Shown: piece by piece, positions 1-64,000 of the stretch | Layout: each line of letters opens with the position of its first letter | Numbering within the stretch: position 1 is the first letter of the stretch | Assembly (NCBI GenBank): GCA_934167465.1 | Contig: CAKPKR010000001.1 | Span: 287,030-351,029 of the forward strand | Source of the DNA: an uncultured Bacilli bacterium | GTDB lineage: Bacteria > Bacillota_I > Bacilli_A > RF39 > UBA660 | Direction of reading: 5' to 3' | DNA: 64,000 nt | Program-made: the position numbers and the translations under genes | Notes under the pieces: generated by a model | Seen by the model: the letters and a program-made list of their open reading frames with translations, nothing else | Database searches by the model: none | What the model was told of the DNA's origin: nothing

Positions 1-60
1 CCAAGCATTTTTGTCAAGGTGGAGTTTATAATATTTAAAAAAAAAGATTTATTAAATCTT

Positions 61-837
61 TTAAAATACATTTTCATTTATTGAATTTTCTAAATCAATT
101 ACAATTGGATTATTATTTTCATCAGGTGCCACTACCATTATATAATTTTCTTTTTCAGTAGTAATTTTATAAAATTTATATTTATAATATGGACGTAATG
201 TTGTTAATTCTTCAATTTCTTCGATTGTTTCATTATTATAAGTAAATAATTCATTTGGATCTATTTTATTATAATATTCTTCTATTACTGGATTAAAAAA
301 TCCACCACTTGAAGTTTCTATATTAGATATTTGTTTATTTTTTATAAATACAAAAATTGATTTTTCGATTTTTGATAAATTAGTTGACCCAGTCATTTCA
401 TTTAAAAATATACAAGTATCATTTGTTGTTTTACATTTATATGCAAAATCTAATTTATAAAGATATTCATCAACTATTTTTCCATAATATGTTATATTTG
501 TTAAATTTATAAATTCTATATCATCTAAATTCCAATTTTTATAAAAAATATCATTAAATACCGTTGAATTATATAAAGCATTTAACATTTTTTTTTCAAA
601 CAAACTATATTTTGATGAATCAAATTGTGGAAAACTTAATATATAATCTTCTTCTTTCTTATTAGTTGTTTCTTCCGATTTTTCGTTATTTATTTTATCA
701 TTATTGTTTTGTTTGATTTCATTATTATTGATATTTTTTTCATTATTCTGCGTTTTATATATTAAATAAATGCACGTTGATATATTAAATAAAAAAATAA
801 AAAGTATAGTAAAAATTAATATTTTGTCTTTTTTCAT
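61..837 (-). CDS. hypothetical membrane-anchored or secreted protein with an N-terminal signal anchor and an Asn/Lys/Glu-rich linker
   Basis: 258-aa ORF. Hydrophobic N-terminus ILIFTILFIFLFNISTCIYLI followed by a low-complexity linker. Divergent from the XRE gene at 933. Confidence 0.5.
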   Translation of the reverse strand: MKKDKILIFTILFIFLFNISTCIYLIYKTQNNEKNINNNEIKQNNNDKINNEKSEETTNKKEEDYILSFPQFDSSKYSLFEKKMLNALYNSTVFNDIFYKNWNLDDIEFINLTNITYYGKIVDEYLYKLDFAYKCKTTNDTCIFLNEMTGSTNLSKIEKSIFVFIKNKQISNIETSSGGFFNPVIEEYYNKIDPNELFTYNNETIEEIEELTTLRPYYKYKFYKITTEKENYIMVVAPDENNNPIVIDLENSINENVF

Positions 838-867
838 ATATTTAATCTATCTTTCTTTTTTAATTAT

Positions 868-907
868 AAAACAATATGTTTTAAAAATCAATGTAACATA
901 TTGTTTT
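868..907. promoter_or_regulatory. perfect 13-bp inverted repeat AAAACAATATGTT-N14-AACATATTGTTTT, a candidate operator
   Basis: Read directly. It lies in the divergent intergenic region between the start codons at 837(-) and 933(+). Confidence 0.5.
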
Positions 908-932
908 AATTTAGAATTATATTGGTGATTAT

Positions 933-1133
933 ATGTATTTAAAAATTAAAGACTTTAGAGAAGATCATGATTTATCACAAAAAGAAGTTGCTAAAATATT
1001 AAATATTTCTCAAGTTACTTATTCTTATTATGAAATAGGAAAAAGAAATATACCATTAGACTTATTAATAAAATTAGCTGATTACTATAATGTTACTTTA
1101 GATTATATAGTAGGTAGATTTAAAAAAGATTGA
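933..1133 (+). CDS. XRE-family helix-turn-helix transcriptional regulator (66 aa)
   Basis: HTH signature SQKEVAKILNISQVTYSYYEIGKRNIP. Paralog of the ORF at 4957 (shared EDHDL..K.A.IL.I.Q..YS.YE...R..PLDLLIKLADYYNV..DYIV). TGA stop at 1131-1133. Confidence 0.75.
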   Translation: MYLKIKDFREDHDLSQKEVAKILNISQVTYSYYEIGKRNIPLDLLIKLADYYNVTLDYIVGRFKKD

Positions 1134-1135
1134 AC

Positions 1136-1837
1136 TTACAATCTTTTTTTCTTTATTTCACTATATTTTCTAGGATATTTTTTGTTATCTTTCAATTTTT
1201 CAAACAATAAAATTGTTCTTGTACTTCCTTCAATTGGTAATTTAAATTCTGATTTTTTTATCAATCTAACATTTAATTCATTAATAGCATTATCTATTTC
1301 TTTTAGTTCTTCATTCATATTAGCTTTTAATGGAATAAAATATCCATTTATTTTAGTTAAAGGTATAGCATATTCTAATAAAATTGAAGTATGTGCGACA
1401 GCTCTTGCTGTTGTAACATCAAATTTATTTCTATTTTTTAATGCATAATCCTCAGCTCTAGAATGAATTACTTCAATATTATTAAGGCTTAATTTATCAA
1501 TTACTACTTTTAAAAATTCTATTCTTTTATTTAAAGAATCTAATAAGGTAATTTTTAAGTTAGGAAATACTATTTTTAAAACTAATCCTGGAAAACCAGC
1601 ACCTGTTCCTATATCACATAATGAATTAATGCTATTTAAATCTATTACTTTAGCAAGAGTTAAAGAATCATAGAAATGTTTTAAATATACTTCCTCATAT
1701 TCAGTAATGCCAGTTAAATTCATTACCTTATTGTATTCAATTAATAAATTATAATATTCATTTAATTGATCTAATTGATTTTGTGTTAATGATACATTAA
1801 TTAATTTTAGTTCCTCAATAAATCTATTTTGATTCAT
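1136..1837 (-). CDS. rsmG: 16S rRNA m7G527 methyltransferase RsmG (GidB)
   Basis: 233 aa with the SAM-binding motif DIGTGAGFPG. Classic position downstream of mnmG. Confidence 0.9.
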   Translation of the reverse strand: MNQNRFIEELKLINVSLTQNQLDQLNEYYNLLIEYNKVMNLTGITEYEEVYLKHFYDSLTLAKVIDLNSINSLCDIGTGAGFPGLVLKIVFPNLKITLLDSLNKRIEFLKVVIDKLSLNNIEVIHSRAEDYALKNRNKFDVTTARAVAHTSILLEYAIPLTKINGYFIPLKANMNEELKEIDNAINELNVRLIKKSEFKLPIEGSTRTILLFEKLKDNKKYPRKYSEIKKKRL

Positions 1838-3722
1838 TTTTATACTCCTTTTTTAAATATACCATTAAAATAGAAATATCTGCTGGATTTACTCCACTTA
1901 TTCTTAAAGCTTGACCAATTGAAGTAGGCATTACTTCTTTTAATTTTTGTCTTGCTTCGCTAGCAATATTTTTAATGTTATCATAATTAATATCTTCAGG
2001 TATTTTTTTATTTTCTAATTTCATCATTTTTTCGGCTTCTTTAATAGCTTTATTTATATACCCTTCATATTTAATGTTAATCTCTACTTCTTCTTCTATT
2101 TCTTTGTCATATTTTATATCAATTAATTTTTCTTTTCTTAAATTTTCCAATGTTATTTCTGGTCTTTTTAAAAAGTTATAAGCACTTATACCATCTTTCA
2201 AAGGAGTAGTATTTAAATTATTAAATTTTTCTAAATTATCTTTGGAAGGAGTAATCTTAATATTTTGAAGTTCTTTAGTCATTTTTTCAATATTATTTAT
2301 TTTATTTAAATATCTATTATATTGTTCTTCATTAATTAATCCTACTTCATATCCATGTTTTCTTAATCTCAAATCAGCATTATCGTGTCTTAATAATAAA
2401 CGATATTCTGCTCTTGAAGTTAATAATCTATATGGGTCTCTTATTCCTTTTGTAACTAAATCATCAATCAATACACCTATATATGCTTCATTACGGCCTA
2501 ATATTAACGGTTCTTTTTGTTCTAATTTTAAAACAGCATTTATACCGGCAATCAAACCTTGGCAAGCTGCTTCTTCATAGCCACTTGTTCCATTAATTTG
2601 TCCAGCTGTAAATAAATTTTCTATTAGTTTTGTTTCTAATGATTGTTTTAATTGTGTTGGATATATTGAATCATATTCAATTGCATATGCATATTTTAAT
2701 ATTTTTGCGTGTTCTAATCCTGGTAAACTATGAACCATTTTTTCTTGAATATCATATGGCATACTTGTTGAAAATCCTTGTAAATAAATAGTATTACCAT
2801 AAGTTGGATCATCACTTATTCTGCTTTCAGGTTCTAAAAATAATTGATGTCTTTCCTTATCGGCAAATCTTACAACTTTATCTTCAATTGATGGACAATA
2901 TCTTGGTCCGATTCCTTTAATATCGTCTAATCCACCATACATACTTGATTTATTTAAATTTTCTCTTATTATTTTATGAGTTTCTTCAGTTGTATAAGTT
3001 AAATGACAAGGAACTTGTTCTTCTATTTTATATAAAGGTTTTAAATCAAAGGAAAAAGTTAAATATTCAGGATCACCTAATTCTATTCGTGTTTTTGAAA
3101 AATCAATTGTATTTATATCTATTCTTTGAGGTGTACCTGTTTTAAGTCTTTTTATTTTAAAACCTAATTTTTCTAAATTTTCACTTAAATAATTAGATGG
3201 TTTTTCACCATGTGGACCTTGTCTTGTTCTAGTACTTCCAACTAGTATATCAGCTTTTAAATATGTTCCAGTTGTTAAAATAACTGCATCACCATATATT
3301 TTTGTATCATCTTCTAAAATAACACCAATTACTTTGTTATTTTCTACGATCAAGTTTTCAACTATACCTTCTTTTATTTCTAAATTTTCTTGTTGTTTCA
3401 TAATTTCTAACATTTTTTTAGGATATGTTATTTTATCACCTTGAGCTCTTAATGATTTAATAGCTGGACCTTTTTTATTATTAAGCATTTTTATTTGAAT
3501 ATGAGTCATATCTGCAGTTTTTCCCATTTGTCCGCCTAAAGCATCTATTTCTCTTACAACTATTCCTTTTGCTGAACCTCCTATTGAAGGATTACAAGGC
3601 ATATCGGCAATATTTTTAATATTTCCCGTTACCAATAATGTTTTATGTCCTTTACGAGAAGCTGCTAAAGAAGCTTCACATCCGGCATGTCCGCCACCAA
3701 CTACAATGATTTCATATTTCAT
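1824..3722 (-). CDS. mnmG: tRNA uridine 5-carboxymethylaminomethyl modification enzyme MnmG (GidA)
   Basis: FAD motif IIVVGGGHAGCEA and a long conserved body. The ORF track starts at GTG 3731. I prefer the ATG at 3722 (MKYEIIVVGGG) because the RBS AAAGGAAG sits 8 nt upstream. Confidence 0.95.
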   Translation of the reverse strand: MKYEIIVVGGGHAGCEASLAASRKGHKTLLVTGNIKNIADMPCNPSIGGSAKGIVVREIDALGGQMGKTADMTHIQIKMLNNKKGPAIKSLRAQGDKITYPKKMLEIMKQQENLEIKEGIVENLIVENNKVIGVILEDDTKIYGDAVILTTGTYLKADILVGSTRTRQGPHGEKPSNYLSENLEKLGFKIKRLKTGTPQRIDINTIDFSKTRIELGDPEYLTFSFDLKPLYKIEEQVPCHLTYTTEETHKIIRENLNKSSMYGGLDDIKGIGPRYCPSIEDKVVRFADKERHQLFLEPESRISDDPTYGNTIYLQGFSTSMPYDIQEKMVHSLPGLEHAKILKYAYAIEYDSIYPTQLKQSLETKLIENLFTAGQINGTSGYEEAACQGLIAGINAVLKLEQKEPLILGRNEAYIGVLIDDLVTKGIRDPYRLLTSRAEYRLLLRHDNADLRLRKHGYEVGLINEEQYNRYLNKINNIEKMTKELQNIKITPSKDNLEKFNNLNTTPLKDGISAYNFLKRPEITLENLRKEKLIDIKYDKEIEEEVEINIKYEGYINKAIKEAEKMMKLENKKIPEDINYDNIKNIASEARQKLKEVMPTSIGQALRISGVNPADISILMVYLKKEYKNESK

Positions 3723-3800
3723 ATAAAACACTTCCTTTTTAACTTTTCATATTATACTATTTTTTTTGTTTTTATACAATAATTACATATAATTAATTGA

Positions 3801-3833
3801 TAAAAAAAATAACAAGATTATTTTGTTATTTTT
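3801..3833 (-). terminator. rho-independent terminator hairpin AATAACAA-gattatt-TTGTTATT with a flanking A/T run
   Basis: Read directly downstream of the minus-strand gene ending at 3836. Confidence 0.4.
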
Positions 3834-3835
3834 AA

Positions 3836-4864
3836 TTAATTTCCTAAAAAAATAATTCTTGCAAATCCATCTCCAATGTTTGAATATTCTATTATTGATT
3901 TATTACTAACATTTGTACTATTTATTGTTTTAGTATTTTCTTCAGCAGATTCTTTACAATTATAGCAATATATTTTTTTATTTTTTAATAAGTTATTTCC
4001 AATATAACTTGAACCTCCACCAGCAGAATAAGGGGTACAACCACCTCCATAAAGTCCACCTCCACCTCCTACTCCAGCACAAGTAGCACCTTGACCAAAG
4101 GAACCAATTGAATGATAAATTGGATTTGTATTTCCTCTACTATCATAAAAATTTCCTCCAGATGTTTGTGATGCACCAATTCCATATAATGTTACTGTAC
4201 CTTCCTTATAAGAATCGCCATTTACACCTTGAATACCTCCACCATTACCACCAGAACAAGCCATAATTGCTGCATTAGATCCACCTCCGCCTCCACCTGA
4301 TGCAACAATATAAATTGATGATAATTTTTTGCTTAATGTGGAAAGTAAGCCGGATTCTGATGCTATATGAGTTGCTCCTCCACCTGATGCAGTTAGTACA
4401 TGGCCATCATTGTCAATTTTAGCATCTCCACCACCATTATATCCACCTTTAAAAGCTTTATGTTCACCATTTCCTGAACCAGAACCTCCAACATTTATAT
4501 ATAATTTACTACCTTTTTGTAAAGTAATTTCTCCTGTTGCATATGCTCCATATCCACCTGTTTTAGATGAAGTAGACGCACCGCCTTGAGCACCCCATAC
4601 ATCTAATCTGTATTTACCATTATATGGAACTATAAATATTTGTTCAGTACCTGTGTATAAAAAATCATAAACTACTGAAAATTGATTATTTTTTTTATTA
4701 TATAATTCATTTAAAGCATCATTTACGCTCATACTACTTCCGTCACTGGCATTATATACTACATCACTTGCTTTATATATTGTTGCGGCATAGACTCCTA
4801 GCCCAGTAAATATTATTCCACATATTACTATTAAAAATATTCTACTTTTTATTATTTTTTTCAT
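3836..4864 (-). CDS. secreted glycine-rich protein (Gly_rich-like domain). The N-terminal 55 aa are shared with the paralog at 5183-5734.
   Basis: N-terminal signal anchor MKKIIKSRIFLIVICGIIFTGLGVYA. Body includes VWGAQGGAS...YINVGGSGSGNG...IYIVASGGGGGGS...GGGGGLYGGGC. The ORF-track start at 4891 adds 9 aa. I prefer the ATG at 4864 because of the RBS AGGTGA, identity with the paralog start, and a consensus promoter upstream. Confidence 0.8.
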   Translation of the reverse strand: MKKIIKSRIFLIVICGIIFTGLGVYAATIYKASDVVYNASDGSSMSVNDALNELYNKKNNQFSVVYDFLYTGTEQIFIVPYNGKYRLDVWGAQGGASTSSKTGGYGAYATGEITLQKGSKLYINVGGSGSGNGEHKAFKGGYNGGGDAKIDNDGHVLTASGGGATHIASESGLLSTLSKKLSSIYIVASGGGGGGSNAAIMACSGGNGGGIQGVNGDSYKEGTVTLYGIGASQTSGGNFYDSRGNTNPIYHSIGSFGQGATCAGVGGGGGLYGGGCTPYSAGGGSSYIGNNLLKNKKIYCYNCKESAEENTKTINSTNVSNKSIIEYSNIGDGFARIIFLGN

Positions 4865-4880
4865 TTGATCACCTATTTCA

Positions 4881-4928
4881 ATTATATACATTCAAATAAA
4901 TGTATGTCAAGTACATTTGTTTGAATGT
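4881..4928 (-). promoter_or_regulatory. consensus sigma-A promoter: -35 TTGACA at 4905-4910, 18-nt spacer, -10 TATAAT at 4881-4886. The spacer is the palindrome TACATTCAAATAAATGTA. A second copy of the motif (TACATTTGTTTGAATGT) lies at 4912-4928.
   Basis: Read on the minus strand as TTGACAtacatttatttgaatgtaTATAATtgaaatAGGTGAtcaaATG. Confidence 0.6.
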
Positions 4929-4956
4929 GTGTTAATTTAATGTTAATGGTGATTTT

Positions 4957-5172
4957 ATGGAAATAAAAAGAATAAAAGATTTAAGAGAAGATCATGATTT
5001 ATTACAAAAAGATATAGCAAATATACTAGAAATTACTCAGCAACAATATAGTTTATATGAATTAAATATAAGAGATATGCCTTTAGATTTATTAATTAAA
5101 TTAGCTGATTATTATAATGTATCAATTGATTATATTGTGAATAGGACAAATAATAAACAAATAAAAAAATAA
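4957..5172 (+). CDS. XRE-family HTH transcriptional regulator (71 aa), paralog of 933-1133
   Basis: HTH LQKDIANILEITQQQYSLYELNIRDMP with RBS GGTGA. Divergent from the Gly-rich gene and convergent with the paralog at 5183. Confidence 0.75.
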   Translation: MEIKRIKDLREDHDLLQKDIANILEITQQQYSLYELNIRDMPLDLLIKLADYYNVSIDYIVNRTNNKQIKK

Positions 5173-5182
5173 GTTTTTAAAC

Positions 5183-5734
5183 TTATTCTATTTTATAAAT
5201 AGCAGCTACGGCTCTACCATAAAATGTTCCATATTCCATATATTCTGAAACAGTTATCGTTGACGAATTTTCCACAATACAAATATATATTTCAGCAGCA
5301 CTACTTCCTCTACCAGCTTTGTGTGAATTTGTCTCATTATAACCATTTCCTTCATGCCAAACTGATATTCTATCTATTTTTGTTATTGAACTACAACCTG
5401 TTACATTTGATAAAGCACTATATTCTGTAGTTGCTGCTGAAAATAATATAAAGTATTTTCCTTGTTCTAATGTTTTAGTTAAAAATACTTTATCTGCAGA
5501 ACCTGATATACCTGTTGAAGCTGTTGCAATCTGTGTTAAATTAAAATTTGTTAACTTATCTCTATTATTATATAATTCATTCAAGGCATCATTTACATTC
5601 ATACTACTTCCATCACTGGCATTATATACTACATCACTTGCCTTATATATTGTTGTGGCATATACTCCTAGCCCAGTAAATATTATTCCACATATTACTA
5701 TTAAAAATATTCTACTTTTTATTATTTTTTTCAT
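5183..5734 (-). CDS. secreted protein paralog of 3836-4864. It shares the N-terminal 55-aa module but has an unrelated 125-aa C-terminal domain.
   Basis: The first ~165 nt are nearly identical to the 5' end of 3836-4864 (MKKIIKSRIFLIVICGIIFTGLGVYA(A/T)TIYKASDVVYNASDGSSM(S/N)VNDALNELYN), after which the two diverge. Confidence 0.7.
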   Translation of the reverse strand: MKKIIKSRIFLIVICGIIFTGLGVYATTIYKASDVVYNASDGSSMNVNDALNELYNNRDKLTNFNLTQIATASTGISGSADKVFLTKTLEQGKYFILFSAATTEYSALSNVTGCSSITKIDRISVWHEGNGYNETNSHKAGRGSSAAEIYICIVENSSTITVSEYMEYGTFYGRAVAAIYKIE

Positions 5735-5757
5735 CTAGATCCCTACCTTCTATCAAT

Positions 5758-5788
5758 ATCTTACCCCCCCCCCAGACAAAAAAGTCAA
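5758..5788 (-). promoter_or_regulatory. promoter for 5183-5734: -35 TTGACT (5783-5788), 19-nt spacer containing a G10 homopolymer (C-run on the + strand at 5764-5773), -10 TAAGAT (5758-5763)
   Basis: Minus-strand read: TTGACTtttttgtctGGGGGGGGGGTAAGATattgatagaAGGTAGGGatctagATG. The homopolymer was counted as 7+3 C's across the line break. Confidence 0.55.
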
Positions 5789-5796
5789 GAAAAATT

Positions 5797-5826
5797 TCAA
5801 AAAAAAAATAAGTTTTTTAACTTATT
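5797..5826 (-). terminator. mnmE terminator hairpin AATAAGTT-tttt-AACTTATT followed by a U10 run on the minus strand
   Basis: The stop codon of mnmE lies inside the hairpin. The A10 run at 5797-5806 reads as a U-run on the minus strand. Confidence 0.55.
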
Positions 5827-7168
5827 TTCCTAAACAAAATCTACTAAATAATTCATCTATCAATTCTTCTTCATAGGTATCACCTATTATTTCACCTAAT
5901 AAATTCCAAATATTTTTAATATCTAATTCAATCATATCAATAGGCATATTATTATTGATATTTTTTTCTAATTCATTTATTTGTTCATTTACTTTTTTTA
6001 AAATTGCTACACTTCTAGCACTTGTTAAATAAGTCATATCTTCTTTTTCAATTTGTTCTAAATTAAATATTTTTTTAATGGTATTCTTTAATTCATCTAT
6101 TCCTTCATTATTTTTTGTACTAATATAAATAACATTATTTAATAAATTAGTGTTTAATTTTTTTTCTAAATCTATTTTATTAACAATTATAATATGATTT
6201 TTATTTTCTATTTTTTCTAATAATTCTAATTCTTCTTTTGTTATTTCTTCATTGTTATTTAAAACAAATAAGATTAAATCAGAATTATCAATTAGTTCTA
6301 AACTTTTATCAACACCAATTTTTTCAACAATATTATCAGTATCTCTAATACCAGCTGTATCAATTATATTTAGTAAAATCCCATCAATATTTACTGTTCC
6401 TTCTACTATATCCCTTGTTGTTCCTTCAATATCAGTTACTATTGCTTTGTCTTCTTCTAATAAAGTATTAAGTAAACTACTTTTTCCAACATTTGGTTTA
6501 CCTATTATTGATGTTTTAATTCCTTCTTTAATTATTTTACCATTATTTGATTTTTTTAATATATCTTCGATTTTTTCTTTTATATTTTTTATTTTTTCTT
6601 GTAATAGTGGAATAGTTACTTCTTCTACATCATCATATTCAGGATAGTCAATATTAACATTGATGTTTGCTAAAACTTGAACTAAATCTTCTCTTAAATT
6701 TCTAATTAAATTAGATACTTTTCCACTTAATTGATTAATTGCTAAATCACGAGCTTTATCAGTTTTAGCCTCAATTAAATCCATTATTCCTTCTGCTTCT
6801 TCTAAATCAATTCTTCCATTTAAAAAAGCTCTTTTAGTAAATTCACCAGGTTCTGCTAAACGGCAACCTTTCATTAATAATAATTCTAAAATTTTATTTG
6901 TTGTACTGATTCCGCCGTGACAGTTAATTTCTACAATATCTTCAGTTGTAAATGTTTTAGGTGCTAACATAACTGATACTAAAACTTCATCAATTATTTC
7001 GTTATTTTCTTTAATATAACCGTAATGAATAGTATGTGATGCTACTTTAGTTAAATCTTTTGTAAATATTTTACTAACAATTTTAGTTGCTTCTTCACCA
7101 CTAACTCTTATAATTGAAATAGCTCCTACTCCTAAAGCTGTAGATATTGCTGCTATTGTATCATTCAT
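5822..7168 (-). CDS. mnmE: tRNA modification GTPase MnmE (TrmE)
   Basis: G-domain motifs GKPNVGKSSLLN and DTAG, and a C-terminal CLGK. I prefer the start at 7168 (MNDTIAAIST, RBS AAAGGTG) over the ORF-track start at 7198. Confidence 0.9.
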   Translation of the reverse strand: MNDTIAAISTALGVGAISIIRVSGEEATKIVSKIFTKDLTKVASHTIHYGYIKENNEIIDEVLVSVMLAPKTFTTEDIVEINCHGGISTTNKILELLLMKGCRLAEPGEFTKRAFLNGRIDLEEAEGIMDLIEAKTDKARDLAINQLSGKVSNLIRNLREDLVQVLANINVNIDYPEYDDVEEVTIPLLQEKIKNIKEKIEDILKKSNNGKIIKEGIKTSIIGKPNVGKSSLLNTLLEEDKAIVTDIEGTTRDIVEGTVNIDGILLNIIDTAGIRDTDNIVEKIGVDKSLELIDNSDLILFVLNNNEEITKEELELLEKIENKNHIIIVNKIDLEKKLNTNLLNNVIYISTKNNEGIDELKNTIKKIFNLEQIEKEDMTYLTSARSVAILKKVNEQINELEKNINNNMPIDMIELDIKNIWNLLGEIIGDTYEEELIDELFSRFCLGK

Positions 7169-7670
7169 TTTTTTCACGCACCTTTCTTTTAATACCAATT
7201 AACATTGGTAATGATTTTGGATGTTTAAATACTTCTAGAGAAACATATTTATCAGCAATATTAACAATCCAACCTTCAGCATATTTTGGAGGTATTTTAT
7301 TTAATGGAAACATATGTCTTAAAATAGAATTTTCTATTTTTTCATTTAATAAATCAGAAAAATAAATTCTTGAATTTAGTAAGGCATCTCTAGCATGAGT
7401 AAAACCATGTTTTTGAAAAAATTTTTCTTTAGATATTTTTTTTTGCCAATCTTCACAATAAAAATCATGTAATAATCCAGCGATTGCTGCACTTTTATAA
7501 TCTTTATTAAATTTTTTAGCAATTACATATGCTACTTTTGAAACTGCTAAACAATGTGTATAAACACTAATATCTCCATGATGTTTATAAAATTTTCTTC
7601 TTTGAAATTCACTACTATTTAGAATAGGATTTACTATTTCATAATATTCAACTTTATCTTTAAATGTCAT
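7161..7670 (-). CDS. HD-domain phosphohydrolase (169 aa)
   Basis: H...HD motif (VYTHCLAVS...GLLHDFYCEDW) with a C-terminal HMFP. Confidence 0.55.
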   Translation of the reverse strand: MTFKDKVEYYEIVNPILNSSEFQRRKFYKHHGDISVYTHCLAVSKVAYVIAKKFNKDYKSAAIAGLLHDFYCEDWQKKISKEKFFQKHGFTHARDALLNSRIYFSDLLNEKIENSILRHMFPLNKIPPKYAEGWIVNIADKYVSLEVFKHPKSLPMLIGIKRKVREKNE

Positions 7671-7704
7671 AATATCATCCTTTCTAAAAAAATATAATCA
7701 ATGA

Positions 7705-8319
7705 TTATATTTCTTTGTATTTTATAGTTATATGTCTTTCAAGTCCTTCACCAATACTTTCAGTTTCTAGTTCTGGATATTCACTAATTATTGTATGAAC
7801 AAATCTTCTTTCATATGAGTTCATAGGGTCTAATGAAGCTGTTACTTTTGAAGATTTTACTTCTTCAGCTACTTCACGAACTATTTTTTCAATATTTTTC
7901 ATTTTTTTCATCTTATAATTTGAAACATCTAAATTAATTTTTAAATTCATACTTGTTTTATTTCTAACAATTTGTCTTACTAAATTTTGTAATGAATTTA
8001 ATATTTTTCCTTCTCTACCAATTAATATTGAATTATTATTAGATACTAAAGTAACATTAAATATATCATCTGTACTTAATATTTCAGTATCTATTACTAT
8101 ATTCATACCCTTTCCTATTGTTTTTATAACTTCATTTATTAAATTATTTACATCTTCTTTTTTTATAACGGTTGCAATATATTTTTGAGCTTTAAATAAT
8201 TTTCCTTCTATAAAATCATATTTTATCAATAAATCTGTTAAATCACATTTTAATTCAGAACATATTTTTTCGTTTAATTCTTCTTTTTCTTTTGCTTCGT
8301 AAGTTAATACATTTATCAT
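7705..8319 (-). CDS. khpB: RNA-binding protein KhpB/Jag (Jag_N + KH + R3H)
   Basis: R3H motif LDPMNSYERRFVH. Conserved position next to yidC. Confidence 0.8.
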   Translation of the reverse strand: MINVLTYEAKEKEELNEKICSELKCDLTDLLIKYDFIEGKLFKAQKYIATVIKKEDVNNLINEVIKTIGKGMNIVIDTEILSTDDIFNVTLVSNNNSILIGREGKILNSLQNLVRQIVRNKTSMNLKINLDVSNYKMKKMKNIEKIVREVAEEVKSSKVTASLDPMNSYERRFVHTIISEYPELETESIGEGLERHITIKYKEI

Positions 8320-9239
8320 TTTCTTTTACTCCTTTTTACTAATAAATTTTGGAATATTGTAAATGCACTAGATGTAATCCAATAAATTGCTATTCCGGTT
8401 GAGATTGTAAATGATGCAATAATCATTGTAATCATCATTATATTTTTCATCATTTTCATTTGTTCTTCTTGTTCTTTACTCATACTTGCTCCACTATTTA
8501 ATTTAAATGAGTAATATGTTGTTAAAATTACTAATAAAATTAAAATTATGTATTTGAATTCTCCGTGAGTTAATAGCGCAACAGCAGGACTTGTACCTAA
8601 TTGTAATGTTAAGAAATTTCCTTCAAATAATACTGGAATTCTATTTATTGCTTCTAAGAATGCAAAGAATAATGGAATTTGTAAAAATGAGAATAAACAA
8701 CCAGACAATGGTTTTATATCATATTTTTTATAAATAAGTAACATTTCTTGTGATTTTTGCATCATTGATTGTTGATCATTTTTATTCGCATATTTTTTTT
8801 CTAATTTAGTTAATTCTGGTTGTGCCAATTTCATATTTTCTGATTGCATTGCTGTTTTTTTTGTAAATGGATACATTATTCCTCTAATTAACAATGTTGA
8901 TAGGATAATTGCTAAACCATAATTTTTAACTAATTTTCCAATTTGAATTATTAACCAAGCTAATGGTTGGACAAATATAGTAGTCCATAATCCATCATAA
9001 TTACTACTTATTACTCCCATTTTTTCACAGGCTGGTAGTTTTTCAATGTTTACTTTATTTTCTTCATATAATTTTAAAGTTTCTGAATCAGTAGGCTTAC
9101 ACAATATATTTTGTGTTAAATTCAAACCTGTTGTTTTATTTTGAACTACTTTATTATCGACTTTAACATATTTAGTACACCCTGTTAAAGTAAATACACA
9201 TACCAATACTAATATTATTTTAGATATTCTTTTTTTCAT
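8316..9239 (-). CDS. yidC: membrane protein insertase YidC/Oxa1 family (lipoprotein type)
   Basis: Lipobox LTGC, then a conserved 5-TM core (LAIILSTLLIRGIMYPFTKK...QPELTKLEKKY). Confidence 0.9.
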   Translation of the reverse strand: MKKRISKIILVLVCVFTLTGCTKYVKVDNKVVQNKTTGLNLTQNILCKPTDSETLKLYEENKVNIEKLPACEKMGVISSNYDGLWTTIFVQPLAWLIIQIGKLVKNYGLAIILSTLLIRGIMYPFTKKTAMQSENMKLAQPELTKLEKKYANKNDQQSMMQKSQEMLLIYKKYDIKPLSGCLFSFLQIPLFFAFLEAINRIPVLFEGNFLTLQLGTSPAVALLTHGEFKYIILILLVILTTYYSFKLNSGASMSKEQEEQMKMMKNIMMITMIIASFTISTGIAIYWITSSAFTIFQNLLVKRSKRK

Positions 9240-9577
9240 TTTTTATCTCCTTTTATTATATTTAAATTAGAAAGACATTCATTTAATTCTTTTTCGATTT
9301 CACTAAAGTTTTTATTTAATATCCCTCTTCTTACTATTATAATACAATTGAAGCCATTTTGGTAGATGTTTTTATCTAATATGTTTTTGATTTGTCTTTT
9401 TATTTTGTTTCGCCCTACTGCATTGCATATTTTTTTACTAACTGAAAAACCAAAATGATATATAGAATCATTATTTTTTTCCACATAAATAATAAAATCT
9501 TTATATTTATATGATTTATTGTTCGATATGATACGATCAAAATCTCTATTTGATTTAATAATATTTATTTTTTTCAT
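9236..9577 (-). CDS. rnpA: ribonuclease P protein component
   Basis: 113 aa with FGFSVSKKICNAVGRNKIKRQIKN, downstream of rpmH. Confidence 0.85.
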   Translation of the reverse strand: MKKINIIKSNRDFDRIISNNKSYKYKDFIIYVEKNNDSIYHFGFSVSKKICNAVGRNKIKRQIKNILDKNIYQNGFNCIIIVRRGILNKNFSEIEKELNECLSNLNIIKGDKK

Positions 9578-9627
9578 TATTTCACTTCCTTATAATAGCA
9601 AAAAAACCACTTTTCAGTGGAATATAA

Positions 9628-9750
9628 TTAATGAGATAAAACTTTACGTCCTTTTTTTCTTCTATTATTAATTATTTTAGTTTGCATTCTAGCAAAAAAA
9701 CCTTGTTTTTTACTTCTTTTTCTATTATTTGGTTGGAATGTTCTTTTCAT
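9628..9750 (-). CDS. rpmH: 50S ribosomal protein L34
   Basis: Not in the ORF track because it is only 40 aa. Minus-strand translation gives [40 protein letters not shown] with a TAA stop. Confidence 0.9.
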
Positions 9751-9768
9751 TATATCCACCTCACTTTT

Positions 9769-10035
9769 CTAAAAAATTTCCATTGCTTTAATAATTATAT
9801 AGATAAAACACACTTTTGTCAATAAAAATAAGTTAATAAGATACTTTTCCACAATAATATTTTTTGATTTTATTCTTTTAGTTTTTGCTTTTACATTATT
9901 TATTTTATTTTCTAATTCTTTTAATTGAGTTTCTTTTGATTCTAATTCATTATAATTTTCTTCTAATTTCTTCATTTTAAAGTGTTGTTTACTTAATTTA
10001 ATTTTTATTTCTGCTTCATTTAACATAAATAACAT
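9769..10035 (-). CDS. hypothetical small protein (coiled-coil N-terminus, hydrophobic C-terminus), possibly spurious
   Basis: 88-aa ORF inside the oriC-proximal AT-rich spacer. No recognisable family. Confidence 0.2.
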   Translation of the reverse strand: MLFMLNEAEIKIKLSKQHFKMKKLEENYNELESKETQLKELENKINNVKAKTKRIKSKNIIVEKYLINLFLLTKVCFIYIIIKAMEIF

Positions 10036-10077
10036 TCTTTCTAATTATATATATGTTTAAAAAAAAATAATTAACAA

Positions 10078-10312
10078 ACTTTTCCACATAAAAAAACTTT
10101 ATTTTTTTATTTAAAAATTCGTTTTTCCACTTATTTGTGTATAAATAATACACTTGTATGTGGAATAATTATACACATATGTGAATAAAAAAATTAAGTT
10201 TTCCACAATTTTGTTTAAAACTATATTTATTTATTATTTTATAAGAAATTATTTTGTGGAAAAAAATGTGAATTATGTGTGAATTAGTTGTGGACTAAAA
10301 AAAATCCACAAA
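10078..10312. promoter_or_regulatory. oriC DnaA-box cluster upstream of dnaA, with at least 7 boxes matching TTATCCACA with 1-2 mismatches
   Basis: TTTTCCACA 10080-10088, TTTTCCACT 10133-10141, TGTGGAATA 10159-10167, TTTTCCACA 10199-10207, TGTGGAAAA 10255-10263, TGTGGACTA 10289-10297, AAATCCACA 10302-10310. Confidence 0.7.
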
Positions 10313-10375
10313 ATTGCTTTTTTTTTCTTAAAAAATAAGGTAAAATATAGGTAATTGAATCAGAAATAGGAGGTA

Positions 10376-11731
10376 ATGGTTGTGGAAAATAAAGTTTTAT
10401 GGGACAATTGTTTAAGTAAAATTAAAGAAAAATTATCCCCAATTACCTTTGATACTTGGTTTTCAGAAACAAAATTATATAATATTGTGGAAAACAAAGT
10501 TACGCTTTCTGTTCCAATGCATGTTGTTAAAAAAATGCTTATGGAAAACTATAATGAATTAATTGAAGAGACATTTACGGATATTTCTGGTTCTAACTTT
10601 AAATTTGAATATTTAACTGAACAAGAAATTGAAGAAAATATTCAAATTGATACTGAAACTATTGGTGTTCCTTCAATTTCATCTTTTGAAACAAATTTAA
10701 ATCCTAATTATACATTTGAAAATTATGTAGTAGGTCAAAGTAATAAATTCGCACAAATGACAGCCATTGCTGTTGCTGAACAACCAGGAAAGATGTATAA
10801 TCCTTTGTTCATATATGGTAAAAGTGGAATTGGAAAAACCCATTTAATGCATGCCATCGGTAATTATACACTGAAAAAAAACAAAAATAGGGTTTTATAT
10901 GTAACATGTGAAAAATTTGTCGAAGATTTTGTTGGAATTAATAAAAAGGGTGAAGATGGAAATAATTTTGATGCCGTTGAAATATTTAAAAGAAAATATC
11001 GTGATATTGATGTCCTAATCATAGATGACATTCAATTTTTAGGAAATAGGGTAAAAACGCAACAAGAATTTTTCAACACCTTCAATGAATTATATGATAA
11101 AAATAAGCAAATCATTATTTCTTCTGATAGTTCACCTGATGATTTAAAACTATTAGAAGAGAGACTTACTACTAGATTTAACTGGGGAATAACAATTCCA
11201 ATTGAACAACCTGATTTTGAATTAAGAATGAAAATTATTGATAATAAATTAGATGGACATATATTAAAAGACGAATTTAGTAGAGAAGTTAAAGAATTTA
11301 TTGCTAGCAACTGTACTAGTGATATAAGAAAATTAGAAGGAGCTATTACTAGAGTTACAGCATATGCAACAATGATGGGTGGATCAAAAATTACTTTAGA
11401 ACTTGCTAACGAAGCTTTAAAAGATTATTTTGTAAAAAGTATTGTTTCAAAAAATAAAGTGGATAAAATTCAACAACTAGTTGCTAACAACTACAATATA
11501 TCAGTTGATGATTTAAAAAGTAAAAAAAGAGTAGCATCCATTGCTTTACCAAGACAAATTGCTATGTATATATGTAGAATTCATTTAAATGAACCATTAC
11601 AGAAAATTGGAATTGAATTTGGAGGTAAAGATCATACAACAGTTATGCACTCGGTGGAAAAAATAGAAAAGAAGATAAAAGAAAATAGTGAATTTAAATT
11701 AGAAATTGATAAACTAATTAATAAAATATAA
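10376..11731 (+). CDS. dnaA: chromosomal replication initiator DnaA
   Basis: RBS AGGAGG. Walker A GKSGIGKTHL, AAA+ body and a C-terminal DNA-binding domain. Confidence 0.97.
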   Translation: MVVENKVLWDNCLSKIKEKLSPITFDTWFSETKLYNIVENKVTLSVPMHVVKKMLMENYNELIEETFTDISGSNFKFEYLTEQEIEENIQIDTETIGVPSISSFETNLNPNYTFENYVVGQSNKFAQMTAIAVAEQPGKMYNPLFIYGKSGIGKTHLMHAIGNYTLKKNKNRVLYVTCEKFVEDFVGINKKGEDGNNFDAVEIFKRKYRDIDVLIIDDIQFLGNRVKTQQEFFNTFNELYDKNKQIIISSDSSPDDLKLLEERLTTRFNWGITIPIEQPDFELRMKIIDNKLDGHILKDEFSREVKEFIASNCTSDIRKLEGAITRVTAYATMMGGSKITLELANEALKDYFVKSIVSKNKVDKIQQLVANNYNISVDDLKSKKRVASIALPRQIAMYICRIHLNEPLQKIGIEFGGKDHTTVMHSVEKIEKKIKENSEFKLEIDKLINKI

Positions 11732-11736
11732 TTAAT

Positions 11737-11890
11737 AATGTGGAAAAAAATAAATTATAAACATTTTATATACAACTAATTCACAGTCAAAAATTGAACT
11801 ATTACATTATAAATAAAGACTTAAATTAGTTTTACACATTTTCCACTTTAATAATAAAAATAATAATATTCATAAATATAAAAAATAGGA
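11737..11890. promoter_or_regulatory. second DnaA-box group plus an AT-rich DNA-unwinding-element-like stretch between dnaA and dnaN
   Basis: TGTGGAAAA 11739-11747, TTTTCCACT 11839-11847, and a near-pure A/T run at 11850-11890. Confidence 0.5.
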
Positions 11891-11899
11891 GGGTTAATT

Positions 11900-13021
11900 A
11901 TGAATTTAGAAATTAAACAAAATGTATTATTAGAAAATTTAAACTATGCGATTAAGGGAATATCTACTAAGAATATTATTCCAATATTAAATTGTATTAA
12001 ATTTGAATTAAAAAAAGAAGGACTATATATGACTAGTACTGATAATGAAAGTGCTATTAAAACATTTATTCCTGAATGTGATATTGTAAGTATTAATTCA
12101 TTAGGTGAAATAGTAGTATCAGGAAGATATATATATGAAATAATTAAGAAATTACCAGGAAAAGTTATTAAAATAGAAGAAGTAATAGATAATAAAGTAC
12201 ATATATCAACAGATAATTCATCATTTGATTTAAATTGTAATAATATTAATGAATATCCAGAATTAGATTTAAATGATAGTAAAAATCCAGTTATTATTAA
12301 TAAAAAACTATTTAAAACAATGATTAAACAAACTTCTTTTGCAGCCTCAACTCAAGAAAATAGACCAGAATTTACTGGAATTAATATTATATTAGAAAAT
12401 AATAAATTAGAATGTACAGCAACTGATTCGTATCGTTTAGCAAAAAAATATATTGAATTAGATAATGTATATGAAAATAATGTTAACTTAATAATTCCAA
12501 ATAAAAATATAATGGAATTAGAAAGAATGATTGAAGATAATGAAGAACCTTTAGAAATGCACATTTTTAATAATAAAGTTATATTTAAATTTGATAATAT
12601 AATATTTATGACAAGATTAATTAATGGAAATTATCCTGATACAAATAAATTAATTCCTAATAATTTTAATATAATTCTTAAAGCTAATTTAAATGAATTA
12701 TATAGTGCAATTGATAGAGCTAGCTTACTTACTAGTGAATATGATAAAAATACAATTAAACTAGAATTAAATGAAAAAATAGTTGTTATATCTTCAAACA
12801 TTCCCGAAATAGGGTATGTTGAAGAAAAACTAAATGTTGATACTGATTATAAAGATAAATTCAAAATTTCATTTAGTTCTAAATATATGTTAGATGCTTT
12901 AAAATCATTAGAATGTGATGAAGTAAATATTAAATTTAATGGTGAAGAACAACCAATTATTGTTAATAATATAATAGATGATGGTGTTATTCAATTAGTA
13001 TTACCTGTTAAAACATATTAA
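11900..13021 (+). CDS. dnaN: DNA polymerase III beta sliding clamp
   Basis: 373 aa with the three-domain clamp architecture. Sits between dnaA and recF. Confidence 0.95.
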   Translation: MNLEIKQNVLLENLNYAIKGISTKNIIPILNCIKFELKKEGLYMTSTDNESAIKTFIPECDIVSINSLGEIVVSGRYIYEIIKKLPGKVIKIEEVIDNKVHISTDNSSFDLNCNNINEYPELDLNDSKNPVIINKKLFKTMIKQTSFAASTQENRPEFTGINIILENNKLECTATDSYRLAKKYIELDNVYENNVNLIIPNKNIMELERMIEDNEEPLEMHIFNNKVIFKFDNIIFMTRLINGNYPDTNKLIPNNFNIILKANLNELYSAIDRASLLTSEYDKNTIKLELNEKIVVISSNIPEIGYVEEKLNVDTDYKDKFKISFSSKYMLDALKSLECDEVNIKFNGEEQPIIVNNIIDDGVIQLVLPVKTY

Positions 13022-13107
13022 AAATAGAATTTTTTCTATTTTTTTTCTTTTTCTACAAATTTCAACATTAACTATATATAGAATATATAACTCAAAGGAG
13101 GGTTATT

Positions 13108-13566
13108 GTGGAAAACTATGAAATAAATAATTCAACATTAGCAGTTATTGCTTTAAATGAGAAACAATCCAAAATAATTGAATTAGATGAAATTTATATT
13201 GTGGAAAAATCTGTATTTGAAATAATTGATCATAGTTGTAAATTTTTTGGAAGTTCATATTTAGGAAGACATGAGGGAACAAAAATGATAACTGGAATAA
13301 AATATAAAACACCTATATTAATTGAAGAAAGTCATAATATTATATTTTTTCCTACATGTTCTTCTAAAATGAATAATTGTATGTGGATATCTTTAAATAA
13401 TATTAAAAATTATTCAAAATATAAAAGAATTTCTAAAATTATATTTAAAAATGATTATGAATTAATTCTTAATATTTCATATGGTTCATTAGAAAATCAA
13501 ATATTAAGATCAACTTTATTAGATAGTACACTTAGAAATCATAAAAAAAATATAATGAATAAGTAA
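13108..13566 (+). CDS. comK: ComK-family competence transcription factor homolog
   Basis: GTG start with RBS GGAGGG. Aligns by eye to B. subtilis ComK motifs: NSTLAVIAL / KIIELDEIYIV / EIIDHSCKFFGSSYLGRHEGT / KTPILIEESHNIIFFPTCSS / NCMWISLNNIK / ISYGSLENQILR. Confidence 0.65.
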   Translation: MENYEINNSTLAVIALNEKQSKIIELDEIYIVEKSVFEIIDHSCKFFGSSYLGRHEGTKMITGIKYKTPILIEESHNIIFFPTCSSKMNNCMWISLNNIKNYSKYKRISKIIFKNDYELILNISYGSLENQILRSTLLDSTLRNHKKNIMNK

Positions 13567-13686
13567 TTTACTTATTTTTTCTTTTTTTTTGCTTTATTTT
13601 ATGATATAATGTACATGTATGTGTAGGAGTATGAAAAAATATAAATTTTAAAAAATAGGCCATTTAAATAAAAAAAGAGGTGTTTT

Positions 13687-16721
<3,035 letters not shown>

Positions 16722-16730
16722 GAGGATATT

Positions 16731-19172
16731 ATGGATAGAATAATTGAAAAAAATATTGTACAAGAAGTAAGAGATTCTTTCTTAGAATATTCAATGAGTG
16801 TAATTGTATCTCGTGCTATTCCAGATTTAAGAGATGGTTTAAAACCTGTTCATCGTAGAATTTTATATTCAATGTATGAATCAGGATATACTGCAGATAA
16901 ACCACATCGTAAAAGTGCTAGAATAGTCGGGGATGTTATGGGAAAATATCATCCACATGGTGATTCATCAATTTATGAAGCAATGGTTCGTATGGCTCAA
17001 CCATTTAGTTTTAGACATATGTTGGTAGATGGACACGGTAACTTTGGTAATATGGATGGAGATGGAGCAGCAGCAATGCGTTATACCGAAGCTCGTCTTT
17101 CAAAATTATCTTTAGAAATGGTAAGAGATATTAATAAAGATACTGTTGATTTTAAAAATAATTTTGATGATACTGAAAAAGAACCTGTTATATTACCTTC
17201 TAGATTTCCAAATATATTAGTAAATGGATCAATGGGAATAGCAGTTGGAATGGCAACCAATATTCCTCCACATAATTTAGGAGAAGTTATAGATGGATGT
17301 GTTGCTTATATCGATAATCCTGAAATTGATACATTAGGTTTAATGCAACATATTAAAGGTCCAGATTTTCCAACTGGTGGTATAATCCTTGGAAATAGTG
17401 GAATAAGAAAAGCTTATGAAACTGGAAAAGGAAGCATTACTATTCGTGGTAAAGTTGAAATAGAAGAAAACAATGGTAAAAGTAGAATTATTGTTACAGA
17501 ACTTCCATATCAAGTCAATAAAAAAGAATTCCAAGAAAGAATTGGACAATTAGTCAGAGATAAAATATTAGATGGAATTAGTGATTTACACGAAGAATCA
17601 AACTTAGAAAACCCAGTTCGTGTTGTAATTTATTTGAAAAAAGAAGCCAATGCTAATGTTGTATTAAATAATTTATATAAACATACACAATTACAAACAA
17701 CTTATGGCATTAATTTATTAATGATAGATCAACAAACACCTAGAATATTATCTTTAAAAGAAGTTATTTCTAAATATATTGATTATCAAAAAGAAATTAT
17801 TATTAGAAGAAGTAAATTTGATTTAAATAAATGTGAAGCAAGAGTTCATATATTAGAAGGTTTAAAAATAGCTTTAGATAATATAGATGAAATAATTAGA
17901 ATAATTAAAGCATCAAAAACAGATGATATTGCTAAAGAACAATTAATGTCTAAATTTCCTTTGGATGTAGTTCAATGTGAAGCAATCTTAGAAATGAAGT
18001 TAAGAAGATTAACTGGTTTAGAAAAAGATAAAATAGAAAATGAGTTAAAAGATTTATTAGAGCGTATTGAAGAATTAAAATCTATTTTAGCTTCAGAACA
18101 AAAAGTATTAGATATAATTAAGTCTGAATTAATTGAAATTAAAGATAAATATAGTGATGAAAGAAGAACAAATATAGATATGACAGCAATAGAATATATT
18201 GAAGATGAGTCATTAATTCCAGTAGAGGACATAGTTATAACATTAACTAATAAAGGATATATAAAAAGAGTAACTAGTGAAACTTATAAAACTCAAAATA
18301 GAGGTGGAGTTGGAATTAAAGGTATGGCTACAAATGAAGAGGATTTTGTAGAACAATTAATTTCAATGACAACACACGATTACTTATTATTTTTTACAGA
18401 TAAGGGAAAAGTGTACCGAATTAAAGGATATGAAGTACCTGAATTTAGTAGACAATCTAAAGGATTACCTATTATTAATTTATTACCAATTGAAAAAGAT
18501 GAACAAGTTACAGTTATGTTAAAGGTTGAAAATCAAGACCAAAATAAATATATTGTATTTTGTACACAAAGTGGTTTAATTAAAAGAACTGAATTAACTG
18601 AATTTGATAACATTAGAAATAATGGTAAAATAGCAATTACTCTAAAAGAAAATGATAAATTGATATCTGCAAGAAAAACAGATGGTACAAAAGAAATAAT
18701 GATTGGTACTTCAAATGGTCGAATGATTAGATTTGAAGAAAATGAAATTAGAGTAATGGGTAGAACTGCATCTGGAGTAAAAGGAATAGATGTCGGTGAT
18801 GGAATATGTGTTGGATGTGAAGTAGCTGATAAAGAACAACAAGTATTAGTTGTTACTGAAAAAGGATATGGTAAACGTACTAGTGTTGAAGAGTACAGAC
18901 AAACACATAGAGGTAGCAAAGGTGTTAAGGCATTAAATGTTACAGAAAAAAATGGTAATATAGTTTCATTTAAAATAATTGATAGTACAGAAGATTTAAT
19001 GATTATTACAAATAGTGGAATAATTATTAGATTACCAATTGAACAAATATCAACAACAGGTAGAGTAGCGCAAGGTGTAAAATTAATTAATCTTAAAGAT
19101 GAACAAAAAGTAAGTACAGTAGCGCTTATTCAAAAAGATGAAACAAATGAAATAGAAGAACAACAAAATTAA
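16731..19172 (+). CDS. gyrA: DNA gyrase subunit A
   Basis: Active-site region [10 protein letters not shown] and C-terminal beta-pinwheel repeats. Confidence 0.98.
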
Positions 19173-19186
19173 TTGTTGTTCTTTTT
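19158..19186 (+). terminator. gyrA terminator GAACAACAA-loop-TTGTTGTTC followed by TTTTT
   Basis: Read directly. The stop codon lies in the loop. Confidence 0.6.
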
Positions 19187-19204
19187 ATGTTTCACGTGAA
19201 ACAT
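19187..19204. repeat. 18-bp perfect palindrome ATGTTTCACGTGAAACAT (copy 1 of 3)
   Basis: Read directly. Confidence 0.7.
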
Positions 19205-19344
19205 TGAATTACTATCTAATTTTTTTAATTCAAAAAATTTATTAGACTTATATATTTTGAATTTTATAATATATTTATTATCTATATTTTTGATTTATGT
19301 AAAAATATTAATTTTATATTTTATTATATAATTTTTATAATATA

Positions 19345-19362
19345 ATGTTCCACGTGGAACAT
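19345..19362. repeat. 18-bp perfect palindrome ATGTTCCACGTGGAACAT (variant copy 2 of 3)
   Basis: Read directly. Confidence 0.7.
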
Positions 19363-19389
19363 TAAAATTAAATTATAAAACAACAATCA

Positions 19390-19407
19390 ATGTTTCACGT
19401 GAAACAT
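19390..19407. repeat. 18-bp perfect palindrome ATGTTTCACGTGAAACAT (copy 3 of 3)
   Basis: Read directly. Confidence 0.7.
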
Positions 19408-19451
19408 TGATAAAAAACTTGCTAAAAAAAATAAAATATTATATATTATTA

Positions 19452-19530
19452 ATGACACAACATTTATATTCGAACCAGGTCAGATGAGGAATCAAGCAGC
19501 CTTAAGATTCACTAAATGTGTGTGTCTTTT
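19452..19530 (+). ncRNA. ffs: small signal-recognition-particle RNA (4.5S/ffs-like hairpin). Boundaries are approximate.
   Basis: Domain IV core CCAGGUCAG...GGAAUCAAGCAGCC matches the conserved 4.5S motif. The flanks GACACAACAUUUA / UAAAUGUGUGUGUC form the long helix. Promoter TTGCTA-17-TATATT upstream and a U7 run downstream. Confidence 0.55.
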
Positions 19531-19549
19531 TTTATAATTGGTGATGAAA

Positions 19550-19975
19550 ATGAAAGAATATATGCAATTAGCCTATAATGAAGCCTTAAAAGCTTATAAA
19601 AAAGGTGATGTACCGATTGGAGCTATAATAATTAAAAATAATAAAGTTATAGCAAAATCATATAATAAAAAAGAAAAAAATAACAATGCTATATTACACG
19701 CAGAATTAGATGTGATAAATAAAGCTTGTAAAAAATTGAAAACTTGGCATTTAGAAGAATGTATATTATATACAACATTAGAACCTTGTTTAATGTGTAT
19801 GGGTGCTATTGTTCAATCAAGAATAAATGAAATATACTATGCTACTAAAAATAATAATTTTGGAGAAATAAATATAATAAAAAAATATAACAAACAAATA
19901 AAAATTAATTCTGGATTATTAGAAAAAGAATCAAGTGAATTATTAAAAAAATTCTTTCAAGAAAAAAGAAAATAA
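19550..19975 (+). CDS. tadA: tRNA-specific adenosine deaminase TadA
   Basis: HAE...PCxxC zinc motif (HAELDVI, EPCLMCMGAI). Start uncertain: the ORF track gives TTG at 19538, and I chose the ATG at 19550 after GGTGA. Confidence 0.85.
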   Translation: MKEYMQLAYNEALKAYKKGDVPIGAIIIKNNKVIAKSYNKKEKNNNAILHAELDVINKACKKLKTWHLEECILYTTLEPCLMCMGAIVQSRINEIYYATKNNNFGEINIIKKYNKQIKINSGLLEKESSELLKKFFQEKRK

Positions 19976-20024
19976 CATAATTATTTTCTTTTATTATGTT
20001 ATAATATCTATTAGAGGTGAAAAT

Positions 20025-21437
20025 ATGTATCAAACATTATATCGTAAATATAGACCTTCAAATTTTAATGAAGTAGTAGGACAAAAAATAATTGTTCAAA
20101 CATTAAAAAATGCAATCAAAAATAATACATTGTCTCACGCTTATTTATTTACTGGACCAAGAGGAACTGGTAAAACAAGTATTGCTAAAATATTAGCTAA
20201 AACAATTAACTGTACTGATTTAAAAGATGAAACACCTTGTAATAAATGTGTTAATTGTACACAAAATAATTTAAATCCTTTAGATATAATAGAAATCGAT
20301 GCTGCATCTAATAATGGTGTAGATGAAATAAGAGAACTAAAAAGTAAAGTTAATCTAGTACCATCACTTGGAAAATACAAAATATATATAATAGATGAGG
20401 TTCATATGTTATCAACTGGAGCATTTAATGCGTTACTAAAAACATTAGAAGAACCACCTGGACACGTAATCTTTGTTTTAGCAACTACTGATCCACATAA
20501 AGTTCCAGCAACAATTCTTTCAAGATGCCAAAGGTTTGATTTTAAGAGACTAAATCAAAATGAGATAGTATCAAGATTAAAGGAAATTTCTAAAAAAGAA
20601 AATATTGAAATAACAGAAGAAGCATTAAATGAAATAGCTACACTTTCAAATGGTGGAATGCGTGATGCTTTAAGCTTATTGGATCAAGCAATAGCTTATT
20701 CAGAACAAAATATAACATTAGACGATATTCACGAAATAAACGGAACAATAACTCCAGAGGAACAGCTAGAATTTATTAAAAATATATTATCATCTGATAT
20801 CGAAACAATTTTAAAGAAAATAGATAATTACGAAAATAATGGAAAAGACTTTATAAAACTTACAGAAGAAATAATAAATTTTTTACGAAATATAATAATA
20901 TATAAATGCGCTCCAAAATTTTATGAAGAAAAAATTAAATACAATATAGAAATCGAAAATATCGATACAGATAAAATATTTAAATATATTAAAGAATTTA
21001 ATAATATACTTAATGATATGAAAAATTCAAATAATCCAAAAATATTATTTGAATTAACAATAATTAAATTACTGGATACTAAGAAAGATTTAAAGAAAAT
21101 AAGAATAAATAATACTTTGTGTAATTTTAACAAAAAAGAACTATTAGACTTTATACCATTAGTAAATAAAATAAATGAAATAAATGAAACTAAATATAAT
21201 GAAATCAAAAAAATAATAAATAAAGGAACAGTTAAAGCAGTTGGTAAAGAAAATATTATATTCTTATTAGAAGATGAATCAAATATATTTAATAATAATC
21301 TAGAATTAATAGATGAATTATTTGAAAAAACATTTAATAAAAAATATAAATTAATATCAGTTTCTCTAGATGAATGGGAAATAATAAAAAAAGAATTTAA
21401 CAATAAAGAAAAAAAATATGAATATATTGCTGAATAG
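20025..21437 (+). CDS. dnaX: DNA polymerase III subunits gamma/tau
   Basis: GPRGTGKTS Walker A, the zinc module CNKCVNC, and the SRC motif. Confidence 0.95.
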   Translation: MYQTLYRKYRPSNFNEVVGQKIIVQTLKNAIKNNTLSHAYLFTGPRGTGKTSIAKILAKTINCTDLKDETPCNKCVNCTQNNLNPLDIIEIDAASNNGVDEIRELKSKVNLVPSLGKYKIYIIDEVHMLSTGAFNALLKTLEEPPGHVIFVLATTDPHKVPATILSRCQRFDFKRLNQNEIVSRLKEISKKENIEITEEALNEIATLSNGGMRDALSLLDQAIAYSEQNITLDDIHEINGTITPEEQLEFIKNILSSDIETILKKIDNYENNGKDFIKLTEEIINFLRNIIIYKCAPKFYEEKIKYNIEIENIDTDKIFKYIKEFNNILNDMKNSNNPKILFELTIIKLLDTKKDLKKIRINNTLCNFNKKELLDFIPLVNKINEINETKYNEIKKIINKGTVKAVGKENIIFLLEDESNIFNNNLELIDELFEKTFNKKYKLISVSLDEWEIIKKEFNNKEKKYEYIAE

Positions 21438-21452
21438 AAAGAAGGAATAAAA

Positions 21453-21749
21453 ATGAATATACAAGCAATGATGAAACAAGCTCAAAAATTACAAAAAGAA
21501 ATGATGAATGCTAAAGAAGAAATAGATAATAAAACATACACAGGAACAAGCTCTTTTGTAACTGTAAATGTTAAAGGAGATAAAACAATAGAAAATATTA
21601 AAATAAATCAAGAACAATTAGATAAAGAAGATATTGAAATGTTAGAAGATATTTTGACAGTTGCTATTAATAATGCAATGAAAGAAATTGATAAAGAAAC
21701 AGAACAAAAAATGGGTAAATATACACAAGGAATGCCAGGTTTATTTTAA
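21453..21749 (+). CDS. nucleoid-associated protein YbaB/EbfC
   Basis: 98 aa ending in the GMPGLF motif. Sits between dnaX and recR. Confidence 0.9.
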   Translation: MNIQAMMKQAQKLQKEMMNAKEEIDNKTYTGTSSFVTVNVKGDKTIENIKINQEQLDKEDIEMLEDILTVAINNAMKEIDKETEQKMGKYTQGMPGLF

Positions 21750-22348
21750 TGAAATATCCAACAACCTTAATGAATTTAATTGAATGTTATAAAAAACTAC
21801 CAGGCATTGGTGAAAAAACAGCAGAAAGAATGGCAATATCAACACTAGAAATGGATGATGAAATAATTGAATTATTTTCAGAATCATTAAAAAATGTTAA
21901 AACAAAAATTACAAGATGTAAAAAATGTAATAATTTAGCAGAAGGTGATTTATGTGAAGTATGTAAAATGCCAAACAGAGATGAAACAACAATATGCGTA
22001 GTAGAAGAACCAAAAAATGTTGTATTATTTGAAAAAGTTGGTTCATATAAAGGTTTATATCATGTATTAGATGGATTAATATCCCCATTAGATGGAGTTG
22101 ATCCAAGTGATTTAAATATAAGCAGTTTAATTAAAAGAATAGAAGAAGAAAAAATAAAAGAAGTAATAATAGCAGTTAAACCTAGTATTGAAGGTGAAAC
22201 TACATCATTATATATATCAAAATTATTAGAAAAATTACCTGTTAAAGTTTCTAAAATAGCACATGGAATTCCAATTGGTGTAGATATGGAATATATAGAT
22301 GCTCTAACACTTGAATTAGCAATTGAAGACAGAACGAATTTATCATAA
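21749..22348 (+). CDS. recR: recombination protein RecR
   Basis: C4 zinc finger CKKCNN...CEVC plus a Toprim domain. Confidence 0.95.
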   Translation: MKYPTTLMNLIECYKKLPGIGEKTAERMAISTLEMDDEIIELFSESLKNVKTKITRCKKCNNLAEGDLCEVCKMPNRDETTICVVEEPKNVVLFEKVGSYKGLYHVLDGLISPLDGVDPSDLNISSLIKRIEEEKIKEVIIAVKPSIEGETTSLYISKLLEKLPVKVSKIAHGIPIGVDMEYIDALTLELAIEDRTNLS

Positions 22349-22385
22349 TAAAAAAAAATAAACATATAATCAAATGGGTGATTAT

Positions 22386-22571
22386 ATGAAAAAAATAATT
22401 AAAATAATAAAAAAAATAGTATTTAGTGCATTATTATTATATGGATATAATGTAATAGCGGCTCCCTTAAATGTAATAATACCTATAAATTTTATAAATA
22501 TTGGAATAATGACAATATTGGGAATACCTGCTTTATTTGCACTAATATTTATTAATATAATTGTATTTTAA
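22386..22571 (+). CDS. BofA-family small membrane protein (pro-sigma-K processing inhibitor-like)
   Basis: PLNVIIPINFINIGIMTILGIPALFA resembles the BofA motifs GIHVPIN...LGIPG. Start taken at the ATG at 22386 (RBS GGGTGA) rather than the ORF-track start at 22374. Confidence 0.45.
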   Translation: MKKIIKIIKKIVFSALLLYGYNVIAAPLNVIIPINFINIGIMTILGIPALFALIFINIIVF

Positions 22572-22582
22572 GAAGGTGAATT

Positions 22583-23494
22583 ATGCTTGATGAATATATT
22601 GAAGAACAAAAAATAGCATATAAAGTATTAAGAAATGCTGTAACAAAAGATAAATGTGCTCACGCATATTTATTAGAAACAAATGGATATTTAAAAAAAG
22701 AAGAATTTGCTAAAGCATTTGCTAAATGTGTACTTTGTCCTTATAAATATAGTAATAATCAAAAATGTGTTAATTGTACACAATGTGAAAATATTGATAA
22801 AAACATATTTAGTGAAATAAAAATAATTAGTCCTGAAAAGGATAGTTTGTGGATAAAAAAAGAACAACTGTTAGAACTACAAGAAGAATTTATGACAAAA
22901 AGCTTATTATCAAGTAAAAAAATATATATCATAACAGATGCTACTAAATTAAATACTTCATCGGCAAATTCAATATTAAAATTTTTAGAAGAACCTGCTG
23001 ATAATATAATAGCAATTCTTCTAGCTGACAATATTCATCAATTATTAGATACGATAGTATCAAGATGTCAAATAATATCATTGGTAAATAAAAAACAAAA
23101 AGAAAATATACTAGAATCATTATTATCTGTAAAATTAGATAATTTAGACGAAATAAAAGATACTATAATTAATTATGTAAGTGAATTAGAAAAAAATAAA
23201 AAAGAAATGATTTTATTTAATAAAAAATATTTTCATAATAATATAAAAGAAAAAAATGAATTAATTGCTGCTTTTGAAATAATGATTTTATATTATAAAG
23301 ACGCTATTAATTTAAAATTAAATAGAAAACCTGAAGTAATAGAAAATATTAATAATATATTATTAACTAATACAATTCAAGAATTAAATGAAAAAATTAA
23401 AATAATAACAAACTTAAAAAAGAACATATATGTAAATGCTAATACAAATTTATTAATGGACAAGCTAGTAATTGAATTAGGAGGTGTAAAATGA
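22583..23494 (+). CDS. holB: DNA polymerase III delta-prime subunit
   Basis: AAA+-like N-terminus (HAYLL) and the zinc module CPYKYSNNQKCVNCTQC. Conserved position. Confidence 0.85.
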   Translation: MLDEYIEEQKIAYKVLRNAVTKDKCAHAYLLETNGYLKKEEFAKAFAKCVLCPYKYSNNQKCVNCTQCENIDKNIFSEIKIISPEKDSLWIKKEQLLELQEEFMTKSLLSSKKIYIITDATKLNTSSANSILKFLEEPADNIIAILLADNIHQLLDTIVSRCQIISLVNKKQKENILESLLSVKLDNLDEIKDTIINYVSELEKNKKEMILFNKKYFHNNIKEKNELIAAFEIMILYYKDAINLKLNRKPEVIENINNILLTNTIQELNEKIKIITNLKKNIYVNANTNLLMDKLVIELGGVK

Positions 23495-24276
23495 AAATAG
23501 TTGGTGTTAGATTTAATGAAGATGAACAATTAACTTACTATTATGTTAAAGATTTAGAATTAAAGAAAAATGTAACTGTAATAGTAGAAGATAATGACAC
23601 ATTAAAATTTGGTAAAGTTGTGACTCCAATCCATAATATAGAAGAAAAGAAACTAACAAAAGAACTAGGAAATGTAGTTAGAATAGCGACAAAAAAAGAT
23701 TTTAATAAACATTTAAATAATTTAAAACAAGCAGAAATAGCCTTAAAAAAATGTAAAGAATTAGTTAAAAAATATAAATTAGAAATGAATTTAATTGATG
23801 CAACCTATACATTTAATCAAGATCAATTAATATTTCACTTCTATGCTGATTCAAGAATAGACTTTAGAGATTTAGCTAAGGAATTAGCAACTATCTATAA
23901 AACAAGAATAGAGCTTAGACAAATTGGAGTTAGAGATAAAGCAAAAAAAGTATGTGGTATCGGTGTATGTGGACAAAAATTATGCTGTTCTAGATTTTTA
24001 AATGAATTTGATTCAGTATCAATATCAATGGCTAAAAATCAAAACTTATCATTAAATCCATCTAAAATAAATGGTGTTTGTGGTAGACTTTTATGTTGCT
24101 TAAAATATGAAGATGAATGTTATAAAGAATGTAAAAAAAATCTTCCAAATGTTGGAGCAACAATTAATACAGAAAAAATTAAAGGAAAAGTAATATCTGT
24201 TGATATCTTAGGTCAGAAATATGTTGTTAGTACTGAAAAAGGAAACATTGAAGTTGATGTAAATGGAAGTAATTAA
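23491..24276 (+). CDS. ricT: PSP1-domain protein RicT (YaaT)
   Basis: Cys-rich PSP1 C-terminus GIGVCGQKLCCSRFL...GVCGRLLCCLKYE. Confidence 0.8.
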   Translation: MKIVGVRFNEDEQLTYYYVKDLELKKNVTVIVEDNDTLKFGKVVTPIHNIEEKKLTKELGNVVRIATKKDFNKHLNNLKQAEIALKKCKELVKKYKLEMNLIDATYTFNQDQLIFHFYADSRIDFRDLAKELATIYKTRIELRQIGVRDKAKKVCGIGVCGQKLCCSRFLNEFDSVSISMAKNQNLSLNPSKINGVCGRLLCCLKYEDECYKECKKNLPNVGATINTEKIKGKVISVDILGQKYVVSTEKGNIEVDVNGSN

Positions 24277-24985
24277 TTATTTATTAGGCTATGAAAAATT
24301 AAAAATATATCAAAATACTGATATGTTTAATTTTTCTTTAGATTCAGTTTTGCTTCCTAACTTTGTTACATTAAGTAAAAAAACAAAAAAAATACTAGAC
24401 ATAGGAACAGGGAATGCTGTAATACCAATAATATTATCTACAAAAACATCTGCGAAAATTGATGCCATAGAAATTCAAAAAGAAGTATATGAATTAGGTA
24501 AAAAATCAATTGAACTAAATAACCTTCAAAATCAAATTAGAATTTTAAATATGGATATAAAAGATTATAGTAACACTTGTGAAACAGATACTTATGATAC
24601 TATAACTTGTAATCCACCATTCTTTAAAGTGAATGAAACATCTAATTTAAATGAATCCGAGTATAAAATAATAGCTCGTCATGAAGTAAAATTGAACTTA
24701 GATGACTTAATGTCTGTAGCACGCAAACTACTAAAAAACAATGGAAATATAGCTATAGTTCATCGTACTGATAGACTAATTGATATAATCGAAACAATGC
24801 GAAAGTATAATATCGAACCTAAAAAAATTAGATTAATATATCCTAAGAAAAATACTAATTCAAATATTTTATTAATTGAAGGTACTAAAAATGGAAAACC
24901 AGGATTAAAAATTTTAAGTCCTTTAATTAGTCACAGTGAATTAGATGAATATACAGATGAAATAAAAGAATATTTTACTAATTAG
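24263..24985 (+). CDS. tRNA (adenine37-N6)-methyltransferase TrmN6 (YabB-like)
   Basis: SAM motif LDIGTGNAV and the NPPF catalytic motif. Confidence 0.7.
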   Translation: MEVINYLLGYEKLKIYQNTDMFNFSLDSVLLPNFVTLSKKTKKILDIGTGNAVIPIILSTKTSAKIDAIEIQKEVYELGKKSIELNNLQNQIRILNMDIKDYSNTCETDTYDTITCNPPFFKVNETSNLNESEYKIIARHEVKLNLDDLMSVARKLLKNNGNIAIVHRTDRLIDIIETMRKYNIEPKKIRLIYPKKNTNSNILLIEGTKNGKPGLKILSPLISHSELDEYTDEIKEYFTN

Positions 24986-25039
24986 ATAGATTATCTATCT
25001 TTTTTTTGATATAATAGCAAATGAAAGAAGGAGATTCTT

Positions 25040-25879
25040 ATGTCACAAAAAAGTTATAATGGAACACCAACTGTATATGTAATACCAACTCCAATAGGAA
25101 ATATGGAAGATATAACAGTTAGAGCATTAAATATTTTAAAAGAAGTAGATGTGATATTTTGTGAAGATACAAGAGTAACATCACAGCTATTAACTTATTT
25201 TGAAATAAAAAAAAGATTAATATCTAGTCATAAATTCAATGAAAAAGAAAATCATAATAAGTTGCTTGAATATTTAAATGATGGTAAAAATGTTGGAATT
25301 GTTACAGATAGAGGTACTCCAATAATAAGTGATCCAGGATATGAATTAACGAAATGTGCAATTGAAAATAACTTTAATGTTGTATCATTACCAGGTGCGA
25401 CTGCTTTTGTTCCAGCTCTTACTTCTTCGGGAATATCTCCTCAGCCATTTTTATTTTATGGATTTTTAATTAATAAAGAAGGAAAAAGAAAAAAAGAATT
25501 AGAAGCTTTAAAAAATAATAAAGAAACAATGATATTTTATGAATCTCCACATAGAATAATAGAAACATTAGATAATATGTTAGAGGTATTTGGTAATCGA
25601 AATATTAGTATTTCCCGGGAAATATCTAAAAAATTTGAAGAAATTTATAGAGGAACAATTGAAGAAGTAAAAGAACAAATGCTTGAAATTAAAGGTGAAC
25701 TTGTGATTGTAGTTGCGGGAAATACTTCTAAAAACACATTTGACAATCTAACAATAATAGAACATGTAAACCTATATATTAAAGAAGGTATGAGTAGTAA
25801 AGATGCAATAAAACAAGTTGCTCAAGATAGAGGTTTAAATAAAAATGAGGTATATAAAGAATATCATAGAGGTGAATAA
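25040..25879 (+). CDS. rsmI: 16S rRNA (cytidine1402-2'-O)-methyltransferase RsmI
   Basis: Tetrapyrrole-methylase fold with YVIPTPIGNMEDIT. Confidence 0.9.
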   Translation: MSQKSYNGTPTVYVIPTPIGNMEDITVRALNILKEVDVIFCEDTRVTSQLLTYFEIKKRLISSHKFNEKENHNKLLEYLNDGKNVGIVTDRGTPIISDPGYELTKCAIENNFNVVSLPGATAFVPALTSSGISPQPFLFYGFLINKEGKRKKELEALKNNKETMIFYESPHRIIETLDNMLEVFGNRNISISREISKKFEEIYRGTIEEVKEQMLEIKGELVIVVAGNTSKNTFDNLTIIEHVNLYIKEGMSSKDAIKQVAQDRGLNKNEVYKEYHRGE

Positions 25880-26433
25880 TGAAATTAATAGTAGGATTAG
25901 GAAACCCTGGTAAAGAATATGAAAATACAAGACATAATATGGGATTTATGGCAATAGATAGATTTGCTAAAAAACATAATATTACAATATCTAAAAATAA
26001 ATTTGGTGGTTTATATGAAGAAACTAATATTAATGGTGAAAAAGTAATATTGTTAAAACCACAACAATATATTAATTTATCAGGTGAAGTAATTAAAAAA
26101 TATGTAGATTTTTATAAAATAAATGTAAATGATATATTAATCATAAGTGATGATTTAGATCAAGAAGTTGGAAAATATAAATTAAAATATAAAGGTTCAA
26201 GTGGTGGACATAATGGTTTAAAAAACATCGAATTACATTTAAAAACAAATGAATATAAGAGAATTAAAATAGGAATATCTAATAATAAAAAAATAGATAC
26301 CAAAGACTATGTTTTAGGTAAAATAGATACTCAAACAAAAGAAAAATTAAATAATGTTTTTGAAATTGTAGAAAACATTCTAGAAGATTATTTCATTTTA
26401 TCTTTTGATAATTTAATGAATAAATATAATTAA
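25879..26433 (+). CDS. pth: peptidyl-tRNA hydrolase
   Basis: LIVGLGNPG...RHNMGF signature. Confidence 0.95.
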   Translation: MKLIVGLGNPGKEYENTRHNMGFMAIDRFAKKHNITISKNKFGGLYEETNINGEKVILLKPQQYINLSGEVIKKYVDFYKINVNDILIISDDLDQEVGKYKLKYKGSSGGHNGLKNIELHLKTNEYKRIKIGISNNKKIDTKDYVLGKIDTQTKEKLNNVFEIVENILEDYFILSFDNLMNKYN

Positions 26434-26473
26434 TGATACTTAAAAGTATCATTTTTGTGCTAGGAGGAATAAT

Positions 26474-29400
26474 ATGTTTGATAAACTTTTTAAAACAAAT
26501 AATAAAAATATTAATGGTTTAACGGATGAACTACAATCAATATATGTATATGATTATTATTTACAAAATAATAAACCAGTTATATTAGTGACAAGTTCGT
26601 TATATGAAGCCAATAAATTATACCAATCTTTATTAAATTATACTGAAAATGTATTATTTTTTCCTATGGATGATTTTTTAACAAGTGTAGCATTAGCTGC
26701 ATCTCCTGAACTTAAAACTAATAGAATTGAAACAATAAATAAAATAATAGAAAATAACAATAGAATAATTGTAACAAATCTAATGGGGTTTTTGAGATTT
26801 CTTCCACCTAAAAATCAATTTATTAAACATCATTTAGAAATAAAAGCAAATGATGAATATGATATTAATTGGTTAGCTAAAGAATTAGTATTAATGGGTT
26901 ATAAAAGAGATACAATAGTAACATCAACTGGTGAGTTTGCACTCAGAGGTTTTGTCTTAGATATTTTTCCAATAGGAAGTATAAATCCAATAAGAATGGA
27001 ATTTTTTGGTGATTCAATTGAAGAAATAAGAGAATTTAATTCTGAAACACAATTAACGATTAAAAAATTAGATAATATTAATGTTTCATCAAATACGGAA
27101 TTGCTATTTGATGAAAATGTGGAAAAATCTATCCAAAAATCTAATTTAGTAGAATATTTAGGTAGTCCTCAAGTTTTTTTCCACAATTATAGTGAAATAG
27201 AAACAAACTATCAAAAATTGTGTGAAGATATAATTGATTATAATACTACTCAGAATAAAACAACTAAATATATGTATGATTTAGAAGAATTAAAAAGTAG
27301 TAATGATATAAACATTAGTAAATTTGATAATAGTGTTAATGATACGCAAAATTATATTTCCTTTGAAATAGAACCTTTTGATGGTAAAATTTCAACTATT
27401 AATACAACTCTTAATGATTATATAAAGGAAAAAACTGTTATAATTTGTTTATCAAGTAGATATCAAATTAATAAAATTGTGGAAAACTTGGATAATAAAA
27501 ATATAGTAATAACCGATGAATTTACGATTTTTGATAATAAAATTAATTTAATTATCAAATCAATTAATGAAGGGTTTAATTATGATAAATACATTGTAAT
27601 TAGTGAGAAAGAATTTTTTAACAAAAAAGAAACAAAAATTAATTATAAAAATAGTTTTAAATTTGGTACTAAAATAAGAGACATAAAAAAAATAGAAGTC
27701 GGTGATTACATTGTTCATAATACACATGGTATTGGAAGATATGTTGGAATAAAGACATTAATAAAAAATGGTTTAAAAAAAGATTATTTAGTTATTGAAT
27801 ACAAAGATAATGATAAATTATATATTCCTGTGGAAAAAATAGAATTAATTTCAAAATATTCAAGCAATGATAATGTCACTCCTAAAATTAATAAATTAGG
27901 AAGTACAGAATGGGCTAAGACAAAATTAAGAGTAAAGAAAAAATTAGAAAATATTGCTTCAGAATTATTGGAATTATATGCCAAAAGAGAAGCTAGTGTT
28001 GGTTTTGCTTTTAATGAGGATGATGAAAATCAAATTGAATTTGAAAAACAATTTATATATGAAGATACTTTAGATCAAGTAAGAGTAACTGAAGAAATAA
28101 AAAAAGATATGGAAAAACCACGACCAATGGATAGGTTATTGTGTGGAGATGTTGGTTATGGTAAAACAGAAATAGCATTTAGAGCAATGTTTAAAGCAGT
28201 ATTATCCGGAAAACAAGTGGCTTATTTATGTCCAACCACTATTCTTTCGTCACAGCATTATAATAATGCAATCGAAAGATTTAAAGAATTTCCTATCAAT
28301 ATTAGATTATTAAATAGATTTGTAAGTAATAAAGAGATAAAAGAAACAATTGAAGGCTTAAAAACAGGAAAAATAGATATTGTAATTGGCACACATAGAT
28401 TATTAAGTGACGATATAGTCTTTAAAAATTTGGGATTACTAGTTATTGATGAAGAACAAAGATTTGGAGTAAAACATAAAGAAAAAATTAAATCAATGAA
28501 AAATAATATTGATGTTTTAACTTTATCGGCAACTCCAATTCCAAGAACACTACAAATGTCAATGTTGGGTATTAGAAATCTATCGTTATTAGAAACACCT
28601 CCAGTAAATAGATTACCTGTTCAAACTTATGTTTTAGAAGAAAACAATTTTATTATTAAAGATGCTATATATAAAGAACTTTCTAGATCTGGTCAAGCTT
28701 TTATTTTGTATAATAGTGTTGAAGATATGGAATTAAAAAAATTAGAATTAGAAAAATTAATCCCAGAAGCAAGGATTACATATGCTCATGGGAAAATGTC
28801 TAAAACTGAATTAGAAAATGTTATGACTGCATTTATTAATAAAGAGTATGATGTTTTACTATGTACAACTATTATAGAAACTGGAATAGATATCCCAAGT
28901 GCTAATACATTAATAATTATTGATGCTGACAGATTCGGACTTTCTCAACTTTATCAAATTAGAGGAAGAGTAGGCAGGTCTAATAAGATTGCTTATTGTT
29001 ATCTTATGTATAAAAAGGGTAAAACACTATCAGATATAGCTAATAAACGTTTATCAGTAATAAAGGAATTTACTGAATTAGGTAGTGGGTTTAGAATAGC
29101 AGCTCGTGATTTGTCTATTAGAGGTGCTGGTGATATTCTAGGTAGTGAACAAGCTGGTTTTATTGATTCAATAGGTATTGAGTTATATCTAAAAATGTTA
29201 AATGAGGAAGTAAATAAATTAAAAGGTATAGAAACTAAGGAAGAAGTTACTTCAGATCAACCATTAATTGATGTTGAAACAACTATTGATGACAAATATG
29301 TTGAAGAAGTTGATTTAAAAATTGAAATTCATAAAAAAATCAATGAAATTGATTCCTATGATAAATTGCTTGAAATTAAAGGTGAATTGGAAGATAGGTT

Positions 29401-29707
29401 TGGTAATATTAATGAAAGTATTTTAATTTATATGTATGAAGAATGGTTTGAAAAATTAGCTCATAAATTTAATATTACTAAAGTAAGACAAACTAATAAT
29501 TTTATTGAACTTACTTTACCTTTAGAAATAACTAACAAGGTTAATGGTGAACTTTTATTTATTGAAGCATCACGAATTACTAGAATGTTTAGATTTAAAA
29601 TGGTCAATAAATGTTTAGTTATAACACTTGATACTGTAAAATTAGATAAACATTTTATTTTTTACTTAATTGAACTAATGGAATTATTAGAGAAAGCTAT
29701 AAATTAG
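26474..29707 (+). CDS. mfd: transcription-repair coupling factor Mfd
   Basis: 1077 aa. UvrB-like N-terminus and an SF2 helicase with GDVGYGKTE, DEEQRFG and TATPIPRT. Confidence 0.97.
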   Translation: MFDKLFKTNNKNINGLTDELQSIYVYDYYLQNNKPVILVTSSLYEANKLYQSLLNYTENVLFFPMDDFLTSVALAASPELKTNRIETINKIIENNNRIIVTNLMGFLRFLPPKNQFIKHHLEIKANDEYDINWLAKELVLMGYKRDTIVTSTGEFALRGFVLDIFPIGSINPIRMEFFGDSIEEIREFNSETQLTIKKLDNINVSSNTELLFDENVEKSIQKSNLVEYLGSPQVFFHNYSEIETNYQKLCEDIIDYNTTQNKTTKYMYDLEELKSSNDINISKFDNSVNDTQNYISFEIEPFDGKISTINTTLNDYIKEKTVIICLSSRYQINKIVENLDNKNIVITDEFTIFDNKINLIIKSINEGFNYDKYIVISEKEFFNKKETKINYKNSFKFGTKIRDIKKIEVGDYIVHNTHGIGRYVGIKTLIKNGLKKDYLVIEYKDNDKLYIPVEKIELISKYSSNDNVTPKINKLGSTEWAKTKLRVKKKLENIASELLELYAKREASVGFAFNEDDENQIEFEKQFIYEDTLDQVRVTEEIKKDMEKPRPMDRLLCGDVGYGKTEIAFRAMFKAVLSGKQVAYLCPTTILSSQHYNNAIERFKEFPINIRLLNRFVSNKEIKETIEGLKTGKIDIVIGTHRLLSDDIVFKNLGLLVIDEEQRFGVKHKEKIKSMKNNIDVLTLSATPIPRTLQMSMLGIRNLSLLETPPVNRLPVQTYVLEENNFIIKDAIYKELSRSGQAFILYNSVEDMELKKLELEKLIPEARITYAHGKMSKTELENVMTAFINKEYDVLLCTTIIETGIDIPSANTLIIIDADRFGLSQLYQIRGRVGRSNKIAYCYLMYKKGKTLSDIANKRLSVIKEFTELGSGFRIAARDLSIRGAGDILGSEQAGFIDSIGIELYLKMLNEEVNKLKGIETKEEVTSDQPLIDVETTIDDKYVEEVDLKIEIHKKINEIDSYDKLLEIKGELEDRFGNINESILIYMYEEWFEKLAHKFNITKVRQTNNFIELTLPLEITNKVNGELLFIEASRITRMFRFKMVNKCLVITLDTVKLDKHFIFYLIELMELLEKAIN

Positions 29708-29809
29708 TATTTGATATAATTCTAAAATTTCTATATATAACAGCAATTGATAAATTAACTTTATAAATGATTGTGAAAAATATTTAAAATGTTGTAATAA
29801 CTAATAAGA

Positions 29810-29842
29810 AAGCATATAGTTTTAATCTATATGCTTTTTTTT
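29810..29842. terminator. bidirectional terminator AAGCATATAG-loop-CTATATGCTT followed by a T8 run
   Basis: Read directly between mfd(+) and the 29841 gene(-). Confidence 0.55.
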
Positions 29843-30395
29843 AATCTAGACTCCATTCAAAAGTATAGTCTTCATCAAATAAAATATTTTCATAATATCT
29901 AACTTTTAAATTATTGTCATTTTCTTTTTGTTCCCAAATAATGACACCTTCAGTTTGTCCACCAGCATCAAGCTCACCGAAATCTAAAGATACATCATCC
30001 TCTGCTGTAATACTATAAACTGAAGCTTCCTTACCGTCTCCGTCTACCATTTGGAAATCAAGAGAATTGTAAGATATTTTTTCATCACTTTTATTTTCGA
30101 TTTTAATTGTTACTTTTACATATTCATAACCATCTTTTGCTTGGAAAAATTCATTAGACCCTTTTGTTTTTTCAACGTTTGTGATTGAATATTCAACATT
30201 TTTGTATGTGACTATATCGTTTTGATTATATTCTTTTATAAAATTATCATCATCATTAAAACATAAAGATACAATTCCAATTACTATAATTCCAATTAAT
30301 ATCCATCTAAAAATATGTGATTGTTTTTTCTTACAATTTGGACATATTTTAGCTTTTTTATCAATTTCACTTTGGCAATATTTACATTTTTTCAC
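29841..30395 (-). CDS. zinc-ribbon, single-TM, DUF4352-like extracellular domain protein
   Basis: N-terminal CKYCQSEIDKKAKICPNCKK zinc ribbon, a TM helix (WILIGIIVIGIVSL) and a beta-rich C-terminal domain. Confidence 0.5.
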   Translation of the reverse strand: MKKCKYCQSEIDKKAKICPNCKKKQSHIFRWILIGIIVIGIVSLCFNDDDNFIKEYNQNDIVTYKNVEYSITNVEKTKGSNEFFQAKDGYEYVKVTIKIENKSDEKISYNSLDFQMVDGDGKEASVYSITAEDDVSLDFGELDAGGQTEGVIIWEQKENDNNLKVRYYENILFDEDYTFEWSLD

Positions 30396-30507
30396 AACTT
30401 CTCCTCCTTTCTATAATCTATTATAACACAAAACTCATCGAATAGGTGAGTATATTTTTAATTAATAAGTGAGAAAATATTATTAAGAAGAGGCAGGTGT
30501 TATATAA

Positions 30508-30759
30508 ATGAATAAAAATGATGAAAATTATGTTTATTATTTAGTAGCACATAATCTTAAAATTCAAAGAAAATTAAAAGGTTTGACTCAAAGTAAGTTT
30601 GCTGAACTTTGCAATTATAGTTATGGTTTCATTATGAATATTGAAAGTAAAAACTATTATCAAACTTTTAGTTTAGGTACTTTATGGAAATTTGCTGAAG
30701 TACTGGAGATTGATATAAGAGAATTATTTAAACCAATAGAAGATAATGAGAAGAATTAG
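30508..30759 (+). CDS. XRE-family HTH regulator (83 aa)
   Basis: HTH LTQSKFAELCNYSYGFIMNIES. Divergent from 29841. The intergenic inverted repeat ACTCA-N9-TGAGT lies at about 30436-30455. Confidence 0.6.
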   Translation: MNKNDENYVYYLVAHNLKIQRKLKGLTQSKFAELCNYSYGFIMNIESKNYYQTFSLGTLWKFAEVLEIDIRELFKPIEDNEKN

Positions 30760-30804
30760 AAAAATTTAATTCTTTTTTTCATATATTTTAATGGAGGTAA
30801 ATAT

Positions 30805-31428
30805 ATGGATAATATTGAATATTGGAATAAAAAATATGAGTATATTTTAAGAAGTAATATAAAACATGATAATTGGTTAGATACATTTGATGATGAAATA
30901 ACTAAATGCCGTACTAGTATATTAGACTTAGGTTGTGGTGATGGTAGTAATACTTTAGCACTCCTAGAAAAATGCAAACAAGTAATTCCTTGTGACGTTT
31001 CAGTTAATGCAATTAAAAATGTAATTAGAAATTTTCCAGAAGTTGAATATGCTAATTGCTATAATTATATGTTTGGACTACCATATACTGATGGTGATTT
31101 TGAAATGATAGTCGCTGATCAATCATTACATTTTTTTAATGATTATTTTACAAAAAAAATTTTATTTAGTATTAAAAGAGTATTGAAACAAAATGGTGCA
31201 TTATTATTTAGAGTTAATTCGATAAATGATAAAAACTATATGCAGGATTTTGTTTTAGCACTTGATAACCATTTTTATCTAAATAATGAAGGATTAAGTA
31301 TTAGATATTTTTCATTAGAAGAAATATATAGTTTTTTCGGTAACGGAAATGTTGAATATTTAGAAGAAGAAAAGTTAGAAAAAGATGGAAAGCAAAAAAC
31401 ATTATGGAAAGGTTGCATAAGATATTAA
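30805..31428 (+). CDS. class I SAM-dependent methyltransferase (small-molecule type)
   Basis: Motif I LDLGCGDGSNT. Rossmann fold, 207 aa. Confidence 0.7.
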   Translation: MDNIEYWNKKYEYILRSNIKHDNWLDTFDDEITKCRTSILDLGCGDGSNTLALLEKCKQVIPCDVSVNAIKNVIRNFPEVEYANCYNYMFGLPYTDGDFEMIVADQSLHFFNDYFTKKILFSIKRVLKQNGALLFRVNSINDKNYMQDFVLALDNHFYLNNEGLSIRYFSLEEIYSFFGNGNVEYLEEEKLEKDGKQKTLWKGCIRY

Positions 31429-31478
31429 TACATATATTTTTTAATTCAATCCACACTATTATAAGAAAGTGAGGATTT

Positions 31479-31955
31479 ATGAAAGGAATATCTAGAAAAA
31501 TAGACGAATTAGGTCGAATTGTTATACCTAAAGAAATAAGAAATAATTTAAACATTAATGTCAATGATGAGTTAGAAATATATGTAAATGATAATAAAAT
31601 CATTTTAGAAAAATATTCAAAATTAGATAATATAAATGATTTTATTAAAAATTTAATAAAAAATATTAAAGATGTAAATGAAATGAAAATATTAGTAACT
31701 GATAAAGAAAAAGTAATAGATACCAATGAATTAATTACAAAAGATTTAAAAAATATTATAGAAAATAATGTAAATAAAAAAAATATAAATCTTAATATAA
31801 CTGATAAATTAGAAACCAATTGTTCAATAAATATAATTAAAGAAAATTATTTACCAATCGGTTCAGTTGTTATTTTAGGCAATAATCTTAATGAATTAGA
31901 TTGTAAGTTAGGTAATTTTATTGCACAAATATTAAGTAATTATATTGCTTTATAA
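31479..31955 (+). CDS. spoVT: AbrB/SpoVT-family transcriptional regulator (SpoVT-like, 158 aa)
   Basis: N-terminal swapped-hairpin domain IDELGRIVIPKEIR..L.I...DELEIYV..NKIILEKYS with a ~100-aa C-terminal extension. Located downstream of mfd as in Bacillus. Confidence 0.6.
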   Translation: MKGISRKIDELGRIVIPKEIRNNLNINVNDELEIYVNDNKIILEKYSKLDNINDFIKNLIKNIKDVNEMKILVTDKEKVIDTNELITKDLKNIIENNVNKKNINLNITDKLETNCSINIIKENYLPIGSVVILGNNLNELDCKLGNFIAQILSNYIAL

Positions 31956-31974
31956 AAATTTATATGTTATAATT

Positions 31975-32197
31975 TTACATATTGAAAAGTTATGAAGGAA
32001 AGAGAAATAATTGAATTTTTAAAGAGAACTAGTGGTTGGTGTAAACTAGTAAAATTTATTATTTTAAATGGTTCTGGAATTGTTTAAGTGAATAATTAGC
32101 TTATACCGTAAATATGCGTTAAATATAAGAGGTAGATTTATCTATGAATTAAGGTGGTACCACGTGAACTACGTCCTTATTAGGATGTAGTTTTTTT
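31975..32197 (+). promoter_or_regulatory. T-box riboswitch leader (probably Met-specific) with terminator
   Basis: T-box motif AATTAAGGTGGTACCACG at 32147-32164 (consensus AATTAGGGTGGTACCGCG). Terminator CTACGTCCT-tatt-AGGATGTAG followed by T7 at 32169-32197. Stem I candidate at ~31990-32060 with AUGA at 31991-31994. Confidence 0.6.
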
Positions 32198-32211
32198 AAT
32201 GGAGGTGTAAA

Positions 32212-32694
32212 ATGCGAAAATTTGAAAAAATAAGTTTTGAACAATTTAAACTTGATGTAAAAGATGATGTAAATTTATATGATTCATATAATATTCCCAA
32301 AAGAAGTACTAAAAATAGTGCTGGATATGACTTTGAATCTTTATATGATTTTACACTTAAACCAAATGAAATTATTAAAATACCAACAGGTATTAAAGTT
32401 ACAATGAATTCAGATGAAGTTTTATTTATAATAGTTAGAAGTAGTATGGGTTTTAAATATAATGTTAGGCTTGTAAATCAAGTAGGAGTAATTAACAGTG
32501 ATTATTACAATAATTCTGATAATGAAGGACATATATTTATTAAATTACATAATCAAGGTAATAAAGATTATATTGTAAAAAAAGGTGAAAAAATATGTCA
32601 AGGAATATTTACAAAGTATTTGACGGTAGATAATGAAGAAAAAATAGAAAAAGAAAGAATTAGTGGATTTGGTTCTACTAGTAAGGAGGATTAA
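32212..32694 (+). CDS. dut: dUTP diphosphatase (homotrimeric dUTPase)
   Basis: All five motifs are present: SAGYDF, VRSSMG, GVINSDYYN, KICQGIF and RISGFGSTSK. Confidence 0.8.
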   Translation: MRKFEKISFEQFKLDVKDDVNLYDSYNIPKRSTKNSAGYDFESLYDFTLKPNEIIKIPTGIKVTMNSDEVLFIIVRSSMGFKYNVRLVNQVGVINSDYYNNSDNEGHIFIKLHNQGNKDYIVKKGEKICQGIFTKYLTVDNEEKIEKERISGFGSTSKED

Positions 32695-32695
32695 T

Positions 32696-34249
32696 ATGAA
32701 AGAAAAATTTTACATTTCAACAGCAATTGCTTATGCATCAAGTAAACCACATATTGGAAATACTTATGAAATAGTTTTAGCCGATGCTATAGCTCGTTAC
32801 AAAAGATTAACAGGTTATGATGTTTATTTCCAAACAGGTACTGATGAACACGGTCAAAAGATTGAACAAAAGGCTCTTGAACAAGGAAAACAACCTCAAG
32901 AATATGTTGATGAAATAGCTTTGGAAGTTAGAAAAATATGGGATGTTATGAATACAAGTTATGACAAATTTGTTAGAACTTCAAATCCAAATCATAAAGA
33001 AGTAGTTTCTAGAATATTTAAAAAATTATATGACCAAGGGGATATTTATAAAGGTAACTATGAAGGTTTATATTGCACACCTTGTGAATCATTTTGGACG
33101 GAATCTCAATTAGTAGATGGAAAATGTCCAGATTGTGGTAGAGAAGTTAAAGTAGCTAGTGAAGAAGCATATTTCTTTAAATTAAGTAACTACACTAAGA
33201 GATTAGAAGAATATATTGAATCACATCCTGATTTTATTCAACCTGAAAGTAGAAAAAATGAAATTATGAATAACTTTATAAAACCAGGGTTACAAGACCT
33301 TTGTGTATCTCGTACATCATTTGATTGGGGCGTTCCTGTTACATTTGATGATAAGCATATAATTTATGTTTGGATAGACGCTTTATCAAATTATATTACT
33401 TTCTTAGGATATGATGTTGATAATAGTTCAGATGAATTTAAAAAATATTGGCCTGCTGATATCCATTTGATAGGTAAAGATATTTTAAGATTTCACACCA
33501 TATATTGGCCAATTATGTTAATGGCTTTAGATTTACCAATGCCTAAAAAAATATTTGGTCATCCTTGGGTATTATTTGGTAATGATAAAATGAGTAAATC
33601 AAAGGGAAATATATTATATGCTGATGATTTAGTTAAAGAATTTGGTGTTGATGCTATTAGATATTATTTATTACATGAAATACCTTTTGCTAGTGATGGA
33701 ACTATTACTTATGAATTATTAATTGAAAGAATTAATTCTGATTTAGCAAATATTCTTGGTAATTTAGTCAATAGAACAATTTCAATGGCTCATAAATATT
33801 TTGATGGAATAGTTTATTTGCCTACTGAATTTGAAGATATTGATCAAGAATTAATTGATTTAGTTTTAAAAACACCAAGTATTGTTGAAGAAAAAATGAA
33901 TGATTTAAAGGTAGCAGAAGCAATTGATGCAATCTTTGATATATTTAGAAGATGTAATAAATATATTGATGAAACTATGCCTTGGGTTTTAGCAAAAGAT
34001 GAAACAAAACAAGAAAGATTAAAAACTGTACTATATAATTTATTAGAATCAATAAGAAGTGGAGCTACATTATTATATCCATTTTTGCCTGAAACATCAG
34101 ATAAAATTTTTAGTCAATTAAATACTAACAATAGGTCAGTTGAAAGCATTAATTTTAAGGGAATGGATGAAGGTATTAAATTAAATAATCCAGAACCTTT
34201 ATTTGCTAGAATTGACAAAGAAAAAAAATTATCTGAATTAAATGTGTAA
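32696..34249 (+). CDS. metG: methionine--tRNA ligase (lacks the C-terminal tRNA-binding domain)
   Basis: HIGN and KMSKS motifs, plus the zinc knuckle CTPCESF...CPDCGRE. The perfect RBS AAGGAGG 7 nt upstream of the ATG at 32696 is preferred over the ORF-track start at 32663, which overlaps dut. Confidence 0.93.
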   Translation: MKEKFYISTAIAYASSKPHIGNTYEIVLADAIARYKRLTGYDVYFQTGTDEHGQKIEQKALEQGKQPQEYVDEIALEVRKIWDVMNTSYDKFVRTSNPNHKEVVSRIFKKLYDQGDIYKGNYEGLYCTPCESFWTESQLVDGKCPDCGREVKVASEEAYFFKLSNYTKRLEEYIESHPDFIQPESRKNEIMNNFIKPGLQDLCVSRTSFDWGVPVTFDDKHIIYVWIDALSNYITFLGYDVDNSSDEFKKYWPADIHLIGKDILRFHTIYWPIMLMALDLPMPKKIFGHPWVLFGNDKMSKSKGNILYADDLVKEFGVDAIRYYLLHEIPFASDGTITYELLIERINSDLANILGNLVNRTISMAHKYFDGIVYLPTEFEDIDQELIDLVLKTPSIVEEKMNDLKVAEAIDAIFDIFRRCNKYIDETMPWVLAKDETKQERLKTVLYNLLESIRSGATLLYPFLPETSDKIFSQLNTNNRSVESINFKGMDEGIKLNNPEPLFARIDKEKKLSELNV

Positions 34250-34271
34250 AATGTTGTAAATTGTCGTACGA

Positions 34272-34300
34272 AAACTACAAAATTTGTTTGTAGTTTTTTT
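34272..34300 (+). terminator. metG terminator AACTACAAA-attt-TTTGTAGTT followed by T7
   Basis: Read directly. Confidence 0.55.
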
Positions 34301-34341
34301 GTCATTATGTTATTATATACCTAGTTAGAAAGGGAATTAAT

Positions 34342-34500
34342 ATGCCAAGTAAATTTAAAGAAGAGAAGTATATTATTATGGCACTACTTTTAGTACCCAT
34401 AATGATATTTGGCAGTTTGTTGGTAAAATTTAATATAATGGATGCTTTTTATTTATTAATAATTATAGTTTCTATTATATGGTATATAAGATGTGAGTAG
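34342..34500 (+). CDS. possible 52-aa small membrane protein (not in the ORF track)
   Basis: ATG after GAAAGGGAATTAAT. Translation MPSKFKEEKYIIMALLLVPIMIFGSLLVKFNIMDAFYLLIIIVSIIWYIRCE has two hydrophobic segments. Confidence 0.2.
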   Translation: MPSKFKEEKYIIMALLLVPIMIFGSLLVKFNIMDAFYLLIIIVSIIWYIRCE

Positions 34501-34542
34501 AAAATTATACTAGAAAATGGTATAATTTTTTTGGTGATAAAG

Positions 34543-35295
34543 ATGTTTATAGATACTCATTGTCATATATTCAAAGAATATTATGATAATATTACAGAAG
34601 TAATAAATGAAATGAAAGATAATATAATGATAGTAAGTGGTTACAATTCTAGTTCTAATAAAGAAGTAATTGAATTAGTTAATAAATATCCAAATGTTTA
34701 TGGAACAATTGGTTTACATCCAGAGGAAGTTAATAATATTTCCGAAAATGCTTTTGATTTTATCATAGAAAATATTAATAATCCAAAAATAGTAGGCATT
34801 GGTGAAATAGGTTTGGATTACCATTATGTAAGTGATAATAAAGAATTACAAAAAGATATTTTTATTAAACAAATGAATATAGCTAGAAAATATAATAAAA
34901 CAGTTGTAATTCATAGTAGGAATGCAATATTAGACACTGTAAATATTATTAAAGAATATCAAGATTTGAAAATAGTTATGCATTGTTATAGTTCTAGTTT
35001 AGAGGTAGCAAGAGATTTAATTAAAATGAATGTAAAGCTAGGAATAGGAGGGGTTGTTACTTTTAAAAATGGTGTAAAATTAAAAGAAGTTGTCCAAAAT
35101 GTACCAATAGAAAATTTATTATTAGAAACAGATAGTCCATATATGTCTCCAGAACCATTAAGAGGAAAACAAAATAAACCTTATAATTGTTATTTGATTG
35201 CGAAGAAAATAGCTGAATTAAAGGGTATTTCTTTAGAAAGTGTATTAAAAATTACTACTTCTAATGCAATTAGTCAATTTGACTTGAAGTTATAA
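34543..35295 (+). CDS. tatD: TatD-family metal-dependent DNase/hydrolase
   Basis: DTHCH...GEIGLDYH...HSR...HCY...ETDSPY. The ATG at 34543 after GGTGA is preferred over the TTG start of the ORF track. Confidence 0.9.
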   Translation: MFIDTHCHIFKEYYDNITEVINEMKDNIMIVSGYNSSSNKEVIELVNKYPNVYGTIGLHPEEVNNISENAFDFIIENINNPKIVGIGEIGLDYHYVSDNKELQKDIFIKQMNIARKYNKTVVIHSRNAILDTVNIIKEYQDLKIVMHCYSSSLEVARDLIKMNVKLGIGGVVTFKNGVKLKEVVQNVPIENLLLETDSPYMSPEPLRGKQNKPYNCYLIAKKIAELKGISLESVLKITTSNAISQFDLKL

Positions 35296-35330
35296 GTTTG
35301 TTAAAATTATATGTAGACGAGGTGAATGGA

Positions 35331-36038
35331 ATGAATATATTATTATTAGAGTTTGCTCGTAAATTATTAAGTTTACTAGTAATATCTTTTATGTCATTAT
35401 TCAATCTTGGAAATTACAATGAAGTTGAGTTAAAAACAGATAATTTAATAAAAGATACAAGTATAATAAGTTCAGTTACTAATTATAAAACAGTTTATAA
35501 ATATAATTCAAAATTACCAAATAATGTTAAGAAAGTTATAACTCCAGGTGTTAATGAAGTAGCATATAAGACTAGTGAAAATGAAACTGTTCAAGTTATT
35601 CAAGAAAAAGTAGATGAAGTGGTCGAAGTAGGAACCGGTAGAAATGGTAATTATACTGGTAAATTATCAGGATATGGTCCAGATTGTGTAGGTTGTACAG
35701 GAACTGGTAATTTAGCTTGTAAAACAAGAGAAAAGAAAACACACAGTTTAGTTAATGATGGAATTTATTATGAGGATACTGAATTTGGTAAAGTTAGAAT
35801 AGTAGCAGCCGCCTTAAAAGGTTTTCCTTGTGGAACTATTATTCAAATTACTAAACCTGGTAAAGATTCTTTTACTGCTATTGTATTGGATACTGGTGCA
35901 TCAATGGCTAATTCTTGGGCTCAAGGTAAAGTGTGGATGGATCTAGCATATCCAACTCAAAAGGATAAGACAGTATTTGGTGCTGACGGACTTACTGGCA
36001 ATAATATTAATTTTAGTGTACAAAGATGGGGCTGGTAG
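35331..36038 (+). CDS. 3D-domain (RlpA-like DPBB) cell-wall protein, YabE-like
   Basis: C-terminal 3D motif GTIIQITKPGKDSFTAIVLDTG...VWMDLAY. N-terminal TM anchor. Start set at the ATG at 35331 (RBS GAGGTGA). Confidence 0.7.
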   Translation: MNILLLEFARKLLSLLVISFMSLFNLGNYNEVELKTDNLIKDTSIISSVTNYKTVYKYNSKLPNNVKKVITPGVNEVAYKTSENETVQVIQEKVDEVVEVGTGRNGNYTGKLSGYGPDCVGCTGTGNLACKTREKKTHSLVNDGIYYEDTEFGKVRIVAAALKGFPCGTIIQITKPGKDSFTAIVLDTGASMANSWAQGKVWMDLAYPTQKDKTVFGADGLTGNNINFSVQRWGW

Positions 36039-36451
36039 TCCCATTTTTTGTTAATAAATAGGAAATATCCAAAAAGATTTAAGCGAATATTATATAAATA
36101 GGAGTGAATTTATTTCTAAAATATTTTTAAGATTATATGGTAAAGAAAATGATATATACATTTATTCAAAATATTATAAGGAAATTGAAAACATAGATAG
36201 AATATTATTTGAACAATTAAAAGAATTATTAACAAATGATCCATCACTATATATTAATGCATCTGACATAATAAAAGAAAATAAATTAATTCAAGATTAT
36301 GTTGTTTCACTTGATTCAAGAATGAGTGCCTATATTAAATAATGAATATAATAAATTAACTTACGTTTACTATACAAAGATAGTACTATGATTACTATCT
36401 TTTTCTTGTTTTATAAGGATTCTTTTAGTATAATTAAAGAGAGGTGGCATT

Positions 36452-37294
36452 ATGAACTATTCTCCAAAAAAAATGAATGAATTACTAGAAAAAAATGAAT
36501 TCAACTTCAAAAAGAAGTTTGGACAAAATTTCATAATAGATGAAAATATCATAAATAATATAGTAACAAAAGCAAATGTAGATAAAGATACATTAGTAAT
36601 AGAAATAGGTCCAGGTGCTGGATCACTAACATATTTTTTGGCTAAATTTGCAAAAAATGTATTATGTTATGAAATAGATACAACATTAAAAGAAATACTA
36701 AGAGATAATTTAAAAGAATATGACAATGTTGAAGTAATCTATAATGATTTTTTGAAAGTAAATGTGTTAGATGATATAAAAAAATATGAATATAAAAAAT
36801 TATATGTGATTGCGAATCTACCATATTATATTACAACACCTATAATAATTAAATTAATTGAAGATGATATCAATGTTGATAAAATAGTTGTAATGGTTCA
36901 AAAAGAAGTAGGCGATAGATTTAAAGCTGTTCCAGGAACAAAGGATTATAGTTCATTATCGGTATTTTTAAGTTATTATTATAATATTAAAAAAATAATG
37001 GATGTTAGTAAAAATGTATTTATTCCAAAACCTAATGTTGATAGTATTGTAGTAGAATTTAATAAGAAAGAAAAAAAATTAAATGTTATGGATGAACAAT
37101 TATTTTTCAAATTAATTAAAGATAGTTTTGAATTTAAAAGAAAGACCTTAAAAAATAATTTAAAAAATTATGATTTAGAAAAAATAGATAAAGTGTTAAA
37201 AAAACACAAATTAGATTTAAGCGTTAGAGCTGAACAAATATCATTAGAATTGTTTGTTGAAATAGCAAATGGATTAGGAGGACAAAATGGATAG
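36452..37294 (+). CDS. rsmA: 16S rRNA (adenine1518/1519-N6)-dimethyltransferase RsmA/KsgA
   Basis: FGQNFI...IEIGPGAGSLT...NLPY motifs. Confidence 0.95.
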   Translation: MNYSPKKMNELLEKNEFNFKKKFGQNFIIDENIINNIVTKANVDKDTLVIEIGPGAGSLTYFLAKFAKNVLCYEIDTTLKEILRDNLKEYDNVEVIYNDFLKVNVLDDIKKYEYKKLYVIANLPYYITTPIIIKLIEDDINVDKIVVMVQKEVGDRFKAVPGTKDYSSLSVFLSYYYNIKKIMDVSKNVFIPKPNVDSIVVEFNKKEKKLNVMDEQLFFKLIKDSFEFKRKTLKNNLKNYDLEKIDKVLKKHKLDLSVRAEQISLELFVEIANGLGGQNG

Positions 37295-37646
37295 AGTTGA
37301 AGACGAATTTGATAAAATGTTAGATGATTTAAATGCCGTAAATGATGATTTTGTTAATAATTATTTTGAAGAAGATAAAGTAGATGACATTAAAAAAGAA
37401 ATATTAGAAAATGAAAATATAGATAATTCCGATTCAAATAAAGTAGAACAAACATCAAATGAAAAAGATGAACCATTACTTGAGGAAAAACCTAAAACAT
37501 TTTCTTATAATGAGATATTAGATAGATTAGATAAAAAAGAAAAGATAGATTTAAATAATACTAATGATATCTTGGAGTTGATAGAAACAACAAATAGTTC
37601 TACTGAATTCTTTAAAAAAATAGAAGAGGCAGAAAATGATAAATAA
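37287..37646 (+). CDS. hypothetical acidic low-complexity protein (119 aa)
   Basis: D/E/N-rich. Start overlaps the rsmA stop. Confidence 0.4.
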   Translation: MDRVEDEFDKMLDDLNAVNDDFVNNYFEEDKVDDIKKEILENENIDNSDSNKVEQTSNEKDEPLLEEKPKTFSYNEILDRLDKKEKIDLNNTNDILELIETTNSSTEFFKKIEEAENDK

Positions 37647-38286
37647 AAAGTGGGATGTTGTTTTAGAACCAGAATTTAAAAAAGACTATTTTAAAAAATT
37701 AGGTGTATTTGTTAAAAGTGAATATAACAAGAAAATAATATATCCTGAATATAAAAATATATTTAATGCTTTAAGATATACTGACTTTGATGATGTAAAA
37801 GTTGTTATATTAGGTCAAGATCCATATCATGGTGAAAATGAAGCTCACGGTTTATCATTTTCTGTTAGGAAAGGTACTCCAATGCCACCATCATTAAGAA
37901 ATATATTTAAAGAATTATATGATGATATTGGAGTAAAAAGAACAGAAACAGATTTAACAAGTTGGGCAAAAGAAGGAGTATTACTTTTAAATTCAATTAT
38001 GACAGTTGTTAAAGATAGACCTCTTTCACATAAAGACAAAGGTTGGGAAATATTTACAGATAGAATAATAGAATTGTTAGGTGAACGAGAAAAACCTTTA
38101 GTATTTATTTTATGGGGAAGTTATGCTAGAAGTAAAAAAGAACTAATAAAAAATAAAAAACATCTTATATTGGAAAGTGTTCATCCAAGTCCTTTATCAG
38201 CAAATCGTGGTTTTTTTGGAAGTAAACCTTTTTCTAAAACAAATACCTTTTTAAAGAAAAATAATATAGAAGAAATTAAATGGTAG
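37636..38286 (+). CDS. ung: uracil-DNA glycosylase
   Basis: GQDPYH water-activating loop. HPSPLS motif near the C-terminus. Confidence 0.95.
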   Translation: MINKKWDVVLEPEFKKDYFKKLGVFVKSEYNKKIIYPEYKNIFNALRYTDFDDVKVVILGQDPYHGENEAHGLSFSVRKGTPMPPSLRNIFKELYDDIGVKRTETDLTSWAKEGVLLLNSIMTVVKDRPLSHKDKGWEIFTDRIIELLGEREKPLVFILWGSYARSKKELIKNKKHLILESVHPSPLSANRGFFGSKPFSKTNTFLKKNNIEEIKW

Positions 38287-39198
38287 GTGAACTATATGTC
38301 TTTTACAAGTATTGTTAAAAATGAAATAAGTAAATTAGATACAATTGAAACAGAAAATATATCTGAACTTTCAGCAATTATTCGAACAATTGGAAATATT
38401 AATAATAATATAAATATTACAACTGAAAATGCAAGTGTAGCTAGAAGAATATTTAACTTAGTAAAAGAAATATATAATATCAATCCTAAAGTAATAGTTC
38501 GTAGAGGATACAATTTTAATAAAAATTATATCTATATATTGGAAATAAATAATAAAATAAATTACATAATTAATGATTTATCAATAAATACGAATATTCC
38601 AAAAGAATATATATATGCAGATACCGACTTAAAAAGAGCATATTTAAGAGGTGTTTTTTTAGGAAGTGCAAGTATAAATGACCCAAAAAAATCAAGATAT
38701 CATTTAGAATTCGTTGTTGACAATGAAGAATATGCTTCATTTGTTTCAAGTTTATTAAACGAATATAATTTAAATAGTAAGATATTAAAACGAGAAAATA
38801 AATATATGATATATATGAAAGAAGCCGAAAAAATAGGTGATTTTTTAAGAATAATGGGTGCTATAAATTCTTTATTCTATTATGAGGATATAAGAATTTA
38901 TAGAGATCATAAAAATATGACAAATAGGCTTAACAATTGTGAACAGGCAAATGTTGACAAAATGATAGAAACAGCTAATAAACAAATAAATGAAATAAAT
39001 AAAATAATATCAATTGGTGGTTTAGATTTATTAGATGAAAAAACAAAAGAAGCTGCTACTTATAGATTAAAGTATCCAGAAGTATCATTGACAGAGTTAA
39101 GTGAAATTATAACATTGGAAACTGGTTCGTCAATAACTAAATCAGGATTACATCATAGATTTAAGAAAATAGAAGAATTAGCAAGCAAAATTAAATAG
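38287..39198 (+). CDS. whiA: DNA-binding protein WhiA
   Basis: LAGLIDADG-like N-terminal domain and C-terminal HTH. Start is either GTG 38287 or ATG 38296. Confidence 0.85.
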   Translation: MNYMSFTSIVKNEISKLDTIETENISELSAIIRTIGNINNNINITTENASVARRIFNLVKEIYNINPKVIVRRGYNFNKNYIYILEINNKINYIINDLSINTNIPKEYIYADTDLKRAYLRGVFLGSASINDPKKSRYHLEFVVDNEEYASFVSSLLNEYNLNSKILKRENKYMIYMKEAEKIGDFLRIMGAINSLFYYEDIRIYRDHKNMTNRLNNCEQANVDKMIETANKQINEINKIISIGGLDLLDEKTKEAATYRLKYPEVSLTELSEIITLETGSSITKSGLHHRFKKIEELASKIK

Positions 39199-39283
39199 TT
39201 TAATAACTATTTTTTTCTTTAACTAAAGACAAGATTGGAAATTTATAGTATAATAATATTATGATTTTTAACGAGGTGATAAA

Positions 39284-39727
39284 ATGAAAGTTATATTTTT
39301 AAAAGATGTAAAAGGCCAAGGAAAAAAGAATGAAATAAAAGAAGTAAAAGATGGTTATGCTAAAAACTTTTTAATTAAAAATGGTTATGCAATTCAAGCA
39401 ACGAGTGCAAACACTTCTAAAGTTCAAAAACAAGTATCAGAAGAGGCTTTAGAAGAAAATTTATTAATAAAAGATTTAGAAGTATTAAAATCTAAATTAC
39501 AAAAAGAAAAAATAGTATTTAAAGTTCAAACTGGAAAAAATGAAATGATGTTTGGAAAAATATCAACAAAACAAATAAAAGAAAAACTAAATGAGTTAGG
39601 ATATAAAATAGATAAAACGATGATTAAATTAGATCACGATATAGTAAGTTTAGGAACTCATAATATTGAAATTGAATTACACAAGAAAGTAATTGCAACA
39701 GTTAAAATTAATGTTGTAAAGGAGTGA
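39284..39727 (+). CDS. rplI: 50S ribosomal protein L9
   Basis: [30 protein letters not shown]. Confidence 0.95.
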
Positions 39728-39731
39728 TAAA

Positions 39732-41075
39732 ATGAATGAAAAAATAATTCCACATAGTATAGAAGCAGAACAATCAGTATTAGGTTCAATGTTTCTATCA
39801 AAATATGCTTTACAAAAAGCATTAGAGGAATTAAATAAAGATTTATTTTATTTAGAATCCCATGGAAAGATATTTGAAGTAATAAACGATTTATATGAAA
39901 GTGGTAGTGCCATAGATGTTACTACAGTTACTTCAGAATTAGATAAAAGAAATTTATTAAAACAAATAGGAAATGTTGAATATATAAGTGAAATAGTTAA
40001 TAGTGTTGTATCTGCTGCCAATATAGATGATTATATAAGAATAGTAGAAGAAAAAGCAATAAGAAGAAGATTAATTGAAACATCATTAGAAATAGAAAAA
40101 GCGGGATATTCATCTCCAGATTCAATTAATGAATTATTAGATAATGCTGAAAAGAAAATGTTAAATGTAGTTAAAACAAGAAAAGGAACAGAATTTAGAA
40201 AAATTCAAGATGTTTTAACAACTACACAAGAAAATATTGAAAAATTATCATTGAATGGTGGCGATGTTACTGGATTATCAACAGGATTTGATGAAATTGA
40301 TAAAAAAACATCAGGCTTACACGCAAATGAATTAATAATAATCGCCGCTCGTCCAGCAATGGGAAAAACGGCTTTTGCTGTTAATTTAGCAACTAATGTA
40401 GCTATAAGAAATAATAAAACAGTAGCACTTTTTAATATGGAAATGAGTGCTGAACAATTAGTAACTCGTATGATGGCTGCCGAAGGGCAAATTAGTCAAT
40501 CTAAATTAAAAACAGGTAATTTAGGAAAAAATGATTGGAAACAATTAGATGAAGCTGTAACTAGATTAGCTGATACAAAAATATTTATAGACGATACTCC
40601 AGGTATGACAATTGCTGAAATAAGAGCAAAATGTCGTCGTTTAGCTTCTACAGATGGAAATTTAGGACTAATTATAATCGATTATTTACAATTAATATCT
40701 GGTTCTGCTAGATATGCAGGAAATAGACAACAAGAAATAGCTGAGATATCAAGAGCTCTTAAGACTTTAGCAATGGAATTAGAAATTCCAATTGTCGCTT
40801 TAGCGCAACTTTCTCGTGGTGTTGAACAAAGGGAAGATAAACGACCTCTATTAAGTGATTTAAGGGAATCAGGATCTATCGAACAAGATGCCGATATAGT
40901 AGCATTCCTTTATCGTGATGATTATTATACTAAAAAAATAGAAATAGATGAATTTACTAGTAAGAGTGAATTTATTATGGCTAAAAACCGTAGTGGTTCT
41001 ACTTGTACAATTGATTTAATATTTAAAAGAGATATTAGTAAATTTGAAGGATATATAAATGAAATTGGTGATTAG
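39732..41075 (+). CDS. dnaB: replicative DNA helicase (DnaB family)
   Basis: Walker A AARPAMGKT, with H2/H3/H4 motifs. Sits downstream of rplI. Confidence 0.95.
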   Translation: MNEKIIPHSIEAEQSVLGSMFLSKYALQKALEELNKDLFYLESHGKIFEVINDLYESGSAIDVTTVTSELDKRNLLKQIGNVEYISEIVNSVVSAANIDDYIRIVEEKAIRRRLIETSLEIEKAGYSSPDSINELLDNAEKKMLNVVKTRKGTEFRKIQDVLTTTQENIEKLSLNGGDVTGLSTGFDEIDKKTSGLHANELIIIAARPAMGKTAFAVNLATNVAIRNNKTVALFNMEMSAEQLVTRMMAAEGQISQSKLKTGNLGKNDWKQLDEAVTRLADTKIFIDDTPGMTIAEIRAKCRRLASTDGNLGLIIIDYLQLISGSARYAGNRQQEIAEISRALKTLAMELEIPIVALAQLSRGVEQREDKRPLLSDLRESGSIEQDADIVAFLYRDDYYTKKIEIDEFTSKSEFIMAKNRSGSTCTIDLIFKRDISKFEGYINEIGD

Positions 41076-42533
41076 ATGAAAAAGGGTTTGACAATTATTT
41101 TAATAATTATAGTAACTCTCTCAATCTCTTATTTAAGTTTAGGTTTTAAAAAAAGAATAGAACCAAATGCTTATTATCAAGTATACTTAAATAATGAGGT
41201 CTTAGGAGTTATTAAAGATGAAGAAGAATTAAATAAATATATTGATAAAAAAAATATCGAATATAAAAAACAATTTGGTGTAAAAAAAGTATATGCTCCA
41301 AAAGGTTTAATAATCAAAAAAATTGAAACTTATAATGGAACAACAACATCTATAAAAGAAATTTATAAAAAAATCGAAAAGAAAGAACCTTTTACAATTG
41401 AAGGATATCAATTCAATTTGAAAAAAGAAGATGAAACATTGACAATATATACTTTGTCAAAAACAATATTTGAGGAAGCAATTACTAATACAATAAATAC
41501 TTTTGTTGGAAAAGATGTCTACACAAATTATTTAGAAGAAGTTCAAGAAAAGATAGAAACAACAGGTACAATTGTTGAAAATGTTTATGTTGAAGAAAAT
41601 ATTACGATTAAGAAAACAAATATTCCTGTAACGGAAACAATTTATACTAATTCAGCTGATTTATCAAAATATTTGTTATTTGGTACGACTGAAGATCAAA
41701 AGAAATATACTGTTAAAGTAGGAGATACAATAGCTGATGTTGCATTTAATAATGAGATTTCAGTAGCTGAATTTTTAATTTCAAATCCAACTTTTACTAA
41801 TGAACATAATTTGTTATTTCCAGGTCAAGAAGTAACAATTGGAATTACTGATCCAAAAATATCTATTGTTATGGAAGAATATGTAGTAAAAGATCAAAAA
41901 GTTAACTATCAAACTGAAGTTCAATATGATGAAAATATGGTTGTTGGTGATTACAATGTTATTCAAGAAGGTGTTGACGGTTTAGAGAGAGTTTCTCAAA
42001 GAATTAAATATGTAAATGGTGAGGTAGCTTATGTTGATCCAATAGCTAAAGAAGAATTAGAACCTACAATTAATAAAGTTGTTATTGAAGGTAAAAAATA
42101 TGTTAGTACTGTTGGTTCTACTAGAAACTGGGCTTGGCCAACAAATAGTGGATATATGATATCATCAGATTATGTATATCGTATTAATCCAATTACAGGT
42201 GGTCGTGAGTTACATGCTGCTATAGATATTGCCGGTACAGGAACAGGTTCTCCTATATATGCGGCAACAAATGGTGTTGTTAGTGAATCAAGTTACAGGT
42301 ATCAAGATGGTAATTATGTATGTATAAATCATAACAATGGATATTATACTTGCTATGCACATATGTCTAGAAGAAATGCAACAGTAGGACAAACTGTTTC
42401 TAGAGGTCAAGTTATAGGATATGTCGGTATGACAGGTTGGGCAACAGGACCACACGTTCACTTTGAAGTATGGATAGGAAGACCATGGATGGGTGGATAT
42501 CGAATAAATCCATGGACAATGTTAAATAGATAA
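41076..42533 (+). CDS. membrane-anchored M23-family metallopeptidase with LysM/G5-like middle domains
   Basis: C-terminal HAAIDIAG...CINHNNGYYTCYAHMS...GMTGWATGPHVHFEV. Confidence 0.75.
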   Translation: MKKGLTIILIIIVTLSISYLSLGFKKRIEPNAYYQVYLNNEVLGVIKDEEELNKYIDKKNIEYKKQFGVKKVYAPKGLIIKKIETYNGTTTSIKEIYKKIEKKEPFTIEGYQFNLKKEDETLTIYTLSKTIFEEAITNTINTFVGKDVYTNYLEEVQEKIETTGTIVENVYVEENITIKKTNIPVTETIYTNSADLSKYLLFGTTEDQKKYTVKVGDTIADVAFNNEISVAEFLISNPTFTNEHNLLFPGQEVTIGITDPKISIVMEEYVVKDQKVNYQTEVQYDENMVVGDYNVIQEGVDGLERVSQRIKYVNGEVAYVDPIAKEELEPTINKVVIEGKKYVSTVGSTRNWAWPTNSGYMISSDYVYRINPITGGRELHAAIDIAGTGTGSPIYAATNGVVSESSYRYQDGNYVCINHNNGYYTCYAHMSRRNATVGQTVSRGQVIGYVGMTGWATGPHVHFEVWIGRPWMGGYRINPWTMLNR

Positions 42534-43297
42534 TGAAGTTTTCTGTTTTAGCAAGTGGTTCAAAAGGCAATATTAGTTATATTGCCTCTAGTTCTGCTAA
42601 ATTATTGATAGATGCTGGAATAACAGCTTCAACAATTGAAAAAAATCTATTAGAGTTAGGTGTTGATCCTAATGAAATAGATGGAATTTTACTTACTCAT
42701 ACTCATAGTGATCATATTAATGGTTTGAAAGTGTTTATTAAAAAATATCATACAAAAGTTTATTTAAGTGAAAAAATGTATGATGAATTAGAAAAACAAA
42801 TCAATTTAATTAATTATGAAATAATTGACAAATTTGTTAGTATTAAAGATATTGATATTGATATAATTAAAACATCACATGATGCTGATGATTCTAATGG
42901 TTATATTTTAAATTCTGATGGAAAGTCAATTGTTTATATAACAGATACTGGCTATATAAATAGAAAAAACCATTCTAAATTGAAAGATAAAACAGCTTAC
43001 ATAATGGAAAGTAATCACGATGTGGAAATGCTTATGAATGGTAAATATCCATATTATTTAAAACAAAGAATTTTAGGTGACAGAGGACATTTATCAAATA
43101 AACTTTCTAGTGAGTATTTAGCAACTTTCATAGGAAAAGATACTGAAAAAATAGTATTAATTCACTTAAGTGAAGAAAACAATGACCCTGAAGTTGCTTT
43201 AAAGACAATTCACGATACTTTTTCAGAAAAAAACATAAATTTTGATGATATAACAATATCTACTCAAAAAGAAAGAACGGATTTGGTCACTTTATGA
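42533..43297 (+). CDS. MBL-fold metallo-hydrolase (YycJ/WalJ-like)
   Basis: HTHSDH zinc motif. Confidence 0.75.
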   Translation: MKFSVLASGSKGNISYIASSSAKLLIDAGITASTIEKNLLELGVDPNEIDGILLTHTHSDHINGLKVFIKKYHTKVYLSEKMYDELEKQINLINYEIIDKFVSIKDIDIDIIKTSHDADDSNGYILNSDGKSIVYITDTGYINRKNHSKLKDKTAYIMESNHDVEMLMNGKYPYYLKQRILGDRGHLSNKLSSEYLATFIGKDTEKIVLIHLSEENNDPEVALKTIHDTFSEKNINFDDITISTQKERTDLVTL

Positions 43298-43740
43298 TAA
43301 AAATAATTTGTGTTGGAAAAATTAAAGAGAATTTTTTTAAAGCTGCTATTAATGAATATACAAAGAGGTTAAGTAAATATACAAAATTAGAAATAATTGA
43401 AGTTCCAGATGAATGTAATGGGGAGATATTAAAAAAAGAGGCAAGTTCTATTTTAAAACATATTACTGAAAGAGATTATGTTATTACTTTAGAAATAGAT
43501 GGAAAAGAATTAAATTCTATAGAGTTATCTAATAAAATTAATGATACATTAATTAATAATTCAAATATTGTATTTATTATAGGGGGATCTTTAGGTTTAG
43601 ATAATTTAGTAAAGATAAGAAGTAATTATAAATTGTCTTTTTCGAAATTAACTTTTCCACATCAATTGTTTCGAATTATATTATTAGAGCAAATTTATAG
43701 ATCATTTAAAATATTAAATAATGAATCTTATCATAAATAA
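43294..43740 (+). CDS. rlmH: 23S rRNA (pseudouridine1915-N3)-methyltransferase RlmH
   Basis: SPOUT fold, 148 aa, with IIGGSLGL. Confidence 0.9.
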   Translation: MIKIICVGKIKENFFKAAINEYTKRLSKYTKLEIIEVPDECNGEILKKEASSILKHITERDYVITLEIDGKELNSIELSNKINDTLINNSNIVFIIGGSLGLDNLVKIRSNYKLSFSKLTFPHQLFRIILLEQIYRSFKILNNESYHK

Positions 43741-43791
43741 TTGTATAAAAATAAATTAAATCATCACTATTTAATAGGAGATGATTTTTTT

Positions 43792-44307
43792 ATGAAAAAA
43801 ATATTATGTTTATTAATAATCATATTTGTAATTGTTACGAGTGTTAAAGCAAGTAATTTTGTTATTCCTGATGATGCTATTAGAATAAGAGTAATTGCTA
43901 ACAGCAATAGTGAATATGATCAAAATATTAAATTAAAAATAAAAGAAATGTTAGAAATAAAAATGTATAATTTATTAAAAGATATAAAAGGTGTAGAAAG
44001 TGCTAGAACTATCATCAATAATAATCTGAATAGTATTGAAAATGATATTAAGAATATTTTAGAAAATGAAAATTATACTTTAGGATATAATATTAGCTTT
44101 GGGGACAATTATTTTCCTAAAAAGGAATATAAGGGTGTAACGTATGAAGAAGGTTATTATGAATCATTAGTAGTTACACTAGGAAGTGGTGAAGGCGATA
44201 ATTGGTGGTGTGTTTTATTTCCACCACTATGTTTATTAGAGGCTGAAGAAAGTGAAGAAGTTGAATATAAATTTTTTATTCAAGAATTATTTGATAAGTA
44301 TTTTTAA
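43792..44307 (+). CDS. spoIIR: stage II sporulation protein R (SpoIIR family)
   Basis: Signal peptide, then IRIRVIANSNSEYDQNIKLKIKE and the hallmark GSGEGDNWWCVLFPPLC. Start at the ATG at 43792 (RBS AGGAG). Confidence 0.7.
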   Translation: MKKILCLLIIIFVIVTSVKASNFVIPDDAIRIRVIANSNSEYDQNIKLKIKEMLEIKMYNLLKDIKGVESARTIINNNLNSIENDIKNILENENYTLGYNISFGDNYFPKKEYKGVTYEEGYYESLVVTLGSGEGDNWWCVLFPPLCLLEAEESEEVEYKFFIQELFDKYF

Positions 44308-44355
44308 AAAGTAAAATTTTTATATATAAATTATTAAAAACTTCATAAAGAAGTT

Positions 44356-44708
44356 TTTTTGTCGGAATTTGTATGTAAAAAAATAGATGAAAATAATAAA
44401 AAATATAGCAGAATATAAAACGATATATTTAATTGGTGTTAGTGCATTTCTTCTTAAAAGAGGGCGGTGATATTATGACAAAAAGAGAAATATCTTTATT
44501 TTTAATAATAATTTTATTATTTGTTATAATTTTTACTTTATTATATAGATAATAAAAATTGCACTATCACAGGGGGGATAGTGCTTTCCAAAAACATTTT
44601 AGGAATGTATCTAACTCTTTAGACAATTAGATATATCCTTTTTTATTGTATGAGCAATAACTCATCTATATACATAGTAACACTTTAAAAAATTTTTTTC
44701 AAGTTTTT
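44356..44708 (+). repeat. copy A of a duplicated ~350-bp module: sORF + hairpins + terminator + convergent antisense promoter. See findings.
   Basis: About 85-90% identical by eye to 52009-52358. Confidence 0.75.
44475..44552 (+). CDS. 25-aa hydrophobic peptide MTKREISLFLIIILLFVIIFTLLYR (candidate type I toxin)
   Basis: ATG preceded by AGAGGG. Single TM-like segment. A paralogous sORF with the same length and frame lies at 52128-52205. Confidence 0.4.
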   Translation: MTKREISLFLIIILLFVIIFTLLYR

Positions 44709-44785
44709 CATAAAAGATAGTTCATAATATATTTTTATTCATAAAATGGAAAGCTCTTAATATTATAGATTAGGAGGTTTTTTTG

Positions 44786-45310
44786 ATGCCAATAATTATA
44801 TTAATAGGAATTAGTCTTAGTATGGATGCATTTAGTTTAGCTTTAGCTTATGGAACATTAAATTTAAAAAATAAGGATATTAATACATTATCAGTTATAG
44901 TAGGTTTATATCATTATTTTATGCCATTATTAGGTATGTTTGTTGGCAAAAAAATAATCTCACTTTTACCAATAAGTCCAGCTTTTTTAATATTTATAGT
45001 TTTATTTTTAATTGGACTTGAAATGATAATTGAGTCATTTAAAGAAGAAACAGAAATAAAACAATTAAATCTATTTGAGATGTTAATGTTTGGATTAGCT
45101 GTTTCCATTGATAGTTTTTCTTTAGGATTAGGATTAAAAACATTGTATAAAAATCCATATATAGCAACACTTGTATTTTCTATTTCTAGTTTATTATTTA
45201 CATATTTAGGATTAAAATTAGGAACAAAAATAAATCAAAAAGTAGGAAATATTTCAACAATAATAGGAGGTATTATACTCATAATAATAGGTATAATTTA
45301 TTTAGTGTAA
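44786..45310 (+). CDS. MntP-like manganese efflux pump family (DUF204) membrane protein
   Basis: SMDAFSLALAYG motif repeated (SIDSFSLGLGL). RBS GGAGG. Confidence 0.65.
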   Translation: MPIIILIGISLSMDAFSLALAYGTLNLKNKDINTLSVIVGLYHYFMPLLGMFVGKKIISLLPISPAFLIFIVLFLIGLEMIIESFKEETEIKQLNLFEMLMFGLAVSIDSFSLGLGLKTLYKNPYIATLVFSISSLLFTYLGLKLGTKINQKVGNISTIIGGIILIIIGIIYLV

Positions 45311-45371
45311 AGTAGATGTTATAAAAATTGATTTTAATAAGAAAAAATAATATAATTAATATGGTGATAAT

Positions 45372-46220
45372 ATGTTAACAAATACAAAAGAAATGTTAGA
45401 AAAAGCAAGAAATGGTAAGTATGCTGTACCACATTTTAATATTAATAATTTAGAGTGGACAAGATTTATATTAGAGGAATGTGAAAAAAATAATAGTCCT
45501 GTTATATTAGGCGTAAGTGAGGGCGCAAAAAAATATATGGGTGGATTTAATGTCGTATCTGCTATGGTAAAAGAATTAATAAAATCATTAAATATTAAAG
45601 TACCAGTGGCTCTTCATTTAGATCACGGTAGTAGTGTAGAAAGTTGTATTGAAGCAATTAATAATGGTTTTTCATCTGTTATGATAGATGCTTCTAAATA
45701 TGATTTGGAGACAAATATAAAAATGACAAAAGAAGTAGTGGAATATGCTAAAAAATATGATATTACAGTTGAAGCAGAGGTAGGCCATATTGGTGGATCT
45801 GAAGATGGCATTTCTAGTGAATTAGCATATGCTAAAGTAGAGGATGCAGTTAGATTATATAAAGAAACAAATATAGATAGTATTGCTCCAGCACTAGGAA
45901 GTGTCCATGGAATATACAAAGGTGAACCAAAATTAGATTTTGAAAAGATGAAAGAAATAGCTGATTTAACACAAATACCTTTAGTATTACATGGTGGCTC
46001 AGGAATAGATGATGAAAAAATTAGAAAAGCTATATCATCAGGAATTTGTAAGTTAAACATTAATACAGAATTACAAATGGAATGGGCTAGAGCAGTTAGA
46101 AAATTTGTAAATGAAAGTAATGATTATGATCCTCGTAAAATAATCAAATCAGGAGAAATAGCTATGAAAGAAGCTATAAGACACAAAATTGAATTGTTAG
46201 GAAGTTCAAATAAAGCCTAA
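45372..46220 (+). CDS. fba: class II fructose-bisphosphate aldolase
   Basis: LHLDHG zinc motif. 282 aa. Confidence 0.95.
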   Translation: MLTNTKEMLEKARNGKYAVPHFNINNLEWTRFILEECEKNNSPVILGVSEGAKKYMGGFNVVSAMVKELIKSLNIKVPVALHLDHGSSVESCIEAINNGFSSVMIDASKYDLETNIKMTKEVVEYAKKYDITVEAEVGHIGGSEDGISSELAYAKVEDAVRLYKETNIDSIAPALGSVHGIYKGEPKLDFEKMKEIADLTQIPLVLHGGSGIDDEKIRKAISSGICKLNINTELQMEWARAVRKFVNESNDYDPRKIIKSGEIAMKEAIRHKIELLGSSNKA

Positions 46221-46229
46221 GGAGGAACT

Positions 46230-47483
46230 ATGAAACAAATTAAAATAACTGGTGGGAAAATATTATCAGGTGAAATAAAAATAAGTGGTTCAAAAAATAG
46301 TGCGGTAGCACTTGTTCCAGCTTCTTTATTAAGTGATGGGATAGTAGAAATTGATAATATTCCAAATATTTCAGATATTGATGCCCTAACAGAAGTTTTA
46401 GAATATCTAGGTGCGAAAGTGACTAGAGATGATAGAAAAATGACAATTGATTCGAGTAAAATAGAAAGTAAGAGTATTCCAGAACAATTGGCAAAGAAAT
46501 TAAGAGCTTCATATTATTTTATGGGAGCTATGTTAGGAAAATATAAAAAAGTTGAAATGTATTTTCCAGGTGGATGTTCCATTGGTAAAAGACCTATTGA
46601 TTTACATTTAAAAGGTTTTGAAGCTTTAGGAGCAAAGGTAACTATTGATGATAATAAATATATTGTTGAAGCTGATGAACTAGTTGGTAATAATATATAT
46701 TTAGACATAGCTAGCGTTGGTGCTACCATAAATATTATGTTAGCTGCTACTTTAGCTAAGGGTACAACTATTATCGAAAATGCCGCTAAAGAACCACATA
46801 TCGTAAATGTTGCTATCTTTTTAAATCAAATGGGTGCAAAAATAACAGGTGCTGGTACTAGTAGAATTAAAATAGAAGGAGTACAAAAATTAAATGGTGC
46901 TTTTCACGAAGTGGTTCCTGATTATATAGAAGCAGGGACATATGTAGTAGCAGGGGCTTTATGTGGGAAAAATTTAGTGATTAAGAATTTGATTCCATCT
47001 CATATAGAATCATTGACTTCTAAATTAAAGAATATGGGAATTAAATTTGAAACAGGAATAGATTATATAAAAATATCTAAAAGTGAAAAAATGAAAGCAG
47101 TTGATATATCAACTGCTGTTTATCCAGGTTTTCCTACAGATTTACAACAAGTTTTTACTGTTTTATTAACACAAACTGAAGGAATAAGCAGAGTAAAAGA
47201 AAATATATGGGAAAATAGATTTATGCATATTCCTTATTTAAATAGTATGGGAGCTAATATAACAGTAAATGAGAGTGTAGCAACTATTAAAGGGAAAACT
47301 CCATTAACAGGAACAGATGTAGTAGCTACTGATTTAAGAGCAGGTGCTTGTATGGTTTTGGCGGCTCTTATCGCAAGTGGTGAAACAACTATAAATTCTG
47401 TTGAACATATATTAAGAGGTTATGAAGGTATAATTGAAAAATTATCTAATGTAGGTGCTAAAATAGAATTAATAGAAATATAA
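46230..47483 (+). CDS. murA: UDP-N-acetylglucosamine 1-carboxyvinyltransferase
   Basis: Catalytic Cys loop PGGCSIGKRPIDLH. Confidence 0.95.
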   Translation: MKQIKITGGKILSGEIKISGSKNSAVALVPASLLSDGIVEIDNIPNISDIDALTEVLEYLGAKVTRDDRKMTIDSSKIESKSIPEQLAKKLRASYYFMGAMLGKYKKVEMYFPGGCSIGKRPIDLHLKGFEALGAKVTIDDNKYIVEADELVGNNIYLDIASVGATINIMLAATLAKGTTIIENAAKEPHIVNVAIFLNQMGAKITGAGTSRIKIEGVQKLNGAFHEVVPDYIEAGTYVVAGALCGKNLVIKNLIPSHIESLTSKLKNMGIKFETGIDYIKISKSEKMKAVDISTAVYPGFPTDLQQVFTVLLTQTEGISRVKENIWENRFMHIPYLNSMGANITVNESVATIKGKTPLTGTDVVATDLRAGACMVLAALIASGETTINSVEHILRGYEGIIEKLSNVGAKIELIEI

Positions 47484-47522
47484 TAAAAGTAGATTAATAT
47501 CTACTTTTTTTTGAGGTGAGTT

Positions 47523-48122
47523 ATGAAAGTTAAGGTTGTTTTGGCATTGTTTTTAATAGTTGTTTTAATATTTCTTATTTATACATTTAATATTAAAAAT
47601 GATATATTTTATTTTAATGTTATGGATAAAAAATATGACTATGATACCTATAATGTTTTATTAAATGAAAATTTAGATAATGTTCAAAAATATATAAGTT
47701 ATGAACAGGATGATTATAGAGTAACAGATTTAATAAGAGATATTAATGATAATATTATTGTTAATAATCGAAAAATTCAAAATATTTTAATTAAAGCTGA
47801 TATTATTACACTAATGATTGGTAATAATGAACTTAATTATAAAATTAAAAATATTGATATGACAGAATTATTTGAGTATAGTAATTCTTTATTGGAAGAT
47901 TTAGATGATTTATTTAAATTGGTTAGAAAGTATTCCAAAGAAAAAATATTTTTTATAGGGTTTTATAATTCAAATGAATATTATGAAGAATTATATAGAT
48001 ATTTAAATTTAAGAATTAAGGATATGTGTGACAGTTATAATATAGTTTATATAGATAGATTAATGAATTTCAGTTCTAAAGAAAATGTAAATATATATAA
48101 AAAAATAATTAAAAAGTATTGA
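47523..48122 (+). CDS. hypothetical membrane-anchored protein (199 aa)
   Basis: N-terminal TM. No family recognised. Confidence 0.4.
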   Translation: MKVKVVLALFLIVVLIFLIYTFNIKNDIFYFNVMDKKYDYDTYNVLLNENLDNVQKYISYEQDDYRVTDLIRDINDNIIVNNRKIQNILIKADIITLMIGNNELNYKIKNIDMTELFEYSNSLLEDLDDLFKLVRKYSKEKIFFIGFYNSNEYYEELYRYLNLRIKDMCDSYNIVYIDRLMNFSSKENVNIYKKIIKKY

Positions 48123-48202
48123 TTTCATTGCTTTTTATGTTATAATATAAGAGCATTAAATTTCTATGACTAATGTTAGTCATGGCGGAAGGAGATAGTA
48201 AT

Positions 48203-48418
48203 ATGAAAAAAAATATTCATCCAGAATATGTAGAAACAAAAGTAACTTGTGCTTGTGGTAATACATTTACAGTTAGATCTAACAAAGCTGAATTACACTT
48301 AGAAACTTGTAATAAATGCCATCCATTCTATACAGGTGTTCAAGGTGCGGTTGCTAAAACAGGTCGTGTTGAAAAATTCAATCGTAAATATGGATTTAAT
48401 ACTGAAAAAGAAGCTTAA
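48203..48418 (+). CDS. rpmE: 50S ribosomal protein L31 (zinc-ribbon C+ form)
   Basis: MKKNIHPEY...CACGN...[21 protein letters not shown]. The ORF-track start at 48173 is rejected. Confidence 0.92.
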
Positions 48419-48432
48419 TTGCTTCTTTTTTT
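48405..48432 (+). terminator. rpmE terminator AAAAAGAAGC-ttaatt-GCTTCTTTTT
   Basis: Read directly. Confidence 0.6.
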
Positions 48433-48436
48433 ATGA

Positions 48437-49978
48437 TTATGCTTTACTTATTTTTTTGATTATTTTATTGAATAAATCTTTTATCTTGTCGTAGAAATAC
48501 TTAAATTCTTCTGTTCTATGGAATAATAAAATTATAATTAAATTGTATAATATAAATGTAATACCTGCTAAAACAATCCACATAATTATATTTTTTACAA
48601 CTATGTAATTTGTTATTAATCTAATTAATATACAGGATGCAACAAATATTAATAAATAATAAATGTATCTAATGTAATATTTTTTAGGGCTATCTTTAAA
48701 TCCATATTTATAAACAACATAAGGATCTAGCCAAGCTGTAGTAAAAATTCTACTTAGGATGGTACCAATTACTACTCCAGCAACACCTAATGGTTTAACT
48801 AATATTATAGAAATTATTATATTTAGAACTACCATTACAATTGGTCTAAATTTAGCAATATAGAATAAACCGTATGCTGTTCTAAAAGAATTTGTTACTG
48901 ATTGCATACCAGCTGTGTAAAAGTTTAGTGCTAAAAGAGCAGATATCCAATTTGATAACATATAATTACTACCAATCCATAGATAAATAAATGGATTAAT
49001 TAAGATAAATAAACATAAAGCGCATAGTGAAAAAATATAAAAATTAAAGAAATTTAGTTTTTCATATATATTTTTGCTTCTTTCATTGTTTGTTGCTACT
49101 AAGTTACCAATACTTGATGTAATTGCATTAAATATTTGAGAAACTACATTATTTAATGAATTAATAATTAATAAATAATTAGAATATAATCCAACGGTAA
49201 TTAAACCTATAAATTTAGAAATAATAATATTATCAGTTCCGTTAGCAATTACATTACCAATTTTATAAATAAATAATGATTTAATATTTTTATTTATTTC
49301 TGCTAATTCTTTTTTATCAACATCTTTTACATCTTTATCTTTTAAATATGGATACATTTTATCAGCTGTTTTAGAATACCAAATGTTTTGAATTAAGACG
49401 AATACAATACTACATCCTAAATATAAAACAAAATCTTTAGTTAAAACTAATATAATTACTCTAACAACATTTAATAAAAATGAGCAAGTAAAAGTTATTT
49501 TAGAAACTATATATCCTTTTTGATTGGATTCAATTAAAAATCTTTTATATACAAATAAATAACTTAGTGCTGAATGTGTAGCAAACATCATATAAATTAA
49601 ATATATATGAGGTATGTCAGGCATATTTTTAATAATTAAAGGCAAAAATGGAGTTATTGATAATCCAACAATTAGAACAACTAAGCCTATAATATTATAT
49701 ACTTTAGAATAATATTTCATTAATGATTTTATTTTTTCAGTATCTTTTTTAGCTAAAGGTTTATATAAACTATATGGAATGGCAATTCCAATTCCTAAAT
49801 CTGCTAAAGATAGAAGTGTAATAATATTTGAAAATAATCCATTAATTCCTAGATATTCACTACCTAATATTTTAATAAAGATTGTTTTAACAGCAAAATC
49901 CATTAATACAGTTAATACTTGATTTACAATCGATGTTGTCGAATTGATTATTGAATTTTTTGTTCTAGATCTTTCCAT
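48437..49978 (-). CDS. MOP-superfamily flippase (Wzx/SpoVB/MurJ-like polysaccharide or lipid-linked oligosaccharide exporter)
   Basis: 513 aa with about 14 predicted TM helices. Convergent with rpmE. Confidence 0.7.
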   Translation of the reverse strand: MERSRTKNSIINSTTSIVNQVLTVLMDFAVKTIFIKILGSEYLGINGLFSNIITLLSLADLGIGIAIPYSLYKPLAKKDTEKIKSLMKYYSKVYNIIGLVVLIVGLSITPFLPLIIKNMPDIPHIYLIYMMFATHSALSYLFVYKRFLIESNQKGYIVSKITFTCSFLLNVVRVIILVLTKDFVLYLGCSIVFVLIQNIWYSKTADKMYPYLKDKDVKDVDKKELAEINKNIKSLFIYKIGNVIANGTDNIIISKFIGLITVGLYSNYLLIINSLNNVVSQIFNAITSSIGNLVATNNERSKNIYEKLNFFNFYIFSLCALCLFILINPFIYLWIGSNYMLSNWISALLALNFYTAGMQSVTNSFRTAYGLFYIAKFRPIVMVVLNIIISIILVKPLGVAGVVIGTILSRIFTTAWLDPYVVYKYGFKDSPKKYYIRYIYYLLIFVASCILIRLITNYIVVKNIIMWIVLAGITFILYNLIIILLFHRTEEFKYFYDKIKDLFNKIIKKISKA

Positions 49979-50071
49979 TTAATCACCTGTCTAATAGACA
50001 TTATACATTAATTTTGAATAAAAATAAATGACTTAAGGTAAAATATATAGTATAATTATGGTGGTGATAAT

Positions 50072-51307
50072 ATGCTAGAACAATTAAGTATTGAAGAATT
50101 TAATGAGTTTTCGAAGAATCACGAACAGGGTATCTTTTTTCAAAGTTCTTATTGGGGTGATTTGAAGAAGATGACTGGTTGGGTTCCTCATATTGTAGGA
50201 ATAAAAGAAGGCTATAATATAAAAGGCGCAACTTTGTTATTAGCTAAAAAAATACCTGTATTTAATAAGTATATATTTTATGCGCCAAGAGGTTATTTAT
50301 TAAATTATAAAGATGAAAAATTTTTAGCTGATTTTACAAATAAAATTGTTAAATATGTTAAAAAAAATCATGGAATTTTTGTTAAAATAAATCCAAATGT
50401 TGAATATCAAAAAAGAGATATTGATGGAAATATAGTAGAAGGATTTAATAATCAAAAAATAGTTGATGCTTTAATCAAACTAGGATATAAACATAATGGT
50501 TTTACTATTACATATGGTACAGATTTAGAACCTCGTTGGTGGTCTGTTTTAGATTTAAAAAATAAAACGGAAGAAGATATTCTAAAAAATATGCGAGGTA
50601 CAACAAGATGGGGAATAAATAATTCCTATAAACACGGTTTGAAATTAGTTCAAATTGACGAAAGTAGAATAGCTGAATTTAAAAAATTAATGGAACATAC
50701 TAGTGAAAGAAGAGGATTTATAGATAGACCTATTTCTTATTATAAAAAAATGTATGAATCTTTTAGTAAAAATGACAACATTAAGATATTGTTAGTTGAA
50801 TTAAATTTACAAGAAAATCTAAAAAGTTTAAATGAACAATTAATTAATACAGAAGATAAATTAAATAAAACAAAAAAAGAAAGCGCGATTAAGGAATATG
50901 AAAGTCAAGTAACTGCTATTAAGAAAAAGATAGAAGAAGATAAAGAGCTAATAAAAAATTATGGTAATAATATTGTAGTTGCTGGTGGATTATTTATGTT
51001 GTTTGGTAGACAAGTTGTTTCTTTATTTGGAGCATCTTATCGTGAATTTATGAAATTTAATGGTCAATATTTTTTAAACTACGAAATGATTAAATATGCT
51101 TTAAATAATGGTTATGAAAAATTCAATTTTTTTGGAATAACTGGTGAATTTAATGAGGATTCAGATATGTATGGATTGTTTAATTTTAAAAGGGGCTTTG
51201 GAGCGGAAGTTGTTGAATTAATAGGTGAATTCAATTTAGTTACCGATAAATTCTTTAATGTTATTTATAAAATTATGTATAAAGTGTATAGGAAAACAAA
51301 GAGGTGA
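50072..51307 (+). CDS. FemAB-family peptidoglycan interpeptide-bridge aminoacyltransferase
   Basis: Two GNAT-like halves with an inserted coiled-coil (LNEQLINTEDKLNKTKKES...). Confidence 0.8.
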   Translation: MLEQLSIEEFNEFSKNHEQGIFFQSSYWGDLKKMTGWVPHIVGIKEGYNIKGATLLLAKKIPVFNKYIFYAPRGYLLNYKDEKFLADFTNKIVKYVKKNHGIFVKINPNVEYQKRDIDGNIVEGFNNQKIVDALIKLGYKHNGFTITYGTDLEPRWWSVLDLKNKTEEDILKNMRGTTRWGINNSYKHGLKLVQIDESRIAEFKKLMEHTSERRGFIDRPISYYKKMYESFSKNDNIKILLVELNLQENLKSLNEQLINTEDKLNKTKKESAIKEYESQVTAIKKKIEEDKELIKNYGNNIVVAGGLFMLFGRQVVSLFGASYREFMKFNGQYFLNYEMIKYALNNGYEKFNFFGITGEFNEDSDMYGLFNFKRGFGAEVVELIGEFNLVTDKFFNVIYKIMYKVYRKTKR

Positions 51308-51311
51308 TTTT

Positions 51312-51746
51312 GTGATAGGAATAGCAAGTGATCATGCAGGATATGAAGTTAAACAAAAAATAATTGATTTTTTAGAAAAAAATAATTATAAAGTTATTGA
51401 TTATGGAACAAATAGTACTGATTCAGTTGATTATCCTAATTATGCTTTTAAAATAGGAACTGATGTTGTTAATAAAAAAATAGAAAAAGGTATTTTAATT
51501 TGTAAAACAGGAATAGGGATGTCAATTGCTTGTAATAAAGTAAAGGGAATTAGATGTTCTAAAGTTGATACTAAAGAAGAGGCATATTTAACTCGTTTTC
51601 ATAATGACAGTAATGTTTTAGCTATATCTGCTATGAAGGAATTAAGTGAAATAGAGGAAATCATTAAAATATATTTAGAAACCCCATTTTCAAATGAAGA
51701 AAAACATTTGAGAAGAATAAAGGAGATTTGTGACTATGAACGTTAA
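51312..51746 (+). CDS. rpiB: ribose-5-phosphate isomerase B (RpiB/LacAB family)
   Basis: IGIASDHAGYE...ILICKTGIGMSIACNK. GTG start at 51312 after RBS AAGAGGTGA. Confidence 0.8.
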   Translation: MIGIASDHAGYEVKQKIIDFLEKNNYKVIDYGTNSTDSVDYPNYAFKIGTDVVNKKIEKGILICKTGIGMSIACNKVKGIRCSKVDTKEEAYLTRFHNDSNVLAISAMKELSEIEEIIKIYLETPFSNEEKHLRRIKEICDYER

Positions 51747-51933
51747 GTTGATATTATATATAGTTATATTACCTCTTTCTTTATTTGCTTTAGATTCTTT
51801 GAGCATTGAAAACAAATTTAAAAAAAATAGAATTTATCAAGCTAGATTGTTAGTTCTTTTTTTAGCAATGTCTATGTCTTATTTAGTAGTTAATTTTTTG
51901 ACGGATGTATTTTTAAATAGTAATTTTATATAA
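51730..51933 (+). CDS. hypothetical 67-aa two-TM peptide
   Basis: ORF only. Confidence 0.3.
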   Translation: MTMNVKLILYIVILPLSLFALDSLSIENKFKKNRIYQARLLVLFLAMSMSYLVVNFLTDVFLNSNFI

Positions 51934-52008
51934 AAATTCACTTATTAGTGAATTTTTTGTAGTTATTGATAATGGCATTGTTTAGTAGTAATTATATATT
52001 AGGAAAAA

Positions 52009-64000: not shown

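Follow-up and report, generated by a model that had tools for sequence, protein, structure and literature searches.

Between mnmE and mnmG of an uncultured Bacilli bacterium lies an insert of 2.1 kb, which holds gene B, an XRE-family gene and gene A between the mnmE stop codon and the mnmG start codon (Table 1; the window is the whole stretch of DNA analysed, 64 kb in length). An islet of this size splitting the two genes had been predicted originally from the sequence, and all of its coordinates were confirmed. The identity of mnmE is supported by its orthologue in L001, which carries the TrmE_N and MnmE_helical Pfam marks. A second islet lies after rsmG, where an XRE paralogue and the gene for a membrane or secreted protein are divergently arranged; in related contigs a further gene of the family described below comes next, just past the left end of the window, and in L001 this gene has a G10 promoter.

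Table 1. Features of the mnmE-mnmG islet and its surroundings, in window coordinates
Feature	Position	Strand	Remarks
Second islet, after rsmG (start)	61..1133		XRE paralogue (933-1133, +) divergent from membrane/secreted protein
258-aa membrane/secreted protein of second islet	61-837	-	Divergent from XRE paralogue
mnmG	1824..3722	-	Downstream islet boundary, ATG at 3722; ORF; orthologues with GIDA Pfam marks
Putative terminator, AT-rich hairpin plus T-run	3795..3835	-	After gene A, just before mnmG promoter region; read from sequence, not called by a GC-requiring scan
Gene A	3836..4864	-	342 aa: leader plus ALK/LTK-type glycine-rich domain
Gene A leader module	4694-4864	-	Pairs with gene B 5564-5734
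Gene A promoter, TTGACA-18-TATAAT	4881..4910	-	12/12 consensus; promoter scan; identical in L041
Putative operator 2, ACATTTATTTGAATGT	4888-4903	-	Fills gene A -35/-10 spacer
Putative operator 1, ACATTCAAACAAATGT	4913..4928	-	Directly upstream of gene A -35
XRE-family HTH gene	4957..5172	+	71 aa; divergent from gene A, convergent with gene B
Gene B	5183..5734	-	183 aa: leader plus unannotated beta-sandwich head
Hypervariable segment, gene B C-terminal half	5250..5400	-	Window versus L001 identity 52-68%
Gene B leader module, codons 1-57	5564..5734	-	162/171 nt identical to gene A 4694-4864
Gene B -10 hexamer, TAAGAT	5758..5763	-	23 nt before ATG
G10 homopolymer, putative slipped-strand switch	5764..5773	-	Inside gene B 19-nt -35/-10 spacer
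Gene B -35 hexamer, TTGACT	5783..5788	-	Sequence read; TTGACA/TTGACT/TTGATT in family promoters of other genomes
mnmE	5822..7168	-	448 aa; upstream islet boundary, stop at 5822; ORF; start and stop checked

A common leader in front of unrelated heads

The two secreted proteins had been thought to share about 165 nt of near-identical 5' sequence and to be unrelated thereafter, and the nucleotide alignment agrees: counted from the ATG, 162/171 nt are identical (157/165, or 95%, over the first 165 nt), with five synonymous and two non-synonymous differences in the 56-codon leader, and the similarity then collapses abruptly past approximately nt 171-180 (codons 57-60). A 47-nt leader probe found exactly two sites in the 64 kb, those in genes A and B, where none was expected, and no third leader copy was found in the window. 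Leaders of paralogues within a single genome share just 56-86% or so of their nucleotides, so the match of 95% between those of A and B is a local and recent event, and the same range rules out a genome-wide homogenisation of leaders. The relatedness of the 5' UTRs, which had also been suggested, is weak: the -35 region and a TAGG core are all that can be aligned.

The leader consists of a putative signal sequence (aa 1-26) ending in VYA, followed by a conserved mature module (TTIYKASDVVYNASDGSSMNVNDALNELYN in gene B). By inspection, the signal is made up of MKKIIKSR as n-region, a hydrophobic core of 16 residues as h-region and V-Y-A before A/T as c-region; Y25 and A26 are invariant across the leader alignment, and the ending common to leaders of the family is (G/S)x(Y)A, after which comes A/T-T-x-Y. 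The assignment as a cleaved Sec-type signal was made by eye, and the N-terminus could alternatively be an uncleaved membrane anchor. In the AF2 models of A and B, residues 3-28 form one continuous helix, while the mature module takes the shape of a hairpin plus helix, with low confidence (pLDDT 50-65), and not that of an extended strand. Scans of the leader and of the gene B head with Pfam, NCBIfam, PHROG and PADLOC gave just weak Wzz matches, which are caused by the transmembrane segment, and the Pfam and NCBIfam scans found no named family similar in sequence to the leaders. Two other types of N-terminus were considered and rejected, namely a lipoprotein signal, as the leaders show no conserved Cys and no Cys with a lipobox in front of it, and a prepilin, with no PF07963 match on A or B and the GFTLxE motif absent from the family.

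Behind the leader, the head of gene A matched the ALK_LTK_GRD model PF12810 along its whole length (E 3.5e-34, 119.3 bits with a cut-off of 24.5, positions 7-243 of 243), so that the expected Gly_rich-like domain is found well above the gathering threshold. With its AF2 model (pLDDT 91.9), the 21 best Foldseek matches were all ALK/LTK GRD chains (E 8.6e-10 to 1.5e-6, probability 1.00), led by the human ALK GRD and the LTK TG domain and followed by the cyanophage Pam3 fibre, although TM-scores of only 0.27-0.45 with the ALK/LTK chains mean that the cores align while the whole chains are not closely superposed. By HMM and predicted fold, the head is a full-length member of the family of the animal ALK/LTK TG domain, which in animals belongs to a receptor tyrosine kinase with ALKAL cytokines as its ligands. 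The GRD also matches PHROGs 5811, 1589 and 7388, GRD proteins are encoded beside tail-fibre genes in C. difficile phages, and the fusion partners of the domain in uncultured Bacilli are N-terminal modules of many kinds, for export or anchoring. The C-terminal part of gene B is, as had been anticipated, unrelated to that of gene A; it gave no match in Pfam, NCBIfam or the PDB sequences, and PDB sequence searches with either protein gave nothing significant. In its model the gene B head is a beta-sandwich, and resembles collagen-binding, GOLD, TNF/C1q, CBM and phage receptor-binding-protein head domains. Compared with L001, gene B is 96-100% identical upstream of position ~5450 and 97% identical again after ~5200, with the hypervariable segment in between, and in this alignment the C-terminal half has the pattern of an allelic block replacement between the window and L001.

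We expanded the search to public data using a profile of the leader, which returned 1276 sequence clusters (50% identity); the match starts within the first ~16 residues in the best 150 matches listed, and the new cluster representatives have a median length of 174 aa. Among 99 relatives of gene B, mostly just the first ~57 aa are in common (60-88% identity), and the C-terminal domains of 207 members fall into at least 91 unrelated groups, so the proposed constant N-terminal module with swappable C-termini extends far beyond the two genes in which it was noticed. Annotation is lacking for 83 of the 91 head groups, and the sole Pfam matches on heads are H_lectin (two members), GRD, BclA_C, F5/8-type-C, NedA-like galactose-binding, Ephrin_rec_like, DUF4183 and poxvirus A33R; as judged from these matches, the recognisable heads are of predicted binding or lectin type. 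In several genomes the genes are intact and sit singly or in pairs among housekeeping genes. The tables searched contained neither a descriptive name nor a Pfam or NCBIfam model for the leader family, and literature searches on RF39 phase variation and on poly-G in gut metagenome-assembled genomes found no description of it.

The module following the signal shows much stronger conservation than mere secretion would call for, and GRD homologues in other uncultured Bacilli have prepilin-type N-termini (GFTLIE, PF07963) or fibre-like segments in place of the leader, both of which would suit a module that serves as a donor-strand or pilin-like assembly element, making the family members fibre subunits or tip adhesins with the heads as alternative tips, instead of proteins that are anchored or released one by one. 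We consider this unlikely, as the leaders lack the G/FTLxE prepilin motif and a conserved Glu5, no pilus, sortase or SipW genes lie beside the loci examined, and the module, as modelled at low confidence, has no extended strand; a fibre subunit would in any case refine rather than oppose the interpretation as exported binding proteins given below.

Two types of promoter

In the promoter of gene B, which has the layout TTGACT-N9-G10-TAAGAT (5758-5788), the G10 is the sole G/C run of at least 7 nt in the 64-kb window (24.6% GC), where chance alone predicts about 0.00025 runs of ten. The same layout, TTGAC(A/T)-N8-9-Gn-TATGAT/TATAAT-22-24 nt-ATG, was found in 30 or more family promoters from several uncultured genomes, and of the G/C runs of at least 8 nt in 305 kb of fetched sequence, 31/32 lie upstream of a leader gene at a distance of no more than 140 nt, and the 32nd lies 167 nt upstream of one. 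A G tract is present at 37/62 leader genes with enough upstream sequence (these genes being non-independent), and the putative switch is common but not universal among leader genes.

Tract length differs for single genes. The P0070 gene has G9 in one, G10 in four, G11 in four and G12 in one of ten samples, the P0036 gene carries G10 in one sample and, in a second, G8, which gives a 17-nt spacer, and the P0093 gene has G9 and G10, with the caveat that these differences come from consensus assemblies of Illumina data, in which poly-G artefacts of sequencing or assembly are possible. Interrupted tracts also exist, one of which (L014) gives a 17-nt spacer. Promoter spacing follows a rule of 17±1 nt, and solely from this rule we infer the tract length of the on state; the G10 form, with its spacer of 19 nt, is probably a low or off state.

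The tract could also be a fixed promoter element, either a regulator site or a structural spacer, in promoters under conventional regulation, with the length differences reflecting Illumina or assembly noise. While such an element would fit the G10 seen at gene B in 6/6 assemblies, with no tract variation there, as well as the modal length of G10 across the family and the error-prone nature of poly-G on Illumina, where contigs often break, it appears quite improbable: individual genes range from G8 to G12 in independent assemblies with otherwise identical flanks, the tracts of several paralogues are broken by a single A, as expected of 'locked' derivatives, and the tracts occur nowhere but at this promoter position in a genome of 25% GC. 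To our knowledge, G runs as long as these have proved inherently unstable in all organisms studied.

In front of gene A there is a consensus promoter with two putative operators, both of which are ACATT-N6-AATGT palindromes, operator 1 being also one arm of a 20-pair inverted repeat. The protein encoded by the divergent gene matched HTH_3 (PF01381; E 4.2e-11, 43 bits, cut-off 23), which confirms its class as an XRE regulator, and PHROG 8, transcriptional regulator (E 1e-18), with a match to an RstR-like repressor (46.6 bits) remaining below the cut-off. Position and orientation of the XRE gene relative to the gene A orthologue are unchanged in L041, L036 and L037. In L041, the XRE gene, both palindromes and the leader-GRD gene are found together between mnmE and mnmG, with the palindrome half-sites kept and the central 6 nt of the operator changed, and in the distant genome L022 two divergent XRE genes are located upstream of a leader gene without poly-G. 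From this arrangement, gene A is probably repressed by the divergent XRE protein via the putative palindromic operators, which would make its expression conditional. The promoter scan gave no convincing candidate for a promoter of the XRE gene itself. The idea that the two copies are under different control modes, poly-G in the promoter spacer for gene B and a consensus promoter with palindromes beside a divergent XRE gene for gene A, is supported at this level, and both arrangements are conserved elsewhere.

Variation of the locus and nature of the family

With regard to the mnmE-mnmG site, gene B, the XRE gene and gene A are all present in the window, L036 and L037, while L001-L003 have gene B only and L041 has the XRE gene and gene A only; the 5' UTR in front of gene A in L038-L040 is of the poly-G type. 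The content of the islet differs among strains that are ~98% identical, as predicted for a variable islet, but the islet is not variable throughout: the pair of XRE gene and gene A is found at the same site in another genome in which the gene A protein is just 77% identical. The arrangement was seen only in related uncultured Bacilli, and not as a conserved core locus of unrelated genera. Exchange between leaders and heads is apparent from one leader allele (98% nucleotide identity) that heads different C-termini in P0069 and P0070, and from the same head behind different leaders in P0028/P0068 and in P0002 versus gene B. Two contigs with an 870-nt period (L004 and L005) join the gene A promoter to the body of gene B, and this junction is either a real circle or tandem repeat, or an assembly-graph cycle.

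The original prediction placed the islet among variable surface antigens or polymorphic effectors. The first of these categories fits, and we prefer it to the second because of the absence of toxin domains and immunity-like neighbours, and because the recognisable heads are lectin or binding folds. A constant N-terminus, variable C-termini and recombination at the junction do resemble polymorphic toxin systems, and killing domains behind a constant export leader, as in secreted toxins or bacteriocin-like effectors, might be sought in the 83/91 head groups that are without annotation. It is nevertheless very unlikely that the family is of this kind: no toxin domain was found in the 91 head representatives, A and B have no PADLOC model matches, no dedicated export or processing gene is found nearby, and no small immunity-like genes follow downstream, where the neighbours examined are mnmG (after A), the XRE gene (after B), ileS (after P0070) and parB. 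Phase variation through the promoter spacer is moreover typical of surface antigens and not of toxins. Least probable of all is a prophage remnant, with the XRE protein as phage repressor and the GRD and beta-sandwich genes as decayed tail-fibre or receptor-binding genes that play no part in the cell, since in spite of the phage relatives of the GRD, the likeness of the gene A model to the Pam3 fibre and that of the XRE protein to phage repressors, no integrase, att-like repeats or other phage genes were found in or around the 2.1 kb, A and B have putative N-terminal signal sequences, a feature generally missing from virion proteins, none of 2.9 million IMG/VR viral contigs carries the leader, leaving the GRD as the only head with phage relatives, and the family genes are intact and scattered among housekeeping genes.

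Proposed mechanism and related systems

Taken as a whole, the sequence data make it reasonably probable that A and B belong to a phase-variable family of exported binding proteins with swappable heads in uncultured low-GC gut Bacilli. Each member would combine a Sec-type signal ending in VYA with the module of ~30 residues and an interchangeable, beta-rich binding head. The module (consensus TYKASDVVYNASDGTSMNVNDALNELY), with which the mature protein begins, is predicted to form a small hairpin plus helix, and probably docks or assembles every head on one common surface acceptor. Most genes of the family, gene B included, would be transcribed from a promoter with poly-G in the -35/-10 spacer, where slipped-strand mispairing during replication may alter tract length and with it spacer length, turning each gene on or off at random across the population. 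In gene A, this stochastic promoter would have been exchanged for a consensus promoter under two palindromic putative operators. Recombination within or just after the leader may move heads between promoters and loci, and the same recombination may create the strain-to-strain differences at the mnmE-mnmG site. The likely benefit would be that the antigenicity of the cell surface and its binding specificity vary in the gut, for instance towards IgA, phage or changing glycan ligands. A more far-reaching version, which we put forward only tentatively and hold to be doubtful as yet, is a combinatorial expression-site system, in which hundreds of heads share one 56-residue leader and a common acceptor, with swapping between poly-G and XRE promoters; if so, L004 and L005 would be direct footprints of head exchange.

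Several known systems resemble this family in part. In N. meningitidis, a tract between the -35 and -10 of porA (poly-G) and opc (poly-C) determines how long the spacer is and thereby how strongly the gene is transcribed, but these are single genes of a Gram-negative pathogen, whereas the leader family has more than 1000 sequence clusters and interchangeable heads. Phage receptor-binding proteins and tail fibres, such as the lactococcal phage RBPs, combine an N-terminal attachment domain that is conserved with C-terminal heads that can be exchanged; in contrast, the leader proteins have predicted Sec-type signals, and their genes are chromosomal, scattered, individually promoted and absent from IMG/VR. 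The slippage repeat of the Bifidobacterium breve pilus genes reportedly lies inside the coding sequence and controls one pilus cluster, whereas the tracts described here are in the promoter spacers of a large family. In PMC9187656, replication slippage in sortase-dependent pilus genes of this gut commensal is presented as an ON/OFF switch of a surface structure; the repeat is probably a poly-G tract. PMC10502178, which cites Citti & Wise 1995 and Persson 2002, describes a poly-A tract in each vlp promoter of M. hyorhinis, where indels in the repeat switch the Vlp proteins ON and OFF, and a dinucleotide repeat in the promoter spacer of M. mycoides Vmm. As is proposed for the leader family, Vlp and Vmm are multigene and surface-located, with a conserved 5' end, a divergent remainder and an own promoter with a simple repeat for each gene, but there is no sequence homology, the leader family tract is poly-G and not poly-A, and its hosts are uncultured gut Bacilli. 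Unlike Vlp, the leader family has no lipoprotein signal, since a conserved lipobox Cys is lacking, has a swapped globular binding domain instead of tandem repeats as its variable part, carries a conserved module of ~30 residues after the signal, and has one member that appears rewired to an XRE repressor.

Surface families with phase variation are familiar from pathogens, e.g. Mycoplasma and Neisseria, while in gut commensals they are known mainly via the invertible promoters of Bacteroides. Described here is a very large family of uncultured low-GC gut Bacilli that is apparently phase-varied by promoter poly-G and has lectin-like heads, and that also places bacterial ALK-type glycine-rich domains in a setting which suggests that they bind ligands or receptors at the cell surface. 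If confirmed, this would provide a catalogue of small secreted binding domains, mostly of unknown fold, it would make the G-tract length of each gene a metagenomic marker of surface-state dynamics in vivo, and it would give a handle on how uncultivated Bacilli attach to, or hide from, host, IgA and phage.

Gene order, shared leader and gene A head

The window has a GC content of 24.6% and includes the replication-origin region. The interval from the mnmE stop (5822) to the mnmG ATG (3722) is filled by three genes, gene B, a small XRE gene and gene A, and the ORF coordinates agree with the three-gene insertion of the original prediction. Counted from the ATG, genes A and B are identical at 162 of 171 nt, with five synonymous and two non-synonymous differences in the 56-codon leader, and the similarity stops sharply at codons 57-60. 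This matches the prediction of two secreted genes with near-identical first ~165 nt and unrelated sequence thereafter; the similarity also proposed for their 5' UTRs turned out to be weak. A 47-nt leader probe found two sites in the window (genes A and B) and none in shuffled sequence. Paralogous leaders of a single genome usually share only about 56-86% of their nucleotides, so the value of 95% for the A and B leaders reflects recent local duplication or gene conversion.

Features of the window, with the coordinates and strands reported
Feature	Position	Strand	Remark
Second islet, rsmG-parB	61-1133		
XRE paralogue	933-1133		
Gene A	3836-4864	-	342 aa
Gene A promoter	4881-4910		
Putative operator palindrome ACATTTATTTGAATGT	4888-4903		fills gene A promoter spacer
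Second palindrome ACATTCAAACAAATGT	4913-4928		abuts gene A -35
XRE/HTH_3 gene	4957-5172	+	71 aa
Gene B	5183-5734	-	183 aa
rnpA, yidC, jag, HD-domain gene, mnmE, mnmG, rsmG		-	
dnaA, dnaN, recF, gyrB, gyrA	from about 10.4 kb	+	
ComK-family gene	13108-13566		between dnaN and recF
SRP RNA	19444-19540		
T-box leader	31983-32181		
L31 ribosomal-protein leader	48164-48194		
tRNA-His	63475-63550		

The leader encodes MKKIIKSRIFLIVICGIIFTGLGVYA, by inspection an n-h-c signal ending in V-Y-A, after which the conserved module reads (A/T)TIYKASDVVYNASDGSSM(S/N)VNDALNELYN. In the AlphaFold models of both genes, residues 3-28 are predicted as a long helix, 36-46 as a small hairpin and 47-56 as another helix, all with modest confidence, and the globular head is placed after them. 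The head of gene A is a full-length ALK/LTK-type glycine-rich domain (GRD; PF12810, E 3.5e-34; model pLDDT 91.9), and its best PDB structure matches were all ALK/LTK GRD chains (21/21), followed by the fibre of cyanophage Pam3. It also matches three PHROGs with no assigned function, and C. difficile phage proteins encoded beside tail-fibre genes. At least 956 GRD homologues were found, and in other uncultured Bacilli the domain is joined to many different N-terminal modules, some of prepilin type, a fusion pattern which would fit a displayed, ligand-binding role. Members of this set (P0112, P0126, P0129, P0135, P0145, P0146, P0150 and P0184) carry prepilin-type N-termini (GFTLIE, PF07963) or N-terminal segments that, in our impression, may loosely recall TasA/SipW-type signals. 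It seems, then, that this clade has put the GRD to repeated use as a displayed 'head'. For the leader family, a possible role as fibre or pilus-tip proteins is compatible with the exported binding proteins that we favour below.

Promoters of genes A and B

The gene B promoter reads TTGACT-TTTTTGTCT-G10-TAAGAT, followed by 23 nt to the ATG, and has a 19-nt spacer. The G10 is the only G or C run of at least 7 in the window, where about 0.00025 runs of ten are expected. A common layout (TTGAC[A/T] or TTGATT, 8-9 nt, Gn, TATGAT/TATAAT, 22-24 nt, ATG) was found upstream of family genes in several genomes, and the 305 kb of DNA retrieved contain 32 G/C runs of at least 8, of which 31 precede a same-strand leader gene by no more than 140 nt and the other lies 167 nt upstream. 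The spacer measured 19 nt in 20 of 32 promoter matches, several of which represent one gene sampled repeatedly, with 20 nt in five, 18 nt in three, 17 nt in two, and 21 and 12 nt in one each (the last a regex mis-parse). With flanks otherwise identical, tract length differed between samples for three family genes: the P0070 gene (G9 once, G10 and G11 four times each, G12 once), the P0036 gene (G10 and G8) and the P0093 gene (G9 and G10). Homopolymer control of one copy, as originally claimed, is thus supported by the position of the G10 between the gene B -35 and -10, the family-wide layout and the differing lengths, and a non-switching G tract is the less well supported reading. The tract of gene B itself was G10 in six of six assemblies, so that its own variability would be an extrapolation from the paralogues. 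Because sigma-A promoters follow a 17±1-nt spacer rule, we infer that a promoter with G8-G9 would be on, and one with G10 weak or off. In some paralogues the tract is broken by a single A, in one case (contig L014) leaving a 17-nt spacer, as expected of 'locked' derivatives.

The gene A promoter (TTGACA-18-TATAAT) matches the consensus at 12 of 12 positions, and its two palindromes pair as the arms of a 20-pair inverted repeat that has the -35 at its centre; the XRE gene is divergent, at a distance of 92 nt. L041, from a second genome, again has an XRE gene, both palindromes and a leader-GRD gene in the mnmE-mnmG interval; the product of this leader-GRD gene is 77% identical to that of gene A; the half-sites are conserved, and the centre of one operator is changed. 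In a distant genome (L022), a leader gene without poly-G is preceded by two divergent XRE genes. Combined with the paralogous XRE gene of the window, which is divergent from another secreted-protein gene, this arrangement makes it a well-motivated proposal that the XRE protein represses gene A. The predicted difference in control between the two copies is also seen in their upstream regions, gene A having a consensus promoter with palindromes and a divergent XRE gene, and gene B the poly-G tract. Gene B would then be a standard member under poly-G control, and gene A a member put under a repressor.

Strain variation and a second islet

The mnmE-mnmG site occurs in at least three states: all three genes (the window, L036 and L037), gene B only (L001-L003, in which 1327 nt, 3836-5162, are replaced by 224 unrelated nt), and the XRE gene and gene A only (L041). 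L001, without the XRE gene and gene A, represents a strain otherwise about 98% identical to the window, which bears out the proposal of a variable islet. Three further contigs (L038-L040) have a gene A orthologue behind a poly-G-type 5' UTR, and the three share one start point, 25 nt before the ATG. The window and L001 are 96-100% identical over mnmE, promoter, leader and the N-terminal half of gene B; identity drops to 52-68% in the C-terminal half (5250-5400 vs L001 8300-8480) and then returns to 97%. This is a sharply bounded allelic block replacement in the head, within one species and between flanks that are 98-100% identical. Identical leader alleles carry different C-termini, and identical heads sit behind different leaders.

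Two contigs from independent samples, L004 (979 nt) and L005 (877 nt), correspond to window 4847-5745 in the order gene A promoter and 5' UTR, leader, gene B body, XRE gene and again gene A promoter, with a period of exactly 870 nt, which equals the distance from one leader to the other. Recombination inside the initial 71 nt of identity would be expected to give such a product, as a circle or a tandem repeat; the junction could also be an assembly-graph cycle, so the recombination reading is suggestive only. The ComK-family gene of the window (PF06338 on the L001 orthologue) encodes a competence regulator which may matter here, as the surface-gene cassettes of this organism are evidently exchanged through recombination.

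There is a second islet, flanked by rsmG and parB, which is also present at L001 11488-13064 and L036 9732-11647. Its XRE paralogue is 68% identical to the XRE protein of the first islet and divergent from a gene for a 258-aa membrane/secreted protein, which in related contigs is followed by another leader-family gene, just past the left edge of the window. This last gene encodes 135 aa with a G10 promoter in L001 and 243 aa in L036, and in L036 and L037 the 258-aa gene is broken up, leaving ORFs of 89 and 95 aa. The intergenic region of the paralogue (xre2) has its own inverted repeat, unlike that of gene A (AACAATATGTT / AACATATTGTT). In other strains hisS-aspS instead of rsmG precede the family genes beside parB (L042 4243-6334; L043 9674-12393), and the genes after P0036 are not the same from contig to contig; family genes therefore tend to occupy rearrangement junctions.

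The leader family

The gene B query returned 99 proteins of roughly 110-320 aa, nearly all alike over the first ~57 residues only (60-88% identity), and none with a descriptive name in any source; there was no Pfam or NCBIfam model for the family, and no description in the literature searched. Among 1.84 billion cluster representatives (50% identity), the leader profile matched 1276 at E ≤ 1e-3 and 124 at E ≤ 1e-10, and for the 150 top-scoring hits listed it starts at most about 16 residues from the N-terminus. The 207 members whose head measures 60 aa or more fell into 91 mutually unrelated head groups (BLASTP, E ≤ 1e-5), whose representatives matched only eight Pfam families: H-type lectin (two members), GRD, BclA_C, F5/8-type-C, NedA-like galactose-binding, Ephrin_rec_like, DUF4183 and poxvirus A33R. 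The recognisable heads are thus binding domains, mostly carbohydrate-binding or C1q/TNF-like, instead of the polymorphic effectors proposed as one alternative, and polymorphic toxins are accordingly less well supported. The same holds for a prophage remnant, the leader being absent from the 2.9 million viral contigs searched.

In a scan of 185,579 species genomes, the leader was confined to uncultured Bacilli/Bacillota assemblies from gut or rumen metagenomes with a GC content of 21-31%, with at least nine copies in one genome and at least five in another. One leader-bearing bin, CAZXOH01 (L006, L008-L011, L015-L017 and L041), is labelled 'uncultured Muribaculaceae'; its composition (GC 21-28%) and gene content, with family genes and the mnmE/XRE/GRD/mnmG arrangement, are Bacilli-like, and the label is probably wrong. 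Contig ends often fall inside the leader or at the poly-G tract (L008, L010, L013, L015-L017, L028 and L038-L040), and short-read metagenome assemblies are thus likely to under-count the family and mis-join its members. A roe-deer rumen genome (JAFUTV01; L020 2681-6890) has five distant members, all pointing one way over a stretch of about 4.2 kb and three directly adjoining, with leaders 29-40% identical to that of the window and ordinary RBSs without poly-G. Expression in some lineages thus appears to be from an operon-like array of family genes instead of through individual switches.

On the best-supported explanation, genes A and B belong to a multigene family whose products are phase-variable, exported binding proteins that combine a constant leader/docking module with interchangeable heads, in line with the variable surface antigen layout originally proposed; export, docking, on/off tract length, XRE repression and ligand binding are all steps we infer. 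The Neisseria porA/opc switches are a working analogue. So are the promoter-repeat switches of Mycoplasma Vlp/Vmm (PMC10502178). The switch would work alike in these systems, but they are not homologous: the leader family has no lipobox, uses a different repeat nucleotide, has globular heads and not tandem repeats, and contains an extra conserved mature module. The family is of interest mainly for its size, its hosts and its lectin-like repertoire.

Follow-up and report, generated by a model that had tools for sequence, protein, structure and literature searches.

A run of ten guanines in the promoter of a putative surface-protein gene from an uncultured gut Bacilli lineage is likely to act as a slipped-strand switch, of either the on/off or the volume type, for a variable family of surface proteins. 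A preliminary description of the 64,000-nucleotide stretch of DNA analysed here (the window) had put the tract forward as a candidate for such a switch. The candidate is supported by length polymorphism between identical flanks, by the near invariance of A/T runs used as controls, and by conservation of the promoter cassette in which the tract lies. The same description took the locus for a single switch. The layout of a switch stands, but the single copy does not: the tract is one copy of a family-wide repeated cassette, carried in the window on an island of about 2 kb.

The poly-G tract and its promoter

The GC content of the window is 24.6%. Ten consecutive C's on the + strand at 5764-5773, which are G10 on the coding strand, form its sole long G/C homopolymer, as had been claimed. 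Other G/C runs are no longer than six nucleotides (one G6 and two G5), and A/T runs extend to 9-10. With p(C) = 0.10, about 1e-5 occurrences of C10 or G10 are expected by chance in 128 kb (both strands of 64 kb), so this tract is not a chance occurrence.

On the minus strand, the elements follow one another in the order CTTGACT-TTTTTGTCT-GGGGGGGGGG-TAAGAT-ATTGATAGAAGGTAGGGATCTAG-ATG. The -35 hexamer TTGACT (5783-5788) is separated from the tract by a fixed spacer portion, TTTTTGTCT (5774-5782), and the -10 hexamer TAAGAT (5758-5763) adjoins the tract directly. The tract thus lies exactly between the two hexamers named in the preliminary description, whose coordinates match, and the spacer is 9 + 10 = 19 nt long. 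Upstream of the -35 hexamer is an A/T-rich block, TGAAATTTTTC (5789-5799), which we infer from its sequence to be an UP element. Downstream, TAAGAT is followed by a short leader (5735-5757) with ATTGATAG, a Shine-Dalgarno (SD) sequence AAGGTAGGGA (5740-5749) and ATCTAG, and then by the ATG (5732-5734) of the controlled gene. This TTGACT/TAAGAT promoter is absent from the output of a generic promoter scanner because the scanner accepts only spacers of 16-18 nt.

The ATG begins 29 nt downstream of the tract, and the mnmE stop codon lies 48 nt upstream of it. Because the tract is crossed by no open reading frame (ORF) of a gene, any effect of its length should be transcriptional; a mini-ORF (TTG...) that overlaps it reaches a stop at G9, G10 and G11 and never joins the frame of the gene. 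The intrinsic terminator of mnmE (5799-5828, minus strand), identified by sequence and folding as a hairpin AAAATAAGTT-AAAA-AACTTATTTT followed by T10 (5799-5808), insulates the G-tract promoter from upstream transcription. Folding of the intergenic region yields this terminator and otherwise no significant structure (z = -0.36). A permissive Rfam search of 3500-7500 and one of the entire window at gathering score both find nothing at the G-tract locus.

The controlled gene and its paralog

The gene behind the tract (5183-5734, minus strand) encodes a 183-aa protein that consists of an N-terminal signal/anchor helix ending ...GVYA/ATTYK, a conserved module (YKASDVVYNASDGxSMNVNDALNELY) and a C-terminal beta-sandwich. 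It matches no family in Pfam, NCBIfam or PHROG and is probably secreted or membrane-anchored, which makes it a putative surface protein. The preliminary description had labelled it the second paralog, and correctly so, since its first 59 aa are common to the product of a gene at 3836-4864 on the same strand. The shared portion is a 179-nt coding repeat (5556-5734 and 4686-4864, minus strand, 94% DNA identity) that starts exactly at the ATG, serves as a recombination substrate (see below), and beyond which the two proteins are unrelated. The paralog at 3836-4864 (paralog 1, 342 aa) has a glycine-rich domain, matching PF12810 (ALK_LTK_GRD) with 119 bits against a cut-off of 24.5; the 183-aa protein has no match to this family.

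Paralog 1 has a different promoter that contains no G tract. Its hexamers form a perfect TTGACA-18-TATAAT arrangement (4910-4881, minus strand) overlapping a palindrome with 20-bp arms (4885-4931). A gene for a 71-aa XRE-family helix-turn-helix (HTH) protein (4957-5172, plus strand) points away from paralog 1 and towards the G-tract gene, and the palindrome is presumed from its sequence and position to be the operator of this repressor. The arrangement suggests an expression site under repressor control, unlike the G-tract site, which is proposed to be stochastic. A second HTH gene (933-1133, 77-81% DNA identity) is found divergent from a small gene with a hydrophobic N terminus (61-837).

Near-identical, self-palindromic terminator hairpins (AATAAGTTTTTWAACTTATT) occur on either side of the 183-aa gene, at 5166-5200 and 5794-5828, and register as a direct repeat and also as an inverted one. 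The first of them lies between the convergent HTH and 183-aa genes and would terminate transcription of the two genes, one from each side.

The G-tract promoter, the 183-aa gene, the HTH gene and paralog 1 together occupy about 2.0 kb (~3781-5798) between the mnmE terminator and the mnmG promoter. In two assemblies (L072 and L073, 2047-2130), mnmG follows mnmE directly and the MnmE protein is identical. These empty sites indicate that the whole segment is an accessory island.

A repeated promoter cassette for a gene family

Homologues of the 183-aa protein fall into at least ~100 clusters. They share an N terminus (MKKIIKSRIFL...GVYAATTYKASDVVYNASDGTSMNVNDALNELYNK) that is conserved over about 57 aa, and beyond it they diverge completely, with unrelated C termini that are globular beta-sandwich, glycine-rich or DUF domains. 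The promoter is shared as well. A cassette comprising an UP-like AAATTTCT, CTTGAY, 9 nt, Gn, TATRAT, a short leader, an SD sequence and an ATG opening MKKIIK stands upstream of at least seven other paralogs from the same metagenome samples. At least eight cassette-bearing loci are therefore present in these samples: one at mnmE, two at aspS, two at ileS and three at yabP. The DNA of family members P0036, P0070 and P0028, which come from the same samples as the window locus, has in each case CGAACAAAATTTCT-N-CTTGAY-TTTTACGYCT-Gn-TATRAT-(~20 nt)-ATG. The module is often found at neighbouring family genes as well. In sister cassettes, CGAACAAAATTTCT takes the place of the A/T-rich block of the window, TATGAT or TATAAT takes that of TAAGAT, and the leader motif AGAAAGTAGGA..ATG is kept in the family.

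The association of long G runs with this layout is without exception in about 74 related loci. All 53 runs of G>=7, searched on either strand, are on the coding strand between CTTGAY-N9 and TATRAT, with the start codon of a family member 20-25 nt further downstream. Across 17 distinct variants of the flanks, CTTGA, the 9-nt length of the fixed spacer portion and TAnnAT are conserved while other positions drift. CTTGA is kept in 16 of the 17, the exception being CTTTA in one low-coverage contig (L007), and the fixed portion nearly always ends in CT. The total spacer is thus 9 + n(G). Two other species have the same layout, with TTGAAA-9nt-G10-TATAAT (L014) and TTGACA-9nt-G10-TATGAT (L018). That CTTGA and TAnnAT keep their distances from the tract, in the cassette variants and in both other species, bears out the -35 and -10 assignments made from the window alone.

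Altered versions also occur. One related metagenome-assembled genome (MAG) has an interruption (GAGGGGGAGGG) in the tract, which there lies between TTGGCA and TATGAT with a 20-nt spacer (L015, 2455-2475); this copy of the switch may have decayed or become phase-locked. G9 tracts in the context ACT-G9-TGCAATACAATAG are present in a Bacilli MAG from rabbit gut (L029 2459-2467 and L031 2457-2465). These follow terminators directly and precede two distant family members; their flanks are different, and no -35 element is obvious where the other tracts have one. Association with poly-G predates the cassette of the human lineage.

Variation in tract length

The preliminary description had pointed to heterogeneity in tract length as the sign of a switch, and public metagenome contigs display it. 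At the mnmE locus, which is that of the window, 11 independent assemblies have G10 and three have G11, with identical or near-identical flanks. G10 is found in the window, ERZ27287303, ERZ27287355, ERZ4561110, ERZ4560118, ERZ28617201, ERZ27263840, ERZ941759, ERZ941712, ERZ28614653 and ERZ27287277, and G11 in ERZ4560110, ERZ4561431 and ERZ28615372, which represent three independent samples. One contig (L002) is 100% identical to the window. Another (L003) is 99.975% identical over 3955 nt, and an extra G is the sole difference.

Sister loci, where orthologues with identical 18-nt flanks were compared, range from G8 to G11, with a single G12. The P0036 locus has G8 and G9 once each and G10 four times, and the gene downstream of it has G9 once and G10 four times. 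At the ileS-proximal locus (P0070), there are one G9, three G10, four G11 and one doubtful G12 at a contig end. A 294-aa gene has one G9 and two G10, the yabP-proximal locus (P0028) has three G9 and two G10, and two further cassettes on L064 both have G10. Pooled over all loci, the tally is one G8, seven G9, 28 G10, seven G11 and one G12, these lengths having been read from assembly contigs, which represent a population consensus, with several variant contigs at 2-6x coverage. Illumina indel errors are elevated in long G runs, and reads may be mis-assigned between paralogs where the flanks of the cassette are repeated in the genome. Length variants are found in MEGAHIT k141 contigs as well as in low-coverage SPAdes contigs. 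G10 is the mode at the mnmE locus, in the pool and at most loci, but not at every sister locus. G8 and G9, which give spacers of 17 and 18 nt, are restricted to sister loci; the mnmE locus shows G10 and G11 alone. Cassettes on a single contig can differ in length (G9 and G11 on L052; G8 and G10 on L049), indicating that the tracts vary independently.

A control set was assembled from homopolymers of at least 8 nt in the same contig groups that have identical 18-nt flanks in at least three assemblies. All six G tracts in this set are variable, as against one of 17 A/T runs of 8-10 nt (Fisher p ~7e-5), and the lone variable A/T run deviates in a single assembly. The T10 of the mnmE terminator, only 26 nt from the tract, is invariant among assemblies with the same flanks. 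Seven contigs (L006, L047, L048, L049, L050, L060 and L064) have an end no more than about 25 nt from a G tract, and L006 starts inside one. Such breaks are consistent with length heterogeneity within a sample or, equally, with branching of the assembly graph at a repeated cassette. A pattern scan of JGI metagenomes, using exact flanks and a variable gap, gave a single match, to an unrelated GC-rich sequence and due to chance.

Recombination between cassettes

Some contigs join parts of different loci. In two from different samples (L008 1-979 and L009 1-877; window 4686-5745), the 183-aa coding sequence stands behind the promoter of paralog 1 that is divergent from the HTH gene. L008 has a periodicity of exactly 870 nt (109 of 109 positions match), and the two 179-nt repeats start the same distance apart. 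This agreement indicates a tandem duplication, or an excised circle, produced by recombination between the repeats, and the unit involved comprises a promoter, the N-terminal repeat, the 183-aa C terminus and the HTH gene. At the start of L006 (1-40), the 183-aa gene is found behind a TATAAT/AGATCTAGAAAGTAGGAATTTATA leader that is typical of another locus. In L066 (150-240), an upstream half of the type seen in L046 (100-190) is joined to the P0028 leader. The breakpoints in L006 and L066 are at or next to the G tract. Taken together, the four recombinant contigs show that the cassette is also a substrate for recombination. Among 10 contigs that carry the paralog-1 protein, none has the G-tract promoter in front of paralog 1, the arrangement that a deletion would leave.

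Genomic setting and distribution

With rnpA-yidC-jag-mnmE ... mnmG-rsmG and dnaA-dnaN, the window represents the origin region of a Firmicute of low GC content. Exact-protein look-ups place the locus in human gut metagenomes, Hadza and others. The sister loci adjoin the sporulation genes yabP and yqfD. Their assignment to one genome is based on shared samples and near-identical family sequence, and on these grounds the sister cassettes probably reside in the same uncultured spore-forming gut Bacilli organism as the window locus.

Rfam matches at gathering score in the window are a small signal recognition particle (SRP) RNA, a T-box leader, an L31 leader and a tRNA (19444-19540, 31983-32181, 48164-48194 and 63475-63547, respectively). 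The SRP RNA is of the small type, not the large type of Bacillus, which we take to fit a lineage near the Erysipelotrichales/Mollicutes or Lactobacillales rather than the Bacillales. An intergenic repeat of about 350 nt occurs at 44356-44702 and 52006-52350 (88-93% identity), and again upstream of the ileS G-tract gene cluster (~198-563 of L052, L057 and L058). The only G6 of the window lies inside a hairpin of this repeat, CACTATCACAGGGGGGATAGTGCA, which matches no Rfam family at gathering score.

A model for switching

The proposed mechanism begins with a G homopolymer that is hypermutable and forms part of a SigA-type promoter spacer. [quoted passage not shown] By analogy, G8 and G9 (17- and 18-nt spacers) are predicted to give high expression, G10 (19 nt) would be low or off, and G11 and longer would be off. 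This assignment of lengths to ON and OFF states is derived from the rule of a 17 +/- 1 nt spacer and from the porA, tp0126/tpr and vlp/maa2/vmm precedents, which have been established by experiment. Switching is inferred to take place within clones and at a high rate. At least eight family members, probably all belonging to a single organism, have a cassette each; independent slippage of the tracts would equip the population with a combinatorial, heritable and reversible repertoire of surface proteins, as is typical of contingency loci.

Both lengths seen at the mnmE locus, G10 and G11, correspond to spacers (19 and 20 nt) that are predicted to be poor. If the analogy holds, the usual state of this locus, with its modal G10, is probably low or off rather than on. 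The G10 mode fits either of two situations: most family members may stay low or off across the majority of populations, or tract lengths may be at a mutational equilibrium around 9-10. On the other hand, G10 could itself be a selected, functional 'on' length, because it is modal in the pool and at most loci and is present in two other species. An optimum of 19 nt created by the helical geometry of poly(dG) was considered and rejected, since the change in twist, roughly estimated at ~7 degrees over 10 bp, cannot offset 2 bp.

Alternative explanations

It is unlikely, though it deserves the most attention among the rivals, that the tract is a fixed-length promoter element, such as a regulator site or an alternative-sigma -10, with length differences that are sequencing or assembly noise and no switching at all. 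G10 is modal at most loci and occurs in two other species, as a fixed element would, and some variant contigs have only 2-3x coverage. Noise, however, does not readily account for variants at all six testable G loci when only one of 17 A/T controls varies, for lengths that span G8-G11 (G12 in the one contig-end case), or for G11 at mnmE in three independent samples. Variants also appear in both MEGAHIT k141 and SPAdes contigs, and cassettes on one contig differ. In the alternative-sigma version, the last three G's and the following TAT would form a SigB-type GGGTAT; this and GGGTAA resemble the -10 consensus of B. subtilis SigB. The CTTGAC that is conserved 9 nt upstream is as expected for SigA and not for SigB, and even with an alternative sigma factor the tract would set the spacer length all the same.

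A still less probable view treats the cassette mainly as portable homology for shuffling C-terminal cassettes and promoters, with the G tract as a by-product or a recombination hotspot. Recombinants (L008/L009, L006 and L066) are real, and the island is absent in some strains. Yet recombination needs homology rather than a homopolymer, and a G10 in a genome of 25% GC would decay unless selected, whereas this one is kept between -35 and -10. A change of a single base in length between perfectly identical flanks is a mark of slippage, not recombination, and the two roles are not exclusive in any case. Very improbable indeed is a phase-variation tract that acts by translational frameshifting, or an RNA-level element in the 5' leader such as an attenuator or a G-quadruplex. 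Poly-G tracts most often exert their effect inside ORFs in Campylobacter, Neisseria and Haemophilus, which would recommend the frameshift reading, but here the tract lies between the mnmE stop codon and the ATG, and reading the three frames across it, including the mini-ORF with its stops at G9, G10 and G11, rules this reading out. Riboswitch and attenuator readings find no support in the Rfam and folding results, which offer no structure but the mnmE terminator. An intramolecular G-quadruplex is impossible for a single G10, and with the -10 element downstream of the tract, the tract is not transcribed from the G-tract promoter. An inverton was also considered and rejected. The locus has one orientation in all assemblies and no recombinase gene in its neighbourhood, and the only flanking inverted repeat (5166-5200, 5794-5828) is the pair of self-palindromic terminators.

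Implications

With slightly more confidence than doubt, we propose that a widespread, uncultured spore-forming Bacilli lineage of the human gut has a Vlp-like 'phasome', in which a portable poly-G cassette precedes at least eight genes from a polymorphic family of secreted or anchored beta-sandwich proteins, independent slippage sets the expression of each, and these switches are combined with recombinational shuffling via the 179-nt repeat and with XRE-controlled expression sites. A literature search for homopolymer-promoter switches in gut commensal Firmicutes found none; phase variation in the gut is described there as the work of invertons, and simple sequence repeat (SSR) switches are described in pathogens. 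If correct, the proposal would add the first SSR-based multigene system of surface variation in gut commensal Firmicutes to a field dominated by invertons, and it could provide an evolutionary bridge to the systems of mycoplasmas. A contingency mechanism of the classic pathogen type would then operate in a commensal lineage that is still uncultured, occurs in the guts of Hadza and other people, and has relatives in a rabbit MAG. The controlled family is unannotated and putatively surface-exposed, and its members are likely targets of IgA, phage or host binding. There is also a blind spot for genome-resolved metagenomics, in that a MAG consensus collapses heterogeneity in tract length, and such loci break contigs and fragment MAGs.

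Comparison with known systems

The porA gene of Neisseria meningitidis has G9-G11 between its -35 and -10 elements, with graded expression in the order G11 > G10 > G9 (PMC3639595). As in the window, a G homopolymer of similar length is placed in the sigma-70-type spacer of a surface-protein gene. The lengths map differently onto the spacer: in porA, G11 gives the optimal 17 bp, whereas here the fixed portion is 9 nt, so that G8 gives 17 nt and G10 gives 19 nt. Moreover, porA is a single gene of a Gram-negative pathogen, in contrast to a repeated cassette for a gene family in an uncultured gut Bacilli lineage, and the two promoters have no sequence homology.

In Treponema pallidum, poly-G tracts of 7-12 nt in the promoters of tpr subfamily II, tprL and tp0126 vary within and between isolates (PMC7864442). 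Tracts of G8 or shorter are permissive and G10 is nearly off, at near-background expression, and tp0126 does best with the tract length at which its spacer measures 17 nt (PMC7864442). The likeness to the window is that several paralogous genes for putative surface proteins have poly-G promoters. The spirochaete differs in its high-GC context and in the position of the tpr tract, which is just upstream of the transcription start site rather than in a clear spacer, and it has neither a repeated UP/-35/-10 cassette nor a common 5' coding repeat. Invertons of gut Bacteroidales and Clostridia fill the same ecological role, stochastic surface variation in gut commensals, by a different mechanism; the present locus has a constant orientation and no recombinase nearby.

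Mycoplasmas provide the remaining precedents. The Vlp system of M. hyorhinis, studied by Citti and Wise in 1995, reportedly has a promoter homopolymer for each gene and combinatorial expression. Switches of the promoter-spacer homopolymer type are documented for vlp, for maa2 of M. arthritidis and for vmm of M. mycoides, and independent changes in the vlp tracts give combinatorial expression (PMC2268961). Like the family described here, Vlp is a multigene system with conserved 5' regions (homopolymer spacer, leader and signal peptide) and divergent mature domains, and its hosts are relatives of the window lineage within the low-GC Firmicutes/Bacilli radiation. Vlp promoters have poly(A) and the proteins are lipoproteins with repetitive, size-variable C termini. 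The present family has poly(G) instead; it lacks a conserved lipobox, as its members have no conserved Cys in their hydrophobic region, and tandem repeats, as TRF finds no coding array in 3700-5900. Its host, unlike that of Vlp, has the sporulation genes yabP and yqfD.

Judged at the level of sequence, the locus combines a tract in the size range that permits hypermutation (8 or more), a conserved spacer layout, a position outside the coding frame and length polymorphism, which are properties of a promoter-spacer SSR. It shares with Vlp a set of several paralogs, each with its own SSR-bearing promoter and conserved 5' region and with divergent mature domains. The type of switch is already known from porA, vlp and tp0126, and what is new is a family-wide set of such probable switches in an uncultured gut lineage. 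The predicted mechanism is that of a promoter-spacer homopolymer switch like porA, and the organization is closest to that of the M. hyorhinis Vlp system.

Follow-up and report, generated by a model that had tools for sequence, protein, structure and literature searches.

The 64-kb stretch of DNA analysed here (the window) carries, between dnaN and recF, a gene for a functional short member of the ComK family that is vertically inherited in this slot, with comK transcription probably set by Spo0A~P at candidate boxes in its promoter. ComK is a textbook bistable switch, known from a few species of Bacillus, Staphylococcus and Listeria, and the family as such is known already. Apparently new, since no published description was found, are a short subfamily fixed in the dnaN-recF slot, its lack of the C-terminal tail and a promoter with Spo0A-type boxes. 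Literature searches on ComK at dnaN/recF, or in RF39/RFN20 and Erysipelotrichales/Mollicutes, returned nothing relevant, and none was found on competence genes in these lineages.

The comK locus and its placement across lineages

The source of the window is a very low-GC (about 24% in the window) uncultured member of the 'Bacilli' as defined by GTDB, a description that the orders RF39, RFN20 and ML615J-28 fit; uncultured orders related to the source include predicted sporeformers with spo0A (PMC10868615). Relatives come from human, rabbit and chicken gut, the rumen and other metagenomes. Locally, rpmH-rnpA-yidC occupy the minus strand and dnaA-dnaN-comK-recF-gyrB-gyrA the plus strand; comK lies 1.4 kb from dnaA, and the GC skew switches sign at about 10 kb of the window, beside the comK locus. 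The remaining window follows the usual Bacillus-type origin-proximal order, including tadA, the SRP RNA, dnaX, recR, holB, yaaT, rsmI, pth, mfd and metS, as well as tatD, ksgA, whiA, rplI and dnaB/dnaC. Sporulation genes in the window encode SpoIIR, SpoIID, CotJB, CotJC and an SpoVT/AbrB-like protein, the first four of which make it reasonable to speak of a sporeformer, as an earlier note on this DNA had done; spo0A is absent from the 64-kb window. The features of the locus are collected in Table 1.

Table 1. Features of the dnaN-comK-recF locus, with positions in the window
Feature	Position	Strand	Description
dnaN (DNA polymerase III beta clamp)	11900-13021	+	373-aa ORF, upstream neighbour of comK
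Terminator-like hairpin after dnaN	13020-13043	+	U-run to about 13046
Distal Spo0A-type box TTCTACA	13051-13057	+	6/7 to TTCGACA; hexamer end 21 nt before the -10
Proximal Spo0A-type box TTCAACA	13061-13067	+	6/7; 3-bp spacer from the distal box; end 11 nt before the -10
Probable -10 TAGAAT	13079-13084	+	From the sequence and the fixed 11-nt box spacing across loci
Shine-Dalgarno AAAGGAGGG	13094-13102	+	5-6 nt 5' of the comK start; read from the sequence
comK, short form	13108-13566	+	152 aa, GTG start; predicted as one folded LytTR-like alpha/beta core plus C-terminal helix
Terminator-like hairpin at comK stop codon	13557-13577	+	Overlaps the stop, then long U-run
Extended -10 TGATATAAT of a predicted separate recF-gyrB promoter	13602-13610	+	Comparative
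recF	13687-14805	+	Downstream neighbour of comK; overlaps gyrB start at 14802

In Bacillus, the slot between dnaN and recF is occupied by yaaA/rlbA, an S4-like gene. No S4-like YaaA/RlbA protein of ~70 aa is encoded between dnaN and recF in the window; the sole ORF in the slot is that of ComK and has no S4 match. The spacers that flank it (86 bp on the dnaN side and 120 bp on the recF side) leave no room for a yaaA/rlbA-type gene, and since recF overlaps gyrB there is no remB-type gene at that junction. The ORF positions and spacer lengths thus bear out the statement of the earlier note that ComK stands in place of yaaA/rlbA, and the four peptide blocks listed there are all present in the translation. 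Strong Shine-Dalgarno sequences (AAGGAGG, AAGGGGG) are enriched in orthologous dnaN-comK spacers at the same place as in the window.

The placement of the gene was evaluated in 98 loci that were collected by ComK similarity alone, gene order being no selection criterion, and whose ComKs are 29-99% identical to the window protein. Seven loci come from species-representative genomes (uncultured MAGs labelled "Bacilli" in five cases and "Muribaculaceae" in two, from human, rabbit and chicken), 6 from individual homologue look-ups, 80 from scanning metagenomes with an alignment of 12 sequences, a single pattern that biases retrieval, and 5 from tree branches outside the coverage of the scan, with ComKs 29-40% identical to the window protein. 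Related contigs were read over 10-kb flanks.

Among the 98 retrieved loci, dnaN is adjacent upstream of comK in 83 of the 86 that are testable on that side and recF is adjacent downstream in 80 of 82. The earlier note had called the placement unusual; in relatives the dnaN-recF slot proves to be the rule for the short subfamily, and the dnaN-comK-recF arrangement is ancient and fixed, not a curiosity of one genome. This differs from B. subtilis, in which comK lies mid-chromosome; here it lies at oriC. The exceptions are one locus with an extra gene between dnaN and comK (L036), two on contigs that are partial or otherwise unresolved (L038 and L090), and one (L061) in which the neighbours of a short comK encode an M23 peptidase and a VirD4/TraG-like coupling protein, pointing to a comK copy on a conjugative element.

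The loci range from 19 to 36% in GC content and reach down to 41% in DnaA identity. Over this range, ComK identity to the window protein rises and falls with the identities of DnaA (rho 0.77), DnaN (0.69) and RecF (0.57), as expected of vertical inheritance in place. The gene is intact in 90 of the 90 loci that hold it whole (147-158 aa), and its dN/dS of 0.04-0.25 is similar to that of its housekeeping neighbours. A pseudogene or relic is ruled out by this intactness and dN/dS. A recent insertion or mobile cargo in the window genome is likewise ruled out, by conserved synteny and co-divergence, although the copy at L061 is apparently mobile.

A short ComK subfamily without the C-terminal tail

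The window protein matches the Pfam family ComK (PF06338) with E=3.4e-43 and 147.5 bits (cut-off 22.3) over protein residues 1-144 and profile positions 1-149 of 152, and no other Pfam family, LytTR (PF04397) included, matches it at E<=1. The ComK homology proposed in the earlier note is confirmed by this match to the whole profile with no rival family. Close homologues all carry PF06338, no NCBIfam model matches the window protein, and a sequence search of the PDB gave a chance match only, with no related solved structure. Identity to the ComKs of Listeria, Staphylococcus and Bacillus is 36-40%, and to B. subtilis ComK 39% over its residues 9-157 of 192. The B. subtilis sequence used in this comparison shows 85% and 56% identity to the database clusters P0349 and P0316, and its end at Y192 agrees with a published account (bioRxiv 10.64898/2026.03.17.710445). 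Blocks common to both proteins are SC.(F/Y)(F/Y)GSS..GR, K.PI, FFPT.S and C.WI, and the alignment of the family contains invariant and near-invariant columns.

An exhaustive HMMER search yielded 1,073 ComK-family clusters at 50% identity, of which the best 150 were examined. The majority of these 150 are 141-157 aa long, the length range of the short subfamily as a whole being 141-158 aa. In a neighbour-joining tree, forms of 178-216 aa cluster with Bacillus-type ComK, and the short clade is larger and more diverse and holds every origin-linked protein. By this comparison, the window ComK belongs to a large short subfamily that is distinct from the long Bacillus-type clade. The earlier note had described it as the shortest form of ComK and as lacking the C-terminal tail. 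The second statement holds, as Bacillus-type ComK aligns only up to B. subtilis residue 157 of 192; the protein is indeed short, and only 'shortest' is a slight overstatement, as homologues of 141-147 aa exist.

The AlphaFold model of the window ComK (pLDDT 96.1, pTM 0.89) is a single compact alpha/beta domain with a terminal helix at 125-150 and no segment below pLDDT 50. The model shows the beta-fold of LytTR domains, with 9-12% identity in structural alignments, so that the predicted core resembles the LytTR domains of AgrA, ComE (the pneumococcal LytTR response regulator) and B. cereus 3d6w. Unlike these, ComK shows no match to LytTR at the sequence level, has no receiver domain and possesses additional helices, among them the long helix at the C-terminus.

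B. subtilis ComK (192 aa) and the window protein share the conserved core, and the window protein lacks the first 8 residues and residues 158-192 of the former. The MecA-targeting motif FMLYPK is located in the C-terminal region of B. subtilis ComK, and by alignment the C-terminal region for MecA/ClpCP/ComS recognition is absent from the window protein. Residues 158-192 form an intrinsically disordered region in B. subtilis ComK, of which alignment and model reveal no equivalent in the window protein. B. subtilis ComK without this tail keeps dimer binding within a box, and the removal ends the coupling between boxes (Hill 4.0 to about 2.3, by cryo-EM) and distorts the complex (bioRxiv 10.64898/2026.03.17.710445). 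As judged from alignment and model, the window protein corresponds to this experimental tail-less variant. As the tail is absent, Bacillus-style cooperative activation and tail-dependent proteolytic control are not to be assumed.

These observations bear on the designation 'competence master regulator' used in the earlier note, of which membership in the ComK family stands and Bacillus-type action cannot be taken for granted, the 35-residue tail for cooperativity and activation being missing. A Bacillus-style master activator, with autoactivation at K-boxes, bistable comG/comE/comF expression and natural transformability, is a possible though somewhat unlikely alternative. It is consistent with the full-length PF06338 membership, with the level of identity to the ComKs of these three genera (Listeria, Staphylococcus, Bacillus; 36-40%) and with the direct Spo0A input that PcomK receives in B. 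subtilis too. Against it stand the missing tail and the missing region of the MecA-targeting motif; in addition, the 64-kb window holds no late competence genes (comG, comE, comF, dprA and ssbB were looked for), and its comK promoter has no K-box. The dnaN-comK spacer of the window contains zero matches to the K-box motif, which has no discriminating power at 24% GC. The K-box check suggested in the earlier note is powerless at this GC content: across loci, the dnaN-comK spacer and the recF spacer alike carry A4N5T4 at 4.5/kb, an equality that gives no hint of autoregulation.

A second alternative takes the short ComK for a repressor or modulator like B. cereus ComK2, that is, a non-activating DNA binder that damps transcription at A/T-rich sites. 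B. cereus ComK2, which misses 22 C-terminal residues, reduces comG expression (PMC3128618), and B. subtilis ComK minus 25 C-terminal residues binds DNA and does not activate comG, according to the account of Susanna 2006 given in PMC3128618. The window protein resembles ComK2 and the B. subtilis truncations (25 and 35 residues) in being a ComK without the C-terminal region, and dimer binding within a box survives loss of the tail, as noted above. Given the B. subtilis tail-removal result, the tail-less protein may not be an activator. However, ComK2 is a paralogue beside a full-length ComK1, whereas the short forms are a large, ancient, diverse and separately evolving clade under purifying selection, not recent truncations, and the short comK is the only ComK seen in the 64-kb window. 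Another contact to RNA polymerase may also have evolved, for example at the basic end of the last helix. A ComK2-like role is considered unlikely.

The comK promoter and its Spo0A-type boxes

The comK gene is its own transcription unit with predicted promoter and terminators. The hairpin after dnaN has an RNA fold of -7.0 kcal/mol (z = -4.07, with 0 of 200 shuffles as good) and that at the comK stop codon one of -5.2 kcal/mol (z = -3.37, 1 of 200). A consensus terminator scan, which requires 3 G-C pairs, picked up neither, the stem of the former having none, and both hairpins were confirmed by folding; a hairpin and T-run after dnaN are kept in other lineages with a different sequence. Downstream of comK, the motif TGnTATAAT is invariant in 8 divergent aligned comK-recF spacers and enriched across 65 spacers, which points to a separate recF-gyrB promoter. 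With hairpins on both sides and a separate recF promoter, comK is predicted to be monocistronic. A consensus promoter scan gave 36 sites against 39.9 expected and is uninformative in 20%-GC DNA, and a consensus fold of the recF leader produced no structure.

The most informative feature of the comK promoter, phased Spo0A-type boxes, was not mentioned in the earlier note. Among the 7-mers of 64 non-identical dnaN-comK spacers, TTCGACA shows the strongest enrichment, occurring in 35 spacers against 0.1 expected. Its reverse complement is precisely TGTCGAA, the 0A-box core of Spo0A (PMC3485338, PMC2731898). Exact copies number 52 in 8.3 kb of spacer (6.24/kb; 39 of 64 spacers), counts that do not represent independent events, the spacers being phylogenetically related, and about 22 in ~413 kb elsewhere in the same loci (about 0.05/kb). 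Their orientation is biased 52:1, a single copy being reversed. Exact TCGACA is absent in 25 of 64 spacers, and in some lineages the relaxed variants TTGACA, TCTACA and TGACA replace the CG core.

The boxes are phased. From one exact copy to the next the distance is always 10 bp (8 cases) or 20 bp (11 cases), relaxed boxes recur at 10 bp 42 times, and in 25 loci exactly 11 nt separate the last box from a hexamer with at least 5/6 identity to TATAAT. A promoter has one to three head-to-tail boxes with a 10-bp period, at distances of 11, 21 and 31 nt from the -10 on its upstream side, with three perfect copies separated by 3-bp spacers in the promoters of L056, L077, L085 and L094. Box arrays are found in the five most divergent loci, so the boxes are as old as the gene position. 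Outside the comK promoter there is 1 box in 26 kb of rpmH-dnaA spacers and 1 in 9 kb of dnaA-dnaN spacers, and the boxes do not recur upstream of neighbouring genes in the same loci. The candidate that the 0A boxes are a part of oriC was rejected, as they are phased to the comK -10 and virtually missing from the rpmH-dnaA and dnaA-dnaN spacers.

In the window, the distal box lies where related loci have their phased TTCGACA arrays, at a homologous position, and the proximal box keeps the 11-nt distance to the -10. The pair at 13051-13067 is the only tandem match (<=2 mismatches) in the 64 kb, and such a pair arises in 22% of shuffles; with this chance rate and boxes of 6/7, the case for a Spo0A site in the window rests on the comparative data. 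Read on the other strand, the proximal box TTCAACA is TGTtGAA; a pair of TGTtGAA-type boxes at 3-bp spacing makes up a footprinted Spo0A site in phage Nf (PMC2731898). Both window boxes are altered at C/G positions contacted by Spo0A, where single changes cost about 10-fold in affinity (PMC3485338). The window promoter is thus, as predicted from its boxes, a weaker version of the lineage design.

It is quite unlikely that the TTCGACA repeats are instead sites of ComK itself or of another response regulator, or reiterated -35-like elements. This alternative draws on the LytTR-like fold of the ComK core, as LytTR-type regulators bind direct repeats, on direct repeats of 10-11 bp being typical of many response regulators, on the resemblance of TCGACA to TTGACA and on the replacement of the CG core in some lineages. 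Against it, the repeat is the exact 0A-core 7-mer at the same 3-bp spacing as the footprinted Spo0A site, in a lineage with sporeformers. TCGACA keeps its non-consensus C, a conservation that is not needed in a plain -35, and the distances of 11, 21 and 31 nt from the -10 include no working -35 distance. The absence of the boxes upstream of neighbouring genes argues in the same direction.

Possible regulation, role and bearing of the short ComK

If the TTCGACA boxes are, as we infer, binding sites of Spo0A~P, comK transcription would be set directly by the sporulation phosphorelay. Spo0A~P also binds B. subtilis PcomK directly, at three activating and two repressing sites (PMC3297582). Unlike these five scattered, imperfect sites, the 0A boxes of the lineage are of consensus quality, tandem and overlapping with the core promoter.

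The sign of the effect leans slightly towards repression at the entry into sporulation, because the boxes overlap the core promoter. The proximal box falls in the stretch from the -35 to the -10 position, and a self-sufficient extended -10 is present in many orthologous promoters. Core-promoter-overlapping 0A boxes repress in the A2c promoter of phages phi29 and Nf (PMC2731898), as does site R1 of PcomK, which overlaps the -35 (PMC3297582). These sites share with the lineage promoters TGTCGAA-type head-to-tail boxes, 3-bp spacers and an overlap with the core promoter; they differ in that the lineage has up to three consensus candidate boxes, the window's being 6/7. The alternative sign would be class-II-type activation at a promoter without a -35. 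At the window comK promoter, no -35 match is present at 17-nt spacing (CAAATT) and there is no TG extension. A promoter without a -35 and a TG extension is typical of activator-dependent promoters.

The position at oriC would give comK the highest and most replication-sensitive copy number, by analogy with the pneumococcal comCDE and comAB genes, whose oriC-linked copy number ties replication stress to competence (PMC5034851). Both systems have a regulator gene next to the origin; unlike pneumococcus, the regulator here is of a different family by sequence, and no peptide quorum-sensing genes are seen. The short ComK itself would, by homology, bind A/T-rich boxes as dimers and, without the tail, would have neither Bacillus-type cooperativity between boxes nor MecA/ClpCP/ComS control. 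The weakest step of this explanation is that it would control K-state-like genes for DNA uptake, recombination or growth arrest; family membership is the single observation that would point to a DNA-uptake role.

A role at the origin itself, as a Spo0A-controlled brake on replication or nucleoid factor unrelated to DNA uptake, is very unlikely. In its favour, the linkage to dnaN and recF is near-absolute over deep divergence, the gene takes the yaaA/rlbA slot of Bacillus, and Spo0A acts on replication (PMC2731898). DnaA boxes are also about 5-fold enriched in the dnaN-comK spacer (4.6/kb versus 0.5-0.9 in genes), and in one sub-clade they form the stem of the dnaN terminator. However, Firmicutes in general keep a frozen gene order around oriC, and a function cannot be read from linkage by itself; the 0A boxes keep phase with the comK -10 and are virtually missing from the true oriC spacers, and the L061 copy appears to lie on a conjugative element away from oriC. 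To our knowledge, no member of the ComK family acts in replication. The DnaA boxes inside the window comK (13107, 13200 and 13382) were rejected as an enrichment and are a coding by-product, with 0.7/kb in 79 orthologues versus 0.91 in dnaN.

Distinctly improbable, too, is a broader version in which the short ComK, a tail-less LytTR-like DNA binder retained next to dnaA-dnaN-recF, is the output of a compact Spo0A-to-oriC module and not a competence regulator, coupling the state of the phosphorelay and replication status, the latter through copy number and in some lineages DnaA boxes, to a decision on growth, replication or recombination. In that case, Bacillus-type ComK, which has an added tail, proteolytic control and a new chromosomal position, would represent one of two subfamilies that parted long ago.

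Under the preferred reading of a functional, vertically inherited short ComK with Spo0A~P input, the locus bears on several questions. Most of the ComK diversity recovered (best 150 of 1,073 clusters) is a short form naturally without the cooperativity tail, so that nature itself offers a way to ask whether ComK needs the tail to function or whether the tail is a lineage-specific addition. With Streptococcus as the first, the locus may add a second and independent example of competence controlled by gene dosage near the origin, and it gives a concrete, cloneable starting point for work on gene exchange or growth arrest in the uncultured Bacilli that abound in gut and rumen. If the regulon should not be one of DNA uptake, the automatic label 'competence protein ComK' would be misleading for short-form genomes. 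Annotation pipelines already label such proteins 'ComK'.

DnaA boxes and hairpins around comK

DnaA boxes occur at a density of 4.6/kb in the dnaN-comK spacer versus 0.5-0.9/kb in the flanking genes. In one sub-clade of the related loci retrieved by ComK similarity (L041, L043, L045, L049-L051, L057, L058, L060 and relatives), an inverted pair of these boxes (GTGGATA...TTATCCAC) makes up the dnaN terminator stem, with a third box, TGTGGAAAA, downstream of the stem. In these lineages DnaA could provide an input to comK; alternatively, the origin could reach beyond dnaN.

Four DnaA-box-like 9-mers of the window lie in or near comK. Because comK orthologues are not enriched for DnaA boxes (0.7/kb), most of these 9-mers are probably by-products of the coding sequence. 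One of them, TGTGGAAAA, spans the comK start codon and accompanies an unusual GTG start, common to the closest relatives (L001, L003 and L014).

Several sub-clades (L008, L010, L012, L019, L043-L060 and others) place a small hairpin directly 5' of the comK Shine-Dalgarno sequence. The shape of this hairpin is conserved while its sequence varies between sub-clades, with stems such as CATTCAC..GTGAAG, ATTAGC..GCTAAT and GATATTTTT..AAAAATATC. The comK 5' UTR of the window has no small hairpin at this position.

The recF promoter, its leader and the neighboring slots

The extended -10 element of the recF promoter, TGnTATAAT, is invariant between the window and its orthologous comK-recF spacers. 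Downstream of it lies a conserved leader, GTAGGTAYAGGWGTA. In L004-L007 the leader forms a hairpin with a T-run, an arrangement resembling an attenuator. Applied to rough slices of the spacers, RNAalifold returned no consensus structure for the recF leader.

In Bacillus, the small genes yaaA/rlbA and remB/yaaB occupy the dnaN-recF and recF-gyrB slots, respectively. Both are absent from the corresponding slots of the window, where recF overlaps the start of gyrB by 4 nt.

Uneven divergence and a copy away from the origin

Between L029 and L035, comK is nearly identical (dS 0.011), while dnaN (0.58) and dnaA (2.3) are strongly diverged, which suggests either a breakpoint between dnaN and comK, produced by recombination or transfer, or a chimeric contig. 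In L092 and L093, ComK is just 40% identical to the window protein, even though DnaA (61%), DnaN (55-58%) and GyrB (80%) resemble their window counterparts more closely than in many loci whose ComK is more similar. This pattern points to locally accelerated evolution of ComK or to its replacement.

Among the 98 loci, the one short ComK found away from oriC is in L061. Its gene is directly 3' of those for an M23-peptidase protein and a VirD4/TraG-like coupling protein, a setting that suggests carriage by a conjugative element.

Other genes in the window

The origin-proximal 64 kb also encode a set of sporulation-related proteins (SpoIIR, SpoIID, CotJC, CotJB, a SpoVT/AbrB-like protein and a possibly SpoIIQ-like M23 peptidase), along with a staphylococcal-nuclease homologue.

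Coordinates of the features discussed (window positions unless a locus is named)
Feature	Position	Remarks
DnaA-box-like 9-mers	13107-13115, 13200-13208, 13382-13390, 13911-13919	- strand; 1 mismatch each
dnaN-comK spacer, within the dnaN-recF slot	13022-13107	
recF promoter and leader region	13602-13665	
recF leader, window version	13620-13631	TGTGTAGGAGTA
Second recF leader block	13652-13665	AAAATAGGCCATTT; closer relatives
recF-gyrB overlap	14802-14805	
M23-peptidase protein	L061:198-2048	616 aa
VirD4/TraG-like coupling protein	L061:2088-4247	719 aa
Short ComK	L061:4501-4950	
Protein matching the ALK/LTK glycine-rich domain	3836-4891 (-)	351 aa; PF12810, E=3.8e-34
T-box leader	31983-32181	107.9 bits
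dUTPase-family ORF	32212-32694	downstream of T-box leader
Methionyl-tRNA synthetase	32663-34249	start overlapped by dUTPase-family ORF
Sporulation-related genes and staphylococcal-nuclease homologue	43741-44307, 53348-54235, 54281-54907, 62338-63359 (-), 31479-31955, 58554-59207 (-)	

A dUTPase-family ORF is unusual as the first gene of a T-box-controlled unit. Close to the origin, a further protein matches the ALK/LTK glycine-rich domain, which is best known in animal receptor kinases.

Follow-up and report, generated by a model that had tools for sequence, protein, structure and literature searches.

Putative chromosomal parS sites clustered downstream of gyrA near the replication origin of an uncultured gut Bacilli bacterium

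The DNA analysed is a stretch of 64 kb (hereafter the window) that spans the replication origin; its contig derives from human-gut metagenomes. GC skew is negative up to about 10 kb and positive beyond, and DnaA-box-like sites are clustered upstream of dnaA, at 9845-10263. The genes are arranged in the order rsmG-mnmG-...-mnmE-jag-yidC-rnpA on one side and dnaA-dnaN-(comK-like)-recF-gyrB-gyrA on the other, followed by the sites described here and then by ffs-tadA-dnaX-ybaB-recR. The DnaA-box-like sites are mostly of the TTTTCCACA variant, not TTATCCACA, and a perfect consensus box is absent from the cluster. The comK-like gene (13108-13566, between dnaN and recF) encodes a protein of the ComK family with a Pfam E-value of 3e-43, and the same arrangement was found in two loci of relatives, L085 and L086. 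At 3836-4891 a protein of 351 aa with an ALK/LTK glycine-rich domain is encoded (PF12810, E-value 4e-34). Together with a small HTH gene it is inserted between mnmE and mnmG, which is unusual for this conserved origin-flanking operon.

Between gyrA and the gene of the SRP RNA, the following features were found:

16731-19172, gyrA, the upstream open reading frame
19154-19185, terminator-like hairpin, which covers the gyrA stop codon
19187-19204, no strand assigned, palindrome parS-1, ATGTTTCACGTGAAACAT, with its 16-bp core at 19188-19203; exact match to the consensus TGTTNCACGTGAAACA
19205-19344, A/T-rich spacer of 140 bp between parS-1 and parS-2, poorly conserved
19345-19362, no strand assigned, palindrome parS-2, ATGTTCCACGTGGAACAT, with its 16-bp core at 19346-19361; T-to-C change in each half-site
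19390-19407, no strand assigned, palindrome parS-3, ATGTTTCACGTGAAACAT, with its 16-bp core at 19391-19406; 11 bp 5' of the -35 hexamer of ffs
19419-19447, promoter-like site TTGCTA-17-TATATT, with the -35 beginning 11 bp past copy 3
19444-19540, small bacterial SRP RNA (ffs), the downstream RNA

The spacings between the copies are 158 and 45 bp, and the whole cluster occupies 220 bp of non-coding DNA. An earlier note on this DNA had reported three 18-bp palindromes located between gyrA and the SRP RNA gene, and the coordinates and sequences that it gave were exact, as was the identity of both neighbours. Its description of copy 1 as abutting the gyrA terminator was borne out, since the copy begins 2 bp past the hairpin, and so was that of a nearly pure A/T segment of 140 bp bracketed by the copies, which lies between the first and the second. 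Copy 3 had been placed upstream of the -35 element of the SRP RNA promoter, which is correct, but the distance of about 15 bp had to be revised to 11 bp. In addition, parS-3 is enclosed in a perfect palindrome of 26 bp, ATCAATGTTTCACGTGAAACATTGAT, at 19386-19411. The extra arms of this longer palindrome are A/T-rich, and their palindromy is not kept in relatives.

The 18-mer was searched in the window with up to 3 mismatches allowed, and just these three matches were obtained, with 0.07 expected. Three matches were reached in none of 100 dinucleotide-preserving shuffles of the window, so the view that the palindromes are not random was upheld. The search with the 16-bp core and up to 2 mismatches likewise returned these three sites alone. 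At this threshold, further core sites were found neither in the 64 kb nor in an extra 10 kb of the source scaffold (L001).

The 16-bp cores, TGTTTCACGTGAAACA in two copies and TGTTCCACGTGGAACA in the other, show no mismatches to TGTTNCACGTGNAACA. Both forms fit the consensus of the canonical chromosomal parS, the target of Spo0J/ParB, namely TGTTNCACGTGAAACA, as given for Bacillus subtilis and Corynebacterium (PMC7022226). In the same review, TGTTTCACGTGAAACA is given as the parS of Hyphomonas and the TGTTCCACGTGGAAC form is given for Myxococcus and Pseudomonas, while the parS-2 form appears in the table as TGTTCCACGTGGAACG of Myxococcus and also for Pseudomonas (PMC7022226). The parS-2 copy differs from copies 1 and 3 at the degenerate N of the consensus, position 5/12. 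The related NBS, the site of the ParB paralogue Noc, differs from parS at half-site positions 1 and 6, which are A and C in NBS but G and A in parS (PMC7383237), and all three sites in the window carry the parS bases G and A at these positions. The identity of sequence with parS is a direct observation. On this basis, the three palindromes are very probably chromosomal parS, that is, putative Spo0J/ParB nucleation sites marking the origin. The earlier note had seen no match to the Firmicute regulator boxes that it considered. Since the core is the canonical parS consensus, the reading as an unknown regulator box does not apply, nor does that as a terminator or insulator; the sites are an ordinary, well-understood element in a new instance from an uncharacterised organism.

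The position at the origin, which is also directly observed, agrees with parS. The palindromes begin 8.8 kb from the dnaA start codon, about 9 kb right of oriC, and relatives with chromosome-scale or >1-Mb contigs have sizes of 1.2-1.5 Mb. The sites are therefore well inside the expected parS origin domain.

Conservation was studied in relatives retrieved by a scan of reference genomes with GyrA, which provided 80 loci from MAGs of uncultured gut Bacilli/Tenericutes with GyrA 72-99% identical. A parS site was called in these loci at no more than 1 mismatch. It was found directly downstream of gyrA in 79 of the 80 loci, in 1-16 copies, and in the single locus without it the sequence ends 22 bp past gyrA. 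The spacers from gyrA to ffs/tadA hold 307 parS sites (about 41 kb of spacer in total, counting the 65 loci for which both ends of the spacer could be placed), with only 13 elsewhere in 1.435 Mb. The perfect matches among these 13 are all within about 1.8 kb downstream of gyrA, and no parS was found left of the origin in 986 kb of the relatives' loci. The restriction to a single locus and the conservation across the lineage are thus observed directly. The earlier note had named two outcomes that would speak against its interest in the palindromes: absence of the motif from the orthologous gyrA-tadA interval of close relatives, and scattering of the motif as a REP-like dispersed repeat. Neither was seen; the sites are kept in that interval in 79/80 relatives, and a single spacer is the place of the motif both in the window and in 2.4 Mb of related loci.

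An alignment of close relatives showed the 18-mers and the hexamers of the ffs promoter as invariant islands in a spacer that is poorly conserved and variable in length. The flanking A and T of the 18-mer are kept in 98% and 99%, respectively, of 279 perfect sites, and the 18-bp extension of the core is therefore real. The parS-2 variant is found in 34 copies in relatives. In a MAG of the same species (L005, GyrA 99%), copies 2 and 3 have lost their symmetry and read TGTTCCACGTGAAACA and TGTTTCACGTGGAACA, and across relatives 45 of the 279 perfect sites are asymmetric. This asymmetry is expected if either half-site can hold T or C, and it is contrary to a selected stem.

These data bear on the proposal that the palindromes act as RNA or DNA hairpins that terminate transcription or insulate gyrA from ffs. 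In favour of this proposal, each palindrome is perfect, copy 1 is next to the terminator-like hairpin of gyrA, and in a terminator scan the minus strand of copy 3 was reported as terminator-like. However, there is no minus-strand gene here, and a T-tract is absent from copies 2 and 3 on the transcribed (+) strand, where only the gyrA hairpin at 19154-19185 qualifies as an intrinsic terminator; the terminator role suggested in the earlier note thus found no support. Moreover, it is the sequence and not the pairing that is conserved, with variation at the consensus N alone, and the asymmetric N in L005 and in the 45 sites breaks the pairing. Altogether, the chance that the sites act as hairpins is negligible. 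The symmetric variant had been read as a sign of selection on either a dimeric protein site or a hairpin. The first part stands, the sites being probably the target of a dimeric DNA-binding protein, whereas the argument for a hairpin fails because position 5/12 is a degenerate N and asymmetric copies occur.

Copy number varies widely in the lineage. A tandem parS array with 13.5 copies of a 40-bp unit (95% matches) is present at L026:12483-13023, and tandem arrays were also found in L039, L074, L045, L047, L063, L082, L052 and L075. Outside L026 the arrays comprise 4-7 copies with periods of 37-105 bp (5-7 copies at periods of about 37-95 bp in L039, L074, L045, L047 and L063), and L052 has 16 parS sites across 3.2 kb. 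The tandem arrays in relatives could be a real expansion of the centromere or assembly artefacts.

Between the last parS site and ffs the distance is also variable, 24-205 bp in relatives, which suggests that no strict requirement links ParB bound there to SRP RNA transcription. Copy 3 ends only 11 bp 5' of the -35 hexamer of ffs, and in several relatives the last site is 24-38 bp from the projected ffs start. Such proximity would suit operators of a dimeric transcription factor that acts on the SRP RNA promoter or on gyrA read-through. For an operator, a fixed number and a fixed position are expected, whereas 1-16 copies, including 40-bp tandem arrays, and the range of 24-205 bp were observed, and in sequence the palindromes are parS. 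In view of this range, a constant spacing from the last site to the ffs promoter, as an operator would have, was rejected, and the operator reading is considered highly improbable.

The A/T-rich segment between copies 1 and 2 was analysed for functions of its own. It contains 5 promoter-like matches, with 5.2 expected from shuffles, so there is no excess, and no Rfam family matches it. Its sequence and length vary among close relatives. A hidden role as promoter, RNA or ORF was rejected in view of the lack of promoter excess, the lack of an Rfam family and the poor conservation. The segment is poorly conserved filler inside the centromere cluster.

The surroundings of the origin were inspected for ParB-family genes. 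The only one found near this origin is on the same scaffold, some 3 kb to the left of where the window begins, at L001:12708-14396 and three genes beyond rsmG. It encodes a protein of 562 aa with ParB_N and HTH_ParB domains. Compared with solved structures, it is closer to Noc (E-value 1e-57) than to Spo0J (1e-45), and among NCBIfam models it scores highest with nucleoid_noc, reaching 286 bits, below the cutoff of 315 bits, with 170 bits for the generic ParB domain. In the work of Jalal et al., the residues that set specificity are R173/T179/A184/G201 for parS and Q173/K179/K184/R201 for NBS, and Q173 together with R201 switches specificity given a permissive lysine at 179 or 184 (PMC7383237). 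The protein has Q-K-N-R at these positions, which is Noc-type, and Q173 and R201 are present in 91 of the 91 orthologues that could be scored. In the deep mutational scan of the same authors, R173 is invariable in the parS-specific variants, and position 201 is T or S in most variants of dual specificity; the Q-K-N-R variant was not found in the text of the article (PMC7383237).

Some other features of the Noc-like protein were observed. It is without the N-terminal extension of about 25 residues seen in the Noc structures of Bacillus and Geobacillus. A low-complexity linker of about 300 aa is followed by a small conserved C-terminal domain (...IDFxxxYQIxxKIxK). The orthologues range from about 290 to 560 aa, and the length of the linker varies widely. 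The N-terminal extension of Noc carries a membrane-targeting helix.

NBS are also present in the window. A perfect one, ATTTCCCGGGAAAT, was found at 25610-25623, within a gene for an rsmI-like methyltransferase (25040-25879). In the lineage there are 68 perfect NBS in 2.4 Mb, where base composition would give about 0.002 per Mb, and in relatives they recur at syntenic offsets from the end of gyrA, approximately +5.4 to +7.1 kb and -11.2 kb. Because of its Noc-type residues and these perfect, conserved NBS, the Noc-like paralogue is predicted to read NBS and not parS.

The cognate ParB was searched for by tblastn, with the N-terminal module of the Noc-like protein, a fragment of Thermus Spo0J and the Spo0J of B. 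subtilis (approximate sequence) as queries. No parS-type or second ParB-family gene was obtained in the 74 kb of this genome covered by the window and L001, a result that held at E ≤ 10 for the Noc-like module and the Thermus fragment. No ParB gene lies within 10 kb of gyrA in any of the 80 relatives. In a further 83 loci, a second ParB-family gene adjoining the noc-like gene was absent from 82, the exception being L121. There, a noc-like gene of the Q-K-N-R type is followed about 6 kb downstream by soj and then by a Spo0J of 296 aa that reads GKSRSHITNILGLLRL...TMGHAR, that is, R-I-R-G of the parS type. This Spo0J of the lineage has the GERR box and the N-terminal LGxGL motif in its sequence. 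Both are expected motifs of ParB.

With the L121 Spo0J as a query, at least 120 homologues with 69-100% identity were retrieved from MAGs labelled Bacilli or Mollicutes bacterium; among the matches listed, all 118 that could be scored carry R173, and position 201 is G, A or S in each of them. The relatives at the family level (L121, L168 and L169) encode soj and a Spo0J of about 293 aa with parS-type residues, and the MnmG of the relatives that bear soj-spo0J is 68-70% identical to that of the window. In L168 and L169 the order is soj-spo0J-mscS-DUF951, which in L168 runs on to ...-ychF-rpsF-ssb-rpsR, an arrangement known from Bacillus. In L121 and L169 both paralogues are on one contig and their signatures are cleanly separate. 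Two sequences, P0221 and P0213, were rejected as the Spo0J of the species in the window, as they come from other samples and belong to family-level relatives only; the true orthologue is probably to be sought beyond the matches listed.

In L169 (9226-20882), soj-spo0J-mscS-DUF951-(transporter) runs directly into rpmH-rnpA-yidC-jag-HD-mnmE-mnmG-rsmG-noc-like on the same strand. With respect to the origin-flanking operon, soj-spo0J is therefore placed otherwise than in L121 and L168, and the pair has evidently moved within the lineage.

With these results, the reader of the sites can be considered. It was examined whether the parS-like sites are read by the Noc-like paralogue or another factor, with soj-spo0J lost or relocated and the Noc-like protein acting as the centromere binder. 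This would be in line with the lack of any other ParB-family gene among those found near the origin, both here and in the nearest relatives, with the missing N-terminal extension and with a nucleoid_noc score under the cutoff. [quoted passage not shown] In addition, the conserved perfect NBS provide the protein with targets of its own, and L121 and L169 hold both paralogues with separate signatures. This reading is thus quite improbable. A related one, that in this subclade soj-spo0J is gone from the ancestral position left of the origin, and maybe lost, and that the reader of parS is non-classical, is scarcely more probable. One candidate for the reader would then be the Noc-like paralogue, with no membrane-targeting N-terminus, a linker of about 300 aa and a novel small C-terminal domain. 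In a weaker version of this reading, the group of uncultured gut Bacilli as a whole would have a single-locus centromere that expands and contracts like a plasmid array (1-16 copies, tandem units of about 37-105 bp). Instead, we infer that parS is read by a canonical ParB of the R173/G201 type encoded outside the 74 kb examined, mainly because parS is strictly conserved in the closest relatives.

For the parS sites read by a canonical ParB, the mechanism, including binding, spreading and downstream functions, would be as follows from established ParABS biology. Each ParB dimer would recognise one palindrome by its helix-turn-helix, bind CTP, close into a clamp and slide to the flanking DNA. 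In this way, the 220-bp cluster may seed a partition complex that covers several kilobases around gyrA-ffs-dnaX. After replication, the new origin would be marked by this complex for segregation by means of Soj/ParA, and the complex could, by analogy with other bacteria, also load the SMC condensin.

The sites provide the annotation of a chromosomal centromere in an uncultured, very AT-rich lineage of gut Bacilli, and the position of the origin region is confirmed. As a practical consequence, when a palindrome with a CACGTG core is met close to an origin, parS should be considered first and a new regulator box only afterwards. The strict single-locus parS cluster with variable copy number and the co-conservation of NBS with a Noc-like paralogue that is devoid of the N-terminal extension may be of interest for studies of ParB/Noc specificity and of the evolution of centromeres. 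The side observations reported here leave the identity of the three parS sites unchanged.

Compared with known systems, the closest is parS/Spo0J of B. subtilis, which shares the identical 16-bp palindrome, the location in the origin domain and the Firmicute/Bacilli setting. B. subtilis has 10 parS sites, 8 of them in the origin domain (PMC7022226), whereas in the window and in the lineage all the sites seen are packed into one intergenic spacer downstream of gyrA. Origin-proximal clusters of parS are known from Mycobacterium smegmatis (3 sites), Pseudomonas aeruginosa (4 nearest oriC), Caulobacter (5), Corynebacterium glutamicum (10) and Myxococcus (22). As in those clusters, a group of near-perfect parS copies next to oriC would serve as one centromere; unlike them, the three sites of the window lie within 220 bp of non-coding DNA, and the cognate ParB was not found in 74 kb. 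The NBS/Noc system is similar in its related 16-bp palindrome for a ParB paralogue, and both types of site are present in the window. Finally, centromeres of the sopC type, as in the F plasmid, are tandem arrays of the ParB site, and the regular parS arrays of some relatives resemble them, for instance the 13.5 x 40-bp unit of L026. Unlike sopC, the three copies in the window are not in tandem, and the site that is repeated is a chromosomal parS and not a plasmid-specific sequence.

Follow-up and report, generated by a model that had tools for sequence, protein, structure and literature searches.

A multi-copy chromosomal module of uncultured low-GC Bacilli as a probable new type I toxin-antitoxin-like family

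[quoted passage not shown] The window analysed here, a 64,000-nucleotide stretch from an uncultured Bacilli bacterium, contains an intergenic module of a small hydrophobic open reading frame (sORF), hairpins and opposing promoters, and raises the question whether these parts constitute such a system, the leader of a neighbouring gene or a simple repeat. An initial annotation had proposed the architecture of a type I TA locus, and all the elements that it listed are present in the positions given; in addition, each architectural part is backed by comparative data across copies. The architecture and the evolutionary behaviour of the module support the reading, to which we assign a probability of roughly 70%, that it is one copy of a new type I toxin-antitoxin-like family, chromosomal and multi-copy, with the peptide as putative toxin.

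The DNA hosting the module has a GC content of 25%, in which one promoter-like match by itself carries no significance (8 observed, 6.5 expected); unlike such a lone match, the whole unit is a repeat. A second complete copy (copy B, 88-93% identical to the first, copy A) is located at 51998-52370 of the plus strand, where a DUF1146 gene and an unrelated gene of 285 aa flank it, and has its sense -10 box TAGAAT at 52062-52067 (plus strand), its sORF at 52128-52205 (plus strand, encoding MKEREKSLFLIILLLFFIIITLLYK), a hairpin after the stop codon (h1) at 52214-52235, the sense terminator hairpin (h2) at 52250-52286 followed by T6 at 52287-52292, and an antisense promoter on the minus strand with the -10 at 52327-52322 and the -35 at 52350-52345. 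The search for further copies that the initial annotation had recommended gave, besides this one, at least 12 in two MAGs, namely at least seven in CAKOTA01, three of which form a tandem array (L021) repeating every 350 bp, and five in CAZXOH01. Diverged relatives, the tandem pair of L032 included, occur on many low-GC metagenome contigs. The family was found by an exhaustive profile search, whereas three concatenated peptides in a word-indexed search gave one weak match; in the scan for related loci 21 aligned peptides proved too divergent and a closer set of seven succeeded. A pattern match in Lederbergia citrea (L011) from a genome scan was discarded as a chance match without the module. 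Duplication in intergenic regions, often in tandem, is typical of type I TA loci although not defining for them (Fozo et al. 2010, PMC2887945), and it is seen here. Assemblies often break inside the repeat, and many metagenome assemblies are affected.

MntP genes belong to a class that is often preceded by a riboswitch and, since copy A lies directly 5' of an MntP-family gene, the module could be a cis-regulatory leader of that gene, for example a manganese-sensing one. The distribution of the copies refutes this reading and leaves it a negligible probability: the downstream gene differs at every site, being an unannotated 285-aa ORF (copy B), dacB-like, ychF, dnaE-like or gltX, while further copies follow smc, uvrA, ackA and trmB. 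The copies thus flank unrelated housekeeping genes and are not the leader of one gene, and the reservation of the initial annotation, that the module might be a leader tied to one gene family, does not apply. Moreover, a full terminator and an opposing promoter are interposed between the module and mntP. A scan of the window with Rfam at gathering thresholds gave no family match, and a permissive scan of 44250-44850 (E up to 10) yielded nothing but a PyrG-leader match attributable to chance (E 9.4; 18 bits, the cut-off being 65); 14 related loci were also without an Rfam match. In contrast to gene-specific leaders, such as yybP-ykoY upstream of mntP, the module therefore has neither an Rfam match nor a constant gene linkage. 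Its sites are core chromosomal, and plasmid, phage and viral collections gave no match to the module.

The sORF (44475-44552, plus strand; 25 codons and a stop) encodes MTKREISLFLIIILLFVIIFTLLYR, as the initial annotation had it, and behaves as coding across 20 diverged versions. In the peptide a polar N-terminus precedes some 17 hydrophobic residues and a K/R at the C-terminus; hydrophobicity at positions 8-23 is common to 20/20 versions, so that it is a short hydrophobic peptide (25 residues) with a predicted transmembrane helix, as expected of a type I toxin, whose ORF usually has about 20-60 codons, with only one charged C-terminal residue, unlike many type I toxins, which have polar tails. 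Among the close copies 14/15 retain the 25 codons, without indels, the start being ATG or GTG with the Shine-Dalgarno sequence (SD) at proper spacing. In the wider family this is the only frame open in all 20 versions, fixed at 25 codons despite a synonymous divergence of about 50%, while stops interrupt the two remaining frames in 18-20 of 20 ORFs. The 20 distinct ORFs have pS 0.50 and pN 0.22, with a pN/pS of 0.45 that becomes 0.59 in frame +1, and a nucleotide diversity per codon position of 7.6/4.6/8.8, position 2 being the least variable. The wider family was used for this estimate because the close copies alone are weakly discriminating (0.44 vs 0.54 in frame +1); the moderate value of 0.45 may be partly due to constraints of RNA structure.

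Two longer or alternative frames were rejected. A 39-codon ORF from TTG 44433 has in many copies an in-frame stop between the TTG and the ATG, and an upstream ORF of 27 codons (44387-44470) begins inside the predicted -35 box, 5' of the transcription start site (TSS) and without an SD, its ATG being absent in L014 and L021. The peptide, which the initial annotation had not recognised, has indeed no match among the Pfam and NCBIfam toxin models at E up to 10, and a full-text literature search for its motifs returned no relevant paper. In most assemblies the sORF is un-annotated, and elsewhere it is over-called as spurious proteins of 43-99 residues; 23 relatives were found inside such over-called ORFs.

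These data bear on the possibility that the module is a non-coding dispersed intergenic repeat, MITE/REP-like or a portable promoter-terminator cassette, whose 25-codon frame is incidental. The multi-copy intergenic occurrence, the assembly breaks within the unit and two frameshifted lineages that retain the RNA features would suit it, but a frame that spans exactly 25 codons in 20 distinct versions diverged by about 50% at synonymous sites, the fixed SD spacing, the ATG/GTG start and the low variability of codon position 2 would not, and terminal inverted repeats were not seen in the module copies; we consider it very improbable. The frameshifts concern two independent lineages (the L003 type and L028), both of which keep all RNA features, and in L005 the toxin half is deleted and the antisense half retained; the opposite case, an intact ORF with a lost antisense half, was seen in no copy except the chimeric L034. 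The frameshifted copies could also mean that the peptide is less important than the RNAs. Together with the lost toxin half they resemble the population behaviour of TA loci and are the only, indirect, signs of the putative toxicity.

On the sense strand, the 5' edge of the repeat unit is the conserved box TTTTTGTCGGAATTTGTATG (44356-44375, plus strand), which the initial annotation had taken as the boundary of the module. The box is real and has an exact second copy at 52009-52028 (0.03 chance matches expected), but it is situated 5' of the predicted sense promoter, at about -64 to -45 from the putative TSS, and thus outside the RNA; it is present in 15/15 copies of its own subfamily and missing from the other subfamilies. 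The putative promoter of the toxin mRNA (44387-44414, plus strand) consists of -35 ATGAAA (44387-44392), a 16-nt spacer and -10 CAGAAT (44409-44414), the latter being TAGAAT or TAAAAT in other copies, and would direct initiation at about 44420-44422. This is where a block of 28 nt, invariant in the close copies, begins. The position of the -10 box, frequently with TGn, is conserved in all subfamilies at 5-7 nt upstream of the mRNA 5' end, while its sequence changes.

The predicted leader of this mRNA is made of three consecutive elements on the plus strand: segment A (CGAUAUAUUUAAUUG, 44421-44435), at the extreme 5' end, whose partner at 44624-44638 is the 3' arm of the terminator hairpin h2; segment B (GUGUUAGUGCA, 44436-44446), whose partner is the 5' arm of the post-stop hairpin (44560-44570); and a hairpin (44449-44469) in which the anti-SD UCUUCUU (44449-44455) sequesters the ribosome-binding site AGAGGGCGGUG (44459-44469). 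The SD hairpin noticed initially, with AGAGGG at 44459-44464 opposite UCUUCUU, is found in the minimum free energy (MFE) structures of the sense RNA, and sequestration is kept through compensatory changes, the two strands co-varying between subfamilies as CCUUCU/AGAAGG, CCUUUCU/AGAAAGG and CUCCUU/AAGGAG. In ensemble folding the mean unpaired probability of the SD is 0.11-0.18.

The antisense promoter (44674-44702, minus strand) is present as the initial annotation described it, TTGAAA-17-TACTAT, with the -35 at 44702-44697, a 17-nt spacer and TGT before the -10 at 44679-44674. In 15 close copies the TG and T1, A2, A5 and T6 of the -10 are invariant, whereas positions 3 and 4 vary, and in most family members a promoter TTGnnn-17-TGnTAnnAT is found at +113 to +126 past the stop. 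Its position and spacing and the position of the minus-strand terminator are kept in about 24/26 copies while the sequences change. Both promoters are identified by their likeness to the consensus, and matches of this kind are frequent in AT-rich DNA.

Two hairpins follow the stop codon. The first, h1, which the initial annotation had placed here, forms with the preceding A-run the antisense terminator (44553-44584, minus strand; hairpin 44561-44584, GCACUAUC-loop-GAUAGUGC, then AAUUUUUAUU on the minus strand); it is the sole terminator-like site returned by a scan of the region, is called on the minus strand (0.0 expected), and the A-run between stop codon and hairpin is present in all family members. 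The second, h2 (44602-44644, plus strand), is the sense terminator GGAAUGUAUCUAA...UUAGAUAUAUCC at 44602-44638 with U6 at 44639-44644; a hairpin with a T-run occurs at this position in most relatives, with different stem sequences. The strong sense terminator claimed at first is therefore there, but it is not shared or bidirectional: the U-run follows h1 on the minus strand only and h2 on the plus strand only, so that the two hairpins are unidirectional, each ending the predicted transcript of one strand and being read through by the opposite one.

From the promoter and the terminator an antisense RNA of about 115 nt (44552-44667, minus strand), a putative antitoxin, can be delimited. In its 5' part it would form a stem-loop (44650-44665); the complement of h2 would follow, and that of h1 would serve as its terminator. 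It would overlap the sense 3' UTR for about 95-100 nt with perfect complementarity. The overlap with the 3' region of the sORF proposed in the initial annotation does not hold, the predicted RNA covering the 3' UTR and not the coding region because its terminator lies between the stop codon and h2. At the sequence level, the antisense gene thus has its own promoter, its own terminator and complementarity to the mRNA. The folds of both predicted RNAs are much more stable than those of shuffled sequence (z = -5.96 for the sense RNA and -5.77, with three stem-loops, for the antisense RNA). RNAalifold predicted nothing for the antisense 5' stem-loop, for which the evidence is inspection locus by locus, its short stems being out of register in the alignment.

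The 5'-3' fold-back suggested by the initial annotation is a real complementarity (44436-44446 with 44560-44570), kept through compensatory changes, and is one of two long-range helices. The first helix, segment A with the 3' arm of h2, is the inverted repeat I2 and the outermost helix of the MFE structure, with an ensemble probability of about 1; 92.5-96% of the cells are paired and 7-9 pairs are changed on both sides. The second, segment B with the 5' arm of h1, is the inverted repeat I6 (75-88% of cells paired, 7-9 pairs changed on both sides). Taken together, the long-range helices have 85% of cells paired and 14/20 pairs changed on both sides in the raw MAFFT alignment, which 0/500 shuffles matched and for which slid controls gave 30-48%; in the curated, partly hand-adjusted alignment the values are 92.4% and 18/25. 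Cognate 5'/3' UTR duplexes have a mean energy of -38.4 kcal/mol against -26.8 for non-cognate ones, and the cognate partner ranked first in 9/15 loci. The reverse complement of the terminator 3' arm is a better match to the mRNA 5' end than to the terminator's own 5' arm, and the mean energies with this arm are -14.6 and -9.4 kcal/mol, respectively. Covariation across the family is thus shown to support the SD hairpin and both long-range helices.

These structures also bear on the idea that the toxin mRNA is controlled solely by its own folding, the minus-strand promoter being non-functional or its RNA having an unrelated role and the hairpins acting as terminators or stabilisers. In the folding model, SD occlusion is independent of the state of the 3' UTR and promoter-like matches are frequent in this DNA, as this idea would have it; nevertheless, the -35, the 17-nt spacer, the TG and -10 positions 1, 2, 5 and 6 of the minus strand are kept across diverged subfamilies, and the U-run after the post-stop hairpin is on the minus strand only in all members, which makes folding as the only control quite improbable.

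According to the preferred, type I reading, the sense promoter would produce an mRNA of about 230 nt (~44420-44645) for a 25-residue single-helix membrane peptide, presumably toxic, and the convergent extended -10 promoter an antisense RNA of about 115 nt that ends at the post-stop hairpin. The mRNA appears to be built for stability and poor translation: the anti-SD would pair with the adjoining SD and limit translation, while the first ~15 nt would pair with the ~15 nt that precede the U-tract, that is, the terminator 3' arm, and helices A and B would jointly enclose the entire ORF in a 5'-3' clamp. The terminator hairpin would form during transcription, and the mRNA would then refold into the clamp. 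The antisense RNA is expected to repress the peptide by pairing with the hairpins of the 3' UTR, probably by way of an initial loop-loop contact, and the resulting long duplex would trigger cleavage and decay of the mRNA by a nuclease presumably of the RNase III type; peptide synthesis would therefore stay off as long as the antisense RNA is produced. In the folding model, blocking the 3' UTR left SD accessibility unchanged, so that folding suggests no translational effect of the antisense RNA, and no cognate-specific duplex was found between the antisense RNA and the 5' part or initiation region of the mRNA (-32.8 vs -30.6 kcal/mol). Pairing of segment B with the arm of the antisense terminator would in principle be feasible.

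A more speculative extension, which we regard as doubtful, is that the antisense RNA competes for the 3' UTR arms and evicts the mRNA 5' end, and that the unit of about 365 bp spreads without a linked transposase. Segment A is nearly identical to the matching stretch of the antisense RNA (13/15 nt in copy A). The antitoxin would then act by freeing the 5' end and not by hiding the ribosome-binding site; the freed end would be open to 5'-end-dependent decay (RNase J/Y), and the duplex would be a substrate of RNase III. To our knowledge, no type I system has been described in which the antitoxin acts by such a clamp opening.

The evidence for coding and for the antisense gene would be equally expected if the peptide were a genuine small membrane protein with a benign accessory or regulatory function, its level tuned by the cis-antisense RNA, and not part of a TA system. 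The peptide has no match to a toxin family and lacks the charged C-terminal tail that many type I toxins carry. However, at least seven dispersed or tandem copies per small genome with strain-variable presence, recurrent frameshifts and an orphan antisense half are typical of TA loci and not of a housekeeping small protein, and heavy silencing by SD sequestration and a 5'-3' clamp is typical of toxin mRNAs; a benign role is hence judged unlikely.

The family described here, from uncultured, very low-GC gut Bacilli, is one in which natural variation defines the peptide, the promoters, the terminators, the SD-masking hairpin and the two-helix clamp from sequence alone, and it would be a ready model for 3'-UTR antisense control of an mRNA in which that 3' UTR is also the pairing partner of the 5' end.

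Among the known systems, the module resembles the Gram-positive families Fst/RNAII (par of pAD1) and SprA1/SprA1as in its convergent promoters, in an antisense RNA at the 3' side whose overlap with the mRNA is confined to the 3' end and spares the ORF, in the size of the mRNA (about 230 nt) and of the peptide (about 30 residues), and in a 5' stem-loop that hides the SD with the extreme 5' end in an intramolecular helix (PMC7472228, PMC8594479). The SD stem-loop and the 5'-end helix shared with Fst are a likeness of function and not evidence of homology. The peptide has no W, which in Fst/Ldr stands by a charged C-terminal tail, and no PXXXG motif but a single C-terminal K/R; Fst/Ldr loci have one bidirectional terminator for both RNAs, whereas the module has two separate unidirectional ones and an overlap of about 100 nt; for a second pairing over the start region, as by the direct repeats DRa/DRb of Fst/Ldr, the duplex energies given above gave no cognate-specific signal, and segment B would be a conceivable partner; and, unlike in Fst, the mRNA 5' end pairs with the 3' arm of its own terminator.

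With txpA/RatA, bsrG/SR4, bsrE/SR5 and yonT/SR6 of Bacillus subtilis the module shares a convergently transcribed antisense RNA, about 100 nt long and with perfect complementarity to the toxin mRNA in its 3' part, and the expected action by duplex-dependent mRNA decay (PMC3531473, PMC5848175, PMC8594479). In TxpA/RatA, BsrG/E/H and YonT, however, the antisense RNA reaches into the 3' end of the ORF as well (PMC8594479), whereas here it covers the 3' UTR only; the B. subtilis loci are on prophages or prophage-like elements, whereas the module sites are in the core chromosome; and neither the peptide nor the RNAs have sequence similarity to theirs (Pfam, NCBIfam, Rfam).

Finally, hok/Sok and aapA1/IsoA1 have in common with the module a full-length mRNA closed by 5'-3' pairing and an anti-SD that hides the ribosome-binding site (PMC5416894, PMC6733600, PMC9841398). 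These are Gram-negative systems with an antisense RNA that lies wholly inside the mRNA and is directed at its 5' or translation-initiation region, and their activation requires 3' trimming; for the module no processing is known, and its antisense gene is at the 3' side, running past the mRNA 3' end, so that the antisense RNA would target the same 3' UTR that forms the clamp.

All the elements that the initial annotation ascribed to the type I toxin-antitoxin-like module between spoIIR and the mntP-like gene (copy A, about 44356-44708) are found in place in the window sequence. The unit opens with a conserved box, TTTTTGTCGGAATTTGTATG (44356-44375; exact second occurrence at 52009-52028), some 45-64 nt before the inferred start site of sense transcription, outside the inferred sense RNA; it is present in 15/15 copies of the window's subfamily, is missing from the other subfamilies and may serve as an operator or UP element or mark the boundary of the repeat unit. 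It is followed on the plus strand by an ORF of 25 codons (44475-44552), whose SD, AGAGGG, lies opposite UCUUCUU in the 5' UTR, by a post-stop hairpin, h1 (44561-44584), which acts as a predicted terminator in minus-strand orientation, there followed by AAUUUUUAUU, and by the sense terminator, hairpin h2 with T6 (44602-44644). The antisense promoter TTGAAA-17-TACTAT, with TG upstream, is at 44702-44674 on the minus strand. A consensus scan gave 8 promoter matches against 6.5 expected, and a lone match carries little weight in DNA of 25% GC; h1 was the sole terminator-like match of the scan (0.0 expected). In RNA folding, both inferred RNAs strongly beat shuffled sequence (sense, z = -5.96; antisense, z = -5.77, three stem-loops). 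No Rfam family matched at the module, at E up to 10.

Ordinary Rfam matches in the window are a T-box leader (31983-32181), a small SRP RNA (19444-19540), an L31 ribosomal-protein leader (48164-48194) and a tRNA (63475-63547). Two minus-strand genes begin alike, with a 179-nt direct repeat, 94% identical (4686-4864 and 5556-5734), that spans the signal peptide and the initial ~60 codons. One encodes a protein of 183 residues, the other a glycine-rich protein of 351 residues, and a small XRE-type HTH gene (4957-5172) adjoins the latter gene.

The pattern of variation in the ORF indicates that it is coding. It has exactly 25 codons in 14 of the 15 close copies, with no indel in frame and indels in the flanks, and its start alternates between ATG and GTG. 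In a comparison of 20 distinct versions of 25 codons each, synonymous sites are nearly saturated (pS 0.50, pN 0.22, a moderate pN/pS) and diversity is lowest at the second codon position (7.6/4.6/8.8). Stops interrupt the other two frames in 18-20 of these 20 ORFs. All versions share one hydropathy profile, in which a polar MTKRExS start leads to ~16 hydrophobic residues and then K/R. No Pfam or NCBIfam model matched the peptide.

The whole unit is repeated at 51998-52370 (copy B, 88-93% identity to copy A). The contigs that encode the SpoIIR protein of the window derive from metagenomes of the human gut, and many of them break off within the module, as expected of a repeat. The suggested search for further copies was rewarded within the window and, by a scan of a genome collection with one 19-nt pattern, outside it: 7 copies in the metagenome-assembled genome CAKOTA01 (Hadza; titled 'uncultured Bacilli bacterium'), three of them in tandem with a period of 350 bp, and 5 in CAZXOH01. 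The sites lie between housekeeping genes, with smc, dnaE-like, spoIIR, rpiB/DUF1146, ychF, trmB, ackA, uvrA and gltX as neighbours; since these are unrelated, a leader always linked to one gene family, the alternative raised in the initial annotation, is rejected. Taxonomy was taken from record titles. CAZXOH01 is titled 'uncultured Muribaculaceae'; its module contigs (L012, L013, L016, L018, L020) have 23-27% GC, and L013 carries spoIIR-rlmH-yycJ in the synteny of the Bacilli window, so that these contigs are probably mis-binned or the genome mislabelled. A transposase gene of the IS110 family lies ~400 bp from one diverged member (L029:988-2087 and L030), the sole copy seen adjoining a mobile-element gene. 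In one strain (L008:2737-3210) the module and the mntP-like gene are separated by an additional ORF of 157 residues, which has no Pfam match.

Strains also differ in the module itself. A T5-to-T4 frameshift that cuts the sORF to 9 codons is present at the spoIIR site of four contigs (L003:10562-10940, L004, L007 and L008), which stem from different samples and retain all RNA features; an independent frameshift in locus L028 (3001-3057) leaves 18 codons. In contig L005 (6196-6308), the sense promoter, 5' UTR and ORF were lost by deletion between direct repeats of 9 nt (TATATAAAT), and the antisense half is retained directly after spoIIR. An intact ORF without the antisense half was not seen among the copies, except in the chimeric L034. 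In this small sample, loss of the putative toxin is tolerated and loss of the putative antitoxin is unseen, as predicted of a toxin-antitoxin pair.

Both predicted promoters and both predicted terminators are conserved in position and not in sequence. Close copies differ in their antisense promoter at -10 positions 3 and 4 (TACTAT, TAATAT, TATTAT, TATCAT), and TG and positions 1, 2, 5 and 6 are invariant; diverged subfamilies have TTGnnn-17-TGnTAnnAT at +113 to +126 past the stop codon, two short variants having it at ~+72. In all members an A-run, which read on the minus strand is a terminator U-tract, separates the stop codon from h1, so the inferred antisense RNA covers the 3' UTR and ends at the stop codon. 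The convergent promoter of the initial annotation is upheld by its placement; the overlap with the 3' region of the sORF is not, nor is a shared bidirectional terminator, h1 serving the minus strand and h2 with T6 the sense strand. Every subfamily has a sense -10 (TARAAT or TATAAT), frequently with TGn, 5-7 nt before the conserved 5' segment, which places the inferred sense start at ~44420, at the beginning of a 28-nt invariant block. In copy A this -10 (44409-44414) is CAGAAT, with C for T at the first position, and TAGAAT or TAAAAT in the other copies; the toxin promoter of copy A may be weakened. A short stem-loop, AUGAG-loop-CUCAU, is predicted at the antisense 5' end (44650-44665, minus strand); by inspection, with no formal count, the equivalent stems of other subfamilies differ (GAAGA/UCUUC, GGAA/UUCC, GCAAA/UUUGC), and RNAalifold did not call it.

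The suspected 5'-3' fold-back is borne out by two long-range pairings that persist across subfamilies with wholly different stem sequences. The first ~15 nt of the inferred mRNA, segment A (44421-44435), and the 3' arm of the sense terminator (44624-44638) are complementary, as are segment B (44436-44446) and the 5' arm of h1. For segment A, GGGUACAUUUGA pairs with UCAAAUGUACCC in locus L038, GAUAGGCUUGAA with UUCAAGCUUAUC in L035 and AGAAGCUA with UAGCUUCU in L037; the segment B versions UCAGAUGC, CAAGUGC, GGGUACU and UAUCAGGU are each complementary to the hairpin of their own locus. In the raw MAFFT alignment of 17 loci, 85% of cells are paired and both sides changed in 14/20 pairs (0/500 shuffles as good; slid controls 30-48%); with four row groups re-registered by hand, the values are 92.4% and 18/25. 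Alignment-free duplexes of 5' and 3' UTRs from 15 loci average -38.4 kcal/mol for cognate against -26.8 for non-cognate partners, the cognate ranking first in 9 loci and among the top three in 13. Matched to the reverse complement of the terminator 3' arm, segment A (mean -14.6 kcal/mol) outdoes the terminator's own 5' arm (-9.4), which argues for an intramolecular clamp and against a target of the antisense RNA. The SD, previously described as sequestered, is mostly paired in ensemble models (unpaired probability 0.11-0.18, regardless of the state of the 3' UTR), and its hairpin covaries between subfamilies (CCUUCU/AGAAGG, CCUUUCU/AGAAAGG, CUCCUU/AAGGAG).

Cognate-specific pairing of the antisense RNA with the start region was looked for and not found, which leaves the ~100-nt perfect overlap, made up of the two hairpins, as the likely contact. 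If the analogy with RatA, SR4 and SR5 holds, RNase III would cleave this long duplex (PMC3531473). Segment A is almost identical to the matching stretch of the antisense RNA, so binding of the latter should displace the mRNA 5' end from the clamp, which may promote decay.

Searched exhaustively as a profile, the two peptides of the window retrieved 23 proteins similar only at the C-terminal end. These are over-extended ORF calls, in which an in-frame translation of the SD precedes the peptide (the final 25-30 residues); all are unnamed, and the majority are singletons from short contigs. Their contigs and one metagenome scan added 15 loci of 22-29% GC, including one tandem pair. Plasmid, phage and viral collections gave no family match.

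Gram-positive type I families have their antisense RNA on the 3' side; among them, Fst/RNAII and SprA1/SprA1as alone spare the ORF (PMC8594479, T1TAdb paper), as does the module. In Fst loci a 5' stem-loop covers the SD and the extreme 5' end is hidden in a helix (PMC7472228), both matched here; however, the peptide lacks the Fst signature, no DRa/DRb of Fst type were detected in the module and there is no shared bidirectional terminator. The B. subtilis families share the long 3' overlap and differ in that here the ORF is not overlapped and the location is not a prophage, while hok and aapA1 share the 5'-3' clamp and differ in the position of the antisense RNA. Models of known type I families did not match. 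The module is therefore placed in none of the named families and, on its sequence features, is filed as a putative new type I toxin-antitoxin form.
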